Source: a virus
Taxonomy: Duplodnaviria; Caudoviricetes
Length of the DNA: 60,102 nucleotides
Virus record (IMG/VR): IMGVR_UViG_3300032286_000443
Coordinates: 1 to 60,102 of that record
Reading direction: 5' to 3' (one strand)
Positions 1 through 60,102 of the stretch are shown here, in pieces. Under the pieces are notes generated by a model. The model searched no databases and had not been told where the DNA came from. It saw only the letters and a list, made by a program, of their open reading frames with translations. The first letter of the stretch is position 1. Every line of letters starts with the position of its first letter. The position numbers and the translations under genes are program-made.

Positions 1-1553
1 AATGGATCTGTAGATTCATTTGCTGCAATTCTTCTACTGAAGTAATCGTTTATACTCTTATTGCCTGTTGACCAAAATCTAATAACAGTTGTGCAAGAAT
101 TAGTTGATTGTACGTTGTCGTCAAGGTATGGACCGTTACCTACTCTAATATAACTGTTGCCTTCGCTTACATGATATGTAGGTTTATCATCTGCATTCTT
201 GTCAACATGGAAACCTTCTTTTAGAATGTTTTGAAATCTATTCTTTAGTACATGTGCATTAGTTGGCGCAGGTACAACTAGGTCTGGACTCCAAAATCTA
301 ATTCCGCTGTCTAAGTTATTGAATGTATTATTTTCAATCAAGATCTGCATGACAGAACCGTAGCCCTGGACACCGTTCTTTAATCCGTCAAATATACAAT
401 CTTTAATTTTAATATTTTCGCACAGGTTAACGTCTCCAGTGATGCCGCCACCTGTACCTCTTAATTGAATACCTACACCGTGTATGGCAAATCCATAGGA
501 AGTGAAATAATCGTCTATCCTAATAGTCCAGTCAGAATAAGTACCTACTCCAAATTGCTGAGTTGCACCGTTTGCCGCAACTACCAGCGCTCCAGTTCCT
601 GTATTATAACTAACTACTTCTCCTCTTAAGAAATTATCACCGTCGTAGGAAATAATTAACTGTTGGCCTTCAAAGTAATTAACATTTATATTTGATGTAT
701 AGAAAGTAGCAGTATTACCAGAATGCAGAACGTAGGTACTGGTGCTGCTATTTTCAAATTGACTTGCAACATCTGATTTTAACACACAATTTTCAACTCG
801 TGCATTCAGCACATTGTCTAAACTGATAAGAGAATTATTACCGCTAGTAGCTGTGCTAAATTGCAAGGTCATATTACCAATATAGACTTCTCGCGCTCTT
901 ATTGCGCCGCTTTGCATGTCGTTAGAATCGTAGTCATTTCCCGCTAGATCTATTGTCTCAAAAAGATTACTTACGGTATTATTAAAAATAAGTGTTGTTC
1001 TATTTGGACCTGCACCCACAACACTAGCATAAGGTGGTAATTTTACAGTGTCGTTAACTATGTATGTTCCAGCTGGTATAATTAACTGGCGTCTAAGATC
1101 TTGTGCATTACTACCTAACCAGTCCGGTCCAATGCCTTCATTTCTAAATAAATCTCGAACTGCGTCTTTTAATTCTTGAGTAATATCGACTACTGTAGAT
1201 GTACTAACAACACCAAAATCATATAAGCTAGGATTTAGGCTGTCTAATTTTGTTTGTATAGTGCTTGTCGATGTGTGAGATAGATAATCATTGCCTAGTC
1301 TATAGGTATAAAGAGTATTGATAGTCGCAGTAGTATTAATAGAACCTATTAGAGAAAAGACATTTTGCAGGTCTGGTTCTGTTAACACTCTTGTAGGTGC
1401 GTTGCTATCTGCGCCTTCTGTTATACTTTTACCAATATACAGGTGCTCAGTATCTTGCGCCCAGCCAAATTCACCCGGATCTAAGTTAGGTGTCCCTGTT
1501 ATTAGTTCTTGTCCGCGTCGGATCTGTATCTTGGCTATCTCAATAATCGACAT
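1..1553 (-). CDS. Tail spike/fibre-like virion protein with pectate-lyase-like beta-helix (runs off the window start)
   Basis: Not in the ORF track because it is truncated. ATG at 1553 with GAAGGA upstream reads MSIIEIAKIQIRRGQE...LDPGEFGWAQDTEHLYIG (phage fibre N-terminal motif); in-frame IPAGTYIVNDTVKLPPYASVVGAG is typical of Pectate_lyase_3-like domains. Confidence 0.75.
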   Translation of the reverse strand, partial: MSIIEIAKIQIRRGQELITGTPNLDPGEFGWAQDTEHLYIGKSITEGADSNAPTRVLTEPDLQNVFSLIGSINTTATINTLYTYRLGNDYLSHTSTSTIQTKLDSLNPSLYDFGVVSTSTVVDITQELKDAVRDLFRNEGIGPDWLGSNAQDLRRQLIIPAGTYIVNDTVKLPPYASVVGAGPNRTTLIFNNTVSNLFETIDLAGNDYDSNDMQSGAIRAREVYIGNMTLQFSTATSGNNSLISLDNVLNARVENCVLKSDVASQFENSSTSTYVLHSGNTATFYTSNINVNYFEGQQLIISYDGDNFLRGEVVSYNTGTGALVVAANGATQQFGVGTYSDWTIRIDDYFTSYGFAIHGVGIQLRGTGGGITGDVNLCENIKIKDCIFDGLKNGVQGYGSVMQILIENNTFNNLDSGIRFWSPDLVVPAPTNAHVLKNRFQNILKEGFHVDKNADDKPTYHVSEGNSYIRVGNGPYLDDNVQSTNSCTTVIRFWSTGNKSINDYFSRRIAANESTDP

Positions 1554-1617
1554 ATTTTTGTCCTTCAGTACTCTATTTATCGTACCAAACTCGTTTGCCG
1601 TCGACTAGGACAACTGA

Positions 1618-1625
1618 TATAAATA
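1618..1625 (+). promoter_or_regulatory. T4-type late promoter TATAAATA for the homing endonuclease
   Basis: Exact TATAAATA 60 nt upstream of ATG 1686. Confidence 0.6.
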
Positions 1626-1685
1626 AAAGTGCCAGTCGCGACACGCCAATGTCCACTGACTCTAACGCTTTCAAGGAGCATCAGC

Positions 1686-2342
1686 ATGATATTTATAGAC
1701 AACAAATATACTCGTTGGTATTACAGTATTGTAACTAACGCTAACTCTCGTATACCTACAGGATATACCGAAAAACATCATATTATTCCTAAATCTTGCG
1801 GTGGAAACAATTCAAAAGAGAATTTAGTTAAGTTAACACCAAAAGAACATTTTATATGTCATTTGTTACTTACTAAAATGGTTAATGGACATGACAGACA
1901 TTTAATGGTTTATGCATTCCATGGATTGAAGGCTAAACAAGTTAGGCAACATAGGCATTCAAGTAAGTTAGAAGTTACTGCTAAGATCTATCAGAAATTA
2001 AAAGAAGAACTTAGCATAATTAAAAAAGCTCAAACACCTTGGAATAAGGGAAAAACAGGGCTACCTTCATCTTGGAATAAGGGAGTAGCACCGTCTGAAG
2101 AAACTAAACAGAAAATTCGAGATTCTCGTGCTAAACAAGACATGACTTATCGAAAAGGGGTTTCTCCTAGTGCAGAACAACGAAAAAAGATAAGTCAAAC
2201 TCTTAAGGGCAATATTCCTTGGAATAAAGGTAAAGCAGGTACCGGGAGCTTTGCTACAAATAATCCTATGAAGAATCCCGAATCTATTAAAAAAATGTTA
2301 GAAAGTAGGCGACTTAATAAAGAGAAAAAATTACTTGAATAA
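1686..2342 (+). CDS. Free-standing HNH homing endonuclease with NUMOD3-like DNA-binding repeats
   Basis: EKHHIIPKSCGG..N...NLV.LTPKEHFICHLLL HNH motif; repeated PWNKG and SEETKQKI/SAEQRKKISQ motifs. Start moved to ATG 1686 after AAGGAG. Confidence 0.85.
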   Translation: MIFIDNKYTRWYYSIVTNANSRIPTGYTEKHHIIPKSCGGNNSKENLVKLTPKEHFICHLLLTKMVNGHDRHLMVYAFHGLKAKQVRQHRHSSKLEVTAKIYQKLKEELSIIKKAQTPWNKGKTGLPSSWNKGVAPSEETKQKIRDSRAKQDMTYRKGVSPSAEQRKKISQTLKGNIPWNKGKAGTGSFATNNPMKNPESIKKMLESRRLNKEKKLLE

Positions 2343-3053
2343 TCTGTAATACTCTTCTACTTTTCCTAGCCACATATCTTGATATTTGTTAAAGTCTTCA
2401 GGTTTTAAGTCGAATTGTTGATATATTTCGCCACCTGGCTTCATCGCATCATCACCACGACTGACCATAAAGATATGTCCTTCACGCATATCTGTACCGT
2501 ATACTTCATTATGTGCTAATGTGTATGCCATTAGTTGTAGATAATAATCTTCAACCCATTCTGCTTTTTTAGGTTTGTTAGTTTGTTTGTAGTCAGCAAT
2601 ACAAGGTTTACCTTTGTATACACATACTAAGTCTGTTGTTCCGCTGTATAATCCTGGAAAATAAAGACTCTGTTCCATAGCCCATACTTCTTCAACATCT
2701 TTCAATCCTTTTTCAATAATAATATTTGCCATTGCGTTAGCTTTAATATGAACTGGATTGTTTCCAGGTTGTCGTTGTTCGCCGATAAGAAATCGTTCTA
2801 GATTAGCATGAAGTCCTGTCCCAACTCCGGCTGCTTCTGTGGTAATCTGCTGTGCTTTTTCTACACCAATGCGTTTCTTCCATTCGTTCAAATGAGTCAT
2901 GTCCTTAGTGCTACTAAGGATAGTAGTTACGCTTGGAAGGCTTTCTCCGTCAGGAGTGCGATATACTCGTTTACGAGTTACAGGATCATTGACCTGTACA
3001 CAGTTTTTGTATTGGAATCGTTCAACGAACGGAGGAGGGGAATAGGTTGTCAT
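2331..3053 (-). CDS. PD-(D/E)XK exonuclease of T4-like phages
   Basis: PSVTTIL, GTGLH, E..L, SGTTDLV, IADYKQT, YYLQL.AY motifs. Confidence 0.85.
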   Translation of the reverse strand: MTTYSPPPFVERFQYKNCVQVNDPVTRKRVYRTPDGESLPSVTTILSSTKDMTHLNEWKKRIGVEKAQQITTEAAGVGTGLHANLERFLIGEQRQPGNNPVHIKANAMANIIIEKGLKDVEEVWAMEQSLYFPGLYSGTTDLVCVYKGKPCIADYKQTNKPKKAEWVEDYYLQLMAYTLAHNEVYGTDMREGHIFMVSRGDDAMKPGGEIYQQFDLKPEDFNKYQDMWLGKVEEYYRLFK

Positions 3054-3085
3054 AAACTTAATTATAACAGCCCATTACCTATATG

Positions 3086-3430
3086 TCAAATATCTGGAGT
3101 TAATTTCTTTGAGCCACTTTTGGCCATTTGATCTACGCTTTGACCTGTGGGCTGATCCATTGGTTTATCTTGCACATTACTTTCTTTGTTGGTCTTTAAC
3201 ACAACGGTGCCGTTATCCAAAATGTCTTTAATAACATCTCCGGCTGGATCAACGTTGTTTTTAAGTGCAATAAGTCCATCCGGTGTACTGATGCCCAGAG
3301 CGAATGGTCGAAGAATATTCATCACAACTGGAAAAGGCAGTTCTGATGACTGCCCTTCCTTGTTAGCTAATCCTTGGAATACTGCTAGAACGTCTCTAGC
3401 AGATCCCAAATCTACTTCAAATAATCTCAT
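3086..3430 (-). CDS. Hypothetical protein (candidate internal head protein)
   Basis: 114-aa ORF coupled to upstream gene; N-terminus MRLFEV. Confidence 0.6.
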   Translation of the reverse strand: MRLFEVDLGSARDVLAVFQGLANKEGQSSELPFPVVMNILRPFALGISTPDGLIALKNNVDPAGDVIKDILDNGTVVLKTNKESNVQDKPMDQPTGQSVDQMAKSGSKKLTPDI

Positions 3431-5049
3431 TACTTTGCTAGTCTTGACATAATGCTGTGACTTTCGGCCAGTTTGCGAGCAAACTTGCTTTCACGAACTT
3501 CACGGCTAGTACCTGGACCTTCGGCAGCGCCAAACTCGTCGCCCATCTCTGGCTCATTCATCATGTCTGGCTCAGTTGGCTCCATTCCTGGCTCCATTTC
3601 TCCGCCCATGTCAGGTTCCATTCCCATTGGTTCTTCAGGAGTAGTTTCACCTGCCAATACTGCAACTGCATTACTGATAGCTTCTCGCTGTTGTGTTAAT
3701 GTTTCTAAAGTAGCAGCAAGTGCCGGAGCAACTGACTGTTTGAACTGTTCTGCTTCTGAAGCTCCGAAGTCTGCACGGATAGCATCTGCCAGTTCAATAA
3801 TAGCCTTGGTCTGGTACTGGCCAACACGTTGCATCCAGCTGGTAAAGTCATTGACCATATCGCTAGCTGCGGTAATGGCTTTGGCCTTGCCTTCTTCGTC
3901 TTCGTTAATCATCCTACGTAAGTTTTCGTTTACAATTACAACATTTTGTTTAAAGGCAATGTTTGCTTCTTTTAATTTAGCAGCTTTTTTGGCTTTCTTT
4001 GTATCACTGTCATCACCACCATCAGTGAATGTGCTGGCTTTACGGGTATATTGTGTACCGGTGCTAGTTTTCTTTACATCAAACTTACCAGTAGTCTTTT
4101 CTTTTTCAGCACGAGCTTTTGCATCGGCTACTGTTGGGAAAGCTTCTTTAACTTTCTTTGCTTTTGGTTTTTCTTCAGTGCCATTGTCAAATGTGCTAGA
4201 CTTACGTGTATATTGTGTCACACCTGGCTTGATTTCTTTCTTGTCAAACTTACCTGTAGTTTTTTCTTTTTCAGCACGAGCTTTTGCATCGGCTACTGTT
4301 GGGAAACCTTCTTTCATTTTACTATCTGCTTTTGCCGCACCTGCTGCACGACTTGCGGCTTTCTTAAACATCGTCGGTGCAAAATCTCTTTCATCTGGGT
4401 CACTATCATAAGCATATCCAGCTTTTTTATGTTCTTCTGAATCTTTCTTTGCTTTGGCAGAATAAGATTTTAATGTGTCATTGCTTAGTTCGCTGATTCT
4501 AGTTTCTTTGACTTTAGCATCTTTAGCAGCTTTCTTCATTGGCTCTTTCTTGTTGCCATCTTTGTCCATGTCAAGGAAATCAGGCTTTGCTGATTCTTCA
4601 AATGGCTTGCCTGCTTTCTTTGCAGCTTTAGCACGGCTACCCCAGACTTCGTCTTTAGGGCTTTCTATCTTACCATCGCCGTCGTAATCTTTAGCAGAAG
4701 TACCCTGGGAATGAATCTTGTACTTGGGTGACTTGACACCTTTTTTGGCTTCACTTAACTCTACCATTCTGTCTCTTAATTTTTTGATGTCTTCGCCTAG
4801 CATTTCTTTAATCCTTGTGTTTAGTAGCTTTAGTAAAGCCTGGTCTTTCTGATACGTTTCATTAGTAAGTAGATCGTTGAATCCGGCAGTACCTTCTTGT
4901 TGGAACACTTTGGTACGTAGTTTGTTACGCATGTCTTCGAGCTGCTCACGATTATATTTGTCAAAATTGAGTTTTGAGCCAAATTGCTTTTCAAAGCTCT
5001 CTTTTAGTTGTTTGCTGTTAACAGATGTAAAAAAATCTACAGTTTTCAT
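3430..5049 (-). CDS. Charged, repeat-containing protein; candidate prohead core/scaffold or internal protein
   Basis: 539 aa, K/E/A-rich, internal duplication, acidic M/E/P-rich tail, many (L/V/I/M)xE motifs resembling prohead-protease sites. Confidence 0.55.
   Translation of the reverse strand: MKTVDFFTSVNSKQLKESFEKQFGSKLNFDKYNREQLEDMRNKLRTKVFQQEGTAGFNDLLTNETYQKDQALLKLLNTRIKEMLGEDIKKLRDRMVELSEAKKGVKSPKYKIHSQGTSAKDYDGDGKIESPKDEVWGSRAKAAKKAGKPFEESAKPDFLDMDKDGNKKEPMKKAAKDAKVKETRISELSNDTLKSYSAKAKKDSEEHKKAGYAYDSDPDERDFAPTMFKKAASRAAGAAKADSKMKEGFPTVADAKARAEKEKTTGKFDKKEIKPGVTQYTRKSSTFDNGTEEKPKAKKVKEAFPTVADAKARAEKEKTTGKFDVKKTSTGTQYTRKASTFTDGGDDSDTKKAKKAAKLKEANIAFKQNVVIVNENLRRMINEDEEGKAKAITAASDMVNDFTSWMQRVGQYQTKAIIELADAIRADFGASEAEQFKQSVAPALAATLETLTQQREAISNAVAVLAGETTPEEPMGMEPDMGGEMEPGMEPTEPDMMNEPEMGDEFGAAEGPGTSREVRESKFARKLAESHSIMSRLAK
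4079..4314. repeat. Intragenic direct repeat, 2 x 71 bp (4079-4149, 4244-4314)
   Basis: Three mismatches, 165-bp period; encodes E(G/A)FPTVADAKARAEKEKTTGKFD twice. Confidence 0.9.
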
Positions 5050-5077
5050 AGTGGGTTCCAGAAAATATTTTAATTAT

Positions 5078-5542
5078 TTATGCGAATCTTTTAAGTTTAT
5101 CAAAAGACCTAAGGATGTCAGATTTGTGCACATCTTTTTTTCTTTTTTTAATTGCGCTCTTGGTAAAGGCAAGTTCCGCACGATCTACGTTTTTATTCAA
5201 ATGTTTACGAGCAATATTTTTGTGATACTCTTCTTCAAAAGCAGCATATCCATAATCTCTGTCCTTGGTCAACAGATCAGTATCAAGATATCGTCCCAAA
5301 GCCAGCCCGTTAGCTAGCATTATGGCACTGTGGGGGAGATTAATCCTATCAACTATAATTTCTTGACTGTAGTCTCGAATTTGATAGTGATTGTGTATTT
5401 TCTTAATTGTATAGCTGCCAATTAAAATAGATCCGTCTTTGTTTTTAACAGGTATGGCAATGCCCTTGCGGTTCAAATTATTTTTAACCTCAAAACTAAC
5501 TTGCTCTAGTTTCTTATATAGGTTTTCAGATATCTGATTCAT
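5078..5542 (-). CDS. Hypothetical protein
   Basis: 154-aa ORF in a tightly packed minus-strand operon. Confidence 0.7.
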   Translation of the reverse strand: MNQISENLYKKLEQVSFEVKNNLNRKGIAIPVKNKDGSILIGSYTIKKIHNHYQIRDYSQEIIVDRINLPHSAIMLANGLALGRYLDTDLLTKDRDYGYAAFEEEYHKNIARKHLNKNVDRAELAFTKSAIKKRKKDVHKSDILRSFDKLKRFA

Positions 5543-5735
5543 TTACGTTTTTCACTAATGTATTACTGTCTTTACTTATGGCGTAAAGCCCCTTACGTAC
5601 AAGATTTTGAGCTAACCATTGATCTCGTTCATTAAGGCTATGAATTTTGACACTGTTGCGATGAGTGCTGATAAATGTCTGTTCTTCGTTAGTGATATGC
5701 GTATTGACGCCCGATAATAACTGAACTATTTTCAT
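5526..5735 (-). CDS. Small hypothetical protein (possible winged helix)
   Basis: 69 aa; LNERDQWLAQNLVRKGLY resembles a wHTH recognition helix. Confidence 0.6.
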   Translation of the reverse strand: MKIVQLLSGVNTHITNEEQTFISTHRNSVKIHSLNERDQWLAQNLVRKGLYAISKDSNTLVKNVNESDI

Positions 5736-5736
5736 A

Positions 5737-5982
5737 TTAGGCTGTTCTATTCAAATCAGCAAGCTGTTTATTCAGTGCTGCAATTTGTTGCATGATTACC
5801 TGCCTTGACTGTTGTTTCTGTTGTTTTTGATTTGCCAACTGTGCTGCTTGTACTCTAGGATCACTTAGATCCTTAGTGTTACCTGATAGGTCGCCTGCAG
5901 GAGCAGCAGGTAATGTTGGCATAGCAGTAGAAGGCACTGAACCAATTGTTCCAACTTGTTCTGTTATTTCTGCAAATCTCAT
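5737..5982 (-). CDS. Hypothetical Q-rich coiled-coil protein
   Basis: 81 aa, N-terminus MRFAEITE, abuts neighbours. Confidence 0.6.
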   Translation of the reverse strand: MRFAEITEQVGTIGSVPSTAMPTLPAAPAGDLSGNTKDLSDPRVQAAQLANQKQQKQQSRQVIMQQIAALNKQLADLNRTA

Positions 5983-5985
5983 ATA

Positions 5986-6222
5986 TTAGGGCATCTTTGT
6001 AATTATCACAGCCAGAGTGGAAAGTATTGCTACAATTACTGTACCAGCTGTGCCCACTAACACTTTTATTGTGCTAAGGTGGCTTTTTTCTATAGTGTCT
6101 TGTAAGGTAGCAACTTTAGACTCAATACTGGTCAATCTTCTATCTAGGGCATCATATCGCTGGGCGCATAATTCTACATGAGCTTCTAAATTTTCTTTCT
6201 CAATATCTGTAGGTCCGGACAT
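5986..6222 (-). CDS. Coiled-coil protein with C-terminal transmembrane helix (XhlA/holin-like architecture)
   Basis: Heptad region followed by hydrophobic VLVGTAGTVIVAILSTLAVII; GGAG RBS. Confidence 0.6.
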   Translation of the reverse strand: MSGPTDIEKENLEAHVELCAQRYDALDRRLTSIESKVATLQDTIEKSHLSTIKVLVGTAGTVIVAILSTLAVIITKMP

Positions 6223-6239
6223 ATGTGTTCTCCAATTTA

Positions 6240-6668
6240 TTATTGATCGTTATTCGACATGAGTAAGATCAAAGTGTTTTTGTTTGCAATATCCTTACAA
6301 TCAAAAATAGCCTTATCGATATTTATCGTTTCCGTTAGACTTTTAATTATTGGAACAGCATGTATGTCCTCAACTAATTTTCCTATTGGATTCTTACCAT
6401 CTAGGTAAACATCGTCTCTATCAGTAAAAATTGTAAATGACCAAACACTGTGAAGACCTTTATATTTTGATCCAAACCCTAGTTCTTCAACATCAACTGT
6501 TTCTAGAGAAGGATTAGTATTATAACTAACAATAGATCTTAGTTCTGTGCACTGTAATAAAGTAATAAAATTCCTGTACTGATCTGCTTCTACGGCTGTA
6601 CCTTGACCCATTCGTAAATTTTTATTTTTTGTAATATCTATAAGAGTTTTAATTTGAACAGTCTGCAT
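6240..6668 (-). CDS. Hypothetical phage protein
   Basis: Start likely ATG 6668 (MQTVQIKTLIDIT) downstream of a TAAATA box. Confidence 0.65.
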   Translation of the reverse strand: MQTVQIKTLIDITKNKNLRMGQGTAVEADQYRNFITLLQCTELRSIVSYNTNPSLETVDVEELGFGSKYKGLHSVWSFTIFTDRDDVYLDGKNPIGKLVEDIHAVPIIKSLTETINIDKAIFDCKDIANKNTLILLMSNNDQ

Positions 6669-6696
6669 AAAGTACCTAGTTAATATATTTATGGCC

Positions 6697-6726
6697 AAAA
6701 GAAAAGGGAGTTGAAAAACTCCCTTT
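6697..6726 (-). terminator. Rho-independent terminator
   Basis: AAAGGGAGTT-4 nt-AACTCCCTTT hairpin followed by a U-run on the minus strand. Confidence 0.8.
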
Positions 6727-6744
6727 AAATTGCTTAATTAAAAA

Positions 6745-7137
6745 TTAAGCGTATGTGAATGTACCGTCACCGTTTAGTGCGCTGCTAACTGTGATAGTAT
6801 AGTTACCAGCTGCGCCGCCAACTGCTGCTACTAGAGCGTCTTTTAAAGCACCGTATGTACCGGCTGTAGTTAGGCCAGCGCCAGTGTTAAATGTAGCTCC
6901 GTCTACAATAGCAGCGATACTGTCATCACTAGCTTCTACGCCACCTAACATAACAATGCTAGCTACTGTCTGTAGAGCACGGATGCCCTTGGTATAACCA
7001 CCTTCAGTGATTTCTGTTGTGCCACCGCCTGTGTCAGCTGTGAAAACGTTTGCTCTTGCGATCTTAACAGCTACTGGCTGTAGACCATAAAAACCTTGTG
7101 CTGCTGGTGCACCATGTACTCTTGCAATTCCTGCCAT
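6745..7137 (-). CDS. Ala/Gly/Thr-rich probable virion structural protein
   Basis: 130 aa, strong AGGAG RBS, own TAAATA box and terminator. Confidence 0.6.
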   Translation of the reverse strand: MAGIARVHGAPAAQGFYGLQPVAVKIARANVFTADTGGGTTEITEGGYTKGIRALQTVASIVMLGGVEASDDSIAAIVDGATFNTGAGLTTAGTYGALKDALVAAVGGAAGNYTITVSSALNGDGTFTYA

Positions 7138-7227
7138 AATATATTCTCCTAATCGTTTGTGAGATTCCCTATGAATCTCTTAGTGTAGTTATTTATCAAT
7201 TTGGAGAAAAATACTGTCTTACTGGTC

Positions 7228-7527
7228 TTAATCTAAGTCTTCTAGATCGCCTTTGATAATCTTTAAACCTTTGGCAGTTTCTTTGTTATCACGTAGCTTA
7301 CGAATACTGCGTGTAAACTTGGCGGAATCGCCACCTTTAATGCTGTTAAGGAAACGCCTCTCTAGTTCATACGACTGTTCCGGTGGATAGTTTTCTTTGA
7401 TTAATCTTAATAGATTTATAGCACTATCAATAACATGGGTAGCTCTGCTTTCGATCACAGCTTCGCTATCCTTTTTAACAGGTATGCTGTTAAGCTCTTC
7501 TAAAAGACTTCGTGTGGCTCGTTTCAA
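7228..7527 (-). CDS. Hypothetical phage protein
   Basis: 99-aa ORF, TTG start with AAGGA RBS and upstream TAAATA. Confidence 0.65.
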   Translation of the reverse strand: MKRATRSLLEELNSIPVKKDSEAVIESRATHVIDSAINLLRLIKENYPPEQSYELERRFLNSIKGGDSAKFTRSIRKLRDNKETAKGLKIIKGDLEDLD

Positions 7528-7682
7528 TTTAACAATCCTTTTTAATATTTAGTGGTCTCAGTGAATATTTTAACATACATTTTGGTAAAACAAAACCTTG
7601 TATTATGTTGCGGTGCCGCATATACTAGTATAAATACTGATAGTAGAAACCATGAGTCTACTTACACTTACAGAGGAAAAAA

Positions 7683-7859
7683 ATGAAAACTATATCAGAA
7701 TTTATGTTAGGACTAATGGAACGATTGGCTGAAATGTTTCCAGGTTCGTCATATCAAACACGCTTAGATGCATATCTAAGTACCAAAGGCATTACCGATG
7801 CCGCACAATTGGAAACTTACATCCGACAATTTAATTCTCAAAAGGAAAACTATCTATGA
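7683..7859 (+). CDS. Small DUF3563-like protein (58 aa)
   Basis: Below the ORF-track cutoff. MKTISEFMLGLMERLAEMF...RLDAYLSTKGITDAAQLETYIRQF; GAGGA RBS; TATAAATA at 7630. Confidence 0.6.
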   Translation: MKTISEFMLGLMERLAEMFPGSSYQTRLDAYLSTKGITDAAQLETYIRQFNSQKENYL

Positions 7860-7978
7860 AAAAATTACTAGACATTTTATACAAAATCGGCCAAAGCATT
7901 GGTCAGGCCCGTGCTGCTTCTGCCATGGCTCGTGCAGGCATGTACAAAGAAGCACAGGCATTAATGTCTGGCAAGTAA
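7856..7978 (+). CDS. Small hypothetical protein (40 aa)
   Basis: MKKLLDILYKIGQSIGQARAASAMARAGMYKEAQALMSGK; ATGA overlap with previous gene; AAGGA RBS. Confidence 0.6.
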   Translation: MKKLLDILYKIGQSIGQARAASAMARAGMYKEAQALMSGK

Positions 7979-8084
7979 TATTGCATTTTGTCAGATCGCT
8001 TTACAAAGCGTGACACAGTCTATATAATAAATACTTAGGCAGTAACGATACTGCTTATACAAACATACACACAAGGAGAAAAAT

Positions 8085-8354
8085 ATGTTTTCAATGTTCG
8101 CACCATACCTCACGCTCGAAGCACATATCGATGCGTTTCAAACTACCAAGCGTGGGTTGACAGACAAGGTCATTACTGACCCTACATTAAACAAAGCAGC
8201 ACACGATTTTATCAATGCTCAGACTGTTTTTGCCAAGATGTTGGCCAAAAACTTCACTGATCTTGCCAAATATTCTGTGGACTCTTACGCTAGTAAGGCA
8301 TTTCCACAAACTAAAGAAAAAGCCACTACGGCCCAAGACACACAGGGAGATTAA
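8085..8354 (+). CDS. Phasin-like amphipathic helical protein
   Basis: 89 aa, AAGGAG RBS, amphipathic pattern (HIDAFQTTK...FINAQTVFAKML). Confidence 0.45.
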   Translation: MFSMFAPYLTLEAHIDAFQTTKRGLTDKVITDPTLNKAAHDFINAQTVFAKMLAKNFTDLAKYSVDSYASKAFPQTKEKATTAQDTQGD

Positions 8355-8356
8355 TT

Positions 8357-8632
8357 ATGACACAATTTGAAACACCAAAACTACCAGAAGTAAAATTCAA
8401 CAAGAACGGCTACGAAATCCGTACAGACATCTTGGGTATGGCCAAGAGCCTAGTACAAGACGATTTCCATGCTAAATTTCAAGGCTGGGAAATGACTGCT
8501 ACTCGTGATGAGAAGACTGGTCAAATCGTTAGTACTGTTGCAATGCCTACTTTTCCAGGACTTGACAAAGTATTGGAAACCGCAGAAAAAATGTATGCAT
8601 TTGTCAATGCTGGCGCAAAGTCTAGTAAATAA
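8357..8632 (+). CDS. Conserved-looking hypothetical protein
   Basis: 91 aa, GGGAG RBS, KNGYEIRTDIL.MAK and P....VLETAEKMYAFV motifs. Confidence 0.7.
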   Translation: MTQFETPKLPEVKFNKNGYEIRTDILGMAKSLVQDDFHAKFQGWEMTATRDEKTGQIVSTVAMPTFPGLDKVLETAEKMYAFVNAGAKSSK

Positions 8633-8682
8633 ATTATAATATAATAATAAAATTGGGCGTAGCCTGTATAATATATTTGTAG

Positions 8683-8713
8683 AAAAGAAAGCCCCTTCGG
8701 GGGCTTTTCTTTT
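8683..8713. terminator. Bidirectional intrinsic terminator
   Basis: GCCCC-TTCG-GGGGC hairpin flanked by A- and T-runs between convergent genes. Confidence 0.9.
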
Positions 8714-8718
8714 GAGTG

Positions 8719-9192
8719 TTACTCCTTAGGATTAAATGACTCGGGGGCTACTGGCCATATTACATTGTTTGGATCTGGTCTATTGGTAATATCCGCTAAC
8801 GCCTGAAAATATGCATCAAGTTCCTGTAGATTGTCTGTGGTAGGAAGACCCAATCTAGTTTCTCTAGCATGTCTAACGTATTTCCACTCATAGAGTCTAA
8901 TCAACTGGTCGCGTGTGCTACGCAAAATGGCCCATTGCTTGGCCAGATGTCTCCTATTTTCTACTTCAGTTTCGTCTTCAACTATCCATGATGCACCGTC
9001 CCAAGTAGCTACCTGACCGCGAACAGTATCTGGACGATCCGGTGCTCGTGTGTATCCTGCAGACTCTAACTCACTGTCGGGAGTATCCGGAGTAACATTA
9101 ATAACAGTGCTGTCACCAGTTGATATTACAGTGGGTCTGTCTTGTGGGTAGTCACCATTTAGTGAATATAAGTTTTGAATATACGTGGTCAT
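8719..9192 (-). CDS. Tail fibre assembly chaperone-like protein
   Basis: W..LRSTRDQLI, LDAYFQALADIT and VIWP motifs; last gene of a fibre operon. Confidence 0.75.
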   Translation of the reverse strand: MTTYIQNLYSLNGDYPQDRPTVISTGDSTVINVTPDTPDSELESAGYTRAPDRPDTVRGQVATWDGASWIVEDETEVENRRHLAKQWAILRSTRDQLIRLYEWKYVRHARETRLGLPTTDNLQELDAYFQALADITNRPDPNNVIWPVAPESFNPKE

Positions 9193-9202
9193 TTGAATTA
9201 TC

Positions 9203-10285
9203 CTATAATGATGGAACTATTATGTCGTAGGAAGTGCTGACTACCAGTGACGGAGTCAGTGTCAATCCCCCAGAGTGATTATAAGTCTGACTAAAAGTTG
9301 GGTAAAGGGTATTATCCAAGCCGCACATACTACTAAAACCGCCAGCGCCGTCGTACTGGTCAGACCAAAGACCTCCAATCCAACTATTAGCATAACGACT
9401 GTCAGTTTTGCAATAATTAACAGAATCAGACAGAAGATCCAACTCTGGAACCATACCTATACTTATAAATCGATCAGCCTGTTGTTGTGCTGTGGTTCGG
9501 CCCGGAATGTCAATATTGAAAATATTGTTATTACGCCAACCATCAATTTGAGCAGGAGGTCCAGCATTAGTTAACCCTACCAAATACTCACCAGTGGATA
9601 TTCTGCTTCTAGTGGATTTTACAAACTGAGTTTTACCCGCCACTGGTTCATAATACGCAGTTGTCAATCTAGCAGTATCCACACCTCTAAAGGCTATAGA
9701 ATATACGTGTCTGGTAGAAGTGCCGGTGCCTCTAGGACCGTATTGAGTATTAACGGTGTACATGCCGGTTTCAGTTACTTGGATTATTTTCAAGGCTAAG
9801 AAACTTCTATATGTTCCCAGCACTGCTGTCTGTCCTGTGACCACACTAGCCCAATCGCCTGCTGCAAAATTACTTGGAGACCATTGATTTTGTCGTGCAT
9901 TTAATATTGCTGCCTCCTGATAGCTAGCAACTGTTTGAGAGCCAGTTCTTACGTTGGATATATAAGGTTGCCACGCACTTCCCCTGCCTTGGTTTGTCAA
10001 AGTAGTGGCTGCTGTGCTACCGGTGGTGCTTCCTATGTAGCCTTCACAGCCTATGATATACACCACATCTCCGGCTTTTAAATACATCGGTGGAGACGTT
10101 AGCCCTGTAGAACTGAGGACTGTTGCACCGTTCACGCTGCATTCATAATAGCCCACTACCTGTAGTGTAGCAGCGTTGGGAATAGGAATTTGATCTGGTC
10201 TAAGCAACATTCCAATTTTTTGTATTCCTAAATTGGCATTGTATCGGTTTGACCGTCTGGAACTCAGTCCTATAAAACCATCCAT
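9203..10285 (-). CDS. Putative virion/fibre accessory protein
   Basis: 360 aa, G/S/T-rich beta-type composition, GGAGG RBS, within fibre operon. Confidence 0.55.
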   Translation of the reverse strand: MDGFIGLSSRRSNRYNANLGIQKIGMLLRPDQIPIPNAATLQVVGYYECSVNGATVLSSTGLTSPPMYLKAGDVVYIIGCEGYIGSTTGSTAATTLTNQGRGSAWQPYISNVRTGSQTVASYQEAAILNARQNQWSPSNFAAGDWASVVTGQTAVLGTYRSFLALKIIQVTETGMYTVNTQYGPRGTGTSTRHVYSIAFRGVDTARLTTAYYEPVAGKTQFVKSTRSRISTGEYLVGLTNAGPPAQIDGWRNNNIFNIDIPGRTTAQQQADRFISIGMVPELDLLSDSVNYCKTDSRYANSWIGGLWSDQYDGAGGFSSMCGLDNTLYPTFSQTYNHSGGLTLTPSLVVSTSYDIIVPSL

Positions 10286-10297
10286 GGATGCCTCCTA

Positions 10298-11347
10298 TTA
10301 ATATGGTATTTCAATTAGAATACCTCCAACGTTGTCAAAGAATCCTGTGATAGCAGGGAATGTTCGATTACTAAAATTGTGTCTCTGTAATCTATTATTA
10401 TAGATAGGGGAAGTGCTATACATCCTGGGAATATTGTCGCTGACCCACGAAACATTCCAAGTTTCGTATTGACTATTGTCACTGGCCCAATTACTATGCG
10501 TTCCACTGCCGCCGTTGGAGAAATCGTTAGGTATTACATATCCAATTGCATCTGGATAAGCATCCGGAGGGCTGCTGGTTGTGATAATTTGTGTATATAC
10601 AAAATTTAAATACAGTGTATTATATTTTCCAAAATCTTGTAAGGTGGTCTTTTGTGCGATTTCGTTGGTATCAGCATCACTCCAACTGCCTGTTATGTTA
10701 AGATTTAAGGTCGGGCTACTGGCTGTGGGCACGCCTCTTAAAACATAAACAGTGCCGTCGGTTATATTTTGAACACTGGTAGATGAGCCCATAGCGGCAT
10801 TGGCTAGTACATCGCTGCGGGTGATGAAGGGATACTCGTTCAACAATTGGTCATCTGTGGCATTTTGTGGTATTCGAATCCAGTGAGCAGAAAGACTTGA
10901 TCCCGAGGCTACGCTAAATGCGCCGAAAGTACTCCAGTACGCTAGTTTGTTCTTTGTCGATACATTACTGCCAGTTTGGGGAACATGAAACGCACCGCGG
11001 GCAGAATGCATTATTAATATCATAAGGTCCCCTCGCTTTAATTGTGTTCCAGTAACGTCTTGAGATAAACTATTGAATAACGGCACATAATTAGTGCCAG
11101 GCCATCCTACCCAGAGTGATCGATCGGTGCTGTCAAAGTAATATGCGTTTATATAATTGTTAGTCCGAGAAACTAACTGAGGAGAGTTTATTATGGTATC
11201 TCGACCGCCGGCCAAGTTGTAGTGAGATTTTAAATTCATCATACCACTTAAATTGTTAGTGGAATTCAAAGCACCTGGTGTAAAATGATGCTGTTCGCTT
11301 ACACCCATTTTGCCAAGTGTTAAAGAATTATGATATCTATTAAACAT
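10298..11347 (-). CDS. Putative virion/fibre accessory protein
   Basis: 349 aa, N/S/T-rich; LKRGDLMILI motif parallels LKAGDVVYII of the neighbour. Confidence 0.55.
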   Translation of the reverse strand: MFNRYHNSLTLGKMGVSEQHHFTPGALNSTNNLSGMMNLKSHYNLAGGRDTIINSPQLVSRTNNYINAYYFDSTDRSLWVGWPGTNYVPLFNSLSQDVTGTQLKRGDLMILIMHSARGAFHVPQTGSNVSTKNKLAYWSTFGAFSVASGSSLSAHWIRIPQNATDDQLLNEYPFITRSDVLANAAMGSSTSVQNITDGTVYVLRGVPTASSPTLNLNITGSWSDADTNEIAQKTTLQDFGKYNTLYLNFVYTQIITTSSPPDAYPDAIGYVIPNDFSNGGSGTHSNWASDNSQYETWNVSWVSDNIPRMYSTSPIYNNRLQRHNFSNRTFPAITGFFDNVGGILIEIPY

Positions 11348-11357
11348 AACTATGCAA

Positions 11358-11708
11358 TTAATCAGTAGTAGTTATTTCTTCGTAGGAAACCACAGCACTA
11401 CAGCCAGTTCCGCTTACGGTTAGCACACTGTTATTTGACACCGCATACTGCAAATAAATGCCAGTATCTTTTGATAGGGCTACCAGTGTTGCATTGGCAG
11501 GCACTGTTATACTGTTGGCAATATAGCCAGTGACGCCGCTTATTGCAACACTAACACTGGCTGTGCCGCCGGTAGCGTCGCCAGCTATGACAATGCTGTT
11601 AACTTTGATAACCATGAGAGCCGAACTAGGCGACAGTGTTAAGTTAGAGGCCAGGGTTGACGCTGTTGTTTTTCCTTGAATATTACTTACATTTACAATA
11701 TTAGGCAT
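11358..11708 (-). CDS. Small beta-sandwich structural protein
   Basis: MPNIVNV...ITVPANATL...VVSYEEI pattern typical of fibre-associated proteins. Confidence 0.6.
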   Translation of the reverse strand: MPNIVNVSNIQGKTTASTLASNLTLSPSSALMVIKVNSIVIAGDATGGTASVSVAISGVTGYIANSITVPANATLVALSKDTGIYLQYAVSNNSVLTVSGTGCSAVVSYEEITTTD

Positions 11709-11717
11709 TTTTATTCC

Positions 11718-13175
11718 TTATCCAAATACTATTGTCATTGCAATAGCTTTTCCTATACTAATTCCTTCGCCGCCGCCGCCACCGGAGCCTGCACTACCAG
11801 TATAGCCGGTAATACCTAGTCCAACTGAACCAGTATAGCCAAGACTACCAGTATAGCCAAGACTACCAGTATAGCCTACACTTCCAATATAGCCTACACT
11901 TCCAGTATAGCCAAGACTACCAATATAGCCAAGACTACCAGTATAGCCAAGACTACCAGTATAGCCAAGACTACCAGTATAGCCAAGACTACCAGTATAG
12001 CCAAGACTACCAGTATAGCCTACACTTCCAGTATAGCCTACACTTCCAGTATAGCCAAGACTACCTAGTCCAACTGAACCAGTATAGCCTACACTTCCAG
12101 TGTAACCTTGATCTCCGTTAGCACCTTGTGGAATTGTAAAGTTTAATACTGCTGCACTAGCGGTGCCTGTATTGGTCACATTTACATTAGAACCAGCAGC
12201 TCCGGTTGTTACATTACCAATTACTATCGTGCCTGCTGGTCCTTGATCTCCTGCATCGCCCGTTCTTGCAAAAGTAACAATAACTGTAGAACTATTAGCA
12301 ATTGACAACGATCCTGACAGATATGCAATAGGCACAATGAAATGGTTTTCGGGGGGTCCTCCGGCTTCAACATGTGACCCAATAATAGAAAACATAGCTG
12401 AATTAGTTAAGTTTGTTTTTTCTGCTACTGTGAAATGTCCTTTGATAGCACTGGTTGAATCATCAATTGTTTGTAAGAAATTATAGATATACGCACCCAG
12501 TTTATCGTAGTAATTAATGTACAATTCTGTGACTGCTGAAAATGTTAGACTGTTAAATTCAATGGCGCCAGTTGGTGGCTCGGTGCTTGATATGTCAGTA
12601 TTGTAGGTAAATTCAAAGGCAGCACCACCAAAACCTCCATCTACGCCTTTACTACCATAATAACCAACTGACCCAGTGTAGCCAAAACTACCGGTGTATC
12701 CTATATCACCTACGCTACCATAATAACCAATTACGCCAAAACTACCGGTATAACCTTGTGGCCCCGATACCTCGCTTTGACTTCCTGTATATCCATGACT
12801 ACCAGTAAATCCTCCACTACCTATATAGCCTACTGATCCAGTGTAGCCAAGATTGCCTTGACTACCTATATATCCAACACTACCAGTAAATCCTCCACTA
12901 CCTATATAGCCTACTGATCCGGTATATCCTCTACTACCAGTAAATCCAATTGATCCATTGTAGCCAAGATTGCCTTGACTACCTATATATCCAACACTAC
13001 CCCAATAACCCGCTCCGCCGCCGCCTGTAGTAATCGCAATACCACCAGGTGTCTCGCCGTCGGACAAGCGAAGTTCACCAGTATCTTCGTCATAGAAGAT
13101 CTGTCCGTTATTTCCTATGTAATCATCAACACCGGTTGTTAGTACTCTGCCGGATTTTATCTTTTGTACAGGCAT
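11718..13175 (-). CDS. Collagen-like fibre protein
   Basis: N-terminal GQIFYDEDTGELRLSDGETPGG fibre-anchor motif, two long G-X-Y (GYTGSx) tracts, C-terminal KAIAMTIVFG. Confidence 0.85.
   Translation of the reverse strand: MPVQKIKSGRVLTTGVDDYIGNNGQIFYDEDTGELRLSDGETPGGIAITTGGGGAGYWGSVGYIGSQGNLGYNGSIGFTGSRGYTGSVGYIGSGGFTGSVGYIGSQGNLGYTGSVGYIGSGGFTGSHGYTGSQSEVSGPQGYTGSFGVIGYYGSVGDIGYTGSFGYTGSVGYYGSKGVDGGFGGAAFEFTYNTDISSTEPPTGAIEFNSLTFSAVTELYINYYDKLGAYIYNFLQTIDDSTSAIKGHFTVAEKTNLTNSAMFSIIGSHVEAGGPPENHFIVPIAYLSGSLSIANSSTVIVTFARTGDAGDQGPAGTIVIGNVTTGAAGSNVNVTNTGTASAAVLNFTIPQGANGDQGYTGSVGYTGSVGLGSLGYTGSVGYTGSVGYTGSLGYTGSLGYTGSLGYTGSLGYTGSLGYIGSLGYTGSVGYIGSVGYTGSLGYTGSLGYTGSVGLGITGYTGSAGSGGGGGEGISIGKAIAMTIVFG
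11795..12105. repeat. 18-bp tandem repeat (CCAGTATAGCCAAGACTA and variants) encoding GYTGS(L/V)
   Basis: Near-identical tandem units; a more diverged tract lies at about 12660-13010. Confidence 0.9.
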
Positions 13176-13196
13176 GACAATATTTATTGTCAGCTA

Positions 13197-13484
13197 TTAT
13201 CTTGACATCAGTGCTCGTAACTGTTGAATAATGTCGTTTTGTTCAGGAGGTTCTTCTCCTACTGTTTCCTGGTCAGTTAATTTGTCAATAACTGGACTAT
13301 CTTTGCCTGCGGCAGCTTTGGCAAGTTCTAGTTCTTGCTGTTGCGGGCTAACCATTACAGGGTTTTGTTGTAATTCTGTATCGGGTTCAGAGGGTGTTTG
13401 CCCAGCAGCATTAATCACAGGATCTTCGTCACCATTAATAGAAATTGTGATTGGCACATTAATAGTGAATTCTTTTGCTCTCAT
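13197..13484 (-). CDS. Hypothetical acidic protein (candidate internal head protein)
   Basis: 95 aa, N-terminus MRAKEF. Confidence 0.6.
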   Translation of the reverse strand: MRAKEFTINVPITISINGDEDPVINAAGQTPSEPDTELQQNPVMVSPQQQELELAKAAAGKDSPVIDKLTDQETVGEEPPEQNDIIQQLRALMSR

Positions 13485-13534
13485 AGTGGTTTACTTCCTA
13501 GATATTTGGGATAGCGTTTGTTAAGGTTGTACAT
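13481..13534 (-). CDS. Micro-ORF (17 aa, MYNLNKRYPKYLGSKPL)
   Basis: AGGAG 6 nt before ATG; its TGA overlaps the next ATG (ATGA). Confidence 0.45.
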   Translation of the reverse strand: MYNLNKRYPKYLGSKPL

Positions 13535-13550
13535 AATAACTCCTGCAATC

Positions 13551-14096
13551 TCATATGCGTTGATTAATTATATTCCAGTCTATTATTTTCCACTGGTTAA
13601 GCAGATAAGCTTCTTTATCGCTTTGATAGTCTAAGGCCCATGCATGTTCCCACCAATCAATTATCAGCACAATGTCGTTTTTAATTTGATGATTTTTTAT
13701 GGTTTTTATCTTGCCATCACGAGCCAAGTACGCCCAGCCGCTGCCTTGTATGGCCATTGCTGCTTGCTTAAAATCTTCTTTAAACTTTTTGAAGTTATCA
13801 AAATGCTGATTGATAAATTCAAGACTAGCACCAGTTGGCTTATTAACAGCCACCGGAGTTTTAAATTGACTAAAATATTTCGAGTGTAGGAAGGCACCTG
13901 CTTGGTTAAATTCCACATCGCCTTCCTTCTTATTGAATCTATCACAATAAGCCTTGTATAGTTGACCATAATGATAGTTCATTGTCCCCTCGCCGACACT
14001 GGGGCCGAATGCAGTTAATTCATCCGCCAATTTGACACGTTCTAGAGTCGTTGGTTCAGTATTTTCTATTAGAGTTTTAAGAAATGAGTAAGACAT
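13551..14096 (-). CDS. sod: Fe/Mn superoxide dismutase
   Basis: TMNYHY, AFLHS, QGSGWAYL and DWWEHAW motifs supply the metal ligands. Confidence 0.9.
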   Translation of the reverse strand: MSYSFLKTLIENTEPTTLERVKLADELTAFGPSVGEGTMNYHYGQLYKAYCDRFNKKEGDVEFNQAGAFLHSKYFSQFKTPVAVNKPTGASLEFINQHFDNFKKFKEDFKQAAMAIQGSGWAYLARDGKIKTIKNHQIKNDIVLIIDWWEHAWALDYQSDKEAYLLNQWKIIDWNIINQRI

Positions 14097-14100
14097 GATA

Positions 14101-14526
14101 TTATGTCAGTATATCAGATTCTGCAATCAACGGCTTGACTACTAGATATTGTGGATAATTTTTATTAAAATGTCTCATTACTATGCCAGCAGTTGCGTTA
14201 GCTTCATTTTCGTGGGGGCTACCTGTTTTGCCGCTGTTGGCCTGTAATTGGTGTTCGGTATCTTGCTTGTAATGAGTTAGCTCGTGAGCAATAGTTCTCA
14301 GTATATCGTTTGGGTGACGATTGGCCAGTGTAACATACAGAGTTTTCTCATCATTTACATAGCGGCCAAATGTAGGCTGCTCGTCATCGTCAAGTTTGTG
14401 CAGAAACACCATCTTAGGCAAGCCTTTAAGGCCAATGTAGTGCATGGCCAAGGGAAGAAACTTCTTGAACATTTCTAAAAAAGTATCTTTCTGCTGGGAT
14501 TCGGATAAAAACTCGTTAGCTCGCAT
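14101..14526 (-). CDS. HExxH zinc metallopeptidase-like protein
   Basis: LRTIAHELTHYKQ plus downstream ENEANA; N-terminus MRANEFLSE. Confidence 0.7.
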   Translation of the reverse strand: MRANEFLSESQQKDTFLEMFKKFLPLAMHYIGLKGLPKMVFLHKLDDDEQPTFGRYVNDEKTLYVTLANRHPNDILRTIAHELTHYKQDTEHQLQANSGKTGSPHENEANATAGIVMRHFNKNYPQYLVVKPLIAESDILT

Positions 14527-14535
14527 GGTGTATTT

Positions 14536-14640
14536 AGTTGCCGCTTACTTTATACGGCGCTCACTACGCGGAGCAGTTCAATTGCGCGGACGCCTGGGCC
14601 TAAGCCCCCGTGACGACAACGGTCCCTAAGGTGGGTAACT
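14536..14640. ncRNA. Candidate structured RNA (unassigned family)
   Basis: GC-rich intergenic island with five short stems and possible pseudoknot pairings. Confidence 0.5.
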
Positions 14641-14644
14641 TTAT

Positions 14645-17600
14645 TTATTTGCGAGTAAAATGATAGTCGCCAGCGATATGATCTCCGCTGAATTTATCTC
14701 CAACTAGGTCAAATCCTATGCTTTCTAAATAATCAATAACTTCTTGCTTGAGAGGAGCACCTTTATTATATTCAACTTCTTGTATTTCTACAATAAGGTT
14801 AGCACAGTGCTTTAAAACTTGTTTAGCACCCTGTAGTACATCAACTTCTGCACCCTGTATGTCTAACTTAATCAAGTCTGGCATAGGAAATCCATTTTCT
14901 TTTACTACAGTATCTAATGTTTTAGCCAGTTTCTTAACTCGATGAGCATCGTCGTACAAGAATTGAGCGGCTGGACTGAACTCTACGTTTTCTCTATAGT
15001 AGCTGTTGCCTGCAGGATTTTCTTTATTCTCATAAAAATACAGTTCACGATGATCTTTATCACTTAGAAGATTAACTGCATATTTAACTCCAGCTTCTTC
15101 ATAGAGTGCAGCACACTCTACCATTCCGTCAAATGCAATGTAATCAGCATTACTCCAAACAATTTTTGCACTGTCATACCAATGTAATGTACTTGCACCA
15201 ATGTCGTAAACGACCTTAGGGTTGATACCTAGTGCATTCTTCATGTGAGATAGATATTGTCTATGGTCTTCTGGCATAGACACAGCATGTCGAATTTCTT
15301 TTAATCTCAACAGAATTTTGTCTACAGGATTTCTTGCTGGCATGTTCATATCTACTTTGAATGTCCAACTGCCTGTGTGATCACAGATTATATCGGTGTC
15401 GGCCCACATGGTGAATCCTCTATCACGTGCCTGATTGCAAAAGTGCACATCTTCACTAAGAGTATTAGAGTGATCAATAGCACTGTGATATAAGAAGTGA
15501 GGATAAGGAATAGCCTTATATACTTCTATTTTAACCAATACACAGCCAAATCCACATCCGTCAATAGGAACAAGTCCTTGACCTTTAATGTCTGACCAAT
15601 CAACATGAGTAACTCCGCCGTGTGCATTTTTACGCATTAACTCAATGCAATGTCTACCGGGAATACGCTGAATATAAACACCGCTAACGATATCTTTATT
15701 ATGCGACAACATCTTTGCCAGTGTGTCTGGTGCAAAACTAATATCACTGTCTACACTAAAGATATAATCATAGCCGTTTTGTATACCCCAATGTGCAATT
15801 AAGTTGCGAACTTGATCAACTTGATATCCCCAAAAGTATTGGAAATCAACAGTATAGCCATCTGGTATAATTAAATCATAGATACTCTTAAATGTAGTGG
15901 CTTCAATATTTCTATTGGTAGGAACTGCAATTAGTATTCGTTTTGGTTTGTTATATGAAGGTTGTGTCATTTCTACTACAGGGTTAAATGTTTTTAATTC
16001 AGCTATCTTGCCCACAATAGTTGCAATAGCTCGATCTTGTGCGTCTTTGTTTACTTTGTAATCATTAATAGGACTTATATCATTATAGTTGTAAACAATA
16101 TCTGAAACAACATAAACTTTATCCGACTCGCAGTTAGATAACGCACTATAGAATGTAGCATTATCGCCGCCTGCCTTAAACCAATTGCCCTCGCTATCCT
16201 GGAATTTATTATCAGGCTCGCCTTGTACTAATCTTGCTTTAAATGTACGCAGATGAGTGTAGGGCATATTCCAATTAAATCTATAATCTTTATAGGCCTT
16301 GACTGATTTAACTTCGGGAGGATAAGGTTGGCTTACCAAAGGAATGCTATCAACCATACTCCAGCATGAGCCATAGGTAAAGTCCGCATCACAGTGTACT
16401 CTATTGTAATAGGTCAATATGTCTGGTTGATTGACTAGACTGTCATCGCCGTCGAGCAGCATGATAATAGCATCAGGGTCTTGATCTCTAATTGTAGTAA
16501 TGTGATTATAGACTGCGCCACGATTTTCAGGGTTAGACACCAACATAAAGTGATCGCTTAGTCCGTTAGGTAAATTATCGATATATTTTTCAGCTACATC
16601 ATATCCGTCGTCTGTACTGGCATCGTCAATAAGAATATGCAGATAGTTGTCGTAGTCCTGTGCGGCTACGCTGGCAATACAACTTTCAATATAGTTTGCA
16701 GCGTTATAGAAAGGACTGATAATAACGATCTTTTGTTCAGGACGTTGCTTAGGAGCAAGCCATTCTTCTGGCGTACTATATCTGCGGCCAAATACCTTGT
16801 GATACTTGCTCTTGGTATAGTTTACCTGCTGTGCTTCTTCCTTGCTAAGGTACAGGCCAATCTTACTATAGATATGTTGCTTCCACTCTAGAGCGGTAAC
16901 GTCCCAACCTACTAGGTCTTTGATGTCGTTTAGAGCCAATTGTCTACGACGATATTCGTCTAGGTCGCCCGCTGCATCGACTACCATGTCTACAAACTTT
17001 TCTACTTGTAGCTGTGGATTGATATTTGGAAACAGTCCGTTAGGAGTAATAGCATAATCAATCAAATAGCTGTTATCAGTACTGGTTTCTTCCAGTGCAC
17101 CAAATCGGCAGGTCAACAACGGAGTATTAGCGTATAGTGCTTCTACAGTGCTGATACCGTAAGTTTCTGGCAAACTGGCAGGATAGATAAACCAACCTGC
17201 TTTTGCGCTCAGTTCTGCCACAGTCTTTTGTGGTACAATGCCCGTAAAGGTAATAGTAGGATCATCCATAGAAGGTCCTGCTATCTTCATAAACTCCGAT
17301 TCTTCATCAGCATGAGCAAAGGCAGCACCCAACTTGTAGTGCCCACCGATGACTGTTAAACGTGCATCGGGTAGTCTTTCTTTGACACGTGGCCACACAT
17401 CATTAAGCAATGGAGCAAGTCCTTTACTCATGTTGGCATTAAAGATGTACATGTTAAGATCTTTAGCATCAAGGTCAACTGAATCAAAGTATTTGACAAT
17501 GCCGTTACGAGTAGTCCACATGTGACGACGCAGTACTTCGTAGTTACGCATCTTGGGATGTGAACAGTTCATTACATACATAGCATGGAAGTCACTAAGT

Positions 17601-19402
17601 GTCCATATCTCGTCAATAGGACCGTGCACCACTAGGTCTTCTAGGATGTCGTCGCCCCAGCAGAATGTATCATGCATCCAAAATACTTTTAGCTTGGCTG
17701 TTTCTCTAATGCGCTTAAAGTCCTCGTAGTCAAACTTGCGATTGGTAGTTTGAGGATATCCATACCAAGGCTCGGTGATAAAGGGAGTCACTACTCGACT
17801 GCTGACTACAATGTCGTACCCGCCTGGATCATTTTTAATTTCGCTAAGGGGCTTATATGTTACTCCGTCATAGACACCTGGTTGATAATCTTCTTCATCG
17901 CAGGCATTGTACACTGTTACATCAATGCCTATTTTGGCCAGCTCTTTGCTTACTAAAATAACTGCACTCTCACTGCCGCCCATGCCCTTACGACTCAGCG
18001 TAGCTCCATCATAAGCCATGCCTACAATGTCAATGATGGCCATGCGAGCTGTTCTCTGTACTAATGGCAATACAGGATCAGTCGGCTTAGCTGGCACAAT
18101 AATTTCTTCAGCATTGATAATTCTACGACCGAAGACCTTGTGCACACGATAGTTGATCCAGTCAGCTCGTTCTTTTTCTTCAGCAGCCAGTTCTAAATCA
18201 AATACACTATAGAAGTGCTGCTTCCATTGTAGGGCCACTGTGTCCCAAGTTGAGATATCTTTGGCAGCATTACAAGCATACTGCTTTTGTTGATGTAAGT
18301 AGGGATTGCTTACTACGCCAAGTACAAGATTAACATAACGATCTATTTGCCAATCTGTATTGATCCATGGAAAAAGTCCATTGGGCTCAATAGCATAGTC
18401 AATAAAATAACAGGCAGCATCTGTACCGCTTTCTTCCATGGCACCAAATCGTGTACCTATGATAGGAGTATTATAGTTGATACTTTCGATAGTGCTGATA
18501 CCACTGGTTTCTGGATATGCACCTGGATAGAGATTATAGCTGGCCTGTGCCATAATCTCAGCAATCTTAGGTTGAGGAATAATACCAGTAAATTCTATAC
18601 TCGTATCATGTTCAACGCTCTTCATCAAGTCTATAACTTTCTGTTGTGCTTCGCTTACTATCTCATTTCTAAACTTATAGTATCCGCCAATAACTTTTAA
18701 TCGGGCATTAGGAAGTCGCTGTTTGATTTTTGGCCAAATCTTAGTAACAAGAGGGATCATGCCTTTGGTAATACTGGCATTATAGACGAACAAATTAGGA
18801 TCTTTCTGCTTGATATCTACCCAATCGATCCAGCGATTAATAGCATTTCTAGTTGAAAAGATCTTGTTCTTTAGGACTTCAAAGTTACGGCGAGGACCGT
18901 GTGTACTGTTGCTGGTATAGGAAATGTGCCAATCGCTAATATTGAACACTTCGTCTAGGTGCTTTTCAACTAGAAGTTTTTCTAGTATATGATCACCCCA
19001 GATAAAAGTATCTTGTTGCCAAAGTATTTTTAGTTGATTTGGTTTTTGGACCTGTGCAAAAATTGCAGGATCGTAATCCCTAGGTGCAGGCTGACGAACT
19101 TCATTATAAAGTTCTAAAGGTGTAAAAGGAATTAGAGTGCGTTGACTGATTACAATGTCAAAACCGTAATCTTCTAGTCCCAGTGCACGAATAGGACGGT
19201 AAGTGACACCGTCGTAAATACCAGGTTTAGTTTCTTCACTGTCACAATCGTTAAAGATCGAAACGTCAAAGCCCAATTTTACCAATTCTACTGCTATTGA
19301 TATAATTGAGCTTTCTGAGCCGCCGATTCCTTTTTTCTTGAGTGTAGTACCGTCGTAGTTGAGACCGATACAGTCAATAATGGCAATTTTAAGTTTGTTC
19401 AT
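14645..19402 (-). CDS. Multidomain glycosyltransferase: GT4-like x2, GT2 x2, FkbM-type methyltransferase
   Basis: Two GGSES...ET(S/Y)GIS..E GT-B modules; IISPFYNA...IDDASTD...LLDGDD; FSVDSD...GFGCVL...SEDVHFC; VYDIGAS...LIKLDIQGAE. Confidence 0.9.
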   Translation of the reverse strand: MNKLKIAIIDCIGLNYDGTTLKKKGIGGSESSIISIAVELVKLGFDVSIFNDCDSEETKPGIYDGVTYRPIRALGLEDYGFDIVISQRTLIPFTPLELYNEVRQPAPRDYDPAIFAQVQKPNQLKILWQQDTFIWGDHILEKLLVEKHLDEVFNISDWHISYTSNSTHGPRRNFEVLKNKIFSTRNAINRWIDWVDIKQKDPNLFVYNASITKGMIPLVTKIWPKIKQRLPNARLKVIGGYYKFRNEIVSEAQQKVIDLMKSVEHDTSIEFTGIIPQPKIAEIMAQASYNLYPGAYPETSGISTIESINYNTPIIGTRFGAMEESGTDAACYFIDYAIEPNGLFPWINTDWQIDRYVNLVLGVVSNPYLHQQKQYACNAAKDISTWDTVALQWKQHFYSVFDLELAAEEKERADWINYRVHKVFGRRIINAEEIIVPAKPTDPVLPLVQRTARMAIIDIVGMAYDGATLSRKGMGGSESAVILVSKELAKIGIDVTVYNACDEEDYQPGVYDGVTYKPLSEIKNDPGGYDIVVSSRVVTPFITEPWYGYPQTTNRKFDYEDFKRIRETAKLKVFWMHDTFCWGDDILEDLVVHGPIDEIWTLSDFHAMYVMNCSHPKMRNYEVLRRHMWTTRNGIVKYFDSVDLDAKDLNMYIFNANMSKGLAPLLNDVWPRVKERLPDARLTVIGGHYKLGAAFAHADEESEFMKIAGPSMDDPTITFTGIVPQKTVAELSAKAGWFIYPASLPETYGISTVEALYANTPLLTCRFGALEETSTDNSYLIDYAITPNGLFPNINPQLQVEKFVDMVVDAAGDLDEYRRRQLALNDIKDLVGWDVTALEWKQHIYSKIGLYLSKEEAQQVNYTKSKYHKVFGRRYSTPEEWLAPKQRPEQKIVIISPFYNAANYIESCIASVAAQDYDNYLHILIDDASTDDGYDVAEKYIDNLPNGLSDHFMLVSNPENRGAVYNHITTIRDQDPDAIIMLLDGDDSLVNQPDILTYYNRVHCDADFTYGSCWSMVDSIPLVSQPYPPEVKSVKAYKDYRFNWNMPYTHLRTFKARLVQGEPDNKFQDSEGNWFKAGGDNATFYSALSNCESDKVYVVSDIVYNYNDISPINDYKVNKDAQDRAIATIVGKIAELKTFNPVVEMTQPSYNKPKRILIAVPTNRNIEATTFKSIYDLIIPDGYTVDFQYFWGYQVDQVRNLIAHWGIQNGYDYIFSVDSDISFAPDTLAKMLSHNKDIVSGVYIQRIPGRHCIELMRKNAHGGVTHVDWSDIKGQGLVPIDGCGFGCVLVKIEVYKAIPYPHFLYHSAIDHSNTLSEDVHFCNQARDRGFTMWADTDIICDHTGSWTFKVDMNMPARNPVDKILLRLKEIRHAVSMPEDHRQYLSHMKNALGINPKVVYDIGASTLHWYDSAKIVWSNADYIAFDGMVECAALYEEAGVKYAVNLLSDKDHRELYFYENKENPAGNSYYRENVEFSPAAQFLYDDAHRVKKLAKTLDTVVKENGFPMPDLIKLDIQGAEVDVLQGAKQVLKHCANLIVEIQEVEYNKGAPLKQEVIDYLESIGFDLVGDKFSGDHIAGDYHFTRK

Positions 19403-19457
19403 AGATACATATTTAATGTATCTATATTATAACAGATAGATAGTTTGGTTGTCTAGT

Positions 19458-19898
19458 TTATTGGCACCAACTTTGCTTTGCTTCGCCGTAGTATTCACGG
19501 GCAAATCCGTTGGCAATCAATCCTTGACGAACACTTTGTCCGTTGACTAGAATGTCTCCTAGCACACGACCACCAAACTTGTCCCAGGCATACATAGTGA
19601 CTTGAATCTTTCCGCCTTGAGCAATAAGTTGGCTAGTGAACTTGCTGGCTAATTGTGCTCGTTGGTCTTCTTGCGGGCACTGAGCACGGAAGCCTTTTTC
19701 CGGAGTATCAACACCAAAAATACGCACTGCCAGTTCTGGCTTTAATGGTGCTGGTAGAAATGGTGCTGCGATAACAATGGTGTCACCGTCGCTGACACGC
19801 AGAATCTGTGCGTCATAGGTTACGCCTTTGGGTGTTTTTTGTGCTAGAGCTGGTAATGCTGCGGCAGCAATTAGTAGGGTTAATAATAGTTTTTTCAT
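19458..19898 (-). CDS. Thermonuclease (SNase-like) with signal peptide
   Basis: VSDGDTI, VRIFGVDTPE, DKFGGRVLG motifs; MKKLLLTLLIAAAALPALA signal; start moved to ATG 19898. Confidence 0.9.
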   Translation of the reverse strand: MKKLLLTLLIAAAALPALAQKTPKGVTYDAQILRVSDGDTIVIAAPFLPAPLKPELAVRIFGVDTPEKGFRAQCPQEDQRAQLASKFTSQLIAQGGKIQVTMYAWDKFGGRVLGDILVNGQSVRQGLIANGFAREYYGEAKQSWCQ

Positions 19899-19923
19899 AA
19901 TGTATTTACTTAATAAATTGTTT

Positions 19924-22900
19924 TTACTGACTACCAAAGCCAAATATCCAAACACCACCGATGGCAGCGGTAGTTGATAATACTTCAATCATCATACTTG
20001 ACTGTGCTACTCCACCGCCGCCTAGCACAAAGGTGATGACACCGTTACTACACTGACTGGCTGTGACTCCGGTAAATGTGAATATGTCCTGGACACGATG
20101 TGGAGTAATAAAGATTTTAACCCTGCGTCCTGCTGTAAAGTTGCTGAGTGTAATAGCTCTGTTACCGTTGGCACCGGGTTGCCAAAATATCATAGTTGGG
20201 CCGCTGGTCATATCAACAGCCAATGTAGTAGTCTGCGTGGTAACGAAAGAAGTAAAACTATCAACGCCAGTTGGTACAGCACTGATAACGCCTGCGTTGG
20301 CTGTGATGGTTGTGCCGTCTACCTTGGCAATACCAAATGTGCTGGTGCTGGCTTTATCTATTGTTCCGCCCAGTGTTAAGTTACCCGATGTAGTGACAGT
20401 TCCCGTTAATGTCAATCCACTGACTGTGCCTGTACCGCTAACACTGGTCACTGTGCCTGTGGCTGTATTAGTAGCATTGATAGTGATAGCAGTGCTTCCA
20501 TTATAAGTAGTGCCCGTGCTAAATGATATGCCTGTACCGGCTGTGAGATTCTGTCTAACATTGTTAGCACTTCCGCTGATACTGCCTACAATCTGATTGG
20601 CAAATGTGGCTACACCCGAAGCATTTACAGTGACAGCATCTGTGCTGCTGTTGTTGGTTACTATGCGAAGGGTGTTGTTGCCCAGTGTACCAATGACTAG
20701 ATCGCTGGATACTGATGCAAGGTAAACAGCATTAGGTAGAGCAAAACTACCAACGCCGCTGAACCCACTTGAGTTCATACCAAACTCACCGTAGTAGGTA
20801 GAGGCTGTGCCCTGATTGTTGCTGACTATGTAGTTGGTACTGGCAGCGGCCCCTGCGCTTCTATTCTGTAGTATTATCTGATTGTAACTGTTGGTTGACA
20901 TGCTAAAGTCAGCCATAATACCTGTATCACTGTAACTCAAATCACCAAAGTTGAAAGGACCGTGATCTGTGCTGAGTGTGGCATCTCGTGTGGCTGAGAA
21001 GTCTTTGGCTATTAGTCCGCCTGAGCCGTCTCTTAATGCTATTGTGTTGTTGGTATCATTAGCAGTAGCATCACTGGTAACTGTGACAGCACCACTGACC
21101 ACACTAGCAGATATATGATTAGTGCCTGTAACACTTAATACACCTGTGTTGGATATTGTAACTGTGCCGGTGCCCGATACACCAATGCCTGTACCTGCGG
21201 ATATACCAACTACACCATTGTTAGATAATGTTATTGATCCACCCAATGCCACTGTGCCACCGCCTAATAGTCCAGTACCTGCTGTAACTGTTATTGAACT
21301 GTTGGTTAGTTTAGCATTGGCAATACTGCCTGTATTTAATGTACTGGTAATGTCTGAACTTTGAACTTGTACCACACCTGTTTGAACTGAACCACCGTCA
21401 AACTGTATGCTAACAACACCGGTAACTGGAGGAATATAATCCCAAGTGGCGCCGTTGAATATGACAAATCCACCTGCGGCATAGGTTACATCCCCTGTGC
21501 CATTGATGTTCTGTGTGCCGCCTGTGCTGATACTGTATTCCCAACCTGATATTAATCCCACAGGAGTTGTAGTACTCAATGCTGGAGAGTTGCCGGATGC
21601 GTTCCAGGATCCTTTGTAGATGATTGGATTTTCTGTAACTGGCAATGCCTGCCACGACATTGTAGATCCGTTTGATTTTAACCATAAGTTAGTCTGCCCC
21701 AGAGGTGTTGGGAAGTAGGTCAGTCTATCACCATTGCGGAATGTAACGCCTGCTGCGGTGTCTACTGCTCCGGCAAAGGTTATGCCAGTGCTGTCGACAG
21801 TGGCTGATACTTGTGTAGCCGTGTTGCCAACAGGAGTAGTAGAAAATACAAACTTAGTGCCTGAGGCAGTATTAGTAAATGGTTCTGCGGCCACAGCATC
21901 AAAGCGGCTGATACCAGTCATATACTGACTTGTACCATATCCTACTGCTGAAAAGCGTGATAGTATGTCTCCACTTTGTGATGCTGTAGGAGCAGTCACT
22001 GTGCCACGGGCCGCACGACCCGCATACAGCGGATAAACATTTGTGCCAAAACTGTCTGAACTTATACGACTGCTTTTACCGTCTTGTGCTGTTAGGTGTA
22101 ACAGTGTACCATCGTAGAGTGCGCCGCGGGGCTGTGTTAGTCCACTGGCAGTACCAATGATGTTTAGTGTGCCTTTGTTGGGGTCAGCACCATTAGGCGT
22201 AAAGATAGAAGTAATACCGTCTCTGTCAACTTCAAAAGCCAGTGCTCCTAGATTATTTTTAACTTTGATAGCACGATTGAATACTACACTGGCTGTAGCA
22301 CCTGTTGAGCCTATGATCATATCACGAGCAGAGTTAGCAATCCTAATCTGATTGTCTATTAAAGTAAACTCGCCCACTGTCAGTCCAGAACCGTTTTGTA
22401 CATACAACAGACCATCACGGGCACCAATGGCAATGTCCTTGCCCAGAGTTTCATCTAGCACATAGATAGTGCCCGGACCGATGTAAACTGACTTCCAGCG
22501 TTTGGTTGGTGAACCTAGATTGCTGATGTTGGTGGTCACTGGCAGTATGTTGGTGTTGACAATAACATCACCTAGTCCAGTGCTGTCAAGGAAGATGTCT
22601 GTGCCCTGAGCACTTTGAATGTTTAGGTTGGCCTTGTCCAGAGGACGAGTAAGGTTGAATACTGCGCCCGGTAAAGGCAGTACCTGTCCCAGTCCTGCTA
22701 GATCTAAGTCAACTATGACATAGGTATTCCAAGTTGAAGTATCGCCACCGCCGGGGCCGCCTAATCCACGATCTTTAACTGTGCTGGGAACAATGCCTGC
22801 TCCAGTTAGTTTGTCGTCAATTTCAATAGCACTGATAGGAGTACCACTGACGCCTGGACTCAGTTCAAATACTGTCCAAGGAGCAGGTACACCGTTGATA

Positions 22901-23412
22901 TTACCGTAGACACCAATGGCCAACGCATCGTTGGTGCCAGTGCTAGAGTCAACTATGCTGGTCAACTCATAGGTTGTGATATAGGATTCAATATTTAAGG
23001 TGGTATTGACTACTGAGCCTAAACTGCCAATTTTAAGAGCAGGTACACGCACACTGCCGTTGAGTGGTTCGAGTACAATGTCAGCGCCGTTGACACTACC
23101 TATGATAGTCTGTAGGTTGGTGTCTGCTGGATCAGCATTGGGATCGTTGCCCACTGATAGATTTTTTAACTCGTTGGCTGGAGCAAATGTAAACACACCA
23201 GTGGTGTTGTCATAACTTAAACTGCCACCATTTGATGCTGTGGTTGTTGTTACACTCAGTGCTGTTAAATCCATTGTATCTCCACCGCTGTATGTTAAGA
23301 CTCGTAAGACTGGCTCACCTGCATCATTGTAGGTCATTGCCTTGTGTACGTTTAGTAGGTTAGGCTCATCTGGGTGAACATAACCGGTGCTGTTAGGATT
23401 TAGAACGCCCAT
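19924..23412 (-). CDS. Long tail-fibre-like protein
   Basis: 1162 aa, G/S/T-rich; NLGSPTKRWKSVY, YKGSWNASGNSP, AGTGL/AGTGI repeats. Confidence 0.8.
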   Translation of the reverse strand: MGVLNPNSTGYVHPDEPNLLNVHKAMTYNDAGEPVLRVLTYSGGDTMDLTALSVTTTTASNGGSLSYDNTTGVFTFAPANELKNLSVGNDPNADPADTNLQTIIGSVNGADIVLEPLNGSVRVPALKIGSLGSVVNTTLNIESYITTYELTSIVDSSTGTNDALAIGVYGNINGVPAPWTVFELSPGVSGTPISAIEIDDKLTGAGIVPSTVKDRGLGGPGGGDTSTWNTYVIVDLDLAGLGQVLPLPGAVFNLTRPLDKANLNIQSAQGTDIFLDSTGLGDVIVNTNILPVTTNISNLGSPTKRWKSVYIGPGTIYVLDETLGKDIAIGARDGLLYVQNGSGLTVGEFTLIDNQIRIANSARDMIIGSTGATASVVFNRAIKVKNNLGALAFEVDRDGITSIFTPNGADPNKGTLNIIGTASGLTQPRGALYDGTLLHLTAQDGKSSRISSDSFGTNVYPLYAGRAARGTVTAPTASQSGDILSRFSAVGYGTSQYMTGISRFDAVAAEPFTNTASGTKFVFSTTPVGNTATQVSATVDSTGITFAGAVDTAAGVTFRNGDRLTYFPTPLGQTNLWLKSNGSTMSWQALPVTENPIIYKGSWNASGNSPALSTTTPVGLISGWEYSISTGGTQNINGTGDVTYAAGGFVIFNGATWDYIPPVTGVVSIQFDGGSVQTGVVQVQSSDITSTLNTGSIANAKLTNSSITVTAGTGLLGGGTVALGGSITLSNNGVVGISAGTGIGVSGTGTVTISNTGVLSVTGTNHISASVVSGAVTVTSDATANDTNNTIALRDGSGGLIAKDFSATRDATLSTDHGPFNFGDLSYSDTGIMADFSMSTNSYNQIILQNRSAGAAASTNYIVSNNQGTASTYYGEFGMNSSGFSGVGSFALPNAVYLASVSSDLVIGTLGNNTLRIVTNNSSTDAVTVNASGVATFANQIVGSISGSANNVRQNLTAGTGISFSTGTTYNGSTAITINATNTATGTVTSVSGTGTVSGLTLTGTVTTSGNLTLGGTIDKASTSTFGIAKVDGTTITANAGVISAVPTGVDSFTSFVTTQTTTLAVDMTSGPTMIFWQPGANGNRAITLSNFTAGRRVKIFITPHRVQDIFTFTGVTASQCSNGVITFVLGGGGVAQSSMMIEVLSTTAAIGGVWIFGFGSQ

Positions 23413-23415
23413 ATT

Positions 23416-24129
23416 TTAAGGAGGAGTACCTGATCTATACGTAAAGCTAGTTATTGCTCCGCCGGGTACATCAACAGTGTATTCCCACTGTATATCGTTG
23501 GCAGGCGTTGTGCCTCCTGTCAACTGATTACCTGGCATTGTAATCACTGGAACAACACCCTCACCATAGGGATACCCGCCAGCACCATATGGGCAAGTAA
23601 CGTTTTCAAAAGTTCCATTGGCTTTTAGAGTAAAACTGATTGTAGCTTCACCGTAGGTGAATATTAGATTTGTATATACCTGATCAACACCAGTCCAAGG
23701 ACGTCCAATAATCAATGTGCTGGTAGTACCCACGGTGCTGGTATTACTGATATATTTGTCTGCTAGCAAATCTATATCATAGGTGTTGAGTTTTCTATAA
23801 TAGTTTGTAGTTGTACTGCCGGCTGCTTGTCTGCGTAACTGTGCTAGTTCTAGTTTAGCTAACTGTCTATCTACTTTGTTTGTAGCAGTTGAAATATTAT
23901 TACTACTGTAAATTGTAGTAGCAGTGGTGATACCATAAGATCCCAATGTACCACTGACCAATACTGTAGCGGTGGTAGCATCATTCTTAATGTAAAATTC
24001 CATGATAGAGGTGCTGACACCCTCTATAGCATTTACCAATGTTTTTAGTTGTGCAACTGTGGTTGCGGTGGTTGCCGTAGTGGATAAACGTGTAGCACTG
24101 TTAAGGAAACTTTGAACTAGAATAGTCAT
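23416..24129 (-). CDS. Virion-cluster protein with N-terminal ubiquitin-like (beta-grasp) domain
   Basis: First ~75 aa align by eye with ubiquitin (TVAQLKTLVNAIEGV vs TIENVKAKIQDKEGI; TLGSYGI vs TLSDYNI). Confidence 0.55.
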   Translation of the reverse strand: MTILVQSFLNSATRLSTTATTATTVAQLKTLVNAIEGVSTSIMEFYIKNDATTATVLVSGTLGSYGITTATTIYSSNNISTATNKVDRQLAKLELAQLRRQAAGSTTTNYYRKLNTYDIDLLADKYISNTSTVGTTSTLIIGRPWTGVDQVYTNLIFTYGEATISFTLKANGTFENVTCPYGAGGYPYGEGVVPVITMPGNQLTGGTTPANDIQWEYTVDVPGGAITSFTYRSGTPP

Positions 24130-24138
24130 TGTAGTTCC

Positions 24139-24459
24139 TTATTTTGTTTGGAAGTTTGGATACATGCTCACGCTGTCTGCTCGTATATCAGCGGGATCCT
24201 TGGGGCCATTCCACCCGCCGCCAGCGTGTGTGGTAACTGATTCAATGCCTGCCACCACTTCTGCAGGGCTGTTGTCATACATTTGTGCTCGTTCTGCGCT
24301 TAGAATATCAAAGATCTGTTTAAATCTGTTGGTATCTACACCTGTTTGAACGGGTTCTTCAACAGGTACTATTGCCACAACCTCTGGCTCAGGTTGTTGG
24401 GCACAATCTAGTTGATCAATTAGATCAAGTACACCACGGATAATTTCAGTTGCTCTCAT
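24139..24459 (-). CDS. Hypothetical protein (candidate internal head protein)
   Basis: 106 aa, MRATEII start, AGGGWNGPKDPADIR motif. Confidence 0.65.
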   Translation of the reverse strand: MRATEIIRGVLDLIDQLDCAQQPEPEVVAIVPVEEPVQTGVDTNRFKQIFDILSAERAQMYDNSPAEVVAGIESVTTHAGGGWNGPKDPADIRADSVSMYPNFQTK

Positions 24460-24469
24460 AATCTACTAT

Positions 24470-25174
24470 TTAACCTTTTAACTTGGCTAAACCTACAAAC
24501 TCCAGCCCTTTAATATACATCCAGCCTATGTCAAATTCGTACCATTTACGACTGAACTTGGGATTGGCAATGTCTGCATGGTGATTATTGTGTAGTTCTT
24601 CGCCGCCAATCCATATACCTATTGGCATCAAATTGGTGCTTTTGTCATTGGTCTCAGTATTGCGATACCCCCACCAATGTCCTGCTCCGTTGATAAATCC
24701 AGCGGCCCAGAATGGAATCCATATCATCTGTACGCCCCACACTAAAAATCCCCAAAGTCCAAATAATGCTAGGTCTATGGCCAACATTACAAGAATGCCC
24801 AGTCGATGGTGTGGAATGTATAGTTTACGTTCAATCCAATCTTTAGGAGTACCCATACCGTATTTCATAACCATGCCTGCGTCACTTCCTGCTCGGTTGT
24901 AATACTTAACCCCGCCAAATACTAGATTCCAAATGCCATATATGTGTGGGCTATGTGGGTCACCTTCTACGTCTGTATTTTGATGGTGCTTGCGGTGTAT
25001 AGCTACCCACTGTTTAGTTGTCATACCAGTAGTGAGCCATAACCAGAAACGCATTGCATGTGAAACTACTGGGTGAAATTCTACGCCGCGATGTGCTTGA
25101 CTGCGATGTAAGTATAGCGTAACTGACACTATGGTCAAGTGTGTCATTAAGAGTGTTATTAATATTAGTTCCAT
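24470..25174 (-). CDS. Membrane fatty-acid (delta-9-type) desaturase
   Basis: Three His boxes HRSQAH, HRKHH, HNNHH and transmembrane segments. Confidence 0.92.
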   Translation of the reverse strand: MELILITLLMTHLTIVSVTLYLHRSQAHRGVEFHPVVSHAMRFWLWLTTGMTTKQWVAIHRKHHQNTDVEGDPHSPHIYGIWNLVFGGVKYYNRAGSDAGMVMKYGMGTPKDWIERKLYIPHHRLGILVMLAIDLALFGLWGFLVWGVQMIWIPFWAAGFINGAGHWWGYRNTETNDKSTNLMPIGIWIGGEELHNNHHADIANPKFSRKWYEFDIGWMYIKGLEFVGLAKLKG

Positions 25175-25243
25175 AGTGTATTTAACGTCTTTTAAAGTTA
25201 ACTGTCATGCTAACTCACTGAACAAAATCAAAGATACTGCGGA

Positions 25244-25271
25244 TAAAAGAAACCCCAACATTGTTGGGGTT
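25244..25271 (-). terminator. Intrinsic terminator
   Basis: AACCCCAACA-T-TGTTGGGGTT inverted repeat followed by a T-rich run on the minus strand. Confidence 0.7.
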
Positions 25272-25284
25272 GTATACTGGCAAA

Positions 25285-25839
25285 TTAGAAACTACGTATA
25301 TAGCTCAATACTAGAGTATTTTGATCTTGATCACCTCGAACACGATCAAAACGTAGGTTCACAGCATCCTGCTTGCTGAAATCATACTTTACACCAACTC
25401 TCCAGGTATTAGTGCGATCAGCAAACTTAGCACTGTCTACAGCATCGCGGTATCGATATCCTACTCTGGTGCTAAAACCGTTGCCTAGCGGAACAATAAT
25501 GCCTGGCTCAATACTTGTATAGGTAAAGTTACCTGTAGTGTTGAATTTTTCACCAACAGCAACTTTAGTATATAGTTTGCCAAATCCAAGATTGTAACTA
25601 GGAGTGATACCTAGTTCTAATCGTGTGTTCATCGAGTTCGTGCCTTCTGTTTGGGTAGTTTGATATTGGAAGTCTGCTTCTAAATTTTTGTTTAGAGTTT
25701 TACCATACTTCATTAATACACCGTTGCCATCTTTACCGCCATTTAATCCGCTGGTCCAAGCACGATCAATGACAATGTTGTCTGCAAATGCTAGGGCAGA
25801 TGTTGCTGCCATTAAAAACCCAATTACTAATTTTTTCAT
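25285..25839 (-). CDS. Small outer-membrane beta-barrel/porin-like protein
   Basis: Signal peptide ending AFA, alternating beta-strand pattern, C-terminal YIRSF (BAM-type signal); AAGGAG RBS. Confidence 0.75.
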   Translation of the reverse strand: MKKLVIGFLMAATSALAFADNIVIDRAWTSGLNGGKDGNGVLMKYGKTLNKNLEADFQYQTTQTEGTNSMNTRLELGITPSYNLGFGKLYTKVAVGEKFNTTGNFTYTSIEPGIIVPLGNGFSTRVGYRYRDAVDSAKFADRTNTWRVGVKYDFSKQDAVNLRFDRVRGDQDQNTLVLSYIRSF

Positions 25840-25873
25840 AAATTCTCCTTTTGAATTGTATAGTATATTTTAC

Positions 25874-26776
25874 TTATTGTTTTATTTTTGTCAACCGAAT
25901 AATCTCGGCAAACTCTCGTTGTTGTTGTATGCGTAGTTTGAGTATGGCTTCGGCAGATCCAGATTCTGGTAATATGTATGTCTTTGTGTACAGATCGTGA
26001 TCTCGAGATACCTTACGGAATAGGTCTGCAATCTGCCCCAGTGTATTTTCATCTGCTGTAGCATTACTTACTATCATCCAATGTGTACTGGCCCCTGCTC
26101 CAGGATAGCCTAGTTCTGTAAAAGTTGGCATGTTAGGTGCTAAGGGTAATCTGCGTGTGCTTAGATTAGCAATAAACTCAATCTTACCTGCTTGTTCAAA
26201 GGGTAATAGTGTAGCAACACTACCCCACATGGCATCAATACTGCCGTTCATTAGATCATTTAAGGCAGGTGCTATGCCTTTGTAGGGAATGGCTTCTAAA
26301 GGCAAATTCATGCTCTTGGCTAAACTATAAGTGTAGTAATGATGCGGGCTACCTATGCCGTTGGTTCCTACATTGATAGGACGAGGCACTGTTTTCCAGT
26401 ATATTAAATTCTTATATGGACTACCTTTGACCACTGCCAGTGCTGTTGATGTTGAGCCTAGTAGTCCTAGAAACTTAAAATCTGCTAGGTCTAAGTTATT
26501 GCTGACCACAACATTGGCCAGTGCATTAGCATCTATAAACATCAGTACGACTTCATTGGTCTTTGTGCGGGCAACACTGGTAATGCCTATACTAGATCCA
26601 GCACCTAGTCTATACTCTACAGCAACAGGTCGTTTCATTTCTTGTGTGACAATCTTTTCTGCTTCACGAGTAATAATATCAACTTGACCGCCTGGGCTGA
26701 ATGGCACAACCATTTTAATAGGCTGTGCTGTTGCTGACGCACAGAATAACAATCCAAAAATTAATTTACCAAACAT
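25874..26776 (-). CDS. Tripartite tricarboxylate transporter substrate-binding protein (Bug/TctC family)
   Basis: PIKMVVPFSPGGQVD, GAGSSIG, IPYKGIAPALNDLMNG, PTFTELGYPG. Confidence 0.9.
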   Translation of the reverse strand: MFGKLIFGLLFCASATAQPIKMVVPFSPGGQVDIITREAEKIVTQEMKRPVAVEYRLGAGSSIGITSVARTKTNEVVLMFIDANALANVVVSNNLDLADFKFLGLLGSTSTALAVVKGSPYKNLIYWKTVPRPINVGTNGIGSPHHYYTYSLAKSMNLPLEAIPYKGIAPALNDLMNGSIDAMWGSVATLLPFEQAGKIEFIANLSTRRLPLAPNMPTFTELGYPGAGASTHWMIVSNATADENTLGQIADLFRKVSRDHDLYTKTYILPESGSAEAILKLRIQQQREFAEIIRLTKIKQ

Positions 26777-28071
26777 ATACTCTCCTCAAACTTACCACCT
26801 GCATTTGGCGGAATACTGTCTTTGTACCAAGTAACTCGCACAGGAGCAAATTCTTCAATAGCATTGCTAAAAACTTCTGCTAGATCTTCTCTCTGTTTAT
26901 CAGTTAGAGGTTCATCTGTAACCACACGGAGTTCAATATCGTCTAGAGCGTGTTGTACAATTTGCCATTGTCGCACAGGTGCTACTTTTTGCATTTCATA
27001 ACGGCCCGCTCTAGGCCAGAACTTGTCGCCATTGGGCAGTTTAAGCAGATTACGCTCACGACCTAACACTCGGGTAAATGTCCTGTGATTACGACCGCAG
27101 GCACAATCTCCGCCCACAATGGCATAATCACCTATGTCGTAGCGTATAATAGGATTAGCTGTATTATACAAGTCCGTGATAACGATGCGACCTTCTTCAC
27201 CTTCTTGACAAGGATTACCGTCTTTGTTTAGAACTTCAACTATCAGCGTTTCCATCATAGTATGATAAAGTTTGCTAACAGGACACTGAATAGCCACAGT
27301 TCCTGTTTCGCTACAGCTATAATTGTCTTCGATCTCTAACCCACTAAGGGCTCTAAATCTATCTCTCAACTCGTCACTAACGGTATCACTGATGTTACGG
27401 CAATGTTTTAAGTTAGTCAGTGTGTAGCCTTTTCGCTCCCACAGGGTAACAAATCCCATGAGCACACCAGCGTGTAGGATCATAATATCTGGTTGAAATT
27501 CTTCAACTGCTTTTAATTGTTCTTCTGTGGTTAGCCACACCGGTAGGCCTTGACTTGCGCCTGTGTTAACAAAAATACTCATCGGAGCACCCCACATGCT
27601 GTGTTCTACTCTTATCTTAATACCTGCTTTGATAGCAGTGAGTTTTTGATCTTTGGCATTGCGTCCCCACCAACTGTGATCACGCATGGTCATAGCATGC
27701 CAAATGATATTATCTAGTTGTGTCTTTAGTGTAGTAATGGGTTGTCCCGTTGATCCGCTGGTACTAATTTCTCTAGCAGGTTTGTGTACATCTGGCACAT
27801 TTACGGCAAAAAAATCCTTGCCGGCATCTTGTATATCACGTTTGGTCATAGGGCGTAGTTTTTTTAGCCCTTCCAGTGTGTACAAGTCTTTAGGAGATAG
27901 TCCTTGATCAGCAATGTACTTTTTGAACCAAGGACTTTGTACTGCATGGTGTAGTACAATCTTCTTCAAACCCATCTCTTGTATCTTTTCTAAATCTGCT
28001 AGGCTGTACCACTGTGTGCGGTCTAGATAGCCTGCCCAGTCTTTGATTTCTTTTGCTAGTTCTTGTGTCAT
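26761..28071 (-). CDS. Phenylacetate-CoA-ligase-like (PaaK/CapK) adenylate-forming enzyme
   Basis: STSGSTGQP, YSCSETG, PIIRYDIGD, LGRER, GGKF motifs. Confidence 0.88.
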   Translation of the reverse strand: MTQELAKEIKDWAGYLDRTQWYSLADLEKIQEMGLKKIVLHHAVQSPWFKKYIADQGLSPKDLYTLEGLKKLRPMTKRDIQDAGKDFFAVNVPDVHKPAREISTSGSTGQPITTLKTQLDNIIWHAMTMRDHSWWGRNAKDQKLTAIKAGIKIRVEHSMWGAPMSIFVNTGASQGLPVWLTTEEQLKAVEEFQPDIMILHAGVLMGFVTLWERKGYTLTNLKHCRNISDTVSDELRDRFRALSGLEIEDNYSCSETGTVAIQCPVSKLYHTMMETLIVEVLNKDGNPCQEGEEGRIVITDLYNTANPIIRYDIGDYAIVGGDCACGRNHRTFTRVLGRERNLLKLPNGDKFWPRAGRYEMQKVAPVRQWQIVQHALDDIELRVVTDEPLTDKQREDLAEVFSNAIEEFAPVRVTWYKDSIPPNAGGKFEESICLVN

Positions 28072-28072
28072 A

Positions 28073-28843
28073 TTATTTTTTAAATGTTAATATTGGGCAA
28101 CAGTAGGCTAGGTCATAATTGCCTACATCAAGGAACTGTACTTCTCTTGCTCTGCTAGGAATAATCTGTTCTAGTTCTTTGCGTGTGGGCAAACAACTTT
28201 GTAGTTTGCTGTTAGCGTAAGTATCAATCATTTCTAGTTCTTGCTGTGTCCAAGGCAGTATACTACGATCTGGAAACAACTCATCAAATACTGCTGTGAT
28301 GTTGCGTGTATGTATAGTCTGCCCTTCTATTTCTGCTAGGTACATGGTTAACAAACGACGATATGCTGACCAATTAATTGTAGGATTAAGTCCTTCTCTA
28401 CGTAGGTCATCCAAGGTGACGGGTGTATCTGGACGAGTGTACATACGGCAGGCAAAGACGCCTCCGGGTTCTAACCAGTCTAGGATACGATCTAATAACT
28501 CGAGTTGATCGTGTGGAAATGCCACTTGATTGATACTGCCATCTCCCACAGCACCGCCAAAGCGTTCGTGTGGAAACTGTACCTTTAACCAATCGTTGTG
28601 TATTACTCGTTTGGTTGTTGTGTCGCCTAGCCAAACATTACTGATCATGCCTGTCTCGCGTTCTACTGCTACTAGATTTTCAAATGCTTGAGTTAGTTCA
28701 CGGGTAACACCCAGCAATAAGATATCGCTGGTGGTATTACCAATTAGGTCTTGTATTAGCTGTACGGCCGCAGGATCGGGTCGTAGTGGCGGTTGGCTGC
28801 GGTTCCAATGTTGGCTGCGTTGAGCCCAGTGTGAGGTTGTCAT
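28073..28843 (-). CDS. Class I SAM-dependent methyltransferase-like protein
   Basis: ILLLGVT, LVAVE, GDGSIN, LEPGGVF motifs. Confidence 0.7.
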   Translation of the reverse strand: MTTSHWAQRSQHWNRSQPPLRPDPAAVQLIQDLIGNTTSDILLLGVTRELTQAFENLVAVERETGMISNVWLGDTTTKRVIHNDWLKVQFPHERFGGAVGDGSINQVAFPHDQLELLDRILDWLEPGGVFACRMYTRPDTPVTLDDLRREGLNPTINWSAYRRLLTMYLAEIEGQTIHTRNITAVFDELFPDRSILPWTQQELEMIDTYANSKLQSCLPTRKELEQIIPSRAREVQFLDVGNYDLAYCCPILTFKK

Positions 28844-28893
28844 AGCAGTATTTAACTGCTATGATAACTCCCTTTACAAATTATTGATATCTA

Positions 28894-31800
28894 TTATGGA
28901 TTTAGTGGATTAATGTCGTAGGCAGTGTAGGCGTTATTGCCATTGACAATCCAACGACTACCGTTGCTGTGGCTTTCTTCCACTTTTAATAGTGTAATAA
29001 AGGCGCTGCCGCCGCTGTCATAGAATCTAAAACCGTTGATATTGTTATCACTGCCTTCGTTGCCATCTAATGGTGGGCAATATAGGTTAGTTCTGTAGTC
29101 GTCTTGTGCCGCTACAATATACACACTGCCACCACTGATATTAACCACAGTGATCATTGTGCCCACTGGGAATTGTACTTCACTGTAGGTTGGAACCTCA
29201 ATGATCTGGTCGTTGTTTTTTACATACAGGTGCTTGCCAGAGTCGCTGAGTTTCAACTTGGTGTATTTGTTATAACGATTTAGTCGAACTTGTGGCAAGC
29301 CCTGTCCACTTGTGGTCTGTACTGTACCGTCACCAAATACAATACCAGCATCACTCTTGGTATACACTGGGTAGTTGCTGACAGGATCAGATACAATCCA
29401 ACTTCTGATGTGTTCTCTGTCTGTGATCGATGATAGCAAACTTGTAGCAGTAGTCACTTCATATGATCTAGTCACAGGAGCATCAAAACTACCATCGCCG
29501 TCGCCACCATTAACGTTGTAAGATACTGCATTTACAGCAAACGGTCCGTGATGAGTGTCTTCTGCACTGCCATCTGCTGGTAATGCCACTGCCAGGGCAT
29601 TGCCTTCAGTACCATCCATGTCAAATGTGTAATGTCCAACATAATACTTGTCATTGTCTACAGCAATAGATCCGGTATCATTCTGAAAACCTGTATATAT
29701 GTCTCGACCTTCATGAGAAGTTTCTTGTTGCCAAATTGTGTCACCATCTTGAATGTCCAGTTTAGCAGTCCAGGAAACAGAATCTTGACTATCATAGTTG
29801 ATCGTATTAACATAGATGTTGTCATCGTTGTCTAGAGCCAATCCACCTCCAGCGCCTTCACCGCCATCTAATTGGAATTGCTGAGTCCATAAAGCGCTAC
29901 CGTTAGAATCCAATCTTTTAACTGTTTGATTCCATTGTGAGTTGTTGTTATCCCAGTTTAAAAAAGATATGACTACACGGTCTTCACTGTCTACTTGTAG
30001 GCCACTAGGGTTGCCTTCGTAGCCGTCTATATTGTAAGATTTGCTCCATACTGCGGTACCGGTACTGGATAGTTTAGTAACCACAGCACGCTGATCATAA
30101 TTGGTGTCTGTACCTACAACTTGTTCGTCATAGATACTGCTGAACCAGTATAAGTTTCCTTGACTGTCATAATCAACTGCTCTACCTTGGTCATAGAAAG
30201 ATTTTTGTATCCACTGAGCCCAAACTAGACTAGTACTGGTTGTGGCTGTGGACACAAACTTGGCCAAGAATGAGTTGGCATCTGTGAAGTGATCTAGCGT
30301 GTAGTTAGGACCGCCTGCGGTAAAGTTAGCACCAGTAAACTTCAATCTAATATAGGTTAATGGGCTTGTACCACGAGCCGTTACAGCATAACCAGTGTTT
30401 TCGACTGGCTGTACATCGCCCGTAAATCCCCCAACCTGTAGAGCTGTGATCACAAGATCTGTAGCGGTACTGGTACCGCCGAACTGTGTTCCGGGGAATG
30501 TAATCACATCGCCTGCTACATAGTTAGTGCCACCGTTACCGTGATAAACTATTAAGTTATTAGTTGAAGTATTGGCGTTAACTTGTACACCAATGGTAAA
30601 TCCACTACCTACTTGATAGTTAGTACCTGTGACTATTGTGTAAGTGCCCGTAGAGCCACCACCGCTGCCATAATAACCAGCAGCCACTGTTTCAATAACA
30701 CCGTTTGTTGCTGATGTGACTGTAAGGATAATGTCAGCATTGGTGTCAGTACCGCTAAATGCTGTGTAAGGCAATAAAATCTTATGTCCTGTTCGATAAT
30801 TTGTACCACCAGCATTTACAGTAGAACTGGTAATAACGCCGACACCGTCGATAGTTATATCAAATGCAGCACCGCTACCTTCTTGGACTACGCCTGTAGC
30901 AGTAGTATAATAATCAATCTGGCTAAGATTATTGCCAAGAGCTAGTTGCCAACCTTCAGTGCCTCGACTCCAGCTTGGAGCTTCTTCCCCGTCAAATAAT
31001 GTTCTAGGGACCATTACAGTATCAACTGTGCTAGTTGATGCTAGCATGGTGTTGGTCAGTGTAAAGGATATAGAGTTATTGCCTTCTATACTACCAGTGA
31101 TGAATCTTTCACCTAGAGTATTGATTGCCATGCCTCTGACAACAATGTCAGCTGGTCCACTATAACGATGATCTTCAACAACACTGCCATCAAGAGGATT
31201 TAGGTCAACAATCAACATCTGTTCGCTATTGCCTTCGCCTGAATCTGCACATACAACCACAATGTTGCCACTGGCTGGGTCGTAGGCCACTGTTGTAGCC
31301 GGTCCATACACAGCATCATTTGTATATAGATAGTTATTGCTTAGGCGAACTTTCCATTCTACCTGTCCTTGAGCATTGACTTTGACCACCAATGGCATGA
31401 ATGAGTTGCCATTTGGGGTGCTGTTGTCGTGCCAATTCCACACACCGACATAGTATTGATTACCATCAGCATCTGTGGTTACACTATTAAAATAGTTGCC
31501 AATATTGTTGATGTTGTAGCTGTCAAAATAGCCAACAACATTAACACTGCCGTGTGCAGGGCGAGTAATTTCAATGTTACCGCCAACCGGTAATGCTAGG
31601 TCACCGTTGGGTTTAAAGTCCCACTGATTGGCACCCGAGGCAAACAATTCAACAACAACGTTAGTTGCTGTATTTGTTGGTAGATATTGGTCGGTGCCGG
31701 TCACTGTGATAGTTGTAGTGGTGTTTATGGTATAATCAGTGAAGTCTTCTATCTGGGCTTGTGCATATGCACTACCATGTTTGGTTTTCTTGTAGGACCA

Positions 31801-33303
31801 CCCTGCTAGGTCCATTTCTAGGCCATTGGCCGGAAGTTGTGCTAGGAAACTGTAACTGCGTATTTCATTGTCTTCAACACGACTATATTCGCCTGCCTGA
31901 CCTGCTACTGTAACATAATCGCCGTGAACAGCAATCAATCTACCAAAACGTGTTTCCTCATCTTGACTGTTGTCTGCATTGCCGTTTGGGTTAGCATAGC
32001 CCCATAGCATTTCTGGGCCAAAGTTGTTGCCCCATAGGACCTTGCCAGTATCTGCTTCATAGCAGGCTAAGACAATTTCTTGTGTAGTATATCCCTCAAA
32101 GTTATTTCTTGTAAAATCTTTCTTGTAGTACTTGCGTTCAGTTTGGAATGTGGCATACAATTTGCCTGCCTTGTAGACCACTGATGCGCCTAGGTCGTTA
32201 CAGTCACCGGGTCCTACGATTCTGCTCCACTGAACAACACCGCCGCTGTTCATCTTTAAGATCAATCCAGCACGACCGTCTTCTGTATCACCTTGTATAT
32301 CTACAACAAAGTTAGGAACTACATAACTGCCCACAAAGTAGATGTTTCCGTCTGCATCTGCATCAATACTGCCCAAAGTTAGTTCATAGCCATTCCACTC
32401 GCTTTCTTGGTTGCGTAGAGTCTTGCTCCAGACCGGACTACCAGATGAAGTCAATTTAGCAATATTAGCCTGTCCATTGTTGTCATCATCGTCCATACCG
32501 GCAATGACAATATTATCAGCACCGTCGATAGCCAGGCTAGGTTGCCAGGCATTAGAATTTCGACCCATGGTCTTAGTCCAACTCACAGCACCAGTGGTAC
32601 CTACAACCTTCATAGCAAATACAGCTTCATAATTGCTGTTATTTGGATCGTCTCTTAGGCCAATAACGACGATATCATTGTTGCTGTCAACGGCCACATT
32701 TCCGCAGTCTACATTTATATAGCTGTCAGTGTAGGTCTTTTGCCAAATTACCTCACCTTCCGATGTATACTTGGTAATGAGGAATTTATCACTGTCCCAA
32801 TCATTTGTGGTTACGATAACATTGTCATCGCTGTCTACAGCCACGCCTTCATTACTAGAGTAGCCCTCTACTGATAAATTGCTTATATATTTGTCCCATA
32901 ATACAGCGCCTTGACTGTCGAATTTGATTAGGTATCCTATGCCGGCACCACCACCATTGTTTAGGTCATAGCCAGTTTCTTCCCAACCGCATAGGTACAG
33001 GTTACCTGCACTGTCATAAGCAACACCACGAGTACCTGCCCAGTTTGATTTAGCTTTGACCTTGCTGATCCATGTTTCTGGATCTTGACTAGCAATGCTG
33101 ACACCTAGTTCACCGTTGATTTTTTTACCAGTGACTTCTAAATCACCAAAAGTGTATTCTAGTCCGTTCCAAGGTGTAAGACCATCACCAATTTTAGTTC
33201 GGCGTGTGCCTGATTCAAGACCCATTTCACCTGCGGCTAATATAGGATTTACATTAGCCCAGTTTGCTTTGGTATCTCTGCGTAATTTGATTCTTGTTGT
33301 CAT
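28894..33303 (-). CDS. Tail fibre/adhesin with Mtd/hyaluronidase-type N-terminus and beta-propeller repeats
   Basis: RIKLRRDT..NW..NPILAAGEMGLE...KIGDG.T.W..L.Y; many VAxDSxGNxY...KxxSxGxxxW blades. Confidence 0.85.
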   Translation of the reverse strand: MTTRIKLRRDTKANWANVNPILAAGEMGLESGTRRTKIGDGLTPWNGLEYTFGDLEVTGKKINGELGVSIASQDPETWISKVKAKSNWAGTRGVAYDSAGNLYLCGWEETGYDLNNGGGAGIGYLIKFDSQGAVLWDKYISNLSVEGYSSNEGVAVDSDDNVIVTTNDWDSDKFLITKYTSEGEVIWQKTYTDSYINVDCGNVAVDSNNDIVVIGLRDDPNNSNYEAVFAMKVVGTTGAVSWTKTMGRNSNAWQPSLAIDGADNIVIAGMDDDDNNGQANIAKLTSSGSPVWSKTLRNQESEWNGYELTLGSIDADADGNIYFVGSYVVPNFVVDIQGDTEDGRAGLILKMNSGGVVQWSRIVGPGDCNDLGASVVYKAGKLYATFQTERKYYKKDFTRNNFEGYTTQEIVLACYEADTGKVLWGNNFGPEMLWGYANPNGNADNSQDEETRFGRLIAVHGDYVTVAGQAGEYSRVEDNEIRSYSFLAQLPANGLEMDLAGWSYKKTKHGSAYAQAQIEDFTDYTINTTTTITVTGTDQYLPTNTATNVVVELFASGANQWDFKPNGDLALPVGGNIEITRPAHGSVNVVGYFDSYNINNIGNYFNSVTTDADGNQYYVGVWNWHDNSTPNGNSFMPLVVKVNAQGQVEWKVRLSNNYLYTNDAVYGPATTVAYDPASGNIVVVCADSGEGNSEQMLIVDLNPLDGSVVEDHRYSGPADIVVRGMAINTLGERFITGSIEGNNSISFTLTNTMLASTSTVDTVMVPRTLFDGEEAPSWSRGTEGWQLALGNNLSQIDYYTTATGVVQEGSGAAFDITIDGVGVITSSTVNAGGTNYRTGHKILLPYTAFSGTDTNADIILTVTSATNGVIETVAAGYYGSGGGSTGTYTIVTGTNYQVGSGFTIGVQVNANTSTNNLIVYHGNGGTNYVAGDVITFPGTQFGGTSTATDLVITALQVGGFTGDVQPVENTGYAVTARGTSPLTYIRLKFTGANFTAGGPNYTLDHFTDANSFLAKFVSTATTSTSLVWAQWIQKSFYDQGRAVDYDSQGNLYWFSSIYDEQVVGTDTNYDQRAVVTKLSSTGTAVWSKSYNIDGYEGNPSGLQVDSEDRVVISFLNWDNNNSQWNQTVKRLDSNGSALWTQQFQLDGGEGAGGGLALDNDDNIYVNTINYDSQDSVSWTAKLDIQDGDTIWQQETSHEGRDIYTGFQNDTGSIAVDNDKYYVGHYTFDMDGTEGNALAVALPADGSAEDTHHGPFAVNAVSYNVNGGDGDGSFDAPVTRSYEVTTATSLLSSITDREHIRSWIVSDPVSNYPVYTKSDAGIVFGDGTVQTTSGQGLPQVRLNRYNKYTKLKLSDSGKHLYVKNNDQIIEVPTYSEVQFPVGTMITVVNISGGSVYIVAAQDDYRTNLYCPPLDGNEGSDNNINGFRFYDSGGSAFITLLKVEESHSNGSRWIVNGNNAYTAYDINPLNP

Positions 33304-33306
33304 TGT

Positions 33307-33513
33307 TTATGCTCCGGCACCGTCTATGGTGTTATCTGTTAAATCGTTATATACTGTAAAGGCATCGCCGCCTTCTGCCACTGAATTTGCTTGCCCGTGT
33401 ACTACAGGCCATGCTGTGCTCCATCTATTCCCTACCCAGACATAAACTGCTGCGTTATTGGGAATGTATTCCTGCCCTACTGTGGGATTTTGTGGAAATG
33501 TTATTGCTGTCAT
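33307..33513 (-). CDS. Small virion protein
   Basis: MTAITFPQNPTVGQEY...YVWVGNRW motif; start moved to ATG 33513. Confidence 0.65.
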   Translation of the reverse strand: MTAITFPQNPTVGQEYIPNNAAVYVWVGNRWSTAWPVVHGQANSVAEGGDAFTVYNDLTDNTIDGAGA

Positions 33514-33529
33514 ATCTGTATTTACCCTA

Positions 33530-34270
33530 TTATAGTCCGAATCTTGCTCGTAGAACATTATAGTTATGTAGTTGTTCTTGGTCTGTTAGCACTCTGTCAT
33601 ACATTAGAACCACTGCAATCTTACCTTGAAAGCCGCGATTCTGGTACCAACTGGTACCAATCCTTAAATCTGAAGGCTCGGGGAATCCTACGTTGTTTTT
33701 TGCTCCGCCCATGATGTTCCAGCCTGCCACTGTGGTGTCGCTGACCTGACCGTTTATGTAATAGGTAGTTGGATTGTCGGCCCAATCGTCTCCGTTGCCT
33801 GGATTGGCCGCAACCCAAGGTCCTGTACCGTTGACACCAGTGTAGAATCGCATACTCTTGTCTGTGGTCATGCCAAATAGCCCACCAAATCCATTGGCTG
33901 CAAAATCTGGTTGGAATACTATGGTAAAGACTCTATAGATGCGTTGTTCAGTTATATTGATGAAATCATCAGCATAGGTATTGCTGGGCCAGGTAAAGTA
34001 ACTGGCTGCTCCAGCATCAGTCCAGGTTATACTGTAACTTGGATTTTGAACATAGCCGGCTTGGGCATAGGGATAACCCGCATAGGTAGACAAATCATCA
34101 ATTGGGTTTAGATGTGGTACTATACCTGTTGCTCCGGTATAGCAGTAGGGGTTGCTGGCATCTAGATGTAGCACCAATCCACTGCTGACAACGGATGGCG
34201 GGATATAAGGATTAGCATCTAGTACTACGCCCGGGCCTATGGTAAATCCTGAATTTAATATTAGAGACAT
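33530..34270 (-). CDS. Concanavalin A/LamG-like lectin domain protein
   Basis: GLVLHLDASN...FQGKIAVVLMYDRVLTDQEQLHNYN. Confidence 0.8.
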   Translation of the reverse strand: MSLILNSGFTIGPGVVLDANPYIPPSVVSSGLVLHLDASNPYCYTGATGIVPHLNPIDDLSTYAGYPYAQAGYVQNPSYSITWTDAGAASYFTWPSNTYADDFINITEQRIYRVFTIVFQPDFAANGFGGLFGMTTDKSMRFYTGVNGTGPWVAANPGNGDDWADNPTTYYINGQVSDTTVAGWNIMGGAKNNVGFPEPSDLRIGTSWYQNRGFQGKIAVVLMYDRVLTDQEQLHNYNVLRARFGL

Positions 34271-34273
34271 TAA

Positions 34274-37200
34274 TTATCCTTGTGCCACACGTTCAATATT
34301 CACTGACCATTTATTATTTGTAGCGCCGACATAAGTTATACGATATAAACTACCCGTTCCACCTAATTTGAACACGCTGACCGTGGCAACTTCAAACTCG
34401 TTGTCTAACGGAGTAGCACTGATATCTAACCAGTCACCTGGCATTACCCAGTTTGTGCCGCCTTGTCCAAAACTACTCATAGTAGCACCTTTATTTCTAA
34501 CACCGTTCCAAGCAAATGCTGAACCTTGTCCAATTGTTTCTACAATAGTTGAACTAATCTGCATAGTGCCGGTGCTGTTAATTCTAGCAAGTAATGTATC
34601 TAGTTGAACCACTGTTCCCGCGGCCTTGAACCACCCTGTGTAAGTAGATGTGTAAGTCGGTGTAGGAGCGCCTGTTATATTACTGTAGGCAACGGTTCCG
34701 GTATAGGCTGTGGTCTGTACTGTGCTATCAGGGAATCTCATATTACCGTTGGGCAAGAAAGTCCAAGCGGAACCAACCTGAGAGCCAACATCAGTGCCGG
34801 TAGTGGCTGTGATAACAGCTCCAAAAGCACCTACTTCAAAACTGGATTGAGTTGGATGTAATGCGATGGTGCCAGTTGTTGCCCACTGTAATGCCACGCT
34901 GGTATCACTCTGTATGATGAGATATTCACCAGGAGGTGATTGAAGTGTATTATCTGGAAACGCTGTTGTACCATCTGAGTCAAGGGTCCAAGTTCCGCCA
35001 CCTGGAACTGTTAAGTCAATGCGTTGAGCAGTTACAGTGTAAGGAACATATCCGTTCAGTGCGTGATTGAGAGCATCGTTGGCAATGCCATATGTGGCAT
35101 CGCCTGTGCCTATACCAAATACACTACCAGCACCGCCACCGTTGGCAATCTTTAAGGTATAATTGGTACTAGAAGAATGGTCGGTTAAAGTCTGTCCATC
35201 AAACTTTGAATTGTTAGGGAATGTTAAATTACCATCTGTGCCAAAGTTCCAATAATAAAGATTAGATCCTAGAGAAACGTTGCTAAATGATTCAATTGTT
35301 ACAATGCTCGGGCTACCGGCAAATGTTGGTAATGTTAATGTACCATTGGCACCAAATACCCAAGTGCTAGTATTAGTACCATCACTAGCAATGACTGTAA
35401 CATCAGTACCTGTGCCGCCACCTCGAATTACAGGTGCGTTGTCTGGTAATGTTAGTTCACCATCAGGGCCAAAGAGCCATTGTTTATCAATTACTTCTAC
35501 TACGATACCTCCGTCACTGGAGATGGTGAAACCTTGTAACGCTTGTATTTGGCAGTTATTACCGCCAAACAGTATTGGACCACCATCTGGCAGTGTTAAA
35601 CTACCATCTGTGCCAAAACGCCAAACATATTGTTGGCTAGTTCCTGTGCTTAAATCTCTAGTGCCAATTTCAACACCGTAATCGTTCGTATGTCCTGCCA
35701 ACTCTGACATAGAATTGCCACGCTGTAGCACATAGTTGTAGTCATCACCAAAGTATAGATCTACATCAGTAGATGATGATGCCTTCATAATATGGAAGTG
35801 ACTTGGTCCGCCCGGTTCTGGTAATGCGCCAAACTCTATATTTCCACGACTCGTTGCCATTGTGACAACACCACTATCAACTATAGATACGCTGTAACTA
35901 CCTGAATTTATAGAATTAGTAGATGCACTACCACCGCCTAACACACTAATGCCGTTGCGTTGGATATCGCCCGCATTTGGTAGCATTAGTACGCCATCTT
36001 TATTAAATTTCCACCTGTATTCATCAGTGCCGTCGTCTGTTTCAACAATAAATCCAGAGTCGTCAACATACGCCCAGTTATATACAGCAGGCCCGTCGTC
36101 GATGTCATCAACAGTTACCACACTGGTATCGGGAACCCACATTAACTGTGCCCACTTCTCACTAGTCAATCCTACTCCGGTGTCATAAGCGTGATCTCCT
36201 GTGATAGAAGTCACACCATCGCCCCCAGAGAGGCCTTCCTGAACTGTGGAATATTCGAAACTAACGCTACTACCACTGCCAGTTACTTCAGCACCATTGA
36301 CCAATAGTGTGCCAGTGTTGCTGATTGTGAGTGTACTACCGTTGATGTTTAGTATATCGTCATCGATAGTAATATTACCGAGATATGTTTCAGGTCTCGG
36401 AACTATTGTAGGACTAGCATCAATCCACTGGCCATTATACTTGATGTAAGTTCGTCCTTCTTCACTGTTGAACCATAATTGTCCGTTGACTCTTGTAGGT
36501 GCTGTGCTGGTAGTTGCTACACGGATTACAGAACCGTTGACATCTTGTATGTCGTCTGGAACTGTTAGGTTACCGTTCGCGCCAAATTCCCAAACGTTCT
36601 GTACTGTTAGACCAGTAGCTAATCCTGTTGCTATTTGTACAGTACCACTGCTTGATGCTAATGGACTATTAAGGATAACTCCCGCAACTTGTGTTTGTGT
36701 GCTTGTTGAACCTATAGTTGAGCGGTTGTCTACCCATACTAAAGAGACCGAACCTCCTGATCCTTGTGCTCCGACGCCTATTGAGGCGTTGTCACTTCCG
36801 TAGATGCCTTGGCCACCGCCCTCGTCACCTATAGTCATGCCACTAGGGACTGTCAGCACACCACTTTTATCAAATTGCCAAGAGTATCCGTCTGCGTTGA
36901 TCTCTACACCCACATTTGTTAAAGTTGAATAATAGGGTAACTTAACATAGTTGTAGTCATCACCAAAGAATAAATCTACAGTGGTAGGGTCATCACGCAT
37001 GATGTGGAAATGACTTGCCAAGGTCGGCACACACTCCGGAGTATTACCAAATAGTACTGTGCCGCGGTCGGTAGTTAGTTTAATACCGTCTAAGGTGCCG
37101 CTACCGATACTCTGTCCATAGGGTAGTGTGAAGGTACCACTGTTGGTAAACTTCCAAGTAAACTGATCTGTACTATATTTTGTACTGATCGTAGCACCAT

Positions 37201-39316
37201 CGTTGTCTACCCACATCCATGAATCTTCATCAGCACCTTGCGGGCCAGCTGTGATACCAGCATAGTTGCCTGCTACAGTTTTTAGTGTAGCACCGTTGAT
37301 AATGCTACCATCCGGCAACGCCACAACACCGCCGTCGGTAACTTCTAATGTGTATTGATTGTTAAGTCCCGGGTTGGGATTTTTATTGTACAGTTTACTG
37401 GTGGTGATCTTTCCATTGTCTAGGTTGTTGACAAAGCCAAGACCAAAGTCGGATATGGATAGTCCGCCACCGCCACTGCCACCGTGCGTTGCAACATAAT
37501 CTATTACATACGACTCTGTAGCAAGATTAGTGGAGGTAGAGAGATTAGTAGATCCAACAATCAATTTGTTAGTAGCAGTATCTATTGTTAGAGGAACCTT
37601 ACCAATATAGATTGTACTAGTTCCTACCCATAGACTGCGCCATTGTGTACTGCTTGAACCTAGATCGTAAGAAAGATTTTCTGCTGGTAATAGGTGGCCG
37701 CCGAATGTGCTGCTACGATCTAACTTGCTCATTACCAGAGTAGCAGTAGTTCCGTTATTGTATCCGCCTGTACTTTCCTCGCTCCAAAACACTAGATTTC
37801 CGCTGCTGCCGATATGTAGCGTAGCAGTAGATCCGTCTATGTGAACAAACGCATCTCTGGGACCAATAGCGCCATAGCTAGTACCGGAATTAGTAGAGTT
37901 AATACCCAACTGTACATAATCACCAATGTTATTCATTGCTTGATAAATGGCCTGTGCCGCACTGTTGTTCAGTGTATTGCGAACTGTAAAGTTCAGCGGG
38001 CCAGGTGTTCCAATAATAGTTTGAACTGCACGGTTGAATACCCAAGCAGAATCATCTAAGTAGCCTGCACTGTCTAGTGTAGTTGATCCCCCTGCATGGA
38101 ATATTAGTCGTTTACCGGGATTCTGTGTACCGATGATTAGGTCTGCATCATTGGTAAAAATGTAAGCGGAACCAGGTGTGTGCACACCAAAATTCTCTTC
38201 TTCTACGTAGTTAGAACTATTGATACCTATGTCTAGTAAACCTGTTGCTGATTCCACACTACCGTTGTTGCGAATAAAGATAATATCACTAGTTGCAGTA
38301 GTACCGGTGTTTATATTCTGCACAGTTACCTGTGTGTAATTAGGCTGATCAGTGTCTATCCTAAATAATGTACCAGGAACTTCTTCGCCGTTGTATGCTC
38401 CCTGTTGATCTAAGGTCAATACGCCTTGACCGGTCAAGACCAGAGCGCTGGTTCCGGATGTTAATCTATCAGATAATCCGGTGATAAGACCGGCGGCAGA
38501 ACCTTGAATTGTTCCGTCAGGGAATACTATACCACCATTGGCATTAAACTGCCAACTGTGACTGGTATTGGCGATGTTAACTCCATCAGGGCCACCGTTA
38601 ATCCAAACACCTCTACTGTTGGCCAACACCCCAGTAAGTTCTGGGCCTCGCAATGATACCAATCCTATTGCGTAATCTTGTGATCGGCCGCTAGTTGTGG
38701 TAATGGTAAAAGGTGTACCAGTGCTAGCTGAATAAACTCCAACACTGGGCATGTAACCGTTAGTAGATACCGCTCCTACGCCAGCTAGGTATGTTGCTGA
38801 ATTAATAATATCAACTGTACCAATAGACGCAACAGCACCCCTGTTATTTCCAGGTAAAGCATCTGTATTCAACAGCATCTGAGATCGGCCAGCAACTACT
38901 CTTGCAGACCCGGTTGTGATACTACTAGAAGTACTAGATACTTCCTCTAAGAAAATCTTAGGAGAATAGATGAATGTAGACGTAGATCCTATCAGCGCAT
39001 TCTTAGGAGTAATCAAGTTATTAAAAACAAACTTGTAACTTCCTAAAATTGGAAAAAAGTTTAATGCTATACCGTTTGTTACCGGATCGTATGATAGACG
39101 TGCACTGCTGGTATTTAAATATACATCACCAAGAAGGGTCGAGGTGTTTATTACTGTTATACTGTCAAATACAGGATCAAGATTAAATGCAGGGGAATTA
39201 TCAATAGTGTTCTGTAAAGATGTAAAGTTTTGATTAACTTTGGTAAAAGCAGTTCGGATGCTGTCGCCGTTGCCCGAGTTGCTGTTGGTACCTGTATTGA
39301 TGTAGAGAATTGGCAT
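34274..39316 (-). CDS. Large fibre/baseplate protein with gp9/gp10-like N-terminus
   Basis: INTGTNSNSGNGDSIRTAFTKVNQNF; about 11 WxFxxxGxLTxP repeats. Confidence 0.8.
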   Translation of the reverse strand: MPILYINTGTNSNSGNGDSIRTAFTKVNQNFTSLQNTIDNSPAFNLDPVFDSITVINTSTLLGDVYLNTSSARLSYDPVTNGIALNFFPILGSYKFVFNNLITPKNALIGSTSTFIYSPKIFLEEVSSTSSSITTGSARVVAGRSQMLLNTDALPGNNRGAVASIGTVDIINSATYLAGVGAVSTNGYMPSVGVYSASTGTPFTITTTSGRSQDYAIGLVSLRGPELTGVLANSRGVWINGGPDGVNIANTSHSWQFNANGGIVFPDGTIQGSAAGLITGLSDRLTSGTSALVLTGQGVLTLDQQGAYNGEEVPGTLFRIDTDQPNYTQVTVQNINTGTTATSDIIFIRNNGSVESATGLLDIGINSSNYVEEENFGVHTPGSAYIFTNDADLIIGTQNPGKRLIFHAGGSTTLDSAGYLDDSAWVFNRAVQTIIGTPGPLNFTVRNTLNNSAAQAIYQAMNNIGDYVQLGINSTNSGTSYGAIGPRDAFVHIDGSTATLHIGSSGNLVFWSEESTGGYNNGTTATLVMSKLDRSSTFGGHLLPAENLSYDLGSSSTQWRSLWVGTSTIYIGKVPLTIDTATNKLIVGSTNLSTSTNLATESYVIDYVATHGGSGGGGLSISDFGLGFVNNLDNGKITTSKLYNKNPNPGLNNQYTLEVTDGGVVALPDGSIINGATLKTVAGNYAGITAGPQGADEDSWMWVDNDGATISTKYSTDQFTWKFTNSGTFTLPYGQSIGSGTLDGIKLTTDRGTVLFGNTPECVPTLASHFHIMRDDPTTVDLFFGDDYNYVKLPYYSTLTNVGVEINADGYSWQFDKSGVLTVPSGMTIGDEGGGQGIYGSDNASIGVGAQGSGGSVSLVWVDNRSTIGSTSTQTQVAGVILNSPLASSSGTVQIATGLATGLTVQNVWEFGANGNLTVPDDIQDVNGSVIRVATTSTAPTRVNGQLWFNSEEGRTYIKYNGQWIDASPTIVPRPETYLGNITIDDDILNINGSTLTISNTGTLLVNGAEVTGSGSSVSFEYSTVQEGLSGGDGVTSITGDHAYDTGVGLTSEKWAQLMWVPDTSVVTVDDIDDGPAVYNWAYVDDSGFIVETDDGTDEYRWKFNKDGVLMLPNAGDIQRNGISVLGGGSASTNSINSGSYSVSIVDSGVVTMATSRGNIEFGALPEPGGPSHFHIMKASSSTDVDLYFGDDYNYVLQRGNSMSELAGHTNDYGVEIGTRDLSTGTSQQYVWRFGTDGSLTLPDGGPILFGGNNCQIQALQGFTISSDGGIVVEVIDKQWLFGPDGELTLPDNAPVIRGGGTGTDVTVIASDGTNTSTWVFGANGTLTLPTFAGSPSIVTIESFSNVSLGSNLYYWNFGTDGNLTFPNNSKFDGQTLTDHSSSTNYTLKIANGGGAGSVFGIGTGDATYGIANDALNHALNGYVPYTVTAQRIDLTVPGGGTWTLDSDGTTAFPDNTLQSPPGEYLIIQSDTSVALQWATTGTIALHPTQSSFEVGAFGAVITATTGTDVGSQVGSAWTFLPNGNMRFPDSTVQTTAYTGTVAYSNITGAPTPTYTSTYTGWFKAAGTVVQLDTLLARINSTGTMQISSTIVETIGQGSAFAWNGVRNKGATMSSFGQGGTNWVMPGDWLDISATPLDNEFEVATVSVFKLGGTGSLYRITYVGATNNKWSVNIERVAQG

Positions 39317-39378
39317 GGATGTTCCTTGTGCTTTACCATATTTAGTTTTTAATTTTATAATCCGAATGTAAATAACTT

Positions 39379-39666
39379 ATGTTTTTAGAAACAAAGCGTA
39401 TAACAAAAACCTACAAACGCTCCAGTAAACAGGGATTAGAACACAGCTACCAACGATCAAGCACGTTGGCTGTATTTCAATGTGATAGCTGCAATTGTCA
39501 GTTCGAAAGAAGCGTGGGACACATGGATAAACGCAGGTTGAATAACAACTATTTCCATGTCTGCTCTAATTGCGATACCAAAAGATTTGCCCAAAGTAAG
39601 GGTGTTGAGCGTAGACTCATTTGGAATATGTCAGTGGACACTGACTTAGATATTAGCAAGATTTAG
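39379..39666 (+). CDS. Zinc-ribbon protein
   Basis: CDSC and CSNC pairs. Confidence 0.7.
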   Translation: MFLETKRITKTYKRSSKQGLEHSYQRSSTLAVFQCDSCNCQFERSVGHMDKRRLNNNYFHVCSNCDTKRFAQSKGVERRLIWNMSVDTDLDISKI

Positions 39667-39667
39667 G

Positions 39668-39696
39668 TTGACAAAACCATATTGACTCTGTTAAAA
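39668..39696 (+). promoter_or_regulatory. Sigma70-like promoter
   Basis: TTGACA-17 bp-TAAAAT. Confidence 0.6.
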
Positions 39697-39731
39697 TAAT
39701 AGAGTAGAAACACTACAATAAATATTAAATT

Positions 39732-40247
39732 ATGAGCACACTCTTACTTAATGCTGACGCAAATCCTGTAAGTTGGTTGCCACTGAGCATTATCAACTGG
39801 CAGGACGCTATTCGCTACATGGTATCCGAAAAGGCTATCGTGCTGGATTGGTACGACGATTGGATTGTACATTCTGCAACTTGGGAAACAGCCGTACCCT
39901 CGGTTATGATCCTAACTGAATACCAAAAACCAAAAACCGCAGTTCGCTACTCCAAAGCCAACGTGTTCCTGCGCGACAATTATGTTTGCCAGTACTGCGG
40001 TGATGCTGTTAGCAAAAAGTCTGCCACTTTGGATCACGTTGTGCCAACTAGTCATGGCGGTACTTCAACCTGGGAAAATAGTTCTACTGCCTGCGGCCCA
40101 TGTAACGCCAACAAGGGTAACAACAAGAAGATCGTTCCCAAAGTCAAGCCATGGAAGCCTAACTATTTCCAATTGGTTGAAAGACGCAAAAAGATGGGTT
40201 GGGAACATATTCCACATGATTCGTGGAAAAACTACTTGGAAACATGA
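39732..40247 (+). CDS. HNH endonuclease (McrA-like)
   Basis: RDNYVCQYCG, TLDHVVP.SHGG...WEN...AC..CN..KGN. Confidence 0.9.
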   Translation: MSTLLLNADANPVSWLPLSIINWQDAIRYMVSEKAIVLDWYDDWIVHSATWETAVPSVMILTEYQKPKTAVRYSKANVFLRDNYVCQYCGDAVSKKSATLDHVVPTSHGGTSTWENSSTACGPCNANKGNNKKIVPKVKPWKPNYFQLVERRKKMGWEHIPHDSWKNYLET

Positions 40248-40269
40248 AGAGCCCCAAAAGGGGCTTTTT
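40247..40269. terminator. Intrinsic terminator between convergent genes
   Basis: GCCCC-AAAA-GGGGC followed by TTTTT. Confidence 0.75.
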
Positions 40270-40333
40270 ATTGACTATAATTTAGTCGTTAGTGATTAGA
40301 CCAGTTATCATATGATCATTGGCCTACACTCTT

Positions 40334-40552
40334 TTATTTTGATCGATATACAATGCGACACTTGGTTAGATCGTAAGGGCTCATTTCTACACGAACCTTA
40401 TCGCCTAACAAAATCTGGATTCTGTTTTGCCGCATCTTGCCTGAGATGAATCCCAAGACTTCAGAACCCTGTTCCAACTTTACCCTAAACGTTGCGTTTG
40501 GGAGGCACTCCTCAATTTTGCCTTCGAAGCTAATTGCATCTTCTTTTGCCAC
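40334..40552 (-). CDS. infA: Translation initiation factor IF-1
   Basis: MAKEDAI.FEG...[10 protein letters not shown]...[29 protein letters not shown]; GTG start. Confidence 0.96.
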
Positions 40553-40612
40553 GATTAAACCTTTTCTCCTTTTAGTATGTTAATGACCATTTCTTTAGCT
40601 CTCCTGTCCATA

Positions 40613-41905
40613 TTATAGTTTCTCTCCTGCTGTAAAACCACGGAATCGAAGAGCTCGTGGAAAGCGGAGAGAATATACGTCCTCACTATCTTGGCTCTGA
40701 GTGATTGCATCCGCTCGGACTTCCAGGACTTGACCAATGACTTCGTCGTCGATCTCGGCTCTCTGATCGTCTGTCCAGCCGGAGCCAACGTTAACACGAA
40801 TAAACTTGCCGTCCTCTTCGCCTTCGCAGATAACTGCACCCATTTTGCCTTCATTTTTACCTGTTCCCGGTTCAATACCAACAATAGTTAAACTTACTTC
40901 AATAAATGGTTTTTGTTTGAGCCAGGCCACATGGCGCTTGCAGACATAAGGTGCGTCAATGTCTTTGATCATAATGCCCTCAAATCCTGCATCAATAGCG
41001 TCCTTGTTGTATTGTTTGAATTGCATCTCGCCAACGGCGGTGTCTAGATCAACTTCCAGCTGTGGGATAATGTCAATACCGCCAACCTTGTCTAGCACAG
41101 GTTTCATACTGCGTAGAAGATTACTACGTCGACGTTGACTCATGACGCTTTTGCCTTTACGGAACTCACTGAGTGGAATAACATCAAAAGCCATAAGACG
41201 TGCGTCGGCTGCGTCAGCATCACTCTTGCGATGTACCTGTTTCATCAACGCTTGGAAACTTGAACTAACAACTTCTCCATCAATAACAACACTGCGTTCG
41301 AACAATTCAATATTGTCTTCAATACCTCGGGTAATGTGCCCAAAGTTTTCCAAAATCTTGCCATTGCGGCTATAGATTACAGCAGTTTTGGCAACTGCGT
41401 CAATAATCAGCAGGGCCCGAACACCGTCTAGCTTTGGCTCTAGCAGTTTCTTGCCGGAAACTTTGCTTTCGTGGTTGGCACCATCGTGTGCCAACATGCA
41501 TTCGAATACAGGCACCGCATTTTTCTTAATCTTGTTGATAGTCTTTTCACTTACTCCGCAACGAAGATCTTTAATAAGGATACGGCGGTACCAGTCGTTC
41601 CACTGTGCACCTGTGCTGGCTGACAGGGCTAATTCAATTGCCGAACGAGCATCATCACCTGTAAGTTGGCGTGTGCTCAACAGATGACATAGTTCTTTGA
41701 ATGCAGCCCAGGGCAGTCCTTGCCCGTCCGGGCCGCTGTGTTTAGGAACCTTTTTAACACCAAATGTGATATAAGGGCTAAGTGCTAGTTCAAAGCCTTC
41801 AAACAGCTCTGCATTGTCTGTTTGGGCTTCGATGATTGCTTCTTTGTTTAGTCGGCTGGCGTGTTCTTCCAGACTACGGATTACTGCATCGCAAGGATCA
41901 ATCAT
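40613..41905 (-). CDS. ATP-dependent DNA ligase
   Basis: EPKLDGVR, IDGEV, FEGIMIK, WLKQK, SLRFPR motifs. Confidence 0.95.
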   Translation of the reverse strand: MIDPCDAVIRSLEEHASRLNKEAIIEAQTDNAELFEGFELALSPYITFGVKKVPKHSGPDGQGLPWAAFKELCHLLSTRQLTGDDARSAIELALSASTGAQWNDWYRRILIKDLRCGVSEKTINKIKKNAVPVFECMLAHDGANHESKVSGKKLLEPKLDGVRALLIIDAVAKTAVIYSRNGKILENFGHITRGIEDNIELFERSVVIDGEVVSSSFQALMKQVHRKSDADAADARLMAFDVIPLSEFRKGKSVMSQRRRSNLLRSMKPVLDKVGGIDIIPQLEVDLDTAVGEMQFKQYNKDAIDAGFEGIMIKDIDAPYVCKRHVAWLKQKPFIEVSLTIVGIEPGTGKNEGKMGAVICEGEEDGKFIRVNVGSGWTDDQRAEIDDEVIGQVLEVRADAITQSQDSEDVYSLRFPRALRFRGFTAGEKL

Positions 41906-41983
41906 ATTTAGATTTGTGTTGTGTTGAACATGCTACTAGTATAACACCAAAAGTGGTATTTGTCAATGCCATTTTTACCATTT

Positions 41984-42307
41984 TTACACAGTAAAACTAG
42001 ATCCGCATCCGCAACTGCTGACTGCATTTGGGTTTATAATGGTAAAATTACTGCCCATTAGTTCTTCTTTGTAGTCTATGGTAGCGCCCATCATGTATTG
42101 CATACTCATAGCATCTACTAGAACTTTAAAGGGGCCGACTTCTACTTCAAAGTCATCTTCGTTCTTAACTTCATCTAGGGTAAATCCATATTGGAATCCC
42201 GAACAGCCACCACCTTGAACAAATGTACGCAGGCAGATTGCAGGATTCCCTTCATCATAAAGGATACCAAGTATCTTTTCTCGGGCACGTTCGGTAAGTT
42301 CTATCAT
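41984..42307 (-). CDS. erpA: A-type Fe-S cluster carrier (ErpA/IscA/HesB)
   Basis: GGGCSGFQYGF and CGCGSSF. Confidence 0.9.
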   Translation of the reverse strand: MIELTERAREKILGILYDEGNPAICLRTFVQGGGCSGFQYGFTLDEVKNEDDFEVEVGPFKVLVDAMSMQYMMGATIDYKEELMGSNFTIINPNAVSSCGCGSSFTV

Positions 42308-42353
42308 ATTATTATTTACGCCATAAATATTTTTATCAATGAAAAGAGGTCAT

Positions 42354-42692
42354 ATGAAGCCCTGGACTAGAGACGATACCAAGTGTTGGATTGAAGTACT
42401 TGAGGGTCGGTTGGATGATATTAACTATTATTTAGATCGCACTACTCATTGGTGCGAAGAAAACTACATCGAAAACGAACGAACGGTATTCATATGCTGT
42501 TTCTTAACCTGCATTTGGGTAAGTCAGTTACGTGGAGAAGACATTACCTATATCGAACTAATGGAGCTATTAGGGATAGAAGATATAGAAACTTTAGAAG
42601 AAAAGATCTTCTCTTTAGATGCTGAATATTTAGAGCTCGAGCACGACGAGTTGCTTAAAGAAGCTGTGGCAAAATTAGAAAGAGATGAGTGA
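42354..42692 (+). CDS. Hypothetical acidic protein
   Basis: GAGG RBS before ATG 42354; TAAATA upstream. Confidence 0.6.
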   Translation: MKPWTRDDTKCWIEVLEGRLDDINYYLDRTTHWCEENYIENERTVFICCFLTCIWVSQLRGEDITYIELMELLGIEDIETLEEKIFSLDAEYLELEHDELLKEAVAKLERDE

Positions 42693-42698
42693 GATTGA

Positions 42699-42941
42699 TT
42701 ACTTGCTGTCGTAATCTTTAACACGGCCGCCGTGAATCTCACTCTTGGCTTTTTTGCCTCTTAGAGAAACTCCACTGCCCTTAACACCTTGGCGACCTGT
42801 GCCATCAGTATGGCCGCTGTCGTGAGCACGTAGCCCTTGGCTAACGCATTGTGCGTATCGAACGTTGCTTAGACGTTTGACAGCACATTGGCTAGCCGTA
42901 GGAGTGGGTAGTTTCTTTTCTAAAAGTTCTTGGATTCGCAT
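42699..42941 (-). CDS. Small basic protein (candidate internal head protein)
   Basis: N-terminus MRIQELLE. Confidence 0.6.
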   Translation of the reverse strand: MRIQELLEKKLPTPTASQCAVKRLSNVRYAQCVSQGLRAHDSGHTDGTGRQGVKGSGVSLRGKKAKSEIHGGRVKDYDSK

Positions 42942-42949
42942 TCAATTAT

Positions 42950-43261
42950 TTATTTGAATAAGATCAGACTCATCAAAACAGTTTGGGCGGCGAAACCTAA
43001 ACAGATTGTTGCAATGTAAAGACTGTTCTTCTCGATAAGAGCTTTAAAGAACAAGGTAATTAGGGCGCTCCACACAAAGACCATAATGTCTACTGGAGGC
43101 AAAACATCACTCTTGGCCATTAGTACTGCAAGCAGTGTAGGAACACTGCTCAAGTGCAGTAGGATAATGGTAATCCAACCTAGTGTGTGGGCACTGATTT
43201 TTCCAAGGTGATCCCTAAAGAAGGTTGCAATAGAGGTCAAAACAAAATCAAAATATTTCAT
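42950..43261 (-). CDS. Three-helix membrane protein (possible holin)
   Basis: Three hydrophobic segments, directly downstream of the cell-wall hydrolase. Confidence 0.55.
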   Translation of the reverse strand: MKYFDFVLTSIATFFRDHLGKISAHTLGWITIILLHLSSVPTLLAVLMAKSDVLPPVDIMVFVWSALITLFFKALIEKNSLYIATICLGFAAQTVLMSLILFK

Positions 43262-43266
43262 GATGC

Positions 43267-43845
43267 TTACTTATAAAAGATGTGACGGCCAATTTTAGCG
43301 ACTTGTTCTTTGCGCCAGCCGGGGTTTACATAATCTGCATGATAGTACAGAGCTTTTTCTAAACTGGGCAAGCGGAAGCCCTCCAGTAGAACCTTCTTGG
43401 CAGCAACCATGCTTTGATCATAGTTGGCCTTGTTGATTGGTCGTAGTGTCGTGGTACGATCACAGTACCAGCTGAACTGGCATACAACTTTTTCGTAAAA
43501 CACATTTTTTTGATAAATGGTTCTACAGACATCGTCTGGGAACTGTCCACTATTAACTCTGTTAAGAGTCACTTGTGCAACAGCCACTTTCCCTTCAAAG
43601 GGTTCGCTACCAGCCTCGTAATAGATATTTTTAGCCAAGCAGGCTAACTGTCTCTCACGGACCTCGGCGGTAATATCGGAACTTTCTGCTACTGTGATGC
43701 TGGACAGTTTTCCATCTACTGCCCACTTCAGTAACGATACAGATGCCATGACGCTCAAGCTCATCAGCGCTACCATGATTGCAGTGGAGACCCACTTTGG
43801 TAGTTTAATCTGTACCTGTTCCCTATCTAGTGCGATTTCGGTCAT
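43267..43845 (-). CDS. SleB/Hydrolase_2 cell-wall hydrolase with N-terminal membrane anchor
   Basis: CLAKNIYYEAGSE...GKVAVAQVTLNRV, CQFSW, ALYYHADYVNPGW, IGRHIFY. Confidence 0.92.
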   Translation of the reverse strand: MTEIALDREQVQIKLPKWVSTAIMVALMSLSVMASVSLLKWAVDGKLSSITVAESSDITAEVRERQLACLAKNIYYEAGSEPFEGKVAVAQVTLNRVNSGQFPDDVCRTIYQKNVFYEKVVCQFSWYCDRTTTLRPINKANYDQSMVAAKKVLLEGFRLPSLEKALYYHADYVNPGWRKEQVAKIGRHIFYK

Positions 43846-43938
43846 TGTGACCTCCTTTTCTAGTTTCGGTAAGTTAATTTATACAGGAACACTTACTTTA
43901 CATGGAAAAGTGGTAAAAATCAACCGGTTTTGGTAAAA

Positions 43939-44136
43939 TTACTTCTGTGATCGAATAAAAACCAATCCCTGCAGGGCTTGATTAGGATTTTTTTTGAGCA
44001 ACCCTAGCCAAGGATGATCAGGCATGATCTTTAAGAACAGATCGACATTAGTTACACACACATGAAACAACTGACTGACCTCGTCATCAGTAAGTGCTTT
44101 TAAATTAGCAGTTGGATCAATAATTTTTTGTGACAT
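43939..44136 (-). CDS. Small hypothetical protein
   Basis: AAGGA RBS before ATG 44136 (MSQKIIDP), overlapping the upstream gene. Confidence 0.55.
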   Translation of the reverse strand: MSQKIIDPTANLKALTDDEVSQLFHVCVTNVDLFLKIMPDHPWLGLLKKNPNQALQGLVFIRSQK

Positions 44137-47100
44137 TTTTATCCTTTTTATTTTTGATACGCTGGCCCATTGCGCCAACAATAGTTATGAACTTAAACAT
44201 TATACTACGAAGTTTTGGATTCTTCAAGAGCCACAACTTAATTGCCGCCTTCATAAGAAGATTAGACCCAATCTTTCTCATAATTCTGTCAAGGATAACA
44301 CCACCATAAATTGCATTTGGACCGTATTTTTCTGATTCATCAATGATACCGTTTAGTATATTCTGAACTTCATCAAATGTTATAACACCCTGTTCATACA
44401 TTCTGAATGTGGTGGTATCGCCGTCAGCTAAAGACGGAGCACCGTAGTTATAAACTCTAAAAGTAGCATCTCCGTCTGGATAAATGTTGTAGACCTTTTG
44501 ATCGTTTATTTTAGCAATTACCGTATTTTCAGCCTGGTCTACATGACCTATCCAAGGTTGGTAATCCATAGCAATATCCGGACGGGCTGCGGCTAATTTT
44601 CCGTTAATATAAACAGGATGATTTAGTGTAGCAAAAGGTTTGAGCTTGTCTGTAGGGCTCCAGAGTGTATTTGCAAATCCTTTAGAATCCGATATCTGAA
44701 TCATCACAACTCGATTTATTTTAGTTCTGTCATGGTTCATTACAGTATCACCAATTGCAATATCTTCTATTGGCTTAACGGACCCGTCGGCAAGTTCAAC
44801 GGGGGTGCCTTTTGAGAAACAACCAGCAGCTAATGCAGCAGTGATTAAAGTTTCTGCAAGAGTGTAACCAACATAGACTTCGGCTGCGCCAACTGCAACT
44901 GCCCCGACATCGCCGTCCTCAATACCTTCTTTAATCCTGTTAATGCCGTCAACAGTTAATATAACTCCTGCAACGTTTGAGAATGTTAATAATTCGGCGG
45001 CACCAACGGCAGCTCCACCTTCAGCTGCTAGGGCTCCGGTTTCAATAGCAACGTTGGCAGCGGCAGATTCTGCAGTTAGGTATCCAGAGTTAAGGAATGG
45101 AACAGACTCAGCACCCAGGCCCTCTGCTGTAGATTCAAGTAAGAATGATCCAAAATTACCTTCTGTATATACTGTTACGCCTTGGTTAGAAAGGCTTTGA
45201 GCCAGAGATGTAGTGATAGCATCGGCACCGCCTAGTACCTGTACATTAGGAGCAGCAAGAGTGAGAACAGATGTAGCACCTTCAGCGACGACTGCACTTC
45301 CTTGAAAGAATGAACTAAAGTAGTTTACTATGTATCCGCCAACGGTTTGACTTGCGCCAATGTCTATACCTAATTGTGATAACATATATGCACCAAAGCT
45401 GATATTTTGAGACCAAATGATAGTAACACCAACAGCTTCAAGGTACACAATTGAGGTGAATAATCCTAGTTCTATAATAATGTAATCAGTTAGTAAACTA
45501 GACAAGAAGAATGTAATAACTTTGTCTAAAATACTGTTCTTGCCGGATCCGTAACTAAACTGTGTTGGTATTAGTCGCTTGTCAGTTCTTACAGTTCCGT
45601 ACTTGTCAAATCCCAGGAAGTAATCTGTATATGTAGGATCATTGTCAAATCGACCGCCAGTCTTATGAGTGTATCTCGGTATACTTAATTGTTTATAATA
45701 AAAAGACATGTACAGCGATGCAACGGTAACTGTATCGTCTATTTTACCCTCTTGTACAGGAGGAAGTACACTTATTGTAACTTGTCCATAACCGTTGGAT
45801 CTTATTTCAAATATATTGCCGAAATTTTTAGCAGAATATCCAAAGAAGGTACCATAAGGAAACCGTTTATTTTCTGTTGTAGATATTGCAGTAGCAGTAT
45901 CTTTTACACGATAATCGCTACTGTTGAACAATTGAAATTGCCCATCCATGTTGATCGGAATTCTATAAACTTCCCACCAATTTTTATAACTAGGACCAGT
46001 TTGTACAGCGTTTAATGTACTCCAAGTTAAATTGCCTGCTGTATCAACAACAGTCAATGCCATACATAGATTGCCTACAAATCTTATAGCGTGTGTTCCG
46101 GCAGTGAGATTGACAACAGCACTGGTTGTTGATTGATAGTTATTAGAATTGTACGCAGATAGGTTAATTATTTTATTACCATCGATTTCTACATAGCCAG
46201 TTTCGTATACCGAATATTTGATTGTGTAATTTCCATTAGTGGGAATATCAACATTAAAGGTGCACTGAGCATCGTTTGGTCCTATGTAGGTCTGAGGTGA
46301 TACTATTCCGTATGTCGGCAAGAATATATCAGGGTCAGGTGCTAATGCGGTGCCGCGGTTAAAAAGACCAAACAATCCGCCGCCAAGTGATGTTGTAGCA
46401 AGATAAGATTTAAACTTATATCTTGAAGCCGATATTGTGTCGCCGCCCACACCTAAATAATTAACGTCTGCATATCTAGGATCGCCGCCGCCGTTGTCTA
46501 CTGTCGGACTACCGTCCGCACCCATGCCAACTCCGATGGTTACATATCTTGTGCCGCCAATAACGTCATAGCTTACTCCAACGACACTGTTGGTCGCTCC
46601 TAGTGCACTTATCCAATTACCTAGATTTGAATCAACTAAATTCTGATTTACTGTAAATGTAAATGTTTTAGTTGTTGTAACAAAATCTCCAGTAGTGTCT
46701 GATACTTCAACTGTAGCAGTCAAAGTTGCTACGTAGCTGCCATCTGCTGTGTTAAAAGGTTCATAGCTGATAACCACAGACGGATCTGCGGCATTAGGAG
46801 ACTTGGCTAGAACAAAGTTATTTCCGGATTGTGATAGGGTGCAACTGACAATTCTTCTAATTTGGGAAAAATTAGGTACTATGTTTATGGATTGAGTTAG
46901 CTTTTTGTAGGTAGTCAATGCTGTAGAGAATGAACTAGGACTAAAGCTCCACGTGCCTTGAGGTTCTTGTACCAGCACTCTTGTGGGAATAACAACATCG
47001 CCCCTGGTGTTGTTGCTCTTAATGACTACAGGGTTTGAGTGTTCGCCTAGCTCTCTATAAGTGATAGTGGGTTTGTCCCAGTAAAGGCCTACAGTGGTAG

Positions 47101-48214
47101 ACGCTCCGGGAGCAACTGTGATCGGAAAAGGGCTATGAGATAGATACGGAGTAACAACCGTAGACCCTACTTGAATAGCAGTAATTGTTGCGGGATTTGA
47201 AGTGGCATCTATATTAAGGTTATTGATAGTGATCTGTTGTGTAGTACTGGTACTACCTCCAGTCATTGTGTAATAAAGTTCTGTAGGATTGACTGTTAGA
47301 TTTACAGTTCTTCTCACATTGGTAGACGCTACAAAATCATCAAAATCTCTAGTATAGGATCTTTCTGGAGCAACTGCCTGTATTGAACCGGTACTGATAT
47401 AATTGGTCACTGTAACGGTTGCAGTTAGATTGAATAAAGGAACCAATGGTAGTTCCGTTGTTGGTTGTATTTCTGTAGTTACTCTAATGGTAGATGTATT
47501 GTTAGAAACACTGTCAAGGATTTGATAGGTGTTGCTAACCGTAAAAAACGCAGTGAATGCACCTGAACTGGTACTTACTACTGAACTGGTGGTAAATCTT
47601 CTTCCTGGGGCTGTTTTTGTAGTCAGCCAACTGCTTCTATTAAAGGGTGTTCTAATAGTATTTCTAAAATCATTGACCAAGCCCACAACCAATCTATGGT
47701 CATTGTCAACATAACTGGGCGGTATTGGGGCAACCAAATCAGTTTGAATATATCCGCCTAGATTGAAATACCAATCCAAAGTTCTTTCGTCGGGCCACTC
47801 ATATACCACTGTGCTGGTCAAGATATACGTAAACGTGCCTGTGCCGCTGGTAGTGCTGGTAGAATTGTTTGCCAGCTGGGAACTGTCAACAGTGTATTTG
47901 TTTGCTGCTAGATCATCTACTCCTGCAATCAATTGATTTACAAAATCTTGTTTTATAATGCTACCTGTTGCAATTGGATAGGTAACGGTCGAAACAATAT
48001 CAGTTGCAGTACCGTTTTGATGATAGTGTACTCGATTTAGATCGTTATAGAGGTTGGTCCATTCTGCAGGCCTTATTAATGTTCCGGTGCCTATATAGTC
48101 ACTTACAGGTCGAACACCGTAGCCAGTGTTATCCGTTGACAAAACTGTCTTAATCGTGTCTAATATATAGTGGTAACCAGACTGGGTAACTGTGGTGTTT
48201 GGGACTATGGTCAT
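44117..48214 (-). CDS. Large virion-like protein with Ig-like and PA14-like domains, hydrophobic segments and a C-terminal Hint domain
   Basis: GCFSKGTPVELADGSVKPIEDIAIGDTV, ATLNHP, KVYNI Hint motifs; GYVEIDG...VNLTAGTHAIRF PA14-like. Confidence 0.8.
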   Translation of the reverse strand: MTIVPNTTVTQSGYHYILDTIKTVLSTDNTGYGVRPVSDYIGTGTLIRPAEWTNLYNDLNRVHYHQNGTATDIVSTVTYPIATGSIIKQDFVNQLIAGVDDLAANKYTVDSSQLANNSTSTTSGTGTFTYILTSTVVYEWPDERTLDWYFNLGGYIQTDLVAPIPPSYVDNDHRLVVGLVNDFRNTIRTPFNRSSWLTTKTAPGRRFTTSSVVSTSSGAFTAFFTVSNTYQILDSVSNNTSTIRVTTEIQPTTELPLVPLFNLTATVTVTNYISTGSIQAVAPERSYTRDFDDFVASTNVRRTVNLTVNPTELYYTMTGGSTSTTQQITINNLNIDATSNPATITAIQVGSTVVTPYLSHSPFPITVAPGASTTVGLYWDKPTITYRELGEHSNPVVIKSNNTRGDVVIPTRVLVQEPQGTWSFSPSSFSTALTTYKKLTQSINIVPNFSQIRRIVSCTLSQSGNNFVLAKSPNAADPSVVISYEPFNTADGSYVATLTATVEVSDTTGDFVTTTKTFTFTVNQNLVDSNLGNWISALGATNSVVGVSYDVIGGTRYVTIGVGMGADGSPTVDNGGGDPRYADVNYLGVGGDTISASRYKFKSYLATTSLGGGLFGLFNRGTALAPDPDIFLPTYGIVSPQTYIGPNDAQCTFNVDIPTNGNYTIKYSVYETGYVEIDGNKIINLSAYNSNNYQSTTSAVVNLTAGTHAIRFVGNLCMALTVVDTAGNLTWSTLNAVQTGPSYKNWWEVYRIPINMDGQFQLFNSSDYRVKDTATAISTTENKRFPYGTFFGYSAKNFGNIFEIRSNGYGQVTISVLPPVQEGKIDDTVTVASLYMSFYYKQLSIPRYTHKTGGRFDNDPTYTDYFLGFDKYGTVRTDKRLIPTQFSYGSGKNSILDKVITFFLSSLLTDYIIIELGLFTSIVYLEAVGVTIIWSQNISFGAYMLSQLGIDIGASQTVGGYIVNYFSSFFQGSAVVAEGATSVLTLAAPNVQVLGGADAITTSLAQSLSNQGVTVYTEGNFGSFLLESTAEGLGAESVPFLNSGYLTAESAAANVAIETGALAAEGGAAVGAAELLTFSNVAGVILTVDGINRIKEGIEDGDVGAVAVGAAEVYVGYTLAETLITAALAAGCFSKGTPVELADGSVKPIEDIAIGDTVMNHDRTKINRVVMIQISDSKGFANTLWSPTDKLKPFATLNHPVYINGKLAAARPDIAMDYQPWIGHVDQAENTVIAKINDQKVYNIYPDGDATFRVYNYGAPSLADGDTTTFRMYEQGVITFDEVQNILNGIIDESEKYGPNAIYGGVILDRIMRKIGSNLLMKAAIKLWLLKNPKLRSIMFKFITIVGAMGQRIKNKKDKNVTKNY

Positions 48215-48281
48215 TGCGTTGGATCTCTAGATGCAATATTTATCCAAGATCACACAGGGCTGCAAATAGCTAAAATTAAAT

Positions 48282-49058
48282 ATGCACATTATGAAAAGAT
48301 TTAAACATTCCGGAGCAATGGGAGACTTGATATACAGTTTGCCCATTGTCAAACATTTTGGTGGGGGCGAATTTTACCTACACCTAAATCAAATGAATTG
48401 GGTTGGTAAACACTATTACGGTAACCTGCCGGCGCCATTCCACAGAGATAGGTTAAATGAACAAGATTTTGAATTCATGCGGGAATTTATGGAGGCACAG
48501 ACCTACATCAGTAAATTCAGTGTACTGGATTCTAAAACAGAAATCACACATAATCTAGATCGTTTTAGAACTGCATTTGTTAGACACCCCGGAAACTATG
48601 TGGACATCTATGCTGACACGTTTGGTATAACAGATGCAGGTATGCAAAAGACAATCCGAAATACTCCCTGGCTTTCTGTTCCTACTCCTAGAGACCTAGA
48701 AGGCAGAACCATTGTGATCAATAGAACAGAACGTTGGTTGCCGACGTCTCTGAATCCAGTTTGGGAAGATTGGAGAACAGATGGATCTGAGGATGCCAGC
48801 CTGTTCGTGGGACTAGAACACGAATATGAACTATTTAAACAGGCCACAGGATGGAATATTCCCTATGTTCCTACCAAAAATCTGTTAGAGTTGGCCAGTG
48901 TGATTGCAGGTGCCAAACGATTTATTGGAAACCAAAGTCAGTGTCTAGCACTGGCCATTGGACTGGGATTAGACTTTGCCTGTGAAGCAAGACAAGATCT
49001 ACCCATTGAACGTAATGAATGTTATTTTCCAGATCATCCAAAAGGGTATTATTTTTGA
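48282..49058 (+). CDS. GT-B glycosyltransferase (GT9/heptosyltransferase-like)
   Basis: HSGAMGDLIYSLP; LLELASVIAGAKRFIGNQS..LALAIGLG. Confidence 0.7.
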   Translation: MHIMKRFKHSGAMGDLIYSLPIVKHFGGGEFYLHLNQMNWVGKHYYGNLPAPFHRDRLNEQDFEFMREFMEAQTYISKFSVLDSKTEITHNLDRFRTAFVRHPGNYVDIYADTFGITDAGMQKTIRNTPWLSVPTPRDLEGRTIVINRTERWLPTSLNPVWEDWRTDGSEDASLFVGLEHEYELFKQATGWNIPYVPTKNLLELASVIAGAKRFIGNQSQCLALAIGLGLDFACEARQDLPIERNECYFPDHPKGYYF

Positions 49059-49087
49059 TTGACAATCTGGTAAAAGTATTGTATAAT
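49059..49087 (+). promoter_or_regulatory. Consensus sigma70 promoter
   Basis: TTGACA-17 bp-TATAAT. Confidence 0.75.
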
Positions 49088-49118
49088 AATAACATTACTA
49101 ACACACAGAGGAACGACA

Positions 49119-49268
49119 ATGAATACTTATTTGGTTTGGGTCCGTATTAATCAGTTGCAAACTGTACACGTTCGTATTATGGCGGACCATGACTATCAAG
49201 CTAAACAAATTGCCGAAGCCCAATACGGTACAGGCAATGTACTAAACTATACACTTGTAAATGAATAA
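49119..49268 (+). CDS. Small hypothetical protein (49 aa)
   Basis: MNTYLVWVRINQLQTVHVRIMADHDYQAKQIAEAQYG...; GAGGA RBS after a sigma70 promoter; below ORF-track cutoff. Confidence 0.7.
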   Translation: MNTYLVWVRINQLQTVHVRIMADHDYQAKQIAEAQYGTGNVLNYTLVNE

Positions 49269-50046
49269 AGAAACTGAAAAAAAGATAGGACTAATACAAA
49301 GTAGAGGATTGGGCGATCTGGTGATCGCCCTTCCCATTGCCAAATGGTACGCTGACAACGGCTACGAAATCTATTGGCCTATTTGTGAAGAATTTGCCAG
49401 CAGCATGGACCAGGCAGCGCCTTGGGTCAATTGGATCCCACTAGCAGTAGACGATAGGGGCTTATTCTTTTACGACAAGCCCATGGAAGCACTGCGAGAG
49501 CTGGGCGTCGAAGAAGCAATTTGCCTGTATCAAAGCCTTACAGGACATCCAGAGTTTACCAAACGTCCTGAATTTCAAATTACAGGATTTGATCAAATCA
49601 AATATCACATTGCCGGAGTACCCTTTATGCAAAAATGGACTTTGGCTGATTGCATTATAAGAGATGCCAAACGAGAACAGGACTTTTACAACAGTGTAGT
49701 AAACAAACAGGGCAAGCCCTATGTTGTTGTTCATAAACAAGGCAGCAGTTACACGGCCAAGATAGACAGCTCGTGGATCCCAAAAGAGTGGCAAGTGATA
49801 GAAGTCACAGAACAAACCGACTCAGTGTTTGATTGGTTACAGGTTCTAGAGGGTGCAGAAGCAATTATTGCAGTCGACTCTGTCATTTCCAATATCGTCG
49901 ATCAACTTAAAATTACAGAATCTGTAGACTGCTACTTTATCCCCCGCAGTCATATTCATTTAACACCTGTGCTAGGCGGATCTTGGACTGTACTAGATTC
50001 TGACGCCGAGACGTTGAAAAAGATATCAATCTTTAAGTCGGGTTGA
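49261..50046 (+). CDS. GT-B glycosyltransferase (GT9-like)
   Basis: SRGLGDLVIALP; PYVVVH; LEGAEAIIAVDS. Confidence 0.7.
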   Translation: MNKETEKKIGLIQSRGLGDLVIALPIAKWYADNGYEIYWPICEEFASSMDQAAPWVNWIPLAVDDRGLFFYDKPMEALRELGVEEAICLYQSLTGHPEFTKRPEFQITGFDQIKYHIAGVPFMQKWTLADCIIRDAKREQDFYNSVVNKQGKPYVVVHKQGSSYTAKIDSSWIPKEWQVIEVTEQTDSVFDWLQVLEGAEAIIAVDSVISNIVDQLKITESVDCYFIPRSHIHLTPVLGGSWTVLDSDAETLKKISIFKSG

Positions 50047-50851
50047 TCTGCCAATCCGTCGGATTAACGAAAGGGCGCTGCTCAGACGGATCTAGTAGGG
50101 AGCTGGGTTCCACTGGCATGCTACCAAACGATTGTCCTATATATTTTGTATAGGCGTTTCGAGTATCTTTGGTCACAGTGATATATTGTTGATCTAGATC
50201 GCTTTGATAGTGGTATTTCAGCATGAAGTCAGTGAAGTCAATACCGTCAATATTAAAATTTGAATATAGAGATTGATCGGCTAGATTAGTAGATGAAACT
50301 ACTTGTTGACTATTTAAAAAATTACCCTGGGCACCAAAGCGCTGGCGCACTTCAACACGATTTTCCAAGTTGAACCAATACCACTTGTATTGGGTTACCT
50401 GGCCCGACGCAGGATCAAAATAGAAACCTAATCCTTCTAGTCGAGTCGCAGAAGCAGGGTCTATAGACTCTGCCTCAGTTTGAGGAAATCTAGAATTGGC
50501 CCACTCTCTGTTTAGTTCTCTTTCTCGAACATAGAATCGCCACGGGCCCTGCTGGGTTATAGAATCTAGATCCACAATCAGTGCCTGACAGTTTTGCAAA
50601 AACTCTTCAAATGCAGTAGGCATACTTTGGCCAAGACTGGTCAACAGTACGGACATATCCAAAGTGGGTAAGAACACACTTAGGGTCAGTTGACCATTTC
50701 TTTTAGCCAATAGATAATGTAGATCGCGATCGGGGTTGTTCAATAGTTCGTCGGGTATGAGAGCCAGTTGACTAAATTTGGTCTTGAGTTGGCCAGTGAT
50801 GGCAGCTATGTTGTATTGTTTATCTTGTTGCATATGATTAAGTAGCCACAA
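50033..50851 (-). CDS. Hypothetical protein, paralogue of 54311..54991
   Basis: Shared DLDSIT...RFYV...LExLGF...YKxYW blocks. Confidence 0.65.
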   Translation of the reverse strand: MWLLNHMQQDKQYNIAAITGQLKTKFSQLALIPDELLNNPDRDLHYLLAKRNGQLTLSVFLPTLDMSVLLTSLGQSMPTAFEEFLQNCQALIVDLDSITQQGPWRFYVRERELNREWANSRFPQTEAESIDPASATRLEGLGFYFDPASGQVTQYKWYWFNLENRVEVRQRFGAQGNFLNSQQVVSSTNLADQSLYSNFNIDGIDFTDFMLKYHYQSDLDQQYITVTKDTRNAYTKYIGQSFGSMPVEPSSLLDPSEQRPFVNPTDWQINPT

Positions 50852-51818
50852 CAGTGATTAAAGGTGTAGAATTGTTGTACCATCCAAAACTGTTGTTGCC
50901 GTAGCCTGGATCTGAATCTCGTCTAAAATCACAACTGTAGTAGACTCGGTAAGTTCTTCCAGCTGATAGACTCACCAAGCCTGAGGGCACATTATATGTA
51001 TTAAAGGTACCAGTGTATGAATTCACGTCAGTGGTATTTCTTATGTAACCAACAGCGCCGCCGCCTGTTACATCGTATACCATAATTCCAAAATAACGTT
51101 GATAGTCGTAATAATAATCAGTTCCATCATACGGTCCGGGGTCATACCAGCTGTAGCCACAGGCCAATTGGACTTGCCAAGCCGATGCTGAAAGAACTAC
51201 ATTGTTGTAGCCCGAAGGCACGGTAAAACTGTAGTAGTCGTTGGAATTTCTATTGATAAAGGCGAATTCCCTAGGTATATCGCCGCCGAAGTAATTGTCA
51301 TCGGCGAGGCCGCCACTAGTTTCATAGATTCCAAACATATAGAAATTGGTTCGCCACTCGTCACTGGCTCCGTAAAAATTGCTGAGGTTGATCCGGCCAC
51401 TGCTGGGTATATAGGTAGCTACTCCGCCAGGGTAACCAATGGTACCAGCTGGCACATAAGAACCCCCTGCGTAATAATTGCTCAGGGAGTTTGAACCAGC
51501 AGGAAGAACCTTCCAGTCAGATCCGCTCGTAGGTGTGCCGCCTGCCATGGTAAAGGTCACGCGGTAGTAGTCTTCGTAGTCTCCCCGGACAAACACCTGA
51601 TAATCTTCATAATTGGTGATGACGCCTGTGCGATTGCCACCCGATTCAAGTATTGTGCGACCAATATCGGCCGGAGACAGAACCAGATAACCAGGGCCGT
51701 ATAGGTACCAGGTAGGTCCAGTGCCGGCAATTTCGCCCGGGGGCAAGGTAATAACACCGGGGGCAAATTCTCCCTTGATGTTTGCTATACCAATTTTGCC
51801 CGAAGATTTTATAGTCAT
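50838..51818 (-). CDS. Tail fibre tip/adhesin-like protein
   Basis: MTIKSSGKIG..I..EF and YYAGGSYVPAGT...IPSSGRINLSNFYGA motifs; aromatic-rich C-terminal domain. Confidence 0.65.
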   Translation of the reverse strand: MTIKSSGKIGIANIKGEFAPGVITLPPGEIAGTGPTWYLYGPGYLVLSPADIGRTILESGGNRTGVITNYEDYQVFVRGDYEDYYRVTFTMAGGTPTSGSDWKVLPAGSNSLSNYYAGGSYVPAGTIGYPGGVATYIPSSGRINLSNFYGASDEWRTNFYMFGIYETSGGLADDNYFGGDIPREFAFINRNSNDYYSFTVPSGYNNVVLSASAWQVQLACGYSWYDPGPYDGTDYYYDYQRYFGIMVYDVTGGGAVGYIRNTTDVNSYTGTFNTYNVPSGLVSLSAGRTYRVYYSCDFRRDSDPGYGNNSFGWYNNSTPLITVVAT

Positions 51819-51876
51819 AATGTGTTGCGTTGAATTATATGATATTTATACAACAGGGTTTTGATCAAAAACTCGA

Positions 51877-52236
51877 TTAAAGTGCTCGAGCAATTCCAGA
51901 TTCTAATGGATTAACTACACCTTTTGGTATCATTGACGGATCCAATATATCTTCTTCACGTTCGCCCGTGCGTAATGCGTGTATACAATGAGCAATGGTA
52001 TTGTCTTCCAATGCCTCCAAGAAATGCTGCTTTCCTTTACTGATATAAATCATTTGGGGTGCTTTGAAGGTGGTCACTTGGTCATCTACGTATACATTTA
52101 CACTACCGAGGGATAGCAAAGTAATGTGATCAAAATTGTGTACGTGTCCTTCATTTCGATCACCTGCTTTGGCAAATGTCATTTGTCTAACCCAAAGGTT
52201 GCTGACACAGGCCATTTTTGTTTCTGGATAACTCAT
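51877..52236 (-). CDS. Cupin-fold protein
   Basis: GHVHNFDHITLLSLGSV...ISKGKQHFLEALED...CIH. Confidence 0.8.
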   Translation of the reverse strand: MSYPETKMACVSNLWVRQMTFAKAGDRNEGHVHNFDHITLLSLGSVNVYVDDQVTTFKAPQMIYISKGKQHFLEALEDNTIAHCIHALRTGEREEDILDPSMIPKGVVNPLESGIARAL

Positions 52237-52239
52237 AAT

Positions 52240-52755
52240 TTAAAGTGTTGCCACAGGAATCTCTGTTGGGTCTGTTTCAAGCAAACCAAATTTGATTAAA
52301 GTTTTGGCCAATTTTTTTTCAAACGATATATCTTCCCGCATTATAAACCCTTCAGTACTGGTAGATATTGATGTTGTTACGGTACTGGCAGGGGCGCTGC
52401 CCGGTAATGGTGGATACAGTGGTGCAGGCGGCAACCACGGCAATCCGGGATTCTGCACAGGTCTAGAAGATACAACCAGTAATTGATCTGCGGCTGCATA
52501 CGCCTCAGTTACTTGATCTGCCATTCCGTCTGCCGTAATCCAACTAATCACTTGTTCTTTAGTCAATTGATCGTAAGCAGTAAATTCATCAGCAGGAGGT
52601 TGGCCACTTACATCAAACACATACTGCAATCCAACTCCGTGGCCTGCATCATTGTGAACAGATACGTTTGCTGCTATTCTAACTACATTTTGCGGATACT
52701 CAGGTTGGGTGTTGTCAACCAAAAGTTGTATTGGTTCAATTGTATATTCATTCAT
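52240..52755 (-). CDS. Fibre-associated hypothetical protein
   Basis: FTAYDQLTKEQVISWI...PGLPW motif. Confidence 0.6.
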   Translation of the reverse strand: MNEYTIEPIQLLVDNTQPEYPQNVVRIAANVSVHNDAGHGVGLQYVFDVSGQPPADEFTAYDQLTKEQVISWITADGMADQVTEAYAAADQLLVVSSRPVQNPGLPWLPPAPLYPPLPGSAPASTVTTSISTSTEGFIMREDISFEKKLAKTLIKFGLLETDPTEIPVATL

Positions 52756-52775
52756 ATATTTTATTCCTATTTTAT

Positions 52776-54314
52776 TTATGGGTAAGTGCTATCGTAAAAA
52801 TCATTAGTGACTTTAAGCCAAGCGGCTCCGTCTAGGCCCGAATTAGCCGGTATAGCTGCCGTGGCGCCTACACCAGTTCCACTACCGTAAGTGGCGGCAC
52901 TGCCTACACCGGTGCTATAACCATAACCTGTATAATAGTTAAAGTTTACATACACAAATCCTTGGCCGCCGCCCTCTCCAGTAAATTCATATGCCGGATA
53001 CCAAGTGCCTTTGTAGTTTGACCATACGATGGTGCCGTCAGCAGAGCCTGTTAGGCCGCCGCCGTATCCGTTTCCGCCGCCTCCACCTCCACCAGCACCA
53101 CCATCATACCCGGCGTAGGCTTCGGCACCAGGTGGATAATAGTTGGTCATGGTGTTCCACCCTTGACCGTCGCTGCCGGAGCCCGCACGTCTATAAGCAC
53201 TTTTCCCTGCACCACCCTGCCATATATCTGGTTGTTGATTTAGTGTAATAAGGTCGGGAATGGAGCTTGTGAAAAATCTATTTCGTTTGTTGGGCCAGGC
53301 AACTGTTTCAGGATAGCCAACAATAAGACTGCTTTGGCCAGCACCTGAGCCACCACCGCCACCGCCAGCAAAGGCTAAAAGTTCAGCAGTATTGGTGTCA
53401 CTACTGTCCTTGGTCCATATTAAACAGGATGCAGCACCACCACCACCCCCAAATCCACTGGAGCCAGCTGGCCCAGGAGTCCCGCCGTGGCCACCATTAA
53501 ATATATTATCATAGGCTCCGCCAAATTGGCCCGCAGCCGCGCTTTGGCCACCGTTGAATGTGGCGGTGGTGCCCCCACTCCCGCCAAATGTGCCGCCCCT
53601 ACCCACATATATTGTGAGATACCCGGATGTTGTAGCATTGAGATAAAATGTGGCTACCAATCCAGCGCCGTCACCGCCTCCAGCGCCGCCGTTGCCGTCA
53701 GCACCCCCACCCCCGCCACCCCCGCCCTGCAGACGAGTCATGACTCTCCAAGGCCCAGGGGGTATATATATTACATTTGATCGACTAACAGAACCACCTA
53801 GATTAGTGTAGGGAGCTGCCACAGAGAAAGACTGTATTGTGTAGGCACCACGGAACGCTCTGTAGCTGATGGGATTGCCCGAAGTGGGTATAAAACTTCT
53901 AGTACCAACCGTGGGAAATCCATAGGTTCCAGCAGGCACAACGCCGCCGCCTGCATAGTATGAGCCCAGCCCGCCGTTGCTGATGGGGGGAAATATTGAG
54001 TATCTGGGTCCAACGCCCAGCAGGCCAGCGCCGCCGCCTGGCTTGGCACCCGGCATGGTAAAAGTCACTGTAGCCGTGCTAAAGCCATAATACCCGCCGC
54101 TGTAAGTGGTGGCGGTAATGGTGCCAACTCGTCCCGCAGTACTGGGTTCCCGTATTTTATAACCAATGTAGGCGGACAAATCGCCGCCCAGGAATGAAAG
54201 GGTCCATTCTGGATCAGTGCCGGTTACGGTACCGCTGAGAGTGGTTACAGTCGGGCTGAATTCATTCCATATGTCAACGGCGCTGACTGGGAGTGGTGAT
54301 GCGGGGGTGGTCAT
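52776..54314 (-). CDS. Glycine-rich tail adhesin-like protein
   Basis: Multiple GGGGG loops (T-even gp38-like architecture); shares YYAGG..VPAGT.G.P...IP.SG with 50838..51818. Confidence 0.75.
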   Translation of the reverse strand: MTTPASPLPVSAVDIWNEFSPTVTTLSGTVTGTDPEWTLSFLGGDLSAYIGYKIREPSTAGRVGTITATTYSGGYYGFSTATVTFTMPGAKPGGGAGLLGVGPRYSIFPPISNGGLGSYYAGGGVVPAGTYGFPTVGTRSFIPTSGNPISYRAFRGAYTIQSFSVAAPYTNLGGSVSRSNVIYIPPGPWRVMTRLQGGGGGGGGADGNGGAGGGDGAGLVATFYLNATTSGYLTIYVGRGGTFGGSGGTTATFNGGQSAAAGQFGGAYDNIFNGGHGGTPGPAGSSGFGGGGGAASCLIWTKDSSDTNTAELLAFAGGGGGGSGAGQSSLIVGYPETVAWPNKRNRFFTSSIPDLITLNQQPDIWQGGAGKSAYRRAGSGSDGQGWNTMTNYYPPGAEAYAGYDGGAGGGGGGGNGYGGGLTGSADGTIVWSNYKGTWYPAYEFTGEGGGQGFVYVNFNYYTGYGYSTGVGSAATYGSGTGVGATAAIPANSGLDGAAWLKVTNDFYDSTYP

Positions 54315-54991
54315 GACAGGGGGTTCCTATGTTGCATTATGGTCAAATATTGACGATCCTGGTCCGGCTCACATCGAACCACGCCAATGTGCCTGTATGC
54401 ATCGGGGCTGACATTTTCTATGCCAAACTGGGCAATAAAAGCAGGGTCAACAGTGACCCGCTGTTCGGTCCAATGCGCGGCCCACTGGCCACTGCTGTCA
54501 AATCTCGTGCTGTGCAACAGGGCTTGCTGGGGTCTGTGCCAATAGTATTTGTAATAATCCACTGTGTTGTTGGCCGTGTTGACCAAAAAGCCCAGGCATT
54601 CTAGACCGTGATCCCGGGCCAGGGGGTCATGATAGGCCGCGGTCTGTTCACTGTCGACCCAGGGATACAGTTCAGTGTAGACACGTTTATAGTCTGTGTC
54701 AAAGTCCGCATCCGATGGAAACACATAAAAACGCAGTTCAGGACCAGTTATTGAATCCAAATCAATCAGTACAAACTTGAATCGATCCAATATGGGCTGT
54801 ATACAGGTGGGCACCGATCTGTCCAGCGCCGAAAACAGCAGGGGCAGTTTTAATCTGGGTATCAGTACACTGGTAGTGACCACAGTATCTCTGCGGGCAA
54901 ATACCACTCGGGGATACTGATGAGCATAGAGCCAAGGACGGGCCACCCTCAGCAGGGGAAATTGGGGTTCTAACGGTTTGGTAAAATTCAT
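54311..54991 (-). CDS. Hypothetical protein, paralogue of 50033..50851
   Basis: LIDLDSITGPELRFYV...LECLGF...YYKYYW. Confidence 0.65.
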   Translation of the reverse strand: MNFTKPLEPQFPLLRVARPWLYAHQYPRVVFARRDTVVTTSVLIPRLKLPLLFSALDRSVPTCIQPILDRFKFVLIDLDSITGPELRFYVFPSDADFDTDYKRVYTELYPWVDSEQTAAYHDPLARDHGLECLGFLVNTANNTVDYYKYYWHRPQQALLHSTRFDSSGQWAAHWTEQRVTVDPAFIAQFGIENVSPDAYRHIGVVRCEPDQDRQYLTIMQHRNPLS

Positions 54992-55066
54992 ATTATACGG
55001 GGATCAATGTAAAATTATTTATGGTGATTTTATATGTGTGTGTCATGGATACGGTGTGTTGGTGTT

Positions 55067-55531
55067 TTATTTGTCCGCTGGCTGCTGGGGATAATTTTCA
55101 TAGATCCACCAAATACTCACACCCAAGACCAAGGGCGACGCGGCTACCAAAGCTGATTTCTTGGCCAGTACGACAAAGACATTGTTGACACTGCCCCCAA
55201 GCCACATGCTGGCCACTATTCGATCCGATTCATACAGCTCACGGGCATCACTGATCCAGGGCCTAAAGCCATATATGTAAACAGCTTTGGCAGCATGAGC
55301 GCCCAAAACTCCAAGAGGATTCAACTCCCGTACACCTTTGACAGTTTCCATGCCTATTTCAGTAGTGACCATGTCGGCAGCAGCACCGTACAATAACCCC
55401 TGTGGAATTTTAGCCTGTTGATTGTTGATATTGGGATCAGCATCAGCAGCAGTGGTAGCACAGGCAGATAACAGACCGGTAAAGGTCAAAAGACCAATAA
55501 GTTTAATAAGTCTATTTGATCTTTTGAACAT
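55067..55531 (-). CDS. Putative lipoprotein/membrane protein
   Basis: From ATG 55531: basic N-terminus, hydrophobic stretch, lipobox LSA-C; GVRELNPL motif. Confidence 0.6.
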   Translation of the reverse strand: MFKRSNRLIKLIGLLTFTGLLSACATTAADADPNINNQQAKIPQGLLYGAAADMVTTEIGMETVKGVRELNPLGVLGAHAAKAVYIYGFRPWISDARELYESDRIVASMWLGGSVNNVFVVLAKKSALVAASPLVLGVSIWWIYENYPQQPADK

Positions 55532-55629
55532 GGTACAATATTTATAAGCAACAGTGACACAGGTACAGTACCATATATATACAATACACTCAACACACAC
55601 TCACACGTACATATACGTACATACACGCA

Positions 55630-55770
55630 TGTATACTAAGAATACCCCGCTGTAGCTGATCAGAGAATCACAGTGTGCGTAGAACAGTGTATATAAGAAA
55701 ACCCCGCTGTAGGCGTCCCCAGTTTCCCATAGTGAGTGTAACTGTGTATATAAGAATACCCCGCTGTAGG
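55630..55770. repeat. Three direct repeats TAAGAA(T/A)ACCCCGCTGTAG at an exact 57-bp period
   Basis: Cores start at 55637, 55694 and 55751, with unrelated ~31-nt intervening sequences. Confidence 0.9.
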
Positions 55771-55784
55771 GGGGTGAGTTAGGC

Positions 55785-55847
55785 TGTGTAGAAGCTGTGG
55801 AAAGGTTGTGGATAACTTGAGAAAAACTGTGGATAACTTGGGAGATT
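55785..55847 (-). promoter_or_regulatory. Phased DnaA-box array (origin-like)
   Basis: Perfect TTATCCACA at 55807-55815 and 55828-55836; degenerate boxes at 55785 and 55796 in 10-11 bp phase. Confidence 0.7.
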
Positions 55848-56024
55848 TGGTTGGCACCATTATACGATAGCCTCTCATCCCCACGGCCTTGCCTCAGATT
55901 TTCACGCTAGATCTACCGTGAACCGCAGCAATTTGGCGGTAAAAAGGGCCAAAAAAGCACCATTTTCTCACCGTTTTTGTCACTTTTTCGCCACAGTATT
56001 CCACCGTAGACCACACACTCCAAC

Positions 56025-56053
56025 TTGACCCGCCCCCGGTTCTAGTGTATAAT
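56025..56053 (+). promoter_or_regulatory. Sigma70 promoter of the tRNA/ncRNA unit
   Basis: TTGACC-17 bp-TATAAT. Confidence 0.75.
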
Positions 56054-56103
56054 AAGTACATAGTAGAGTAGAGTATATAGTAGAGTTAGTGTGTATATAC
56101 TGT

Positions 56104-56181
56104 GGGCCGTTAGCTCATGTTGGTTAGAGCAGTGGACTCATAATCCATTGGTGCTGTGTTCGACTCACAGACGGCCCACCA
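56104..56181 (+). tRNA. tRNA with CAU anticodon (likely Ile2; Met not excluded)
   Basis: Acceptor stem GGGCCGT/ACGGCCC, anticodon loop CTCATAA, TTCGA T-loop, encoded CCA; paired G1-C72 argues against initiator; overall resemblance to bacterial ileX-type tRNAs. Confidence 0.9.
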
Positions 56182-56209
56182 CAGTATATAGTGTGTATAT
56201 AGAGTTTGA

Positions 56210-56412
56210 TAAACCGTAGGATGCACGATATATACTATGTAGTATAGTGACAGGAGCTAGAAGTCTGGGAGTCACTGAAAGGTAGTTGAGGCTCACTCGT
56301 AGAGTGACCGTAAGTGCGCCGAACCTGTAACCATGCGCTTCTAGTGGTTAGGGCTAATTATCGAGAGATAATAGGAATAAGCAGGGCGGGATTATATAGT
56401 GTCACCTGCACA
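56210..56412 (+). ncRNA. Candidate ~200-nt structured RNA downstream of the tRNA
   Basis: Multiple hairpins, a GNRA loop and long-range complementarities; lies between tRNA and a strong terminator; no credible ORF. Confidence 0.5.
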
Positions 56413-56426
56413 TATATAATACTGAA

Positions 56427-56466
56427 TAATGGGGATAATGTTTGTGCATTATCCCCATTATCTTTT
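56427..56466. terminator. Strong, probably bidirectional terminator
   Basis: Perfect 14-bp stem TAATGGGGATAATG/CATTATCCCCATTA followed by TCTTTT. Confidence 0.85.
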
Positions 56467-56716
56467 AAACAAACTCAATATTATCTGTACGCAGAGTTTG
56501 TTTTGCAGTAGAGATAATACGATCTTTATCTTTTTGTATAGTTTCCCAAACAAAATCTCCGCTGACAAAGTCGCATTTTGCACGAGGGGGAAACTTCCAA
56601 GCACCTTTATCTGTTTGTTCTGTTACATTAAAAGCGCAGATAATAGTATAAACTTCTTTTTCTTTATTATATACGATTTTAGCTTTTGCAGTGTTTGCAG
56701 TATATACTTTTGACAT
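56465..56716 (-). CDS. Early hypothetical protein
   Basis: ATG 56716 (MSKVYTAN) with AAGGAG RBS and AAGACA-17-TATAAT promoter at 56742-56770. Confidence 0.7.
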   Translation of the reverse strand: MSKVYTANTAKAKIVYNKEKEVYTIICAFNVTEQTDKGAWKFPPRAKCDFVSGDFVWETIQKDKDRIISTAKQTLRTDNIEFV

Positions 56717-56843
56717 GTGTGCTCCTTTTGTGTATGTGTGTATTATACTGTCTTTTGGAGTGCCTGTCTTGTTGTATTTTGAACACAGTCTGTGTGTAGG
56801 GTCTTTGGTTGACACTGTGGTAAAACCTTGCTATAATACACAC

Positions 56844-57182
56844 ATGAACAAAGAACTTGCAACCCGTAAGAAGCGTGTCGATCGCAACCACATCATATAC
56901 GAGCTGGTTGTCAACGGCAAGAACTACATTGGCGTCACTGCCAAGACTGAAAGCACTGTGAACAAGAGCGTGCTGTCGCGTGCGGCCAAGCACTTCTACA
57001 GAGCAAAGACTGAGACTAAGAACTGGCTCTTGTGTGCTGAGTTGCGTACACTGAGCGACAAGAGCGAGATAGAGGTCTACGTGCATGAGGTCATACGTGG
57101 CAAGGCGGCTGCTCACAAGCGGGAAGTTGAGATCCGCCGCATGGTCAAGCCCGTGCTGAACACTGATACCCGTGGCGATTGA
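56844..57182 (+). CDS. GIY-YIG-like nuclease domain protein, probably leaderless
   Basis: IIYELVVNGKNYIGVT...R...H...E motifs; ATG 7 nt after TATAAT with no room for an SD. Confidence 0.7.
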   Translation: MNKELATRKKRVDRNHIIYELVVNGKNYIGVTAKTESTVNKSVLSRAAKHFYRAKTETKNWLLCAELRTLSDKSEIEVYVHEVIRGKAAAHKREVEIRRMVKPVLNTDTRGD

Positions 57183-57797
57183 CGGGTCTTTGATTTGGTG
57201 TTATAATACATACATGTTGAACAGGAGCACACTATGAATCCAGCACTGAACATCAACACCTACGCAGCCGACGGTTTTGTCAAGGTCTGCAATGTGCGTA
57301 GGGATCTTGAGAACCGTTGGTTTTACGAAAACATCAATGAAGCCATGATGTTCAGCGAGCACCGTAGTTGGGTCTACTTCATTGTAGTAGACGAAGAGAT
57401 CGTCAAAGTGGGCGAAACTGGCAATCCTTTGGGTGTACGCATGAAGACCAGCGACCAGCCCAAATTTGGCACTGAAGGGCGCTTTGGACGCTATCGTGCA
57501 GGAGATGCTACGGACTGGTACATTCGCGACGAACTGCGGAAAGAGGTGCGCCAGGGTCGTGTCTCACTGTGGGCTCGTCGTTGCGAAATGGTAGCGCTGT
57601 CTGTGTCTGTGGCCGGGTGCGAAGACTCTACAATGACCAGCTTCCACAAAGATCTTGAGATGCGATACATGGACTACATCTTTAGCCAAACGGGAAATTT
57701 GCCTCGTTTGAACAAGGCTCGCAAATAACCTTAGAGGTTGACGGGTCTTTGATTTGGTGTTATAATACATACATGTTGAACAGGAGCACACTATGAA
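57179..57797 (+). repeat. Identical 60-bp direct repeats (57179-57238, 57738-57797) flanking one gene
   Basis: Each copy spans -35, -10, AGGAG RBS and ATGAA. Confidence 0.95.
57234..57728 (+). CDS. GIY-YIG-like protein
   Basis: WVYFIVVDEEIVKVGETG...R...E...LPRLNK. Confidence 0.6.
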   Translation: MNPALNINTYAADGFVKVCNVRRDLENRWFYENINEAMMFSEHRSWVYFIVVDEEIVKVGETGNPLGVRMKTSDQPKFGTEGRFGRYRAGDATDWYIRDELRKEVRQGRVSLWARRCEMVALSVSVAGCEDSTMTSFHKDLEMRYMDYIFSQTGNLPRLNKARK

Positions 57798-58065
57798 ACA
57801 GAATTGGACCATGTACGTATACAAGCGGGATCGCCGTACTAAGAGCGGCGAGCGGCTGTTCAGTACACAGGTGTTCACGGACTCGACACTGGCTGAAATG
57901 CAAGCCGTAGTGCAGGTGGGCACCCGTATGGATCCCCTATGCCGCTTTGAGTTCGTGCCCACTACCAAGATCGTGAAGAACTTGATGACGGGCGAGCAGG
58001 TTGAGATCGCGCACGACACGCCCCGTAGTTGCGATCCAAGTTCGGAACTCTACTGGTCAATGTAA
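57793..58065 (+). CDS. Early hypothetical protein
   Basis: Own promoter and RBS; VKNLMTG...TP..CDPSSE.YWSM. Confidence 0.75.
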   Translation: MKQNWTMYVYKRDRRTKSGERLFSTQVFTDSTLAEMQAVVQVGTRMDPLCRFEFVPTTKIVKNLMTGEQVEIAHDTPRSCDPSSELYWSM

Positions 58066-58123
58066 TGGTTGACAGAGTGGTAAAACCGTGTTATAATTGT
58101 TCTACACTAACAAAGGAGCTGAT

Positions 58124-58417
58124 ATGAGTATTCAAACAGTCAACGCAGAGATCCTCGCAGGCAACTTCACTAACGATCAACTGTCCAGCATCATCGACGC
58201 TGTCAAGTTCGCTCGTGCCAAGCTGGGACGACAGAGCATCCGTGCGCTCAGCATCGGCGACAACGTCAACTTCAATAGCACCAAGCTGGGCCGCAACGTC
58301 ACTGGCGTTGTGACCAAGATCGCTATCAAGTATGTCACAGTTCGCACTAGCCAGGGCTTGTGGAAAGTGCCTGCTAACATGCTCACAGTGATTGCTGACG
58401 AGCACGAATACGCATAA
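58124..58417 (+). CDS. Early protein with SH3/KOW-like C-terminal domain
   Basis: AAGGAG RBS before ATG 58124; LSIGDNVNF...GVVTKI....VTV...WKVP. Confidence 0.7.
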   Translation: MSIQTVNAEILAGNFTNDQLSSIIDAVKFARAKLGRQSIRALSIGDNVNFNSTKLGRNVTGVVTKIAIKYVTVRTSQGLWKVPANMLTVIADEHEYA

Positions 58418-58483
58418 AGACCCAGTGGTTGACAGGGATCAATGTCCCTGTTATAATACATACATCGCAACAAGGAGCAGACG

Positions 58484-58840
58484 ATGACAGTAGTGTACAA
58501 AGCAGGTGAGCAGACATTTAAGGCCGTTGAAGTGCTGTGGGCAAAGCGAGAGCTGGTCAACGCCATTGTAGAGCAGGCCTTGATCAGCCAAACAGAGGCG
58601 TTCATTGACATGATGCTGGACGGGCAAGAGGACTTGTCGCGTAACGGGATCAATGAAACGCTGAAAGGCGTTAAAGACAGCGCCACGGACTTCATTGGCG
58701 ATATGGTCGGCGATCTCGAAAGTATGCTGAGGGAGCGCATGAAGGCAGTGAACTACGGCGCGGCAGTTACTGGGATCAAATACGATCTCGCTGGCGACGT
58801 TACAGACATTGAGGTCAATGTCACTGTGGGTGTTGAATAA
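58484..58840 (+). CDS. Early hypothetical protein
   Basis: Own promoter, AAGGAG RBS. Confidence 0.75.
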   Translation: MTVVYKAGEQTFKAVEVLWAKRELVNAIVEQALISQTEAFIDMMLDGQEDLSRNGINETLKGVKDSATDFIGDMVGDLESMLRERMKAVNYGAAVTGIKYDLAGDVTDIEVNVTVGVE

Positions 58841-58908
58841 CCCTTCGGTTGACAGGGACATTGATCCCTGTTATAATACATACATCGACAACGCACTAAG
58901 GAACTAAG

Positions 58909-59157
58909 ATGACTTCATATGCAAAGATTCGCCCTGCAACTACACGGATGCTGGAGATGATGGATGAGGGCTTGCTGGACGCACACGCTGTGGCAGAAAT
59001 GTGCCTCAGCTGGCTCAGCGAGAGCGATGTGCATGAGATGATGCTGGCTAACGACTTGGTGGAGGACGAGCCAGAGGACGAAGAAGACGAGCCCACAGAA
59101 GAGTGGACTCCGGATAACGCAGACTTCAACGATCCCGGTTCACGTCACCACTATTGA
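58909..59157 (+). CDS. Early acidic hypothetical protein
   Basis: Own promoter, AAGGA RBS; D/E-rich tail. Confidence 0.75.
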   Translation: MTSYAKIRPATTRMLEMMDEGLLDAHAVAEMCLSWLSESDVHEMMLANDLVEDEPEDEEDEPTEEWTPDNADFNDPGSRHHY

Positions 59158-59216
59158 CTTGACAAGCAGGCCTACGCCTGCTATAATACACACTTGAACA
59201 ACACAAAGGACTGAAC

Positions 59217-59594
59217 ATGCAATATTTTGATACCCTTGCAGAATTTGAACGTGACGGCTTTACTGTGATCGTGGACATTACAAGCGAAGACCTGAACCCA
59301 TATAACTGTTTCGACGACTCATGCCACGACATTGCGCAAATCTGCCGGGACATTGAGGAAGGCAACTTGGACTGGTTCATGTTGCGTGTACGTGTAATGG
59401 TTGACAGCCTTGAGATGGGCTCTCACTACCTGGGCGGGTGCCTGTACAAGGATGCCCGTGAGGTATTGACAGACGGCACCGCAGAGGACTGCATTGGCGA
59501 AGCACTGCATGAGGCCAAACGTGAAGTCTACAAGTACAAGCAGAAGTTCGCTGAGTTGAGTGACATGGTTGACAGAGAAGGTATCGATGTATGA
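59217..59594 (+). CDS. Early acidic hypothetical protein
   Basis: Own promoter, AAGGA RBS; YLGGCLY motif. Confidence 0.75.
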   Translation: MQYFDTLAEFERDGFTVIVDITSEDLNPYNCFDDSCHDIAQICRDIEEGNLDWFMLRVRVMVDSLEMGSHYLGGCLYKDAREVLTDGTAEDCIGEALHEAKREVYKYKQKFAELSDMVDREGIDV

Positions 59595-59818
59595 AGCTGA
59601 ATGAAGTACTACAGTGGGCGGGCACTGCCTTCATCCTGGCAATGTATGTTGTATCAAACTTCTTTAAAGGCGAAGATGATCTGAGAAACTCCCTAGCCTT
59701 GTTGGGTGGACTGTGCTATGCAACATGGGCATACCGTGTTGCAAATAAGCCACAGATGCTAGTTAACATCGTAGCGATAACCCTGTGCGTCTTAGGGTTA
59801 TTTCGAGTTCTTGGTTGA
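59591..59818 (+). CDS. Small three-helix membrane protein
   Basis: ATGA overlap with upstream gene; three hydrophobic segments. Confidence 0.7.
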   Translation: MKLNEVLQWAGTAFILAMYVVSNFFKGEDDLRNSLALLGGLCYATWAYRVANKPQMLVNIVAITLCVLGLFRVLG

Positions 59819-59869
59819 CAAAGTGGTAAAACCTCTATATAATTAAGGCTTACACACTAAGGAGCAGAG

Positions 59870-60070
59870 ATGTTTACTACACAAGCCCAGCAAGAGTTCA
59901 AGCAGAATCTCAAAGCATTCACAGCCGCTAAAGAAGCAGAGTACTCCCATGCGTACAATGCGGGCTACTGCGAGAGCATGGTCGTTGAGATGTTCGGCTA
60001 CTTGACTAAGCGGCAACAGAAGTTCTTTGCAGAACAGATACAAAAAGAACTTGACAAGTTGGCTGTTTGA
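59870..60070 (+). CDS. Early hypothetical protein
   Basis: Own promoter, AAGGAG RBS; HAYNAGYCESM motif. Confidence 0.7.
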   Translation: MFTTQAQQEFKQNLKAFTAAKEAEYSHAYNAGYCESMVVEMFGYLTKRQQKFFAEQIQKELDKLAV

Positions 60071-60102
60071 TCGTATAATACATACATAGCAACAAAGGAG
60101 CA

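Follow-up and report, generated by a model that had tools for sequence, protein, structure and literature searches.

Ornate RNAs that phages encode beside their tRNA genes have been met before, and the earlier examples are the species 1 and species 2 RNAs of bacteriophage T4 and the RNAs called GOLLD and ROOL. The two stable RNAs of T4 (rnaC and rnaD) are small, 139 and 119 nt, follow tRNA-Arg directly in a tRNA cluster beside a GIY-YIG endonuclease gene, are processed from a tRNA precursor, and have no known function. GOLLD and ROOL are likewise phage-encoded and often near tRNA genes, and they contain many pseudoknots and kissing loops with covariation, while neither a protein partner nor a function is known for them. 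ROOL is about 580 nt in length. Members of GOLLD often exceed 800 nt, one GOLLD came to light on the downstream side of a Met-tRNA, and some covarying kissing loops of GOLLD and ROOL proved to be intermolecular contacts (PMC12286853). Smaller RNAs are found in the same surroundings: theta ribozymes are minimal HDV-like ribozymes of gut phages of Bacteroidota and Bacillota, which lie mostly by tRNA-Met, suppressor tRNA and tRNA-Leu, cleave no more than 5 nt from the end of the tRNA, accompany tRNAs of which only 4.5% encode CCA, and are proposed to serve in tRNA 3′ maturation (PMC10879173).

The RNA treated here was found in a stretch of viral DNA of 60,102 bases, the whole of one IMG/VR record, which is called the window below; because CheckV puts the record at 17% completeness, the window represents only part of a large phage genome. 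Judged by comparison of sequences, it is a real RNA family, new to Rfam, and its comparative support is exceptionally clear. It shares with GOLLD and ROOL the phage origin, the place by a tRNA gene, the covarying pseudoknots and kissing loop, and the lack of a known partner or function. Unlike them, it is only about 215 nt, differs in sequence and helix layout, has no Rfam match, lies directly within the operon of a tRNA(CAT), has a terminator of its own, and has come so far from one uncultured phage lineage. When the original prediction, made from the letters of this DNA alone, compared the stretch with GOLLD and ROOL, it was thus correct in the context, a phage RNA beside tRNAs, and membership in either family finds no support. 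The T4 RNAs are likewise small and directly behind a tRNA, but differ in length and in the tRNA they follow; with the filters off, the covariance model of the family (R1, described below) scores at most 5.0 bits within positions 69500–73500 of T4 (NC_000866), and helices shared with rnaC or rnaD are not evident. A scan of the whole window with Rfam 15 (4227 models) at the gathering threshold gave the tRNA only, which agrees with the original statement that the stretch could be matched to no known family, and at E <= 10 positions 55900–56600 of the window, 3200–3900 of member locus L003 and ten more member loci gave the tRNA and noise of at most 24 bits. GOLLD, ROOL, the cobalamin riboswitch, HDV-like ribozymes, group I introns, RNase P and tmRNA are, we presume, all represented among these models. 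Resemblances to RNase P, SRP RNA, tmRNA, group I introns and the lysine riboswitch were set aside, as the order of helices is unfitting and Rfam gives no match. Full-text searches of the literature gave no description of the RNA. A list of 8495 unnamed RNA candidates from IMG/VR is contained in another study (PMC10690425); a search for contig ids in six of its supplementary files had no match, and the RNA may be listed there anonymously, without description. As an RNA family, then, it has no catalogued match, while as a phenomenon, a phage RNA beside a tRNA, it has precedents.

From 1 to 55.6 kb most genes of the window are on the minus strand, with tail-fibre and virion structural proteins among those that have PHROG matches, and from 56.8 kb on small genes follow on the plus strand, at least the first of them with a consensus promoter. 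The RNA locus falls between these two blocks. It is preceded by three iterons (TAAGAAnACCCCGCTGTAG) with a spacing of 57 nt at 55637–55769 (repeat families D1 and D2) and by two exact DnaA-box-like 9-mers (TGTGGATAA) inside a 21-nt tandem repeat at 55807–55836 (repeat family D5), where we take TTATCCACA to be the DnaA-box consensus. Lying upstream of the operon of the RNA, the iterons are probably an array that resembles an origin or binds a protein. On the plus strand, the promoter scan finds a sigma-70-type promoter, TTGACC-17-TATAAT, with 11 of 12 matches at 56025–56053. It is followed by a tRNA gene with the anticodon CAT and an encoded CCA at 56104–56181 (59.1 bits in Rfam), which ARAGORN calls Met and which may instead be of Ile2 type, and then by the structured RNA, matched by R1 at 56208–56428 with 193.3 bits (E 4e-61) as the sole copy in the window. 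An intrinsic-terminator-like hairpin followed by CUUUU, seen by folding at 56425–56466, closes the unit; the terminator scan passes over it because its tail has only four T. The order of promoter, tRNA, unassigned stretch and terminator is as originally described, and all quoted sequence strings are present at about the coordinates given for them. Two details need correction: the terminator hairpin, given as 14 bp, has 16 pairs in its minimum free energy (MFE) fold, and the RNA, placed at 56210–56412, is slightly longer, since the conserved element covers 56211–56425, from AAACC (start 56211) to ACUGA (56421–56425). Beyond the hairpin, a convergent gene for an 83-aa protein (56465–56716, minus strand) faces it with its 3′ end, and the next gene on the plus strand has its own promoter with 12 of 12 matches at 56809–56837. 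The gene of a 112-aa protein (56844–57182, plus strand) lies downstream on the same strand as the RNA, as it does in at least 30 of 46 member loci. A 65-aa ORF at 56314–56511 overlaps the RNA; it starts with GTG and extends through the terminator. Compared with Pfam and PHROGs, the 164-aa gene among the flanking small ones matches an endonuclease PHROG, the 97-aa gene shows weak Pfam matches to MS_channel_2nd and DUF7464, and the other small proteins match nothing in either.

How widely is this RNA distributed? Near and distant DNA searches of 50,697 phage records yielded matches confined to the tRNA, and an exact 25-mer of the RNA had no match in viral contigs. With the upstream 226-aa protein as a probe no locus of relatives was confirmed, while ten viral contigs were reached through the 83-aa protein encoded downstream, and these have a divergent, tRNA-less non-coding segment at the equivalent place. 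A 24-nt piece of the tRNA led to 20 loci, and in eight of them (L022/L024, L023, L028/L039, L029 and L038) a recognisable homologue follows the tRNA; seen by eye, these homologues share motifs, and the strands of their loop-loop pairing differ in sequence yet are complementary. Further members were collected from viral and metagenome contigs with degenerate motif patterns, which gave at least 117 stretches in the metagenomes, 80 of them examined. Since the patterns require fixed motifs, namely GGCT, AGGAA, GGG and ACYTGC, members of greater divergence escape. The positions that at least 90% of members conserve include AAACC at the 5′ edge, UGAG, GGCU, AGGAA, GGG, AC.UGC in the loop of the 3′ hairpin and the AC of ACUGA, where the invariance of the four search motifs is partly built in, because most members were found by patterns requiring them; the same four motifs are present also in eight distinct members found via the tRNA or a protein, with the exception of L003, which has GTCT. 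The covariance model R1 (217 positions, 40 pairs) splits members from chance pattern matches: it gave 25 matches in 33 viral pattern loci and, on the 80 examined metagenome loci, 44 matches at family level (65–224 bits) and a marginal one (7.4 bits). From the viral and metagenome contigs listed, 47 full-length matches, 46 of them distinct and 210–227 nt long, were brought into an alignment, A3.

The same patterns, applied to prokaryotes with one genome for each of 185,579 species, gave 38 matches and no member, the best reaching 11 bits with R1. All members among the listed matches are on viral or metagenome contigs, which suggests that the RNA is phage-specific, and so far the large, uncultured phages they come from form one lineage. 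The identical tRNA also occurs, without the RNA, in two nearly complete records of large phages. The 112-aa syntenic protein falls into 2494 clusters at 90% identity, and among the 50,697 phage records no cultured phage carries it. With this number of clusters and the metagenome pattern stretches mentioned above, the family appears to be abundant.

In the structure predicted from A3, the RNA is shown as a compact, doubly pseudoknotted body (all positions below are on the plus strand). P1 (CCGU 56214–56217 with GCGG 56386–56389, 95.7% paired) closes the main, multi-helix junction, and its third pair is CG in 22 members, GC in 22 and UA in two. Inside the junction are a long hairpin arm, the hairpin Pc and an inner three-way junction in which P2 is joined by Pd and Pe. 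The long arm (56234–56286) consists of stacked helices, with Pa at the base (56234–56238 with 56282–56286, 85.2% paired), Pb in the middle (GUGAC 56247–56251 with GUCAC 56271–56275, 96.1%) and Pb2 at the top (GGA 56253–56255 with UCU 56264–56266, 98.5%), and its 8-nt loop presents the 5′ strand of the kissing loop. Pc (56290–56309; helices 7–9, 85–91% paired) bears a conserved NUA triloop, which is GUA at 56299–56301 in the window. P2 (CCUG 56324–56327 with CAGG 56382–56385) is paired in 100% of cells, and all four of its pairs covary. Pd (56329–56349) is the hairpin AACCA/UGGUU (56329–56333 with 56345–56349, 93.0% paired), and Pe (56354–56375) is AUUAUC-GAGA-GAUAAU (56357–56362 with 56367–56372, 97.5%), closed by an invariant C-G and U-G and with the conserved junctions UAGGGCU and AGGAAUAAG on its two sides. 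The 7-bp kissing helix KL arises between the loops of Pb2 and Pd, CUAGAAG 56257–56263 with CUUCUAG 56338–56344; it is paired in 99.7% of cells and covaries in seven of seven pairs. This covariation is compatible with pairing within one molecule or between molecules, and an intermolecular contact could be formed here as in GOLLD and ROOL. At the 3′ end, Pf (56391–56420), AUUAUAUA/UAUAUAAU (56391–56398 with 56413–56420, 96.1% paired), carries a conserved GnnACYUGC motif in its loop, and this loop pairs back to the 5′ junction in the second pseudoknot (A56218-G56219 with C56406-U56407, 96.7% paired), whose pair 12-279 is GC in 25 members, GU in 11 and AU in nine, with one mismatch. A longer register of the second pseudoknot, 5′ UGCAGG with loop CCUGCG, is good in one clade, but by column it is only 61% paired, and the duplex energy is better than in shuffles (p <= 0.05) in 18 of 46 members; of the pseudoknot only the 2 bp at its core, paired in 96.7% of cells, were kept.

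The whole structure has 54 pairs, and over the 46 distinct homologues 95.0% of its cells are paired, as compared with 66.8% in 500 column shuffles, none of which reaches the observed level; when the partners are slid by 1–3 columns, pairing drops to 31–41%. Compensatory changes on both sides are seen in 46 of the 54 pairs, where the counts for nested helices favour the model as A3 was fitted to R1; KL, Pb2, the closing pairs of Pe and the second pseudoknot, which are outside the structure of R1, are still 96.7–100% paired. RNAalifold, given a plain MAFFT alignment of 18 sequences that had not been fitted, recovers P1, Pb, Pb2, P2, Pd, Pe and Pf. The plus strand alone fits a U-G pair present in 46 of 46 members and the frequency of G-U pairs. 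That the stretch is a discrete, conserved, pseudoknotted non-coding RNA had been proposed from the single sequence, with covariation among homologues named as one way to check it, and the counts above bear this out. The eight pairings proposed at that time divide evenly. With compensatory changes among the 46 homologues, TCACTC-GTA-GAGTGA is recovered as Pc, ATTATC-GAGA-GATAAT as Pe, TAACCA/TGGTTA as Pd, and the loop-loop pairing CTAGAAG/CTTCTAG as KL. TATACT/AGTATA (43% paired), GTGACA/TGTCAC (44%), ACAGG/CCTGT (51%) and GCAGG/CCTGC (65%) are no better than shuffles; nucleotides of these four sit instead in Pb (GUGAC/GUCAC), P2 (CCUG/CAGG) and P1 (CCGU/GCGG).

Of the 46 distinct members, 39 have a tRNA(CAT) gene before the RNA on its strand; the motif of the RNA alone had led to 38 members, and 33 of these have the tRNA too, so that the original view of one promoter-to-terminator unit with the tRNA holds for most of the family. 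In three members a tRNA-Leu(TAA) intervenes between tRNA(CAT) and the RNA. The gap between the tRNA end and AAACC varies from 4 to 71 nt, and no more than six members have the shortest one, 4 nt; in one of these six, L038, AUUU stands between CCA and AAACC, which looks to us like an RNase E-type site. CCA is encoded by the tRNA of the window and of the further loci inspected. At the place of the promoter, most members have a site similar to TTGNNN-17-TATAAT, with a score of at least 10 of 12 in 26 of the 46, and the downstream sequences inspected in other members have a hairpin and a U-run within a few nt of ACUGA. Seven members are without a tRNA in the flank examined. In four of them (L003, L008, L113 and L112) a promoter-like site ends 1–17 nt before the RNA. 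The phages of all members are related and conserve their gene order, and the linkage to the tRNA, the iterons and the 112-aa gene may be inherited synteny. Among the listed sequencing runs on record as RNA, none contains the stretch. In contigs of four runs the tRNA is deeply covered, and a few contigs of relatives, low in depth, span parts of the RNA, one of them 153 nt long, from a run whose status as RNA is only a guess.

What could such an RNA do for the phage? We consider it reasonably probable that it is an early, stand-alone, trans-acting phage RNA, transcribed by the host RNA polymerase and freed from a co-transcript with the tRNA. The host polymerase would start early at the sigma-70-type promoter and would usually transcribe the RNA jointly with tRNA(CAT); nucleases of the host that process tRNAs would release it from this co-transcript, and its 3′ end would be made at its own intrinsic terminator. 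The stable product would then act in trans, with a shaped surface that might bind a protein or a small ligand, or might assemble with copies of itself. Action in trans is suggested because the RNA persists without the tRNA, because the arms of the terminator have no complementarity to the RNA beyond that of shuffles, and because the window has no co-directional downstream gene before the next promoter. The trans-acting role is one that we infer by exclusion, and it has to be held against the other explanations.

It is hardly credible that the stretch harbours no functional RNA and is a gene for a small protein, an element at the level of DNA or a group of hairpins arisen by chance. Folding energies would allow this: the MFE of the core (56236–56415) is not significantly low (z = -1.59, with 13 of 200 shuffles equally stable), and the z of -4.76 for 56182–56470 is owed largely to the terminator and AT-rich palindromes, so that thermodynamics alone do not lift the core above chance. 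The overlapping 65-aa ORF and the four originally proposed helices that prove to be chance point the same way. It is the comparative evidence that lifts the core above chance, as pairing in 95% of cells, double changes in 46 of 54 pairs and strand-specific G-U pairs speak for an RNA, covariation over long distances and between loops lacks any explanation at the coding or DNA level, and the ORF, with its GTG start, passes through the terminator. A sensor like a riboswitch, in which a ligand-binding aptamer sets termination versus read-through at the downstream hairpin, is conceivable from the size, multi-helix junctions, pseudoknots and invariant junction nucleotides, which resemble those of large aptamers, and from the terminator, which in the members examined is only a few nt beyond the conserved 3′ tail. 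The cobalamin riboswitch is of similar size and also has a multi-way junction and a kissing loop that is functional, and short motifs of some members may be similar to its own; as an identity for the RNA it was rejected, with no support from its covariance model and motifs that are not collinear. We nevertheless regard a sensor as very unlikely. Duplexes of the terminator arms with the RNA core are no more stable than those of shuffled arms (mean z +0.23 for the 5′ arm and -0.08 for the 3′ arm, n = 46; z below -2 in two of 46 5′ arms and in none of the 3′ arms), which gives no sign of an antiterminator. In the window and close relatives the next gene is convergent, and later genes have consensus promoters of their own; unlike a cobalamin riboswitch, the RNA has no regulated gene downstream, and at E <= 10 neither the window nor any of 11 other members is matched by the cobalamin model or by the remaining riboswitch models in Rfam 15.

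Two further explanations start from the neighbours of the RNA. The minimal HDV fold is built of P1, P1.1, P2, P3 and P4. If the RNA cleaved itself as a ribozyme, or were some other processing element acting in cis, it could free the upstream tRNA at its 3′ side as theta ribozymes do; this would suit the position 4–71 nt past tRNA(CAT) in 39 of 46 members, three of them past Met and Leu together, and theta ribozymes are linked to much the same tRNAs (PMC10879173). Conservation starts abruptly at AAACC, as it would at a 5′ cleavage site, unpaired invariant nucleotides are numerous, and P1, crossing the pairing between the 5′ junction and the Pf loop, makes the nested double-pseudoknot topology that theta ribozymes also have. 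Such a role is, all the same, quite unlikely. Seven members have, in the flank examined, no tRNA whose end could be freed, and four of these have a promoter-like site directly upstream; the tRNAs encode CCA and the gap is variable, whereas theta ribozymes cut at 5 nt or less and have CCA in 4.5% of their tRNAs (PMC10879173). The RNA is about three times the minimal HDV-like size, with a P1 of 4 bp whose first base is C; its helices, P1, Pa, Pb, Pb2, Pc, P2, Pd, Pe, Pf and KL, are not those of the minimal fold, and neither HDV-type nor other ribozyme families of Rfam match it. Is the RNA then a part of the replication origin? Transcription from the promoter, or the RNA itself, might activate or prime replication at the locus of iterons and DnaA boxes, as the original prediction had also allowed. 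The 12-mer of the iterons, ACCCCGCTGTAG, is repeated 300–650 nt upstream of the RNA; of the 30 members that have at least 500 nt of flank, 29 have one copy or more and 26 have two or more, and the tRNA-less members keep both iterons and RNA. DnaA-box-like 9-mers, two of them exact in the window, occur in the flanks of members at 1.10 per kb, against 0.21 per kb under a uniform model, and 4–8 of them are clustered just past the terminator in L049, L060 and L176. We still judge this explanation unlikely, as transcription heads away from the iterons and halts at a strong terminator, DnaA-box-like sites are absent from the examined flanks of 20 of the 46 members, and a primer or activating transcript needs no fold of 54 conserved pairs and invariant unpaired bases; moreover, the linkage may be synteny within one phage lineage, and the iterons are only presumed to be an origin.

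RNAs of such a size, with so many invariant unpaired bases and two long-range loop pairings, are usually ribozymes, riboswitches or parts of RNA-protein machines, and new classes of them are, to our knowledge, rare. Going beyond the trans-acting phage RNA favoured above, one may think, tentatively and with more doubt than confidence, of a new natural class of RNA with an activity of its own, as a ribozyme or by binding a ligand or a protein, which large phages would deploy at the start of infection; it might act on or together with tRNA(CAT), couple an origin made of iterons and DnaA boxes to the state of the host, or, through KL, dimerise or form a larger assembly of RNA only, as GOLLD and ROOL do. 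With the alignment and the structure, the RNA is ready for probing, for crystallography or cryo-EM, and for cleavage and binding assays. At about 215 nt, it offers a small and tractable case of the unexplained habit of phages to place ornate RNAs beside their tRNA genes.

The tRNA(CAT) gene that precedes the structured RNA in the window (56104-56181) is 78 nt long, and the same 78 nt recur with 100% identity in contigs whose flanks differ (loci L021, L025, L027, L031-L034, L036, L037 and L040). Among these contigs are two nearly complete records of 342 kb and 383 kb, in which the tRNA lies within tRNA arrays and the structured RNA is absent. In the window the gene stands between two copies of a 13-nt direct repeat, TAGTGTGTATATA (56087-56099 and 56189-56201), and its leader TATATACTG (56095-56103) is complementary to its trailer CAGTATATA (56182-56190); in the tRNA precursor, this pairing could lengthen the acceptor stem. 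As for decoding, the tRNA bears C4-G69 and C5-G68, identity elements of lysidine synthetase, and so may read AUA as a tRNA-Ile2 instead of being a tRNA-Met.

At the other end of the operon, the terminator stems, too, are conserved in sequence among members of the RNA family. It is to be noted that the 5′ arm of the terminator carries ATAGGG in one group of members and the complement, CCCTAT, in another, as though one and the same palindrome served either way round. In the tRNA-less member L112 (105-328), the family alignment places an insertion of about 30 nt where the usual kissing loop on Pb2, the top helix of the long arm, would be, and the 5′ arm of the L112 terminator is strongly complementary to this insertion (-20.9 kcal/mol, z -3.8).

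Beyond the terminator, an extended -10 sigma-70 promoter with 12/12 matches, TTGACA...TGCTATAAT, is located at 56809-56837, 5′ of the first small early gene, and a near-identical copy of it is found 3′ of the RNA terminator in the related locus L038. Further promoter sites are present in the early region of the window. A gene for a 112-aa protein (56844-57182, +) lies on the same strand as the RNA operon, and in at least 30 of the 46 loci such a gene follows the operon co-directionally. The protein collection holds 2494 clusters of this protein at 90% identity, the best 120 of which are 86-98% identical to it. No match to it was obtained in Pfam and PHROG or in the 50,697 phage records, and some of the clusters bear the JGI automatic name TfoX/Sxy; to our eye, its IYEL...YIGVT motif looks like GIY-YIG.

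Upstream of the operon promoter, two exact DnaA-box-like 9-mers occur inside a 21-nt tandem repeat (55807-55836), and in three relatives (L049, L060 and L176) four to eight such sites are clustered directly 3′ of the RNA terminator. Three iterons, TAAGAAnACCCCGCTGTAG, are arranged 57 nt apart at 55637-55769. The interval of about 250 nt between iterons and promoter is non-coding, but its sequence has been kept in the window and in tRNA-less relatives alike, for instance around TTATACGATAGCCTCTC; the conserved stretch at 55860-56020 has its counterpart in L003 at 3600-3800 (-). The iteron 12-mer, ACCCCGCTGTAG, stays nearly unchanged upstream of the RNA even in relatives whose RNA sequence has strongly diverged. 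A conserved phage protein probably binds to this 12-mer, either at an origin or at a locus with a regulatory role.
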